A program made the translations under genes and the position numbers. The notes under the pieces were generated by a model. It worked only from the letters and a program-made list of their open reading frames with translations. It was not told the origin of the DNA and ran no database searches. A stretch of 63,833 nucleotides of DNA, filler included, from Hyphochytrium catenoides (Eukaryota > Protista > Hyphochytriomycota), in the NCBI GenBank assembly GCA_900088475.1. It is 15 parts of 15 records of this genome, joined end to end, with 100 filler letters (N's around TTAATTAATTAA, not from the genome) between each part and the next. Parts side by side here need not be neighbours in the genome. Positions count along the whole stretch, not along the records: positions 1 to 17,824 come from FLMG01000370.1; 14 more parts are not named here. One strand, given 5' to 3'. This document shows, one piece after another, positions 1-63,833 of the stretch (positions are counted from its first letter, which is position 1; each line of letters opens with the position of its first letter).

Positions 1-3000
1 TGAGTCAGTGATCTTGACGGTAGAAGGGATGGAGGCGTGAGAGAGCTGAAGAGAGGAAAAAGAGAGTAGTAAAGAAGAGAGAAAGATATGTAAGGTCGTC
101 CTCTTTCTTCCCGGCTCCATAGTATTTGCTACTTTCCTTTCTGCTGATATGAAGGAAAATGGGGCTTGACACGACGAAGAGCACAGGATAGAGAGACCTG
201 CACTTGACAAAGAGAACGTAGAGATGATAGAAGATTGGAGAACAGAGATAAAGACCAGCTAGACGACAGCAGGGAGAGAGAGAGAGAGGTTTAGAGAAAG
301 GAAAGCATCAGCGGGCGCCCTTCGATTTTCTGAGTGGTAGGATTGGGAAAAGAGACCAGCGGAACAGGAAGAGGACGTCGCAAAACACTTCGCAAAGAGA
401 GATTAGCGTGGACAACAAGGTGAGGACAGCGACTCCTGGCGAGAACGGCAAGTGACAGATGACGGGAAGAGTGTAAATGGTAAGCAAAACATGTGATAGG
501 GAGAACACGTAGCGAAGAGGGAGAAGAGGAGTGAGAGAGAATGTGGAGAGAGAAAGTGTGTGTGACAGAGAGAGATAGAGATAGAGAGAGACAGAGAGAG
601 AGAGAGGAGAAGGGACCGAAAAGTGTTCGACAGAGGGAATGCACACTGAAGGTAAGATGCATGGAGGTAGAGCCAGAGCAAGAGTCTGAGTGGGTTCAGT
701 TCGATTATAAATGCTCTTAACGATGGATTAGCAGAACGTTTTCGGCTCAGGGTGGGACACATTCATCCTGTCCATATCGTTGCCTACTTTCCATACGGTG
801 AGGAGCGGCTGGTTAGGTTGGAGAGAGAGACAAAGAAAGAAGAAAGCGAAGAAAATACGGAGCGGTGACATGAGGAGTTCAAGAGGAGAGAGATTCAACG
901 TGCTTCAAGAAAGACTTTCTTCAGTGTTATTATCAGAAGAGCAGAGCAACTGTTGGGAAGAAAGAGACGTTTTCTCACATCTCCCTCCCACTCATCACCA
1001 ATGCGTCTAAGCAATATACAGCTTTCTCTCCTGTCAACCTTCTGTTCTCGACTTCCCAGACGTCTGTCCGATTCAACCATGCGTCTTGTTTGGACCGAAT
1101 CTCTTTCAATGGAAGCAGTAGCAGTGTCATGCTTCTTTCTTAGCAATCAGTTCTGACTCTCTTTTTATTGTGTGAGCTGGAAAGGATCATGCAGAGAGGA
1201 AGAGGGAGAGAAACTGCGAAAAAAGGAAGAGGAAAGCAGAGCCGGACTGAGAACAATGGCGAGACAGAGGATAAGGGAGAGAACGAGAGAGAGGGAGGGC
1301 GAGAGAGAGAGAGAGAGAGAGAGGCGGAAGGCAGCGAGACATTGAGAGGCACAAAAAGGTCAGAGAAAGGAGAGAGAAAAAGCACATAAAAAAAGGGCGG
1401 TAAAAGAGAGGAAGATAGTTCTAGTTCAATCGTAAACACTCGAGGGGAGAACATGGGAGAGCAGAAACAGAGAGAAGTAAGATAGTGCTCTTTTATAAAA
1501 AAGAGAGGAGAGAGACAGAGAGAGAGGGAGACATATAAAATATAAAGCCAGTGCAAGCCCAGAGTTTACACCTACGAGACTCTAGCGCCACTACTACAAC
1601 TATAACGGTAGTACTCTACTGTAAAACGGTAGAAGCCTCTTTTGCCTATAGAACTACGCTTTGTCGACATCCTCCTAGCCTATCCTGTATCCTGTACGGA
1701 CTGACTAGCCAACTCCTTTTAGCATAGCAGAGTCATGAAGTACCTCGACACAGGTTTGGGTCAGCCTGAGCTTGCTATCGGCCACCGAACTGCCAGAAAG
1801 GAATATGTGTGGGAGCCCTGAGCCCATCTTCAGACTTTAGCTCCGACTCGTTGTGCCTCCTTTTGTCTGAATAGAATGGGGTCGTTCCGCGCTTTTACCC
1901 GTGTTATTGTTCTCTCTCTCTCTCTCTCTTCTCTCCTGTCCTTGAATCCTTCCCTGACTCTGTCTCTTTACCTTCTTCCCTCTCTCCTCTCCTTCTGTCT
2001 CTCAATTGATTTTGTTCTATTATTTATAATAGCTCTACTATAGAACTACTCTTTTAGCCTCTTTCAGCGCTCACCTCGGTTCCTTCTCCGTTTCTTTCTG
2101 GCCCTGTTTTGGGTTCCAGTTCAACCTAGAGGAGGAGTTCTCAGCGTGATGATGATGTCTTGGCACTGTCTTGGCGCTGCGCCATCTTCTTCTCCTCCTC
2201 CGTCTCCTCCTGGCGCTATTGCCGAGGAGTTCAACGACGATTCATGTTCCCCTTTCCGATAAGGATGGTGGAGGAAGAGAGCGTGATAGAGCATCTTTAT
2301 AAAAGAGTCTCCCTAGGACTTTGTAAGCTACTTTGTAGCTCTTGTCTCTTTTCGTCTTCTTCTTCCTGGTGGGACACTGACTAGTGCTAAGTCACTGGAG
2401 AGCGTTAACCCTAAGAGAATATACGTCCGACACGTAGTACGTACTATATCTACCCAAAACATCTTCTTCTTCTTTCTCCCCTTCTTCTTCTTCTTTTGCG
2501 TTTTCTTTCTCTTCGTAGCACTATCCTATAATAAAAAGTCATAAGGTAGATGTTAACAAATAAAGACAACTGGGACGGCGATGGAGAAACACCGCGGCAC
2601 AGTCTCTGGCAAGGACAGTGAGAGGAACAGGAGGAAACAGTTCTAAAGTACTCCGTAGTAGAATAGGAAAACAAGAAGCAGTGATGATTCTAGAGGGCAA
2701 GCAAGACACAACTGCACGCAGAAAAGCACGAGAATGAGGGGTCGCTTCTTCAGCACAGCAAGGACAACACACATCAGCTTGGAGAAGAAAGTGGGAGGAG
2801 GTAACAGATAGGCAGATAGACGTCGTAACGTCGTACGGTCCAGGGCAAAGACGATATGACTGCTGTTCTTGCTGGTCGTGGAGCAGGGCAACAACCCAGG
2901 AAGTAAGGGCCCCATGGTAGATGTTCCACTAGTTAGCTTCTCTAGTTATATAATGTTGCTGCTCTGATTGAGATGTTCCCGATGTTCCGGTTCTTCCTTC

Positions 3001-3939
3001 TTCGTCCTCACCTAAGTGTCGTCGGTCATACACCTGTGGCAGCCTGTCTGAGATGACCTCTCCTCGTATCTATCTGCTACGATATGACACTCTCCTGACC
3101 CCTCTCCTCATTCCACCGTGGAAAGCTTGACCTAGGATTTGTTAATGAGAGAATCTAAGTGGAAAGTTTCTTTCATCCATAATAGGTGCTGTCGAGCTAC
3201 CCTACCTGAGCGCCAGGCAGCAGGGAAGTCATCAAGCCAATGTCTCTTCAAAAGCACCTGATCAGAATAGTGGTGCATCATTTTGCATAGTATGTATGGG
3301 CTGAGTGCCATAATACCAAATGCTTCCTTTATTAAAAATGAATTAGCCCTTGGCCCTTTATTCTCCGCTTCTGCTTCCTCTTATTTTTTCTTCTTCTCCT
3401 CTTTCTCCTCAAGTTCCGGCCGTCTCTGCCTCTTTCGTTTGTCCTGTTGCGGTTCGAGAGGAGGATCAAGACTTCTTCCTATCACGCGTTAGTGGTGAGG
3501 AAGGTGAATAACGCCTTCCTTCTTCAGTGGGCTCCCGCAGCACCCGCGTCCTGTCAATCCTCCCGGACCGCCACTTATTATGGTGGCCGGGTGAGCTCCC
3601 TCATCATGCTTCTTTGCTCTCTTTCTCATTCTCTTTATTTCAGGACTACTAGTTCCTTTCTCTTGTTCCTCTTCTTTTTCGTAGTACGCATTTTTCACAT
3701 TTCTTCTTCTCTTTATAGTATACAAAAACAGTAGTAGACACAGCCTACAACCTCACTCTTCTTGTTATCAACAAGCAGGGCAGCTGTTACAGCCTAGTCA
3801 CTGCTGGATTTTTGCTCGTTTACATAAAGCCGAAGAGTTCAACTATGATTCTTCTTCCTTTTCCGACAATGATTGTGGAGGAGGAGAGTGTGCTAAAGAA
3901 GAGTCCAGGACTTTTGTGGCTATCGTCTCATCTTCAATC

Positions 3940-4088
3940 TCTTCCTTCTTCTCCTCCTCCTCCTCCTTCTTCTGCTTCTTCTTCTTCTTTCTCCTTCTCC
4001 TTCTACTTCTTCTTCTTCTCCTCCTTCTTCTTCTCCTTCTTCTCCTCCTCCTCCTTCCCCCCTCCTCCTCCTTCTTCTTCTTCTTCTT
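3940..4088. repeat. (CTT/CCT)n trinucleotide microsatellite
   Basis: Directly visible; it produces the poly-S/F, poly-L and poly-R/K/E spurious ORFs. Confidence 0.95.
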
Positions 4089-4331
4089 TAACTTCTTCAT
4101 AGAAGTTATCTTTAGAAGTATTACTCAAGAATTATTTGTACATCTAGTCTATCCTTTACCATACAGTACCATACTGTAATAAGGCCTTGGGTGTAATGTA
4201 GCACTAATCTTCCTTGTCCGGTGCAGGACAGAACAGTAGTAGAACTAGGATGAGAGCGAACTAAAGGTGGACGGGCTATTTTAGCCCAGCCGGTTTGGGT
4301 ACTTTGGGGTAGAATAGTTATTTTGGGAAGA

Positions 4332-4462
4332 GTGATGTAATGAGCCTTTCCTCAATTAGCATGAACTGCCGGACATTCTAGTCTCCGCTAATTTCGTGAT
4401 GTAATGAGCCTTTCCTCAATTAGCATGAACTGCCGGACATTCTAGTCTCCGCTAATTTCGTG
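4332..4462. repeat. Perfect 64-bp tandem duplication
   Basis: GTGATGTAATGAGCCTTTCCTCAATTAGCATGAACTGCCGGACATTCTAGTCTCCGCTAATTTC occurs at 4332-4395 and 4396-4459, followed by GTG. Confidence 0.95.
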
Positions 4463-4864
4463 CCGATTGGGGAGGTTGTACTACCGTTTTACCAAGTGCA
4501 CAAGTACAAGTACCTGTATTACTACTACTTAGGGAGCAGTTCGTACTTGCCATCTCGTCTTCGGCTGTCCCCTCCCAGCACTATCTTAGGCGGTTCTCTA
4601 GGTATCTTAGGGAAGACTACACAGCGCACTGATCAGCAGGTAGAACCCCAACCTCGGCGATGTGCGGACTTTACGTTTTAACCCTTCTTTCTCTCTCTCT
4701 CTCTCTCTCTGACGTTCACTTTCCCTCCTTCTCTTCCCTCTCCCTAGCTTTCTGCTTGTTTTTCTCTCTCTCTTCTGCATGCGATGCTACCTTCTTTACT
4801 GTACATGTATTCTAAAGCCCCTAGTCCGAATCTTTTGTTCGGCTGGGAAGACAGCAGATCTTAG

Positions 4865-4921
<57 letters not shown>

Positions 4922-5510
4922 TCACACAAACATTCTTCCACTCAAAACCATGTATTTACTTTCACTGTTAGAACTATTGTCTATTACTGATCACAGAAAG
5001 TAGGGAACAGATCAGTGCTCGCGTTCTCCTTCTTTCATCCTTCTAACGCTTAACCCTCGCTGATGAAGGTCTCTCTCTCTGTTTCCCTCTCTCTTTTCCA
5101 AGCTCCTCTCTCTTCTCTACCAGCCATACAAGATCAGAATGTCGATCAGAACAGCTAAGAATCCGGCAAAATATGCTTCCTTAGGTTCAACTGTTATTTA
5201 CCTTCGAGTGCTTCTCTTGCAGACCACCAGAATCGGAGCTTCGGTCCCTAACGCACCCAGGCTTCGCTCCCTATGCACTCTTACTCTCTCTCGCGTCCCA
5301 AACCTATTCCTCTTCATTATCCTAACCCTGATAATGGCTCTTCATACGATCTAGAGAAGAGCCAAGCGCCGCTCCGGTCCCACGATGTGAATGTCTAGAG
5401 AAGCTCAGCTCCCAGCTTCCTATTCTACCCATCTCAAGATAGAATTAGCTCTCTCTGTCTCTCTCTCTCTCCTCCTCTCTCTCTCGCTTCTCTCTCTCTC
5501 TCTCCTCATC

Positions 5511-5541
<31 letters not shown>

Positions 5542-6532
5542 CTCTTTCTCTCTCTCCCCACATTCCCCTTGGCCTCTCCTAAACTCCCCAGGCCTGCTCC
5601 TCTGTTCCTCTGATGTCGTCCTCATCTCTCTATCTCTTTCCCCTGCTTGGTTTGAAGTTCTTGTTCTCTCGCCCTTTACTTCTTCTGAAATGTTCTTCTC
5701 CTCCTTCTGCCAATCACATGGGCTTCTCATTCCTACTCTTGCCCGTCTGTCTCTTTCTATCCTCCTCTTCGGATCGCCTCTCTTTCTACCTGGTCATCTT
5801 TCATTTCTTTCCTTTCCCTATCCATCGTTCTTTCGTTTCTTCTCTCTCTTGCGGTTCTTCTCAATGTTCTTCTTTTCCCTGTTTCTCTCTTTTCTCATTG
5901 TAGTCGAAAGTCAGCAGTACTGCCAACCCTGTAACTCCCTCTGCGAGAGACCAACGACTTCTCTTTCTCACTTTCTTTCACGTTCTTGAGTTGTCGTCTT
6001 GCCTCAATGTCCCTCATTCTTGCGCTCTCTCTCTCTATGACGGACACATCCCGCAAGCCATTGTGCCGTCGCGCAGTCTGAAGCCTCCGATCCGTGATCT
6101 CGCTGCAAAGATAACGTGACAACGGAAGGGAGAGAGAAGACTCATCACTGTTGGTCTTCCGTACTCTTTAACCTTGCCCACTTCATTCATCAAAGCTCAT
6201 CTGGTTCTTCTCTTCTCTCTCCCATTTTTCTCTATCTCTCTGGCGGCATTGACCGTTCTCGAAAGCTGTGAAGGAGAGCAGGAGCCTCTCATTATCCTCT
6301 TTCTCAAACCTCCTACTTGTGGCTGCTTTCCTAACTAGAGCTCGTGGACCAGACAGGGAGAGCAAGTTACAGCGTCCGTTCCTCTTCCTGGCTGGTCTTT
6401 CCCTTCTCTTCTTTTGAAAGTAAAGCTTCTTGGAAAGACCCGGCCGCAGCCTCTCGTCTCCCTGCGTACAGGGCTGGGAAAGTAGCCTCAGAGGCTAACA
6501 CTGAGCCCAACCTTAATTCTCTCCCTCTCTCT

Positions 6533-6586
6533 CTCTCTTGTCTTCTCTTGTCTTCTCTTGTCTTCTCTTGTCTTCTCTTGTCTTCC
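6533..6586. repeat. 10-bp tandem repeat (TCTTCTCTTG)n just upstream of the ankyrin gene
   Basis: Four exact units plus partial flanking units, directly visible. Confidence 0.9.
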
Positions 6587-6616
6587 TGTTAATTTCCTTT
6601 CTCTTATCTACAAGCT

Positions 6617-8239
6617 ATGAGGAGAGTCACGGGAAAGGGAAAGCAGAAGGCTGCCAAAGGGCCTCTTCTCCCTTCCTCTCTCTGCTCAGCCCCTGCGCCA
6701 CTGGAGGGTAAGGCGGGAGGAAAGAGAAAGCGCAGCGATATATCAAAGAAAGATCAAACAGAGGAAAATGGGAAAAGAGAAAAAGAGTTCAAGGCTTGCT
6801 CTCTCTCTTCGATAAAGGAGGAAGAGAAGAAGAAAGGAGGCAACGATGGAGTTAGCAGCAAGCTTCTCCTGTCTTCAGTGTTAGGAGAGAAGACTAGTGA
6901 TAAGACAGAGGCCTCACACCCTTCTTCTCTTGCTTCTGCTAGCACAGTGCTGAAGGAAAAGAGAGAGAGAACGACTCTCTCTTCTTCATCTTCTTCTTCT
7001 CTCTCTCTCCGACTCCACCCTTTCTCCTCCTCTTTCTCTTCCTCCAACTCTCTTTCTCTCCCATCCAAGGCAACCCTTCCTAAAGCCCTTTTTGATCGTG
7101 TGGGGCAGCTTACCGGCCGCACCTCCACACTTTTTGAATATCTTCAAAGCTTTCAGGAAGGGCAGACGTTCGGAGATTGGCGAAATGGCGATTATGCAGC
7201 CAGACAAGGGCATCTCTCTCTCATGAAGCTTCATCCGAAACTAGAGTACTCGCCCATGGCCATGGACTATGCGGCACAAAGCGGACGCCTCGATGTGGTT
7301 CAATGGCTGCACGAAAATAGATCAGAAGGCTGCACGCCTTACGCTATGGACGCCGCGGCCGCGCAGGCTCATCTTCCCGTCTTAGAGTACTTGCACAGCA
7401 TCGGGAAGCGCTGCACAGTTGCCGCTATGGATATTGCTGCTCAACGAGGACATATGGAGATTCTCCGCTGGTTGCACCAGCATCGGACAGAAGGATGCAG
7501 TCATATTGCCATGGATTACGCGGCCCAGATGGGACACTTGGACATCGTGAAGTGGCTCCATGAGCTAGGGAAGCCTTGTACAACCTGGGCCTTTGACGCT
7601 CCTGCAGGCAGCGGACATCTCCGTGTGATCCAATGGCTCGCCGCTAACCGAACCGAGGGCTTTACTCATTGGGCGGTAGACGAGGCAGCCAAGAACGGGC
7701 ATCTCCATGTCATAGAGTGGCTGCATGAGAAGGGCGTACGAGGCACCTCCGAGGCCGTGGACTGGGCGGCAGGAAGCGGACGATTGGAGGTGCTTCAATG
7801 GCTAGACGAGAACGGTTATGACGAGTGCTCGACAGAGGCCATGGACAGAGCGGCGGAGAACGGGCATCTGGATGTCGTGGTGTGGCTACATCTAAGGAAG
7901 AGAGCAAAGTGCACAGTGACTGCAATGAATATGGCAGCTGCCAATGGCCATCTGGATGTTGTCCAATGGCTTCACGCCAATCGGAGAGAGGGCTGTACCT
8001 TCTTAGCTATGGACATGGCAGCTGCCAATGGCTATCTAGAAGTCTGTCAGTGGCTGCATGAGCATCGGACAGAAGGATGCACAGAACACGCCTTAATGTT
8101 TGCTATGGAGTACGGCCACACAGCCATTGCCGAGTGGCTCATAACGAACCGTCCAGAAGTAATGTTGGCAGCGCAAGGCGCAGGCCGAGGAGAAGAAGAA
8201 GGAGAGGCAGCAGGAGGCAATCCTAACAGTATCTTCTAA
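6617..8239 (+). CDS. Ankyrin-repeat protein (oomycete/chytrid-type short repeats), 540 aa, low-complexity N-terminus
   Basis: Single ORF with about 13 repeats of the form AMDxAAxxGHLxVVxWLHxxRxEGCT. Confidence 0.92.
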   Translation: MRRVTGKGKQKAAKGPLLPSSLCSAPAPLEGKAGGKRKRSDISKKDQTEENGKREKEFKACSLSSIKEEEKKKGGNDGVSSKLLLSSVLGEKTSDKTEASHPSSLASASTVLKEKRERTTLSSSSSSSLSLRLHPFSSSFSSSNSLSLPSKATLPKALFDRVGQLTGRTSTLFEYLQSFQEGQTFGDWRNGDYAARQGHLSLMKLHPKLEYSPMAMDYAAQSGRLDVVQWLHENRSEGCTPYAMDAAAAQAHLPVLEYLHSIGKRCTVAAMDIAAQRGHMEILRWLHQHRTEGCSHIAMDYAAQMGHLDIVKWLHELGKPCTTWAFDAPAGSGHLRVIQWLAANRTEGFTHWAVDEAAKNGHLHVIEWLHEKGVRGTSEAVDWAAGSGRLEVLQWLDENGYDECSTEAMDRAAENGHLDVVVWLHLRKRAKCTVTAMNMAAANGHLDVVQWLHANRREGCTFLAMDMAAANGYLEVCQWLHEHRTEGCTEHALMFAMEYGHTAIAEWLITNRPEVMLAAQGAGRGEEEGEAAGGNPNSIF

Positions 8240-8554
8240 TCGTCAAATGCTGGGCGGGAAGCAGGTGGAAGAAGCGGTTCAACAGGCAAAGAGAAGAAAG
8301 ACAAAAACAGAAAGCGACAGAGGGAGGTCGAGGCCAGTCCTTTCTGCTCGCCGCTGAGCTTTGCTGCCCTCAGCCTCTGTACAGAGAAAGGAGTCGCGCA
8401 AGTCCGCTTCCCTCTCTTGCACTACCTCTAACTACCGCCTCGCGTGCGCCATCTATAAACTATCTCTCTCACTTTCTAACTGTTCAACTCAGTCTTCTCC
8501 CTCGCTTTTTTCTTTCTTCTCCTCTCATTCCACATTGCGTTGCAATGTCTAAGA

Positions 8555-8610
<56 letters not shown>

Positions 8611-9384
8611 ACCAGCTCATACCATACCTTTTCCTCTATCCTATTTTGCCTTCACTATTTATAGAAACATCCCGCTCCAAGCAAGGAGCGACGTAGCGCC
8701 TCATTATTTTATAAAATGCAACCCATAAATATTAAAGAAGTTAACACTCTGCAGAGTGAAGATGTGGATCTTTCTTCACCTTCTCCGGCTGATGTGAGCT
8801 CGGCTCCGATTAATTCCCTTGCGTCTGAGGCGATCATTCTCTGGAGTGAGAGGACTCATGGCCTTGTCATCTTTCTCTCTCTCTTCCTTTCTCTCTCTCT
8901 CTCTCTCTCCCCCTCTCTTCTTTCTTCCCCTATTATTGAAAGTTGTCTGTCTCTGGGCCTTCTTTGTTGTCGCCATATGAACAAACATGTCTTCTGAAGC
9001 GAGAGAGAAAGAGAGAACCTGAAGGTGGTGAAACAGTAAGGAAAGACCGACACGGAAGAGAAGAGCGAAACAACAGGAGGAAATGAGAGAGACCGCCCGC
9101 GAGAGAGAGACACACAAGAGACAGACGAGAGATTACTAGGACCAAGCGTAATCATATGATTAGAGCAAAGAAGTCTCTATTTTTATCTTTCATAAGAAAA
9201 GAAATGCAGGCTGCTAACTAACATCAGTTTACCTAGCAGCTATTGGGTTTTCCACCTTACAGCGTGTCTCTTCTCTTATTACTCTCTTTTCGTCTCTCTC
9301 CTGCTTTCAATAAGCTCACAGTCTCCTCGCAAGTTCTGGGTTGAAAAGCATGAAAAGACATCCATGTCACCGGCAGCCGCTCAG

Positions 9385-12300
9385 TTAATGAAAGCATGTC
9401 TTCTTGAAGTATCCCCTTGCCAGCAGCCAGCACCCCGGTACAGTTGCCCACCACCAGGCACCAAAGAGAACGGAGAGAACCGTCCAAAGCATCTCAAATG
9501 CTGGAACGACGAGGTGTTCCGAAACACTTGCCGAGAACTGGGACAGTAACTCACGCTGAGAGGAAGAGAGAAAAAAAGAGAAGAAGAGAAACCGATGCCA
9601 GGCATAATACACATAGGGAATGGAGTCCGCCAAGAGAAGACCGCCTAATGTGGGGTACAGGGCAGCGAAATTGGAGCAGACTACGCCATTTACGATCTGC
9701 AAATAAGACGCAAGGGTGAATGCGTGGGTTAGGTGCCTCCCATCATGGCAATGCGGAGAAACGAAGACAGAGGAAGGGCAACAACACGCACCACCGAGAG
9801 AGAGAAGAAAGCCACGATAAGCTTGCCCACCAATACGGAAAAGTAAATCGAGCGATAAGTAAGAAAACAGACGCGGAAGGAGACAAACAAGGGGAACACG
9901 CTGACTGAGAGCAAGAAGGGCCACAGCTGCAGCAGAAAGAACGGAATGAAAAAACAAAACCAGAGAAAAGGGAAATACTAACGGCCTCCTTACCAGATTA
10001 CCGTCCATGGTGTAGAGGTTTACAAGCGACACCTTCTCTTTTTCCTCCGATACCCGGCGCACCACTGCCCGAAGGGTAATCTGATGCTGATATGGGATGA
10101 GGAGCACGGGTTAATACTGCTTGAAGAAGATTTGGGCCTTTGTTTTGTTAGGCAGCCGGGATCTGTCCGCAGACACATTTCCTCTGTCTTCGTTGAGCAT
10201 TGTTCATCTCTTTTCTCTCTGGCTCTCTTCCTTGTACCAGCCTCTGTTCCCTGCCTCGCTCGTCTGTCCAGCTCTACATTTGTGTCCATGTCCAAACTGC
10301 AAAAGTAATAACCTAAATATTCGCCAAAAAGCTTCTTTAAACTAACGCTGGCCCCAGTTCCCGCTTACCATGGAAGAATAGTACAGGACTTCGTCTCCTG
10401 ATGTGAGAGAACTTGCCGGTACAGCTACTGCATCTTCCTTCCCTCGCCAAGGATGCGGTGCCGAATTGCCAACGGCTTGATAGAGAAGATGCTCAGGTGT
10501 CAACCGCAGGGTGATAATTTCTACGCAAGAGCCGTCTTGACCCTCAGATCCCGGACAAGCATCAACAACCTGCAGCTCAACGCTGAAAGTGTGCCAAAAA
10601 AATGGGAGCATCGTTAAAATCCAACAGTGGGGGCTCTCGCTCCCTGGTGCCGTATGCTGATACAACTTCATGACAAGCCGACAGGCTTGGTATAGCGAGA
10701 AGACAATTGCCAAACTCACTCTGGTGACCAAGCAGGAGATCAAAGGCTTGTTTGATGTGAAAGACGACGCTAAGTCAGAGAAGAAACTGCAGCACTTGAG
10801 ACGAAGAGCACTCCAAAGTTGAAGGAACTGGTCAAGGGCGTACCTTAGCAGAGTATTAATTGACCCGCTATCGCCATTATGAACCTGCTTGTGATAGACC
10901 TGGGTCCAGCCCAACACTCCTGACCGACGAGAAGTTAATAGGAAAGTAGGAGCAGAAGCCATTAAAACAGTTGAAAAGTGGATGGATCGACAGGAAGGAA
11001 AGAAGAAGCTTAACGGTAGTAAAAGGATTACTACAAGAAGCACTCAAAGAAAAGTGGTCCCCAGCATCATTAGCGTATGTCATCCTCCAAGCCTCGAGCA
11101 AGACACCACCCTCTCAGGGAACACATAAACAGATAAGGAGACACAGCTATAAAATTCTTGCAACCGAGAAGACTCTCTTAGCAAGAAGAGGGCAGGATAT
11201 TGGCCAGCACTGTGCCCATCACAATGTCAAACATACAAAAGAACAGATAAAAAATGAGTGGGGGATGAGGGTTAGCGGAGAGGGTAAGCGACCAGCGCGC
11301 ACCTGAAGCCGAGGAAGACAGCACATAGTCACCAAGAGAGACGTCGACAATCTTCTTTCTTTCGCCTCCAAGCAAAATCACCCGAGAATCCTCCGCGAAA
11401 CACCTAGCTGGGAAAGCACCATGGTAAGCATAATAGGGACCACTGTTCAATCGAGACACAAAGTGCAGGCCAAACAGAGAGAAAAATGCAAGATCAGATC
11501 CTGAGCGCTCCAGCAGATATCGAAACAGACAAATTATAAATGATGTTCTCGCTTGTATCTTCCCATTCCCTGAACTGCCCTCTCTTTCTCCCGGTGGAAA
11601 CCCCCTGCATCAGCCCTCGTATCCCGCTTCTGTTCAACAATCTCTCGCCTACTGAGCACGTCGAAAATGTACCAGTCCTAAATCACAAAGGCCCAGAACG
11701 TGGCACGTAGAGAAAGAATTCGGCATAAACGCGATTCAGGTTCGCAACATACGAGGGGGAGGAGGATCCGTGGGCTGTGGCCGTGGTCCATCATAAGTTA
11801 GATTCGCTTGTCCGTCATATATACCACCATGATACCCACAGTACCAAGGTTTGTCTTCTCCGCAGTAGCCCCACTTTGAGCAACAAAACGTGGCCTTACA
11901 TGCGCGCCACTCATAATGCGACCCACATCTGTCATTCGTGGTAAAACGATATCCAGCCCAGTTCACAGGTTCACGGGGCGGTGATCCATTGTATTTGCTA
12001 TATGGATCCTTGCTACATCCTTCAGGCGGTGCGGGCTCACAAGCATCATTATAACTACTGCAGCAATGGTTCATGGGATCGCATTTGTCGACGGAGTTAG
12101 CATTATCCAAGGTTGATGAAAGCATGCAGTACTCCTTGTCTGCTGAAGAAGGGCCGCCGAAGAGATTTCCAACGCCATATTGACGATAAGCCACACCAGA
12201 AGACAACTGAGTAAAGTATAGAAGGCAGTCTTCGAACAGAAAGTTTCTGTAGCTCTCTAAGGCGTGATATTCAGTTTTCCGAGTATTCGACAGCTTGGTC

Positions 12301-13681
12301 CGTATATCCATCCCAGAAAATTGGTCGTTGCGACCCAATAACCAAAGAACCCTGTTATTCAGCGGGCAAGGCGGTGTTGAACAGGAAGAACTGTGAAGGA
12401 TGATAGGAGTTCCCCAATGATATCGTGGCCCTGCCGCCGGAACTATGTCATTCTCATGCATAATGCGGTATTTCACATACTTGCCATCCAACAAGTACGG
12501 AGATGCAGAGACCGCAGAGGGAGGCTCTCCAAAGGTGATGATGTGAATTTTTTGCAACCCATCGTTCTCCGAGTACGCAAACCCCTTTCTCTTAGCGTAA
12601 TCCATAATATCAACACCAGCAATTGACGCCAACGCTCCGCCGCGAGAATGACCGACCACGAGTACTTTGGTTGATGATCCCTGAGCGTACAAGATTCCAA
12701 AGCTTTCATCACTTCTTCCCTCATAAACTCTTTGTAATAGTGAAGGAATCCGTTACTTCCTTCGTAGATAACGTCGGTCGTCGGACTAACCCAGGAACTC
12801 ATTGTGCCACCCATACAGTTCGTATTGCGTAACCAGGTCCTTGAAGGACCTGAAGTAGATATAGAGCCCACTGTGCCGCGGAACGCGAAGACACACATTC
12901 CACGGTCTGGAACCCGTGCGTAGAAGCCGTAGTCTCCCTGCGACTCCACATCAGTAAAGTCATAGTCATAGCTCTCAAAATCACCCTGATGAGGAAGGCG
13001 TTTAACCCCAAAGAACTCTTGCGCTATTCCGTGTTCTCCCATCAACTGCTGGTAATATTCCTGGGGCACGTTCTGGGGGCGATGGCCAAGCTCGTAAGCT
13101 AGAGTTGAGTAGAGAAGGGCAATGGCAACACGGACTTTGTGCTTGAAGAACCAGACCTTACCAGCTCCTGTAGCATTTGGTGTTTCGACTTCAATATTGC
13201 GTAATGTTTTCAGAGTAGCTTCGATGGTGTCGGCCATTGTATAGCCATAGTTTATCGGGTCGAGAGTATAGCCATATAACTGGGAAGAGTTGGCGGGAAT
13301 CGTCGGCCCGAAAGAGGTTTGAGCCATGGAAATGGAGGGTGAGATGGGCGAGCTGTCGTTTGCGGATGCTGCATGATTGTCACCTTCTTGAGGAGGTCCA
13401 GAAGAAAGAAGAAAAGCAGCCAGACCAGCACCTACAAGTCCCACACTCAGCGAGACAATCATGGCAAACCTTTTTCGAGGACGCTGCGACTCCCAGGTCT
13501 TAGCGGTGGAGCTGTCAGACTCGGCAGGATAACCTCGTTCCTCACTGTGGAAAAGAGGTATCGTGGCAGAGGTTCTGGAGCTTGGAAGAGCAATGGCAAA
13601 CCTCTGGCTCCCCTCAACATTCTCGATAGCGCCCCGCTGGTCGGAAGCCGGCGTTGGTGGGATCTGCTGGTAGAAATCCAT
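9385..13681 (-). CDS. Signal-anchored class 3 lipase + hevein/CBM18 + Pro linker + Hint (Hog-like) autoprocessing domain + hydrophobic tail; 6 exons, one frameshift near 12690
   Basis: Exons: 13681-11753 (frameshift near 12690), 11407-11303, 10919-10844, 10582-10369, 10086 (or 10080)-9994 and 9696-9385. All introns are GT-AG with matching phase. Motifs: TM segment FAMIVSLSVGLVGAGLAAFLL; lipase FAFRGT, GHSRGG, TFGEP, HENDIVP, EYHALESY; hevein CGSHYEWRACKATFCCSKWGYCGEDKPWYC; Hint CFAEDSRV..KKIVDVSLGDYVLS, LRLTPEHLLY, VPASSLTSGDEVL, NLYTMDGNLIVNGVVCSN. Confidence 0.8.
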
Positions 13682-13949
13682 TGTTGTCGCTCTCTGTCAT
13701 ACGAAATGAATCGGAGAGCGTTAAAGGTCTGCGGTCAGGATTTGCTCTGTGGTCGCGGATGGTCACCCTTAGAGGACGACCGCGCTGTCCGGGGCTGTAG
13801 CCTTAACACTGAGTGAGGAGAATGGTCGAATGAGGGAATCCGAGGAGGAGGGGAAAAAAGCAGTAGTCACCGGTTGTTCGTGGAGGGGATGGAGTGGCCA
13901 TTGCCTTCAGGGCTTTTCTTGGGGCGATGGGCTCCAGTTGGTCGGCTTG

Positions 13950-16290
13950 TATCGGGGTCTCTTTTCAAGAAGTACAATAATTTTAAGACTGGTTTTGGAG
14001 GGAGCACATAATGAGCCAATGAGTGAAGAGGGCCTCCTAAGATGTTTGGAGGGCAGAAGGAATCTTTCTGGGATCTATTCCAAGTTCTACTGTTATTTAT
14101 TAACTATGCTCGTTTTGTGGAACAGGGAAAGAAGAAGAAGACGGAGCCCGAAAAGCAAGTACTGTAAAGGCTTTCTCACGTCGTCTTTCGGGAGCGCCTC
14201 TCTCTCTTTAATTCGCTCCACCATCTCTTCTCTTCTCCCCTACCGCCAACAGCTCCGTCAACGCATCTTTTTGCAGGCTATGTCAAAACGTTTACAGGGA
14301 GGTGGTGGCAGTCAGTATAAGATAAGGACTACCAGGGCTAGCACTTTACTAATTCTCGAGGGCCATGGTAGAAACCACCACAGGAACGACGACTACTACG
14401 ATCACAACCGATGAGTTTGCGTGAAGTATTTTCCGTTCTCCGTTTTTGGAAGAAAGGAGAACCGAGGAGGAGATCAGTCTTTATATTTTATATTGGGCGG
14501 AGCTAAAACACGGAGATCAGTCATAATATTATTATATAATCGTAGGCAGAGAACGGAGATTACTTCCCGCATACAACTGATGACTGACGTCCAGAGTAGT
14601 GTTACATTTTGACGTCTAGTAATAGTGTTTGTTCCAACCTTTTACTTTTTCCCTGTGTAGAACTACTAGGAGGTAGTAGAATGGCACATCAGCTCCTATG
14701 CTTCCGTTATGTTCTACTATTAACTGGTAACTACCCGACAATGTCTTCCCATGCACACGTCAATAGTGACGAAGTCCATGCACCGTAAACCTTGAACCAC
14801 CTGAGCAGCACGGTAAAGGACACAACGCTCTGGGTTCTTATTCTCAGACCGAGCACTGGACCTGATCTTGCTTAGGCGCGTCTGGACCTGGATGCGCCTG
14901 GTATCCGTTCTACAGAGAAAAAGTTGAGAGCCTCTTTCTTCTTTTCTCTTCTCTGGGGTCTATTCCACGTGGCAATACGGAGCCTATAACCCAGCCTATT
15001 AATAGTTATTGTTGTCGTCGATGGCGCCCCTACCACCAGTAGTCCGTTATTAACAAAATTTCTGTAAAGGAAGAGCTCTCCATGTGGACTCCACGGCCTG
15101 CCCTCGCAACTTTCCATGAATTCATGACAGCTGTGAAGAATATTTCAATAGCTAGTTAGAATGTTGTTACTTTCCTGTAGTTCTATGCATTAACCCGGGT
15201 GGTGATACTTCTTACGACCGAGCTTAGTTCAACTTTGTCCAGTAGTATTCTATAGGTAAACGTATTAGCGGTTGGATTACCTTCGCTCGTTGGATGGGGA
15301 GAGAAACTCTCCGAATGTCGACTGGTCTGTTGGGATTCCACCCGTAGCTCTTCCGCTCAACAACAACGTGAACGGAATGATGAGGCAGAACAGTCGACAT
15401 TCGGAGAGTTTCGCGTTGTTGAGAGTTTATACGTTGTCGGAAGAAACAGATAAAGGAATGATGAGGCAGCAAGCGATCTTCCGCTCAACAACGCGAACGG
15501 AAAGCAAAAGAAACAGGAGGAGCGCCCAGCTGAATAAGATGTTCATCACTTTCAGCGTCAGCAGTATACCAGGGGGCCGGCGGCGCCGAGCTTGTATCAG
15601 CAGCAGTCGTCGTTCTAATAATGCATGGGAGGCAGAGCCTTCTTCTTATAAACTTTCTACTACACTACCGTCTCCCTTTTCGCGGCCGCACAATTGTCAG
15701 CATACTTCGAAGCGTAGGAGTGCTCCTCCTCCAACTATACCATAGCCTTTCGACGAACTGCATAGAGTTCTGTGTCCCAGGTCTATTCTTTCAGCAGTCA
15801 CCTCATCGATAGTTAGCTAGTGATCCTCTTCTCCGTTATCATCGATGGGATTTTTTTATAAAAAAACTACTCCGTATAACAAAGGCCAACCACCAACTAA
15901 CCTTTATTCCTCTCCAGGGTTTCGATCTTGCATGCAGATAAAATAATAAAGGCCTTTCTCGCCCGAGGTTGTTGCAATCTTGCATGAGATAACGTGCCGC
16001 CTTACAAGAGTTAATGGCAAAAATGATCATCGACGCTAGCATCCTTGTCACCCTTCCTGGAGGTTGGTCATCGTTAAGCTGCTGGCCTTCCTTCTTGTGT
16101 TGATCGGCGCTTTGCTGAGAGCTTCCGCGGCCGGCAGCAGTAGGAATAAGTCGTCACAACTCTCGAGTAGTCTTAGGATGAACCCAGTCTGTGCCACGGA
16201 TTGAATCTGCAGACTGACTTCTGAAGCCACAATAATCTCCAGATAGGGGCTGTAGATACTGAAAACGAATCTGCTGCGTCAATTCTAAAT
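13950..16290. other. Complex intergenic tract, probably a decayed repeat/TE relic
   Basis: Microsatellite-poor and TA-enriched, with no recognisable ORF. Short internal direct repeats: TGACGTC(C/T)AG near 14585/14610, and TCTTCCGCTCAACAAC and GGAATGATGAGGCAG each twice within 15348-15500. Confidence 0.35.
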
Positions 16291-16778
16291 CTTAGCTGCT
16301 TGGGTTCAGATGTCCTGTCACAACCCTGGCTTTCCTGCTTGCAGTGGGGCGGCTCTGCTTCTCGTCTCTCAACTTTTCTGGCTTTTTTCTTCCGTTCTTC
16401 TCTCTCTTTTTTAACTCTCTCCTCCTCAATTGTGTTCTTCTTCTCTCTCTCTCCTGCCTTCTTCTTGGCTGTCCTTCACTGCTCAGTTTTGTTTCTCAGT
16501 GGTAAGGCTCTCCCTCCTTCGGCGCTTTGTTACCTCCTCTTCTTCTCTCCCTTGTATTGCATCTCTCCTCTTTCTCTATCGCTTTTCGATATCGGAAAAG
16601 CTCCTCGTTCAATCTCAGCTGCGTCCTACGGACATACGTTTCTTGTGCATGTTGCCGAGAATGGCTACTTCTTTCTCACTTTTGGGCCTGGGTGAAGCTC
16701 GTCAAGCGTCCGTGTCTGTGCTGCTTCTTGTTGGGTGTGTACGTCTTCTCCCCTCTTCTCCCTCTCCTCTTCCCTCCT

Positions 16779-16815
<37 letters not shown>

Positions 16816-16990
16816 AACAATTCCTCTCTTCTTCTTATCTCTTTTCCTCTCTCTCTCTCTTCTCTTGTTGGACGTACTACTCTTCTCCCTCTGTCTTGCT
16901 GCGGTCTCTCTTACTCATCCCTAAAAATCTCAAGCTCAGCGCCTTGCTGATACGACGGTTAAAATATATTTAGTCTTTTGGACGAGGAGG

Positions 16991-18149
16991 TCAGAGACCT
17001 GGGATTGTGAACTTTCCTTTGCTCGTCCACACGGCCCCGACCTCCGTCAGGTCCTTGTACGCTTCGGCGTAGGACTGCAGCCAATCTGTGTTGCTCACGG
17101 TATATTCCAGGATCTCCTGAGCCCACTCCCGGACATCTTCAGACAGTTTCTCTTGATTCATGAGCTTCCCGTTAGAGAACGGACAGAGATTGATGGGAGA
17201 GTTCATTGCGTCTGAGACGGTGTACTGCCAGTTGGCATCTCCTGTCCAATGGACCTCCTTCGCCTTCGTATACTTGTTCGTGGAGACCGTCAGATTGCCG
17301 GCCCACTGGTCCGTGTACCATTTGTTAGTCCATTTGAACTGCTGCGCGCCATCGGCTCTGCCTTTCCCGTCTTCCATAATAGCGTGGGCGCCCAGGAGGG
17401 CGGCGCCTCTGCTCACGTCCAAACCAATGCTCTTCCAATAGGCCGCCATATCTACGGATGATGATTAGAAAATGGGAAGAGGGAACGAGAAAGAAATGAG
17501 AGAAAGAAAGAAAGAGAGAGAGAGGGAAAGAGAGAACGAGGAGAAGGAAGAGAGAGAGAGAGAGAGAACAATGAAGAGGAATGAACTTATAACCTGACAG
17601 GAAGAAACATAAGGAAGAAGTGCAGGAAGAACTTGGAAGTAAGATTTGAAAGGGAGAGAGCGAATGCAAGATGAAAGAGAATGATCTTTTAGGACACGAA
17701 GCAAGAAGAAGAAAGATAAGTGGCGAAGGAAGAAAGAAGCCAGATGTCAACTGGAAACGGTAGTATCGGTAGAACAAGGAACAAAGCAAGCGAGAGCTAG
17801 AAAGAGAGAGAGAGAGAGAGAGAGNNNNNNNNNNNNNNNNNNNNNNNNNNNNNNNNNNNNNNNNNNNNTTAATTAATTAANNNNNNNNNNNNNNNNNNNN
17901 NNNNNNNNNNNNNNNNNNNNNNNNATCAGAGTCGATGAATAACCTGATGGCCAGAGTCCTGCACCAGTCGTAGGTGGGGCCAGCCCCAGCGACCTCTAGG
18001 AACGGCTTGATCTCCTCAACTGAATGGAACTCGTAGCCAGTCAAGGCCATCTGCGAAGATGGAGAATGATAAGACACAAGGACCACTGAGAGAGAAAGAC
18101 AAAGAGAGAGAAAGCAAAAGAGAGAGAAAGAAGAAGTAACAGAATGCGC

Positions 18150-18208
<59 letters not shown>

Positions 18209-18465
18209 AGAAAGCGATGACTACGTAGCGGCGCTGAGGCCCACCTCTGGCAATACAAGGACATCCACTTGTCCCAGAGAGAGATGAGATAGCATTCCAG
18301 AGAGCGTCTGCATGTTCTTCTCTCGCTGCATAAAGGCAGGGGCTGCCGCGATTCACAGCCAGCAGGGGAGAGAAAAGGATCTGTCAGGTTAAAAGAGAGA
18401 ATGAAGAGACGAAAGGCAACTCACCATACTGAACCACAGCCACCCTCATGGTCCTCAACAGAGCC
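16991..18465 (-). CDS. Non-animal heme peroxidase (APX/CcP/class II superfamily), multi-exon, partly lost in the contig gap
   Basis: The last exon (17451-16991) has YWKSIGLDVSRGAALLGAHAI (proximal His helix), WTNKWY, SDAM and LEYTVSNTDWLQSYAEAYKDLTEVGA. Upstream exons near 18050-17935 (..CRTLAIR, distal-helix Arg), 18330-18228 and 18465-18425 lie across the linker. Confidence 0.68.
17825..17924. other. Artificial contig-joining linker N44-TTAATTAATTAA-N44 (first of 14)
   Basis: Identical 100-nt linkers with stops in all six frames also start at 19348, 27829, 29170, 31084, 32607, 36453, 38596, 44882, 52407, 55451, 56588, 58116 and 60946. Confidence 0.97.
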
Positions 18466-18937
18466 TAGCAGACAGGCTACGCAGTTGTTAACAGAGAAGA
18501 GAGTAAAGGACGATAGGACGGACCGAGAGCATGAGGCGAGGGGCACAGGAGAGAGATAGACAGAGAGAGCGAGGGACAACCAGAGAAAGAGAGAGAGAGA
18601 GGAGAGAGAAAGCGAGTGAATAAGCGCGCTCGACAGAGCATTTAGCAACTGGGGAGGGTTTCTGATCTTTATCATCTCTTCCTCTTGCAAGTTAAGGAGA
18701 ACTGGGCCCATCCTCTCCATGGCCGTTCTGTCAGAAAGCCTCTTCTGATGATGCATCACAAAGCTTTTTTTCTCTATCGTAGACGGCTTTCTCTCTCTGT
18801 CTCTCACTCTCTGTCTCTCTCTCTTTCTGTCTCTCTTTCTCTCTGTCTCTCTTTCTCTCTCTCTTTCTTTCGGTCTCTCTCTCTCTCTCTGTCTCTCTCT
18901 TTCTTTTGGTCTCTCTCTCTCTCTGTCTCTCTCTCTG

Positions 18938-18968
<31 letters not shown>

Positions 18969-20385
18969 GTGTCTCTCTCTCTCACTCACATGCTGATGTG
19001 TCAGAAGCCTAAAACCTATTTCAGATATATCCTCCAATACCTGCTCGGATTCCCGATACTGCCGTAGGGGTGTATGAAAGCAATTTTTATAGGTGTAGTT
19101 TTCGTTGATCGAGGGTGGTGCATTGATTATGGAGTGAAAGAATGATTGGAAACCATCGATTGTGGAAACGAAGCGTGCAGATTTGATTTATGGAATCGGG
19201 ATGAATGAGAGAGAAGGAGGAGAAGTGGTGAATGTTAGTGATCGTTGGGAAGGGGAGATTATCGAGGATTGCTTCATCACGAGAGTCCGATTCGGAGTTC
19301 GGGTGGGAGGAGCGAGTGTGGTTGTGTTGAGGCCGAAGAGGTGCAGTNNNNNNNNNNNNNNNNNNNNNNNNNNNNNNNNNNNNNNNNNNNNTTAATTAAT
19401 TAANNNNNNNNNNNNNNNNNNNNNNNNNNNNNNNNNNNNNNNNNNNNCAATCCTGACACTTCCAGAGGGCAAACTACTCTGCTCGGAGCGCCATCGACAG
19501 GAGAATCAGAAGCATAAAAGAGAGAGGAAGAGGAGAGAGACAGAGATAGGAAGAGGAAAAACAGAGAATGAGAGAGAGAGAGAAAGAGAATGAGAGACGG
19601 AAGAAAATATGAGGAAGCCGTGTGCCAAAGAAGAAGAGTTGACCGTAACAGAGAGATGTTTTGACCTTGGGAGAGAGAGAAAGCAGACAGAAGAGAAAGA
19701 GAGAAAAGAGCGAGAGGGACCTAGCCGTATGACTATGACACTGACGCTGGATGCCTAGGAACAGCCTTTTCTGTTGCCTAGTTAGTTCTTAGTCCACTAT
19801 CCGCTGGTCCAGATCTTCGAATGATGTTCTCCCCCTCTCTCCGTTCTCTCTCTCTCTCTTTCCCTTCTCTCTCTCTCTCTGTCTCTCTTATACTGCTCTC
19901 TGACTGTTGCTCCATCTTTCCTTGTTCTCTTCTTTTACTCTCTCTCTCTCTCTCTCTCTCTCCGGTGCTCTGTCTCTCTTCCGCCTTTCTTGAGTTGCCA
20001 GTTGTATACAGAAAGCAGGGAGAGACCAAACGGGAAAGAGAAGCTGGTTCTGAGAGCTGAAGTCTTTAGTCCTCCGTCGCTCTTCAAGGACCTCAAGAGA
20101 AAGGACAGAGTGATTGAAAGCACCACACAATGAGAGCCATCTAGTTAGGACTTTTCATCAAAAGAGAACGAGCCAACGCTTGCCTAAGAAGAGAAAGAAA
20201 GAGGAGAAGGAAGAAAAGAGAGTAAAAGAGAGATAGAGAGATAAAGAGAGATAAAGAGAGAGGACGGAAGAGAGAGAGTTAGATAAAATCGAAAAAGAGA
20301 GGGAGAGAGTTTTGATATAGGGAAAGAGAGAGAAAGGGAGTGAAAGCGAGAGAAAGAGAGAGAGGGAGAGAGAGTTATTCATAGG

Positions 20386-20423
<38 letters not shown>

Positions 20424-21620
20424 TTTAGGCTTCCGGTCTAAGAGTTAATAAAGAGACTGAGTACTGTTTTACAGTTATACCGAATACCAAGTCTGCGAGA
20501 CAGAGTGAGACATATCTTAGGCTATCCCATGAATGACATACGGTATAGAAGGAAGTGGCGAGGAAGAGACGAGCCGCCGCACCGAAGCTTTTTCCTCTAT
20601 TCGTGCGTTCTTCTACTGTCTCTCTCTCCGTCTATCATCTCCAGCTGCACACACACTCTCTCTCGTTCTTCTGCTGCTCTCTCTCTCTCTCTCTTTCTTT
20701 CCCTCTTTCACCATTATTGAACCACGGTCTCCGGGTCTTTCTTTGTCTCTTCCGATCAATAGAATATCTGGTCTGTCTCTTTGAAGCTAGACCTCTTTAC
20801 ACTTTCTCTCTCTCTCCTTGTTTCCCCCTCTCTCTTTCTCCGTCTCTCTCTCGTTTTCTGCATTGCAGAGCAGCCCAGCGCCAGAAGATGATATCCAACG
20901 CAGTGTAAGACAGGCAGAGAAAAGAGTTCTCTATTGAGAGAGAGAGCAGCCCATCATCAACAGCTAGCGGAAGGAAGAAAAGCTGTCACGAATGTTGATG
21001 TCAAGCTCTGTCACTCCTTCCTTCTTTCTCTCTTGGAAGCTCATTGACTCGCATGAATAGCTGTTCTGATCTCCCTGCCTCTCCTCCACCTATTCTCTCT
21101 TCTCTTCTCCCCTCTCCTGCTAGACATGTAAACGGCTCTATCTTGCCTCTCGCTAGTGATCGGGTGAGGAGCATCATCATCCTGAAGTCTGCCACATCAG
21201 GAGAGACGAGCGGGAGAAGCTGCACGGACCAAGCATCGCGTTCTCTCTTCTGAATAGTGGTCCTGAGACTGTGTGAGACCTCTTCAAGCTCCGCTTCTGC
21301 TGCTCCATGGCCCCACTGCGCCTTATAATCGCTGGAGACAAGCATGATGATGAGCGATGAGAAAGATTGAAGCGAGAGCAGCTTGCTCCGGATGAGAAGT
21401 TAGGAGGCTAGAGATGGAGCTCTGCCAAATCACTCTCTCTCTCTTCCTTTCCCTATGAGTCAATTTTCAGCTCCCTTCAGTCTCCAATAACCTTGGGTTA
21501 GCGTCCGAAGATGTCTCTGTAGGCTCTCAATGGGAACTCTCATTGCGCATTTGACATACGCCTCCCACCTGCACACCGATAGGGAGAAAGAGGTTCCAAC
21601 TGTTCGAGAGGAGAAGAAAG

Positions 21621-21651
<31 letters not shown>

Positions 21652-22560
21652 TGTGTGCGTGAGAGAGAAAAGAGAAGGAAATGAAAGAGAGAAGTCCATC
21701 AGCTCCAATTACATCAGACATGGAGACCAAGGAGAGAGACAAGGAAGAACGAGCTCAAAAGGAGCAATAAAGGTTTAGATAGAGTCAACAACCCTAACAT
21801 AAGATTATAATGCCCTCATTTAACCGCCATCGCCAGAGCAGGAGAGATGAAAATAAGAGAGAGAGACAGCGAGAGAGAGAGAGAGGGAGAGAGACAGGCA
21901 GCTAGAGCGCCCATTGTTTCTGAAGTCCGCAGCTCTTCCCCGTATGGAGCCAACAGCAAGCTCCTTGCTTTAGCTCTATCCCTCCATGTCTCTCCCTCTC
22001 TCCCTCTTTTTCTCTCTCTTTGTTCTCAACACGGGCCTTTCGATCTCAGTGCGCAGACTCAAGAGACAGATGTACAGGGGAAGAGGAAAGTAAGGCACTG
22101 CCCCAACTGATGAAGAATTTAAGGATGTTAGGGAAGACGGCCGATAAAGATTGAGCACAGCAGAACCAGGACGTCTCTTCTTTGTCTATTCCCTTTCTCT
22201 CGCTGTATATACACATGTTTGCTCCTCTGTTCTCCACTCTATTGCTCGGTATGGCAACTCCTTCTTGGTTCTCTCTCTTCAGATTGGAGGACGGGGGGAG
22301 GAAGAGAGAGAGAGAGAGAGACTGAGCCACGCGAAGGAGAATAGAATCGATCGTGGTCTGTTTATTTATTTTGCGGCAAGAAAATTGTCTTCATGACAAG
22401 ATAACAGAGACTCGGCGATGGCGGGTAGAGAGAAGCCTGAGCCGCTGAGAAGAAAGACAGAGAGAGAGAGAGAGAAACAACCAGGAAAAGCAATTGATAT
22501 TCAAAACTCGAACTGAGCCAGCCAGAGAGAGAGAGAAACGGAGACGGGCTCTGGAAGTGC

Positions 22561-23643
22561 TCACACTTCAACCTGTTCTGCTCTTCCTCTTAGAAAAGAA
22601 GGCAAGAGTAAACGTCGCTTTGTCTCTTCCTCTTCTCCCTCGCTGCGTCCACACAGATTCGAGGGCAACTGTGGCCTTATCCTCGCTACAATGTCTCTCC
22701 AGTCTCCTCGTGGGTTGGCCTGGGTAATGGCGATAACGCCATCATTTATCCTTGCTCTCAGATTGTTCACGTCATCCCAAGAGTTGTCATGACCTGTCCC
22801 CTGGCCTCCAACGCCATAGCCGTCATCCGCAATGACTCTCTTCCCCGTCAAGGAAGAGACTCCTGCCCAGGTCACGAGGTTGTTAGGATCTAAGCGGATG
22901 CGCGGGTTGTCAGCCTCCGTTCTCCCGCCAGAAGTGTGAATGAAAGAGACAGAAGAAGAGAGAGAGGCGAAGGCTCCCCACCAAGACGCTTGGTCGTTGA
23001 CCCAGGGAGAGATATCCCAAGAGATCTTCGCATTAGGGAGAGACTCTTTGATCGCAGAGACGATGGACTGGAAGAAAGACAGCATCTCTTGGTCAGAGAG
23101 TCCGCCTCCTTCCTGGGTGCCTGCGCGGGCCGAGTACTGATAGAAATCAGGCTCAATGAGCCAGATGACGTCTCTCTCTCCTGCTCTCTCTTCTTCTCCC
23201 GCTTCTCTTCCTCTCATCATAATCTTCGCTGTCTCCTGTGCGTAGTTTCTATAGGTGTCGAGGATGAGCTGCCTGTTCTCTCTGATGAACTTGGCTCCGT
23301 ACTGGCAGAGGCTCGGCGTCCCTACATCGCAATCCTTGAGCCCAGCCTTGGAGCGAGCCAGAAAGGCAGTGATATAAGCGTAAAAGACAGGAGAGAGAGA
23401 GAATCTCTTCGCTGTCTCCAGCATTTTCCCATGGTGCCAAGGGTTAAAGTTGTTGCTTCCCGTCGCGGAGTCCGGCGTCCCGACCCAGATCGTGAGATAG
23501 TCCAGACCAGAGTAGTCGCGGCCTTCGCCTTCGTAGAAGGTGCCGAAGTTGAAGCGGCACGGGTTGAAGAGAGAGAGAGAGGGAGAAGAAAGAAAGAGAA
23601 GAGAGGCAAAGAGAGAGAGAAGTAGGGAATGTCCTCTCCCCAT
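22561..23643 (-). CDS. Secreted, intronless putative glycoside hydrolase-like protein, 360 aa
   Basis: N-terminal signal peptide followed by a globular Trp/Asp/Gly-rich alpha/beta domain with PVFYAYI, LKDCDVG, VIWLIEPDFYQY, ISWDISPW, FIHTSGG and VIADDGYGVGG. The EPD motif echoes GH6. The function is inferred only. Confidence 0.75.
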   Translation of the reverse strand: MGRGHSLLLSLFASLLFLSSPSLSLFNPCRFNFGTFYEGEGRDYSGLDYLTIWVGTPDSATGSNNFNPWHHGKMLETAKRFSLSPVFYAYITAFLARSKAGLKDCDVGTPSLCQYGAKFIRENRQLILDTYRNYAQETAKIMMRGREAGEEERAGERDVIWLIEPDFYQYSARAGTQEGGGLSDQEMLSFFQSIVSAIKESLPNAKISWDISPWVNDQASWWGAFASLSSSVSFIHTSGGRTEADNPRIRLDPNNLVTWAGVSSLTGKRVIADDGYGVGGQGTGHDNSWDDVNNLRARINDGVIAITQANPRGDWRDIVARIRPQLPSNLCGRSEGEEEETKRRLLLPSFLRGRAEQVEV

Positions 23644-23698
23644 TATGGCCCGTGACGTAAGGGATAATGAAATTAAAAAGTCTTGGGACCGCGAGGGG

Positions 23699-23741
<43 letters not shown>

Positions 23742-23946
23742 TCGCAACCAGAGAGAGAAAAGTAGAGCCTGACAGATGGGGAGGGAGAGGTCTTCTGCGG
23801 CTACCACTTAGGAAGCCCTGGTCTGCGTTCTCCTTGGTAGATTGGCAAGTGTCCTGATCCTAAGAGCCTGGCTGCTGAGAATGGTAGTAAGTACCTTCTC
23901 TTCTCTTGCCTTCCTTTTCTCTCTCCCTCTCTCTATCTCTCTCTCT

Positions 23947-23989
<43 letters not shown>

Positions 23990-24341
23990 TTCTCTCTCTT
24001 CATCACTTCTTGTCCTGGCTTTCTCCGCAGCCATTCATCAACAAAGAGAAGCCAGCAGTTGGGCTTCCTTCCCATTGATTTGCCGGCCTCTCCTCTCTTT
24101 CTCTCTCTCTTCCTTTGGGCGTGTCTGCTTCTTACTCGCTCTTCACGCTCCTTCACTCATTGCCAAAAGACACCGCGACGGAAGAGAGACAACGGATCGC
24201 CAACAGGCGACGAGCCGCCGTGACTCTTTAGGGGGAGAGAGAGCAGAGAGAGAGGCCGACGAGAGAGATCCTTCACTGCAAGTTCAAGTGGTCACCTTGA
24301 GGTAGGGGCAGGTGCAAGTCAGGGCACAGCATCAGAGCCCA

Positions 24342-24376
<35 letters not shown>

Positions 24377-24831
24377 CCAAGAGAGAGAAGGGGAGAGAGA
24401 AAGAAAGAGAGAGAGAGAGTGAAATTCTGTTTCTTGCGCATGCTGCTGCTCCTTTCCCCATCAGGCATAAGAAAGACCTTGAGAAGTGGTCGGGCGTGTC
24501 CATCATGTCGCGGAAGGGTCACGGCCAAAGGATCGCGCCTTCTTCTTTCTCTCTCTCTCTCATTCTTCTCCTCTCTATTTTCTTCGAGACCTCTCTCTCT
24601 CCCCTTGTATTCTCTCTCTCTCTCATTGTCTTTCTCTGACGTTCTCCAACCCGCGCCAGGCATGGCACATCATCACTCTCTAGATGTCCAACAGTGGATG
24701 CCATGGCACAGCCGAGGAGGAGCCAGAGTCCGTCCATTCTGCGTCAGGTCAGGCCAGGGAAGGGATTCTTTATTTGAGGAAGAGGAAAGGTCTGCGGAGA
24801 GTATCAGAATTAGCGAAAAGAAGATCGGGAA

Positions 24832-24887
<56 letters not shown>

Positions 24888-25108
24888 AAGAGAAGAGTGA
24901 GAGACATGGCGCAGACAGAGAGAGAGAGAAGCAAAAAGAGGAAAAAGAAGGGAGAGAAAGAGGAAGGGAAGAGAGAGAGAAAACAAAGCGAGACAGAAGA
25001 GTGAGCTATATAGTAGGAAAGAACAAGACAGAGTCCAACAGAGAGAGACAGATTGGAGAAGGGAGAAAAATCAGAGACAGACAAAGAAAGGAAGAGGGGC
25101 AATAATTT

Positions 25109-25145
<37 letters not shown>

Positions 25146-25357
25146 AAAAGAGAGGAAAAGAGAGAGAAAGAGAGAGAGTTAGACTAGACGTCCATAACAG
25201 AGAGAGAGAGAGCGCAAAAAGAAGCGAGGAGGGAGAGAAAGAGAGACTTGAAGGTGGAGAGACGCAGCAGCGAAAGGCCACCAGCCAATCTACACTTCAA
25301 AGGGTTGATGTGTTTGCTCTCTTAGACCTCCTGGTCGGTGGAGTCTCTCTGACTCTT

Positions 25358-25393
<36 letters not shown>

Positions 25394-26197
25394 CCTCTCT
25401 TTCTCTCTTTTCGTTTCTTTCTTTCTTCGTCACATCACTCCCATCGACACGCCGACTGACCGATCGTCAGGGCTGCGCCGGTGGATTCTTCTCCTTTCTC
25501 TTTCCGTCCTCAATCATTGGCTATTAAAGGAGAGAGAGAGAGAGGCATACGGGGTAGAGAGAGAGGGGTAGAAAGAGAGAGAGAGAGAGAGAGAGGGTAA
25601 AAAGGGAGAGAGACTTTTGGCCTCTAAAAAGACCCTTATAGTCGATCTACCTATCGAGAGGACTAAATACCACTAGATCCCATGAATATCCCATGCACTA
25701 TAGACAAGGCCTAAGCTCGCTCGTACAGAATGTTCAATTGTTTTGCACTGGTATAAAAAAGGACTGGTATCATGGCGGTATTTACCGAGTATAAAAGACC
25801 TAAAGGTTTCTGAAGATGGAGGGACATTGCTCTAAAACGCAAGGGCAGGNNNNNNNNNNNNNNNNNNNNNNNNNNNNNNNNNNNNNNNNNNNNNNNNNNN
25901 NNNNNNNNNNNNNNNNNNNNNNNCTCTCCCTCTCTCTCTCTGTCTCTCTCTCTGTCTTTTCCCCTTACCAAGGTTGTCTGTTTGCCTTCCTTATTGCTGA
26001 TGTGCACGACTACTCTTGCTGCTCAACTGAGTGGAGCTGCGAGGCGGTGTGATTGAACACTAGTCGTGCAGGCCGATGGTTCTCTCTCTCTCTCTCTCTC
26101 ACTCTTTCTTTCTCTGTCTCTCTCTCTTTCTCTTCTTTCTCTTTCTTTGTCTCCTCTGTCTATGGCAAGCTATATCCGTCCCCTTGATCTTGGAGAC

Positions 26198-26232
<35 letters not shown>

Positions 26233-26646
26233 TCTTTCTTTCTCTCTCTCTTCTCTCTCTCTCTCACTTACTCTCTCCTCTACTAAATGTGCTTTAGAAC
26301 TACTCAAAAGGATTTCCTCATCGGACAGCTCTTCCTCTTGGTCTTCCCACTTGATTTTCAGCTTCTTTTCCAGTCTATGAAGAGTTTCTTAGTTTGAGCA
26401 GCGCAGACTTGAAGATGAAGAAGCGACTTTCTTTCTATCTGAAGAGTGATTGACACTCCGTCGGCTTCTCTCTCTCTCTCTCTCTCTCTCTCCCTCCCTC
26501 CCTCTCTCTCTCTTTCCTATTTTCTCGTCTCTCGCTCACTCTGTCTCGCTGTGACTCTCTGTTGGTGCCTCCTTTGGCCACTGATGGACTGACGTGAGAC
26601 CCGATGTTCTTGTTCGGAGTCTCCCTCTCGTCTTTCGCTCTTTTGT

Positions 26647-26685
<39 letters not shown>

Positions 26686-27007
26686 CATTCCGCTTGGTCT
26701 CTTCTCCGTCTGTTTGTACGGTGTGCCGCTGGCCTCTTGCTACTCCGTGTCCTCTTCTCTTACCACTGCCCCACCAAAGAGAGGGAGGGAGAGAGAGAGA
26801 NNNNNNNNNNNNNNNNNNNNNNNNNNNNNNNNNNNNAGAGAGAGAGAGAGAGAGAAAAGAGAGAGACAAGAGAACACGAGCGAGAGATGAGGAAGAGACT
26901 TGGGAAGAGAGGAGACAAAAGGTGATGGTGGAAATGGTGGTCGCAGTGTAGGGGTAAAGCGGACTCTTTCATAGTCCCACGCCCTCGACCCACGACCACG
27001 TGGAAGG

Positions 27008-27044
<37 letters not shown>

Positions 27045-27244
27045 TTCTCTGTCTATCGAGAGCACGACATTACATTTTGCATTTTGATCTCTCTTGTCTC
27101 TCTTTCTCTTCAGTTCTCTCTTCTCTCTCCTCTTCGTTTCCATGAAGTCTATCATAAGGTAGTTTACTTATTTGAAGATAGATCTAAGTTTCGATAGGGA
27201 CGAAGGAAGGTTGGGCCCACAAAGAGAGAGGGGAGAGAGAGAGG

Positions 27245-27315
<71 letters not shown>

Positions 27316-27324
27316 GCGCTACTC

Positions 27325-27827
27325 TTCTTCCGTCAGCTCCATGCTCTTCAATCTCTCTCTCAGCTTGGCGGCCACTCTCTCATACAGGCGATGCGGGCCA
27401 TACGAAGCAGTAGTCGTCTGCGGATGGAAAGTGCACAAGCGTCTCTCTTCCTCTTCAAACATCTGTCTTCTCTCTTCTCTTCTCTTTTCATACGTTTCTC
27501 TCTCCGAGAGAAGAATGTCTTCGATCGCTGAGTTCCCTCGTCCTCTTCTCTTGGCGAGACTTAGCGAGCGAGGGTCCAGCTACGCCAGGGCAAAGGAGAA
27601 AGGAAGAGTGAGAGAGAGAAAGAGAAAAGAAGAGAGAGAGAGATCGACTCTTCATTTTGATTAAGATAGAGAAAAAAGCTCTAGAGATTCGAAGACAAAG
27701 GAGAGAGATTCAAGAAGTAGGCACGGTTCGGAGAGATCGGGTCAAGAGAGAGAGAGAGAGAGAGAGAGTATACCTGAGGCTTAAAGCTTTCTTTCCTCTC
27801 TTCTTTCTTGAAGGGAGAAATAAATAA
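27325..27827 (-). CDS. Fragment of a protist coiled-coil protein with CTFxP-type repeats
   Basis: An exon ending ..KESFKPQ|GTATAC splices to an exon starting at 27579: LDPRSLSLAKRR..IEDILL..EEEERRLCTFHPQT. This matches the xTFxPxIxxxSxxLA repeat pattern. Confidence 0.55.
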
Positions 27828-27928
27828 CNNNNNNNNNNNNNNNNNNNNNNNNNNNNNNNNNNNNNNNNNNNNTTAATTAATTAANNNNNNNNNNNNNNNN
27901 NNNNNNNNNNNNNNNNNNNNNNNNNNNN

Positions 27929-28070
27929 TCTCTCTCTCTCTCGCTTAATCTCTCTCTCTCTCGCTTAATCTCTCTCTCTCTCGCATAGTCTCCCTCTCTC
28001 TCTCTTAATCTTCTCTCTCTCTCTCTTAATCTTCTCTCTCTCTCTCTTAATCTTCTCTCTCTCTCAATAT
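27929..28070. repeat. Minisatellite of about 20-21 bp, (CT)n interrupted by TTAATC
   Basis: About five to six recurrences of CTTAATC(T)TCTCTCTC. Confidence 0.8.
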
Positions 28071-29269
28071 CTCTCTCTATCTCCCTCACACAAATCTTCC
28101 ACTCTTTCCCTCTCTCTCTCTCGCTCGCCCACTCTTTCTCTCTCTCATAGTCTCTCTCTCTCTCTCATCTTTTTGATTGAGTTGCCTCTTCTCTTTCTCT
28201 GTTTCTCTCTTCTCTACCACATGTTTCCTCTCTCTTCTCTCTATCTCTTTCACCCTTTGCTCTCTCTCCCCCCTCTCATGTTTTGCCTCGATTTCTCTTT
28301 CTCTCTCTCTCTTCTCTCCGGCCCCTCCGCTTTCTCCTCTGTCTTCCTCGCTTTGCTGAAGCCTCTCTATCTGTCTCTCTCTCTCTCTCCGCTCTCCTAT
28401 CTCACCCGCTCTCCTTCCCTGTACGATCATTGACCTCATCAGAGAGAGAGCGAGCGGCATATCTACTAATAATAATAAAGGGGAAGATGGGCGGAAGATG
28501 TGGCTGGTCACGCCCCGTCATGGTTCCCTCGTCAACTCATTCTTCTTCTCTTCTTCTATCCATCTTCTTCCCTCCGTCGAGCGAGCAACATCTTCCTCCA
28601 CGTCCTCTCTTACTCTTGAAGATAGAGTAGCAGCTAATCTAATGGGCGGAAGGATGAGGGACAACACAGTCGTGAGGTCTGCGTGTGGGACAAAAGACAA
28701 CGAAGTAGACATCTTGAGCTTACGCCGAAGAAGAAGAAAGACAGGGTAGTCCCTAATATTAGTGGGCTCCTGGATAATAGGAGGAAGACGAGAGAATCAT
28801 CGAGAAGAGGGCCGCTCGCGCTAAAGTTAGTTGTACGTAGAGGATGATGCACTGCCTTGTTCGATGAGGATGGCGGATTGGTTGAGACAGAAGAGTCATA
28901 AAGTCGGTCTGAAGACGAGGGAAGTCGATAGGGATAACGTAGTTAGTAGTAACAGAAGATTCTCGAAGACGACGCGGCAACCTTCGTCGTAAGATCGTAA
29001 GAGAAGAGACCGCCATAAAGTCAAGGCTTGGAAATATTGCAGCCCGCGGCTCGGAGAGGAGTTATTACACCTTATAAGTCATTAAGGCGGAACCACTAAA
29101 TGAATTACTCCCCAAAATGTCAGAATCTGGCCTCCGCTCAATGAACCCCCTGGACCTCTATACAGCCACNNNNNNNNNNNNNNNNNNNNNNNNNNNNNNN
29201 NNNNNNNNNNNNNTTAATTAATTAANNNNNNNNNNNNNNNNNNNNNNNNNNNNNNNNNNNNNNNNNNNN

Positions 29270-30424
29270 GGCCTCATCGCCCTCGCACGGCAGAGCGGCT
29301 TGGCAGGGAGATACCGGCGCAACTACAGGTGGAAGAGCATCGGGGAAGAAGTCATCCTCATCCTCGTCACAGTCAGTGGAGGCATCAGGGTCTGGCTCTA
29401 CAAGGCTCTCGGGTGCGATTGGGACCATCGCTGGGGTCCCCGTGGCCAAGTCACCACCTGCAGGTGGCGCAGGTGCCTCGGACATAGGCGGAAGAGCAGG
29501 GACCTCTGGTTGTTGCTGGTCCGCTGGTGTCTTTCCTCCATAGAGCCACTCTCTCCCACAGTCCACAAGGGCTTTCACCATGGCCACGGGGTCTGGTGAT
29601 TGGTGGATGAGACTGAAGAGAGACGTCACGTAGCTGGAGAGCTGGGCGTTGTTGACGGAGAGAAAAGAGGAAGACTGAGATTCAAGCGCTGAGGCGTCTG
29701 CAGCCTTGCCCGCAGGCTCCATTGGCATGTCTGGATAGACAGTCTCCATCGCTAGAGTAGCGTCTTCAGGCAGTGCCTCTTCCTCTAGGAAAGCTTCCTC
29801 AGTCGCCAGGGAAGAGGAGAGAGGCCTTGTCAGAGCTCCAGCCATAGACAGTTCTGCTGAGTCAACCGGCATCTCTCCTGCATGCTTTCCTACAGCCAGA
29901 GTGGCCGGAGAAAGCTCAGCCGAAGAACTTGGAAGGCCAGTCTTCATCCCTACGGAGCTGCCTTCAGGCATTGTCTCTCTCTCCGAGAAGTCCGCTGTCT
30001 CGTTGTCCGGGGGAGAGAGAGAAGTCTCCAGCAGAGGATGAGCATTCGGCAGCTGTGCAGAGTTGGCAGACCCTCCGATGTTCGTTGCTACGTCCAGAGT
30101 TGCTGGAGCAAGCTCAGCGGAAGAGCCTGGAAGGACATTGTTTACCCCTTGAGAGCTGCTTGCAGGCACCGTCTCTGTCTCCAAGGATGCTATTGTCTCG
30201 TTAGCCTTGAGAGAGAGAGAATCTGTCGCGTTGGCGGGGAGAGAGAAAGAAGTTATCAGCACAGGTTCAGCATCATTCAGACCTGCAGATTCTTCTCCCG
30301 GACCCGTTGCTATCGCCAGGGTGCTCGGAGGTCGCTCCGCCAGAGCCTCTGAAGACTCGATGTAGACCGTTGCAAGCATCAGAGCGGTCAAGACCGACCG
30401 CACTGAGATGGGGCGTGGCGCCAT
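29270..30424 (-). CDS. Secreted Ser/Ala/Pro/Glu-rich repeat protein, 3' end truncated by the gap
   Basis: Signal peptide MAPRPISVRSVLTALMLATVYIESSEA, then three diverged ~60-70 aa repeats (AERPPSTLAIA / SAELAPATLDVA / SAELSPATLAVG) and an acidic C-terminal part. Confidence 0.75.
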
Positions 30425-30614
30425 GTTTCTCTGTTTTCTTCACTCTTTCTCTCTTTTCTCTCTCTCTTTCTCTCTCTCTCTCTCAACAGTTCACTAGCTC
30501 AAACTTTCTGCCTAGGGACAGAGGAAACAGGTCTGTGGGTCCTGACCTCTCCTCGCTCGCTTTCTCTTTTATCAGTCCAGAGAAAATTTTAGAATGAGGA
30601 GGGCAGAAAGGGGT

Positions 30615-30646
<32 letters not shown>

Positions 30647-31183
30647 GAAGATGAAGGCAGGAGATCTAGCGGACTCGTGCTACGTTTCAGCAATCAAGCC
30701 CTCGGTTCTTACTCTCTTTCTGTTTGTCTCTCTCTCTCTTTCTCTCTCCCTCGCTCTTTATGTCTCGCTCCCTCTTTCTCTTTCTTTTTCTCTCTCAACG
30801 TCGATGGCTTTCACTATGGCTATTCGGCTCCGTCCATCTCCGTCTTCAATCTCGCTCATTGGCCATAGAGCCGTGGTGCTACGTTTGCTCTGGCTCGACG
30901 ACAGAAAGGAGATGGAGCTCTCTCCTTGGACATCTACATAGGTGATGCAAGAGTAACCGAAGAGTCAGAGAGAGAGAGAGAGAGAAAGAGAAAGAGAGAC
31001 AGAGAGAGAGGAACTCTGAGATCCCTTGTCTACGGAGTGAACCATGTGACCTGGATACTCTTTCGGCTAGGCCTAAGATCCTANNNNNNNNNNNNNNNNN
31101 NNNNNNNNNNNNNNNNNNNNNNNNNNNTTAATTAATTAANNNNNNNNNNNNNNNNNNNNNNNNNNNNNNNNNNNNNNNNNNNN

Positions 31184-31401
31184 ATGCCAGCAAGAAGAAA
31201 GGCAGAGACTCCAAAGGCAATCCAGAAGGCCTGCCACACTCTGTACGGGCTGCCGATGCTTGGGAGGTCGCTGTAGAGAGTAGTGCAGCCAGGCGGAACG
31301 AAGGGATAGCTACAATTGACTACTGAGACGTTAGCCTGGTCCATGGGAGAGAGAGTGGCGTTGCTTTGCTGTGCAAAGGCGACAGAGCGTAGGCCCGTCA
31401 T
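31184..31401 (-). CDS. 5' fragment of a membrane protein (Cys motif followed by a first TM helix; possibly 7TM/GPCR-like)
   Basis: NCSYPFVPPGCTTLY, N-glycosylation sequons (NAT, NVS, NCS), then hydrophobic VWQAFWIAFGVSAFLLAG running into the gap. Confidence 0.45.
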
Positions 31402-31583
31402 CCTTCTTGAGATAGCTCTCTTAGCTTACTCTTTTTTCCTCGTTCTCTTCTCTAGAGGTGACCCATGAGAAGCAAAGCAGAAGCGGAGAGCGCTAGAGAG
31501 CCTCACTCCGCTTCCTGTCCTAGAGGCATCGACACAAATAATCTGCAGAAAGAGATTTGATCATGAACTAACTTCAACGCGGC

Positions 31584-31618
<35 letters not shown>

Positions 31619-32011
31619 ACGTAGGGTTCTGGCTATAGGGCGGCTCTGGGTGTCGCTGAAGGAGCGAGGTGATGACGCATTGGCAGCATGAGTTGTGCCC
31701 TTGCCGCTTAGTAAGCTCGTCGTCTCTCTCCCTCTCTGTCTCTTTGCATTCACTCTGATGCTCTCTTGTGGCTTTTGTGTGCCTGCCTCTCTCTCTGTCT
31801 GGCTGGCTCTCGCTTCTACCCTGCTGTCTGTCGCTCTTTTCCTTTCTCTCCTGTCACGATCTTCCATCTCCTTATCATCAAATTAGGAAGTTGCTAACAC
31901 TTCTTTTCCTCCCGTCTATTGTGTCCTCTCCTCCTCTCCCTCTCTCTCCCCCTCTTTAATCTGTCTCTGTAATCTGTCTCTCTTTCTAATCTGTGCTTCT
32001 CTCTCTCTCTC

Positions 32012-32052
<41 letters not shown>

Positions 32053-33396
32053 CCTCCCTTTCTCTCTCTCTCTCTCTCTCTCTCTGCTCTCCGACTCTTC
32101 TGATCATCCCAGATCCGCCCATCCACCCTCTTTTGTGCATATAATGTACCCTGAGAAGGCGGGTGGGGAGCTCTATTGCAGCCATCTTCAATAGCTTTTA
32201 GGAGGATGAGGGTGAGATAGGCATTGTGGGTTTGCAGCGCCATGCCTTATCTTAGATGTCAAGCTCTAATCAACCTGCGTTTGATTCCTTCTATTCAACC
32301 CAAAATGCGGCACGAGACTCTGCTCTGAAGAGGGGTGGGAGGGGAAAATGGACGATAACGGCTATATTAAAGGCAGGTGAGGAAGGTGAGGAGTGAAGGA
32401 AGGAAGACAGAGCGTATTGAGGTGTGAGTCAGAGTGTGCATGAGATAGTTCGTGGCAAATATTATATAGGCTGAAGTGGGATGTGGTAATAAAAAGAGGT
32501 ATTCTGAGAGACACTCTTTAGGGGAGAGATACTCTTAGGTCGTTTGGCTTCTCAGAAAAGGTCAAAGGATAACACACAGAGAGAGTGAGAGAGAGAGAGA
32601 GAGAGANNNNNNNNNNNNNNNNNNNNNNNNNNNNNNNNNNNNNNNNNNNNTTAATTAATTAANNNNNNNNNNNNNNNNNNNNNNNNNNNNNNNNNNNNNN
32701 NNNNNNGAGAGAGAGAGAGAGAGAGAGAGAGTGAGAGAGTGAGAGAGTGAGAGAGTGAGAGAGTGAGAGGGACGGAAAGAGACAGTGAGACAAAGAAGAC
32801 TGAGAAGGCCGAACCGTCTAAGAAATATCCGTATGGCCCCCTACAGGACAACAAGCAGACGGATTCTCTCGCCACGACCGAAGACCCAGTGTAGAGAGAG
32901 ATAAGACGACGAAGCATCAAGCATGCAGCATCAGTTCCAACCTTTTGTGGCCCTTCCCCTTGAATCATCTCAGCCGGGAGACAAGCAAGAGCTATATGCT
33001 GATAAACCATTCGGAGTGCATGAAGCGACATCTGCTTCATAGAGTTTACGGTCCGAATATCTCCGCCCTCATGGATGCCTTGTACCGTTCGTTACCTTCC
33101 CGGAGAGACTTGAGAACTCGAGCTGTAAGGCTCTCGGCTAGAGTGAGCATCTAGTAAGATGGAGAAGACACGGCTGCTCCCTCAGGCAATGTAGAAGAGG
33201 AGGGCCACTCCCACGGGCAATAGTGGTGACCACGTAGCTGGATCTTCGAGAACTGGAGCTCACTTCAGGAAAAGCAAGCAGGCCAACAGTCAGACGCCAC
33301 CCTTCACTCGACAGCCACACCTTCCATATTTATCTATCAGTAGAATCTACCTTACTCCGCTCTCCCTTCGCGAAGAGGACCAGTAGTCAACTGAAC

Positions 33397-34584
33397 ATGG
33401 CTCGCTTATCAAGCCTAATAATGATGCTCGCTGCGGCGGCATCTGCAGTAGCCTCTGTCGCCGCCTCTGCTGCGGTAGAGGAAAGCCCCTTCTCTAATCC
33501 GTTCAGAGGCAGGCTTCAATACGTCAACTCGCGTTTTGTGCAGCAGGTCGAGCAAGTCAAGAAAGGAGCTTATAATGGTGACGCAAAAGGACTCGATAGA
33601 GTTGCTAGAATGCCTGTCGCCATTTGGATAGACAACACAAAGACCATTGATGAGATCGAGAGCCATCTTAACGAAGCAAGGCTTCAGAGCAAGGCTGGTG
33701 GTGGGCAAACTGTTAGCGTGGCCTTCGTGATATACAATCTTCCAGAGAGAGATTGTGCGGCTCACGCTTCAGCTGGCGAGCTGCCTGGAACGCCTGAGGG
33801 AGCCCAACAGTACAAGGCGTACATTGATAAGATCGTCAAGATCTTCTCCAACTACCCAGACGTTACCATTGTATCTATTCTGGAGCCTGACTCACTTCCC
33901 AACCTAGTCACCAACCTTGAGACGCATAAGAAGTGCCAGAACGCGGAGAAGTACTATAAGTCGGGCATTAGCTACGCCATCAAGCAGCTCTCTTCTCTGA
34001 GCTCTGTCGCCATCTACTTGGACGCTGCGCATGAAAATTGGCTGGGATGGCCGGCTAACAGCGAGAAGTTTGCGACCCTTGTTAGCGAAGTGCTTAAGGA
34101 TGCTGGAGGCCCAGAGACAATCCGTGGCTTTGCCACCAATGTCGCCAACTATAACAGCGTCAAGACCTTCACAAACGGACAACCACAATATCCTATCTCT
34201 GAAGGAAACAATGCGTGGAATGAGACTGCATACGTAGAGATTTTGAACTCAGCAATGGAGCAGGCGGGAGTTAGCGGGAAAAAGTTTATCGTTGATACAA
34301 GTCGCGTCAGAGTGCTTCCTGTCGAGGATAAGAAGCTGGCGCAGTGGTGCAATGTCAAAGGCGCCGGTCTTGGCAACCCATTCACTATTGAGCCTCATCC
34401 GCTAATAGACGCCTACCTCTGGGTAAAAATTCCAGGAGAATCCGATGGAACTACAGATAAGACCTCTAAGCGCTTTGACCCCAGTTGCCTGAGTCCAGAT
34501 AGCATTCCTGACGCTCCGGAAGCTGGTAAATTTAGCGCGAAAAACTTCTTGGACCTGGTCTCAAGAGCGACATTTGACTTGTAA
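33397..34584 (+). CDS. Glycoside hydrolase family 6 cellulase (cellobiohydrolase/endoglucanase); secreted, no CBM, intronless
   Basis: Signal peptide and GH6 motifs VIYNLPERDCAA, ILEPDSLPNL (catalytic Asp), YLDAAH..WLGW, IRGFATNVANYN, FIVDTSR, WCNVKGAGLG, DAYLWVKIPGESDG and APEAG. Confidence 0.95.
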   Translation: MARLSSLIMMLAAAASAVASVAASAAVEESPFSNPFRGRLQYVNSRFVQQVEQVKKGAYNGDAKGLDRVARMPVAIWIDNTKTIDEIESHLNEARLQSKAGGGQTVSVAFVIYNLPERDCAAHASAGELPGTPEGAQQYKAYIDKIVKIFSNYPDVTIVSILEPDSLPNLVTNLETHKKCQNAEKYYKSGISYAIKQLSSLSSVAIYLDAAHENWLGWPANSEKFATLVSEVLKDAGGPETIRGFATNVANYNSVKTFTNGQPQYPISEGNNAWNETAYVEILNSAMEQAGVSGKKFIVDTSRVRVLPVEDKKLAQWCNVKGAGLGNPFTIEPHPLIDAYLWVKIPGESDGTTDKTSKRFDPSCLSPDSIPDAPEAGKFSAKNFLDLVSRATFDL

Positions 34585-35699
34585 ACCAGCGTGGGGATCC
34601 TCATCCACTTGTTGAGCCAAACATGCAAGGAAACTCTTTCCTACTAATAGTTTGAAGGAGACTCCAGAAACTGGCGCCTCTTTCCTTGTTATTTCTACCT
34701 ACCAGTCCGGCCTTCTGTTGACAGCAAAACCTATAGACTGTCCGTTGGTCAGCGTCGTCATCTGTCTGTATGTTTAAGAACTTCAATGCGCTGTTTATGT
34801 TACAAGTGCGGAGAACTCAGTAGCTATGACTTCATCAATTAATGTTAGAGGTTTTCTCTTATTCGTTTCTGTGCCTATCATCGTCACCTGACTTTATGAG
34901 GATTCACAGAGAGCACTAATGGGACTAGCCTAAGCCACAAGTAGCCCTCTTTTTATCTATTGCCTAATCTGCGTCATTCAAACGGCCGCACTCCCCTGAC
35001 CTAGTCAGCTAATAATGTGATTGGCATGCGCTGCGTAACGAAGTAGAGTGCAGCTATAAAGTGCTGACTTTATCGTCTCACAGCCAAATGTAATGGCCAC
35101 CACTCCGGCTGGCAAGTCTACCACTCCGCCATCCAAAGGGAACACACGGGACTAAGTCCTGGAATGCCTCGTTACAGCTCTCAGTAAAAACAACGTTACT
35201 AATCACTTAACTTGCAGATTTTAGAGCTGCAGCGTTACTCAGGAAGGTCCTTGTTGGTCATCAAGAAGACATAGAAAAATTCATGGATCTCGTGGCATAG
35301 TCATAGAAGCATGAAGGTGGGAGCCTCGTGAAACACAGATACATCACCAGCAGGTCCATCGAATGCGTGAGAGGAGCCATTGTCATTCTCAAAATGTGTT
35401 ATTGATACCATCAACTAGCCCGCGGTCATTAGCTGTCTGTTAGGAAACACCATTCTCAGGATCCGTTGATACGGAGATGATGCGCCACGAAGAGGAGGAG
35501 GAGGTATGACAACAGGCTGTCGCTGCTTTTTGTTCCGTCTTCTTGAGCTTTTGAGCTCTGGATGAGGTCTGCAGATGGCGCCGATGACGGCACTGTTGCT
35601 AGGAAGAAGAACTGCTCTAGGACTTCCCTCTTGGCTTTTGGTAGCGGAGTTGCAGCCGAAGTTCCATCGAAAGAAATCCGAAAATAGTCCGGACCTGGC

Positions 35700-36452
35700 T
35701 GCGAACTTACAGCCTTGTTCTACAAAGTACTAGAATAGTCTGTAGAGTAAAATGACGGCAATATTGCAATTGTCTTCAACATCAAGGATCAAGGTAAATA
35801 TATTGTGTAAATTGACAAGATCAGACTTTCTTCACCCTATAAAGATGATTCAAACTCTCTCAGTGTGAAATGACTACTGTAGTGATGGAGCACTTTGTTG
35901 TAGATTATCGCGGAGCATGTCGAATTGTGAATTGACAGCTAAGATATGTCGCTCCTCTGCTTGTGTATGTCCTCCGTTTTGGCCTTGTCTAGGCGACAGA
36001 CCCAAAGACAAATAATTTAACAGCCTCGAAATACCACAAATGCGTACAGACCTCAAGATCTTTCGGGAGGATGGTCATGTATTGTTTATCCTCGGGTACA
36101 CTACATTAATTAGGGGTTTGGAGAGGAATTCATATATTGTTATTAAAGAAGTAGATATAGCTTTCGGAATCGTACTAAGTGGCCCATTATTTGAGGGTAC
36201 TATCGACCATATTCTCACCACCAGAACTAGAAAACAGTTGCTCCGTAAAGGTAGGATGGTCGTGTTTTTTTGGGCTGAGTATAGGACACCTCTAAGCGCC
36301 TAAATCTTATTCGGTATCTTCACACAGACGTCCTTCCTACACCTAAATCCTAAACAGACGGCATAGTAATATTTGAAGAGTAGCTGACAGGGATAATTCT
36401 AAAATAGCAATTATCCTAGTAATAGGCCAGACCTGAACTGTCCTCTTCGCCG
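35700..36452 (-). pseudogene. Decayed ORF/TE relic
   Basis: AT- and TA-rich. A minus-strand frame reads protein-like but is broken mostly by TAA/TAG stops (..VDSTLK*WAT*YDSESYIYFF..). The family is not recognised. Confidence 0.35.
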
Positions 36453-37112
36453 NNNNNNNNNNNNNNNNNNNNNNNNNNNNNNNNNNNNNNNNNNNNTTAA
36501 TTAATTAANNNNNNNNNNNNNNNNNNNNNNNNNNNNNNNNNNNNNNNNNNNNAGAGAGAGAGAGAGAAAGACAAAGGCGATAGTTGATAGAGATAATGAG
36601 AGAAGAGAGTCAAAGGAGAGAGGTGCGAAGAGAGAGGCGGGGAGACAAAAGCCAGAGATAGTTACAGTTTAGCGAAAGGTCATTGTAGCAACTAACCGTG
36701 AAGGAGAGAGACGGAGGCAAAGAGAGAGAGAGTGGGAGAAAGAGGAAGGGGCGGGGAGGAAGAGAGAAAGGGAAAGGATCTTCCTCTCCCTTGAACATCA
36801 ATTTCAGATGCCAACACCTATGGAGACAGGCAGCAGCCCCAGAAAGAAAGAGGCTCCGTGAGAGACCAGACAAGAGAGAGAGAAAGAGAGAAAATAGGGA
36901 GAAAGGAGCGAGGAACCGATGGTAGACAGAGGAGAGCTGTCCATAATCAGTGAGAAAAGAGAGAGAGAGAGAGAGATTATGTCGTAGAGGAGAGGATAGA
37001 AGAGAGATATTGAACCAGGGCGGGAGGGGGAGGAAAGGAGGGAGAAAAGAGAGAGTAAGAAGAAGACTGCGTCTTTCTCTTTCTTTGTCACTGTCTCTCT
37101 GCTTCTCTATTT

Positions 37113-37361
37113 ATGTCGAACATTTCTCTGCTGCCTCTCTCCTCTCCGTGGAAGTTGGGCCGCGTCCTGGGTCAGGGAAGGTTTGGCAAGGTCCTGCAGG
37201 TCTTTTACGCCTCAAGGTGATGCCGGAGCTACTCTAGGGGTAGTCAGTCTCTCTCTCTCTCTCTCTCTCTCTTCAAGAGCGTTCTCTGGTCCTTCTGTCC
37301 GATCTTCTCCCTTTGCTTCCTCCCTGTCTATCTCATCAATTCTTTGAGTTCAAAGCCCGCT

Positions 37362-37417
<56 letters not shown>

Positions 37418-61970: not shown

Positions 61971-63833
61971 TCATCCTTCTTCTTCTAGGTGAAAGTGCTT
62001 AGCCTGACGCCAAAGGAAGTCAGAATTTGGTTTATAGATGCGGTGCTTGAACCTCAATTGCAATCTCCTGATGATAGGTCCTATCACCACCTCGTGGTAA
62101 AGATAAGCTTCATCCGAATCCAGTAGGTCGCGGAATAATGGTCTACTGCGATGATCGCGCCAAAGAATCCTTAACCGTTCTTTATCTCGGTTCTGCAAGG
62201 CTTGACTATAAAAATTCTGAAACCACATGAAGTTCGCTCTCGGATGGCGCATGAAGAGCTCAAGCAGGCGAGAATTGTACACTCCTTCGAAGTATGTGTA
62301 CAGACCAGTTGCAAAATGAGGATAGTCCAACAGTACTTCGATCATTTCTTCTGGGCGATCACCAGCTAGAGCTTGAAAAAGTTCAGCGTAGAAATTTTTA
62401 CCATGAAAACGGATATCCCTGACGGTTCCCCCAGGAGCGCCGAAGCTCAGCGGATCATAGAACTGACTCACGCACACAGTATGGGTCTTAGGACTACTGA
62501 GCAGGCGCTCTACAAAGCTGACGTCGTGTTGGCGTATCGCCAGGTCAATGGTCCCGGTGGTCAGGGCCACATCTGGATGAGAGAGGAGGACTTCAGCTAC
62601 GTCGATGTAACAGTGAAGGAGAGCGTCCTCTAGCAATGTATAGGCAAAGGTACTATAATCGTAATTGCCCTCATCATCTGAAAGCGTTTGTCCACCGTCG
62701 TCATTGCCATCATTATCTTCCCAGATCTTAGTGTATACACTAAGAAAGTCTCTACCCCGGGACGTGAGTACGAATGGAAGATCATAAAGCCGGTTACCGT
62801 ACGAATCCTTGGCTTTCAGGTTGATGTTAGGACGATGAAGCAAGAGCCTGACCATCTCTGGATCACCTTTCAGCACTGCTAGGCCAAGAACTTGCTCTGG
62901 AGAGGTCTGAGGGGTATCATTATGATACGTAGGTATCTGCCGGCACTTTGCGTCTTTCTTCCGAACTAATAACTGAGCCGTCTCTAATCGCCCGAACCGT
63001 ACTATGTTCGACCAAACACTACCAACTTTGGAGTCCCAATTCGTTAAGAGTGGAATGCCCTTAGCGCGTGAAAGATGTTGCACAGCATTTGGATGGTCAC
63101 CACTCCGGATTATTTCCATCAAGGTCATCACCTCGGAGGGTAATGAAGAGTCATCGTCGCCATCGATGTCGTGGTAGTCCATGAACTCCTTGATGTGTTC
63201 TGGTAATACCATAGCATGAGCTAGAAATAGAGCGCAAACATCCCTCCGGCCTATGCTCATAGCCATATTGAAGGCAGCAAAAAAAGGCTCCGCAAATGTA
63301 TAAAAGGGAAGGAGGGCTTCTACGGTAGCAATTTCAGACATAAATACCGCGATTTCAAGCAGATCATCCTCCGGATCCCATCCATAATCCGCATAAAGTG
63401 GCGGTCGCTCATGCCGGTTCAGATCACTCTCCAGAAACAGCTTCAGGATCTCAGTACGGCTATTGACAACGGCAAGACGTATCGCACTGAACTTCCCATG
63501 GGTACAACTTCTGTTCCAGAATCGTGGGTTTACCCGAGAGTCCCCCATCAGAAGGCGGACGACCTCGAAATGTCCATGACGAGTGCCCCATCGTAGAGCA
63601 GTGTCAAAATCAGCAGATGGATCCACACGAGGATCAGTCATCAACAGTCGCACAACTTCCGTATGACCGTTGTTAGCAGCCCACTTGATCGCCGCGTTTG
63701 ATCGAGCACCTGGGTCCACTCTCTTGTCTGCTAAGAGAATCTTTACGGCATCAAGACACCCCCACCGGGAAACAAGCTCAATAGCCCTGTTACCCTGAGC
63801 CGCCGTATCGGTCTCTGGATATCTGAGCCTTCG
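61971..63833 (-). CDS. Intronless ankyrin-repeat protein (DPRVDPSA type), 5' end beyond the window
   Basis: The frame is open from the window end (..AIELVSRWGCLDAVKILLADKRVDPGARSNAAIKWAANNGHTEVVRLLMTDPRVDPSADFDTALRWG..) to the stop at 61971. Confidence 0.85.
   Translation of the reverse strand, partial: RRLRYPETDTAAQGNRAIELVSRWGCLDAVKILLADKRVDPGARSNAAIKWAANNGHTEVVRLLMTDPRVDPSADFDTALRWGTRHGHFEVVRLLMGDSRVNPRFWNRSCTHGKFSAIRLAVVNSRTEILKLFLESDLNRHERPPLYADYGWDPEDDLLEIAVFMSEIATVEALLPFYTFAEPFFAAFNMAMSIGRRDVCALFLAHAMVLPEHIKEFMDYHDIDGDDDSSLPSEVMTLMEIIRSGDHPNAVQHLSRAKGIPLLTNWDSKVGSVWSNIVRFGRLETAQLLVRKKDAKCRQIPTYHNDTPQTSPEQVLGLAVLKGDPEMVRLLLHRPNINLKAKDSYGNRLYDLPFVLTSRGRDFLSVYTKIWEDNDGNDDGGQTLSDDEGNYDYSTFAYTLLEDALLHCYIDVAEVLLSHPDVALTTGTIDLAIRQHDVSFVERLLSSPKTHTVCVSQFYDPLSFGAPGGTVRDIRFHGKNFYAELFQALAGDRPEEMIEVLLDYPHFATGLYTYFEGVYNSRLLELFMRHPRANFMWFQNFYSQALQNRDKERLRILWRDHRSRPLFRDLLDSDEAYLYHEVVIGPIIRRLQLRFKHRIYKPNSDFLWRQAKHFHLEEEG

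Follow-up and report, generated by a model that had tools for sequence, protein, structure and literature searches.

Why should a Hedgehog-type autoprocessing (Hog) domain lie downstream of a lipase in a soil protist, and do the two belong to one protein? The locus occupies positions 13681-9385 on the minus strand of the window, by which we mean the whole 63,833-nucleotide stretch of Hyphochytrium catenoides DNA (filler included) that was analysed. We read it as six exons separated by five GT-AG introns, giving a 909-residue product without stops. With moderate confidence, we favor a single spliced gene for a secretory-pathway precursor of ~909 residues, composed of an anchor or signal sequence, a class-3 lipase with a putative Ser-Asp-His triad, a hevein-type module and, beyond a Pro-rich linker, a Hog domain. 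It is probably a real Hog-family precursor carrying a new enzyme cargo. The exons form a self-consistent structure, and the identities of all three domains stand; the catalytic competence of the precursor, its nucleophile, its topology and its biological target are what we infer.

In the 5' to 3' order of the gene, the introns measure 345, 383, 261, 282 and 297 nt, with phases 1, 1, 2, 0 and 0. The proposed frame has the best codon score in every exon bar the tail, exon 3 scoring highest, and the introns score negatively. The original prediction had merged five open reading frame (ORF) entries into one gene. Phases and a stop-free product agree with that reading, although the first two entries can be joined only by a one-base frame change, which had been overlooked.

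The first part of exon 1 (12695..13681, minus strand, as are all features below) opens with an ATG at 13681 and encodes residues 1-329, comprising the N-terminal region, a hydrophobic segment and the first half of the lipase; its frame is open from 13696 to 12476, and the codon score prefers the same frame. The hydrophobic segment (residues 71-95, 13397..13471; Kyte-Doolittle 19-residue mean of 2.28) would act as a signal anchor with the start codon at 13681 and as the core of a cleavable signal peptide with the start at Met74 (13462). The membrane anchor first proposed for the protein hinges on this choice of start codon. The second part of exon 1 (11753..12692) encodes residues 331-644 plus one base and contains the C-terminal half of the lipase, a Cys-rich region and the Pro-rich linker. 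Here the lipase call is borne out by a Pfam match to Lipase_3 (PF01764; 3e-12, 47.1 bits versus a gathering cut-off of 22). Identity to fungal class-3 lipases is ~30%, with ~80 residues aligned. The sequence GHSRGG aligns to the GHSLGG of solved lipases (Rhizopus, Thermomyces), as does the Asp of DIVP, placing the nucleophile at Ser346 (12647-12645) and the acid at Asp412 (12449-12447); His473 (12266-12264) was assigned by motif reading alone. The N-terminal half of the domain, which includes an FRGT motif at 12889-12878, is recognized only through its motifs and their spacing: this piece found no match in Pfam or PDB searches, and an Atlas search yielded a weak Lipase_3 lead.

Is the lipase intact? 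Its two halves are read in different frames, and the first two ORF entries (13681-12473 and 12692-11736) overlap. A one-base change at about 12690..12697, between ...KALE and LYAQG... in the frame map and translations, joins them; in the downstream frame, the Pfam Lipase_3 match begins at residue 4, at profile position 59. An intron was considered as the cause and ruled out, the frames overlapping by 277 nt and conserved lipase motifs flanking a single point. Our provisional reading of the break is an error of assembly or, alternatively, a lesion that is strain-specific or inactivating. If the lesion is real, translation stops at 12475-12473, neither lipase nor Hog domain is made, and the same architecture is a pseudogene in this genome. 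We consider this unlikely. In its favor, the break falls within a conserved domain. Moreover, comparison of the window with a relative in soil run X7 reveals two exonic differences, both non-synonymous, and expression was not seen: no listed RNA sequencing run contains the locus, and neither the three metatranscriptomes from the sole study with related DNA nor one DNA-like soil run gave RNA coverage or splice joints.

Homologs that might show constraint were equally elusive. An exhaustive HMMER search of 1.84 billion representative proteins with the lipase-hevein ORF returned only hevein-module matches and two short lipase fragments, the N-terminal ORF retrieved nothing from a word-indexed library, and scans of JGI metagenomes with the lipase ORF and with Hint exon 4 gave no matches. 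Since no orthologue or similar architecture was found in these three collections, conservation cannot be used as evidence. No paralogue of the gene and no Rfam match were found in the window. Against a pseudogene, the break is the sole lesion in ~2.7 kb of exons; every splice site, catalytic residue and cysteine is intact; the codon-usage signal is kept on either side; and the small, old source runs may fit a draft assembly with base-count errors. For now, the frame break and the absence of the locus from RNA runs reduce the value of the precursor.

What would direct such a lipase to its substrate? A six-cysteine, hevein-like (CBM18-type) module lies downstream of the lipase domain (residues 574-624, 11811..11963) and reads NWAGY ... 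CCSKWGYCG ... WYC ... GIYDG. The call of a hevein domain stands on its reciprocal matches and fold, although its Pfam score does not reach the threshold (Chitin_bind_1, PF00187; 20.5 bits, 5.9e-4, gathering cut-off 27.8). Of 23 library matches to the lipase-hevein ORF, 21 fall on this part. All 18 that were scanned match Chitin_bind_1 in turn, one of them weakly, and most relatives of the module score above the cut-off; its best library match, P0001, belongs to no Pfam family. Eight columns are invariant between the module and ten related modules, and six of the eight cysteines of the hevein framework are in place together with the CCSKWGYCG...WYC core. The top 26 PDB fold matches of an AF2 model (pLDDT 79.8) are all hevein, WGA, UDA, AMP or CBM18 structures. 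Relatives that match Chitin_bind_1 in return, invariant cysteines and the predicted fold thus all support a hevein-type identity. Immediately upstream, a second Cys-rich unit (11990..12083; C-x5-CC-S-x5-C-x7-C, as read from the translation) has no Pfam match and is possibly a degenerate second hevein-like unit.

Are the lipase-hevein and Hint halves joined by splicing? The proposed intron 1 (11408..11752; 345 nt, GTATGT...CCCAG, phase 1) carries the Pro-rich linker into Arg-Cys-Phe. Its donor, C/GTATGT, leaves 11753 as the final exon base and lies 14 nt ahead of the ORF stop at 11738-11736; its acceptor reads ...TTTCCCAG/CT AGG TGT, and exon 2 opens at base 11407. Donor 11752, acceptor 11408 and Cys1 at 11402-11400 are confirmed exactly as predicted, and retention of the intron leads to a stop after five codons. 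The Hint exon requires an upstream exon because its frame has no ATG between the upstream stop and Cys1, and the sole strong donor in the right phase is the one preceding the stop of the lipase ORF. It is from these sequence features that we infer the joining of exons 1 and 2. A single gene is the most economical reading, given the absence of an in-frame ATG in the Hint exon, the phase-fitting donor, the similar intron sizes and the convergent ankyrin gene that sets the downstream limit of the locus. This ankyrin neighbor matches oomycetes, chytrids and dictyostelids at 31-49% identity; for a peroxidase-like neighbor, a library search gave no match.

Alternatively, the lipase-hevein gene might end at 11738-11736 and the Hog gene might have its own first exon, either in the 345-nt gap or elsewhere (by trans-splicing or in an unassembled exon), which we regard as improbable. 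The proximity of the ORF stop to the donor could be taken that way, and mini-exons with an ATG are formally possible within the gap; these encode only short, unconvincing peptides of 3-26 residues with no clear signal sequence, have weak donors and would leave introns much shorter than the other four. A gap of 345 nt is also too small for a terminator and a promoter while agreeing with the other intron sizes, and a Hog domain needs a cargo at its N-terminus and a way into the secretory pathway (Burglin 2008, PMC2362128). Soil run X7 matches the window over the Hint half at ~99.5% identity, turns unlike it at 11722 and once more above 12078, and lacks the lipase part. The two halves can therefore uncouple in relatives; however, 30 loose letters of X7 resemble a diverged homolog of intron 1 rather than unrelated sequence.

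In the single-gene model, the Hint module opens directly after the cargo with Cys646-Phe (11402-11397). Exon 2 (11303..11407) matches Pfam Hint (PF01079; 7.6e-4, 19.6 bits, profile positions 13-45), and its best PDB match is the Drosophila Hedgehog autoprocessing domain (1AT0, residues 1-32), where Cys646 aligns to residue 1; a weak match to an intein Hint model was also detected. The four further in-phase introns were found as anticipated (11302-10920, 10843-10583, 10368-10087 and 9993-9697). After intron 2 (10920..11302; 383 nt, GTGCGC...GTCAG, phase 1) comes exon 3 (10844..10919; 76 nt), which found no profile match alone and is required because it reconciles phase 1 on entry with phase 2 on exit. 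It carries Asp695 (10872-10870), 49 residues past Cys1 versus 45 in Drosophila; spacing and a manual alignment suggest that it corresponds to the general-base Asp of Hedgehog, the conserved residue (D243 in hSHH) that activates the incoming nucleophile (PMC7906309). Intron 3 (10583..10843; 261 nt, GTACGC...TTCAG, phase 2) precedes exon 4 (10369..10582), which contains Hint block B with Thr732 and His735 (TPEH at 10500-10489, LTPEH at 10503-10489) as well as ASSLTSGD, and scores 11.5 bits against Pfam Hint at profile positions 77-116.

Intron 4 (10087..10368; GTAAGC...ATCAG, phase 0) is 282 or 288 nt long, as a second possible acceptor lies 6 nt on, at 10080, the use of which drops His-Gln from exon 5. 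Exon 5 (9994..10086), which is backed by its codon score, ends in ...NLYTMDGNL. Beyond intron 5 (9697..9993; 297 nt, GTAAGG...TGCAG, phase 0, with a sense strand of 69% pyrimidine), exon 6 (9385..9696) completes the Hint core (IVNGVVCSNFA, to ~9670) and adds a 90-residue tail and the stop at 9387-9385. When joined, exons 5 and 6 match Pfam Hint with 11.5 bits at profile positions 128-163 of 213. Thus three non-overlapping pieces match PF01079 colinearly, each alone below the gathering cut-off of 29.7; scored separately, they add up roughly to 42.6 bits, above that value. The predicted Hint blocks (CF, TPEH, ASSLTSGD and NLYTMDGNL/IVNGVVCSN) are all present in the spliced product. Introns 3 and 5 are stop-free multiples of three, so that the frame does not demand their removal, and they were delimited from homology, GT-AG ends and coding score; ORFs that read through them have no Pfam match.

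Does this Hint domain process its precursor? The residue before Cys1 is Arg645, not Gly, and CSNFA, in which the Cys is shifted, stands in place of the SCYA motif. Very improbably, in our judgment, the domain is a non-processing structural relic, or one whose fold is broken by retention of the frame-keeping introns 3 and 5: the Arg at -1, the altered SCYA motif and the sub-threshold Pfam scores would suit this reading, but Cys1, the putative general-base Asp and Thr-x-x-His all occur at the expected spacing, and both introns have canonical ends and negative coding scores. In the putatively processing-competent domain that we prefer, Asn815 of the CSN motif is followed by Phe, not by Cys, Ser or Thr, and there is no extein, so N-terminal cleavage fits rather than protein splicing; ~90 non-conserved residues follow. 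The original prediction divided this tail into the DSIPYVYYAWHR segment, which it likened to the Hog adduct/sterol-recognition region, and a hydrophobic C-terminal helix. The tail does lie within the ORF and has two hydrophobic stretches (residues 868-887 = 9513-9454), but it matches no profile, and 9606-9388 carries no coding signal (codon score -0.15 in all frames). No other part of the gene model is as weak as this putative sterol-recognition tail.

How might such a precursor work? By analogy with Hedgehog, the Hint domain would convert the Arg645-Cys646 bond to a thioester through an N-to-S acyl shift involving Cys646, Thr732 and His735, and a nucleophile would resolve the thioester, separating the lipase-lectin fragment from the Hog part. 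With a sterol or other lipid as the nucleophile, placed by the hydrophobic tail and activated through Asp695, the lipase-lectin fragment would gain a C-terminal lipid anchor; with water, it would simply be released. In either case, the hevein module would steer the lipase to chitin or GlcNAc-rich surfaces. Self-cleavage, a sterol or other adduct, double anchoring and attack on chitin-walled cells may all be envisaged. A bolder proposal, which we advance as a long shot, is that a non-animal Hog domain esterifies the C-terminus of an enzyme with a sterol or lipid, yielding a lipid-anchored, chitin-targeted lipase on the surface or vesicles of a soil protist.

Were this proposal true, Hog autoprocessing would be a general enzyme-anchoring device, beyond the making of signaling ligands. 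Hog domains join many N-terminal cargoes in protists and nematodes, and since almost none of these has a recognizable activity, the ancestral role of Hog remains open (Burglin 2008, PMC2362128). A Hog protein with a cargo composed of an assayable enzyme and a lectin would provide an experimental handle on non-animal Hog cleavage, on the choice of nucleophile and on lipidation versus enzyme location, and would represent an unusual route for bringing a lipase to chitin-bearing surfaces.

How does the precursor compare with known systems? The combination of Lipase_3, chitin-binding and Hint domains, which the original prediction held to be undescribed, did not appear in the libraries, and full-text literature searches found no paper in which the cargo of a Hint or Hog domain is a lipase or a chitin-binding module. 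Our comparison covered animal Hedgehog, nematode warthog, groundhog and quahog, choanoflagellate Hoglet, and protist and red-algal Hog proteins (Burglin 2008, PMC2362128). Like these, the precursor has a secreted or membrane-inserted N-terminal cargo followed by a Hint domain starting with Cys-Phe, contains Thr-Pro-x-His and, by manual alignment, a candidate for the Hedgehog general-base Asp, lacks a C-extein, and has a hydrophobic tail after the Hint core; Hedgehog-type Hint domains are its best Pfam and PDB matches. It differs in having an enzyme and a lectin module as cargo, whereas the protist Hog cargoes surveyed have no recognizable domains except for a GTPase in Glomus GIN1 (Burglin 2008, PMC2362128). 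Furthermore, Arg replaces Gly before the Cys, CSNFA replaces SCYA, and the adduct-recognition motifs are not recognizable in a tail whose coding status is doubtful.

With fungal class-3 lipases (Thermomyces lanuginosus 1TIB/1DT3, Rhizopus 6A0W/1LGY and Rhizomucor 3TGL), the enzyme shares the Ser of GHSxGG and the Asp of DIVP. At ~30% identity, it departs from them in its GHSRGG for GHSLGG, its long N-terminal extension with a membrane segment, its fusion to a lectin and a Hog domain, and the splitting of the domain by a frame break in the assembly. The lectin has the CCS-x-aromatic-G-aromatic-CG core and predicted fold of hevein/CBM18 modules (hevein, wheat germ agglutinin and Ac-AMP2-type), and its sugar-contacting positions are occupied by Ser, Trp, Tyr and Tyr. 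It has six cysteines rather than eight, scores under the Pfam cut-off and represents a distinct sub-type, flanked by NWAGY and GIYDG, that is found mostly in metagenomic proteins. Finally, inteins and the HINT domains of bacterial polymorphic toxins share with this module the Hint fold and a first-step acyl shift at an N-terminal Cys. Unlike inteins, the module has no nucleophile after its terminal Asn and no C-extein, so splicing is not expected. Bacterial toxin HINT domains free a C-terminal toxin (PMC3417536), whereas here the part predicted by analogy to be released would be the N-terminal one.

Do the lipase, hevein-like and Hint sequences of this locus belong to one gene? The original prediction assembled five ORF entries into one gene, and both the ORF listing and the raw sequence do contain five open stretches on the minus strand, from 13681 to 9385. 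Each proposed exon boundary was placed by exact string search and the pieces were joined by script, yielding six minus-strand exons: exon 1 at 13681-11753, exon 2 at 11407-11303, exon 3 at 10919-10844, exon 4 at 10582-10369, exon 5 at 10086-9994 and exon 6 at 9696-9385. For exon 5, a tandem acceptor 6 nt further is equally possible (CAG CAT CAG, 10080-10086); the two products would both be in frame, one with and one without His-Gln. All five introns (345, 383, 261, 282 and 297 nt in order) are bounded by GT and AG, their phases are 1, 1, 2, 0 and 0, and the joined six-exon frame contains no stop. On the sense strand, pyrimidines make up 59-69% of three of these introns. The coordinates predicted for the first junction proved exact: the donor (C followed by GTATGT) opens the intron at 11752, the CCCAG acceptor closes it at 11408, and Cys1, the first Hint residue, lies at 11402-11400. 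A codon-usage score trained on the other exons and the neighbouring ankyrin gene is highest in the proposed frame for each exon, save in the 73 codons that end exon 6, where the signal is absent in any frame; in the five introns and on either flank the score is negative.

The first two entries of the predicted gene do not form a single ORF, as they lie in different frames. Starting at the 13681 ATG, the first is open down to 12476; the second, which holds the lipase serine, is open from 12752. The switch between them lies at about 12690-12697, where one frame reads ...FMREEVMKALE and the other LYAQGSSTKVLVVGHSRGG... The upstream piece carries, by motif reading, FRGT and GF motifs spaced as in solved lipases; it found no match in profile searches and a weak lipase lead in the Atlas. 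In the downstream frame, the Pfam Lipase_3 match begins at residue 4, with profile position 59. The break therefore lies inside the domain, and an intron cannot explain it. Two readings compete, a base-count error of the draft assembly and a true inactivating lesion; the position of the break was carried as X in all analyses. The predicted Lipase_3 assignment is borne out at 47.1 bits, well above the cut-off of 22. Using phmmer against solved structures, GHSRGG and the DIVP aspartate align to the Rhizopus, Thermomyces and Rhizomucor lipases; the putative catalytic histidine (EYHALESY) is assigned from motif only.

The predicted hevein domain reaches 20.5 bits with the Chitin_bind_1 profile, short of its cut-off of 27.8, and is recovered as hevein-type through its relatives, alignment and fold. 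When 1.84 billion representatives were searched exhaustively, 23 matches emerged, 21 of them on this module. All 18 of those scanned match Chitin_bind_1, one weakly, most above the cut-off and some below; the best match, P0001, has no Pfam family. In an alignment with ten related modules, the C, G, C, CCS, C and C columns are invariant and the NWAGY and GIYDG flanks are common to the set. The AlphaFold model built from this alignment has a pLDDT of 79.8, and each of the 26 leading fold matches in the PDB is a hevein, wheat germ agglutinin, Urtica agglutinin, hevein-type antimicrobial peptide or CBM18 structure, with weak E-values, as expected for a 30-residue knot. Together, the relatives, the invariant columns and the modelled fold identify it as a six-cysteine hevein-type module. 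It has the Ser and aromatic residues through which hevein contacts GlcNAc. None of the module's relatives carries a Hint or lipase domain. The NWAGY/GIYDG sub-type occurs as tandem modules in short membrane-anchored Pro/Ser/Thr-rich proteins from metagenomic contigs (P0001-P0004, P0008) and may represent an undescribed CBM18 sub-family.

Three pieces of the C-terminal half match Pfam Hint (PF01079): exon 2 alone (7.6e-4, profile positions 13-45), exon 4 (positions 77-116, 11.5 bits) and the exon 5-6 junction peptide (positions 128-163, 11.5 bits). As these are independent, colinear and hit one of 24,736 families, chance is not a reasonable explanation. Among solved structures, exon 2 is closest to the autoprocessing domain of Drosophila Hedgehog, over its residues 1-32. 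With the human SHH active-site set as reference (PMC7906309), the predicted Hint residues are present in the joined product as Cys646 (Cys1), Thr732 and His735, and manual alignment puts Asp695 at the expected place of the Hedgehog general base. Could the module be an intein? This reading was ruled out: the residue after the CSN motif is Phe and no extein follows, which marks the module, judged by its residues, as Hog type.

No transcripts across the locus were found among sequencing runs, nor any orthologue among protein representatives and metagenomes, so the single-gene case rests on internal evidence. In the frame of exon 2, the stretch from the upstream stop (above 11609) down to Cys1 lacks an ATG, so that an upstream exon is required. 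A Hog module must carry a cargo and enter the secretory pathway (PMC2362128); the upstream ORF supplies a hydrophobic segment (residues 71-95) and a disulfide-rich module fitting that pathway. Only one good donor has the right phase, 14 nt short of this ORF's stop, and read-through of intron 1 ends after five codons. The 345-nt gap is similar in length to the other four introns, and ATG mini-exons inside it have weak donors and would encode peptides of only 3-26 residues. A convergent ankyrin-repeat gene bounds the locus on its downstream side. On these sequence grounds, the lipase-hevein and Hint exons probably form a single gene; the whole explanation, active Hog included, we judge somewhat more likely than not.

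How might such a precursor work? By analogy with Hedgehog, it would enter the endoplasmic reticulum, where the lumenal lipase and lectin modules would fold. Hint would convert the Arg645-Cys646 bond to a thioester, and a nucleophile would resolve it, releasing a fragment of ~645 residues. Should the hydrophobic tail work as the sterol-recognition region does in Hedgehog, the fragment would become a sterol ester; otherwise water would serve as the nucleophile and set the fragment free. With the start at the 13681 ATG, the fragment would also retain its N-terminal membrane segment; with the start at Met74, the same hydrophobic segment would be a cleavable signal. Caution over the entire cleavage and lipidation scheme is called for by the Arg at -1, by the changes in the SCYA motif and by the tail without coding signal.

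The locus is present in small DNA runs dated 2011-2017 and partly in soil and wastewater metagenomes. Contigs of the soil run X7, which is DNA-like because apparently unspliced, are about 99.5% identical to the window over 9200-11722 and 100% over 11786-12078 (depths 15, 8 and 4). One extends above 11722 by 290 nt unlike the window, of which the first 30 letters resemble, in our own comparison, a diverged copy of intron 1; another continues above 12078 with 418 nt unlike it. The lipase part is absent from these contigs. Judging by the depths, there seem to be at least two variants (strains, alleles or paralogues) with a common Hint half and different upstream sequence, a pattern that speaks neither for nor against the exon 1-exon 2 splice. 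Both exonic differences from the window are non-synonymous and so give no sign of constraint.

Elsewhere in the window, the ankyrin-repeat protein (6617-8239, plus strand, single exon, 540 residues, Ank_4 3e-43) has its best relatives, at 31-49% identity, in oomycetes, chytrids, dictyostelids and metagenomic contigs. With no near-identical relative among them, the source proteome seems absent from the protein libraries. A minus-strand ORF of 152 residues (16991-17449) resembles the C-terminal half of a plant-type haem peroxidase, with an Atlas feature score of 0.95 to PF00141 clusters and no Pfam or library match; its upstream exons are probably to be sought nearer the end of this part. Many (GA)n/(CT)n microsatellites and a 64-nt tandem duplication occur (4332-4462, 4867-4907, 5448-5558, 8551-8609, 8870-8919, 16779-16865), and strong purine/pyrimidine strand skew extends across kilobases, for example at 3000-6000.

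The X7 variants hint that the Hog half may have been combined with different 5' parts, and may reflect either a small Hog-gene family with exchangeable cargo or structural variation. Burglin's survey describes protist, algal, moss and fungal Hog proteins, whose cargoes lack recognisable domains except for the GTPase of Glomus GIN1; the words lipase and chitin are absent from its text (PMC2362128). Our search of the full-text literature found no Hint/Hog protein with a lipase or chitin-binding cargo. In contrast to the surveyed Hog proteins, with cargoes mostly devoid of recognisable domains, the proposed cargo here is a lipase joined to a chitin-binding module.
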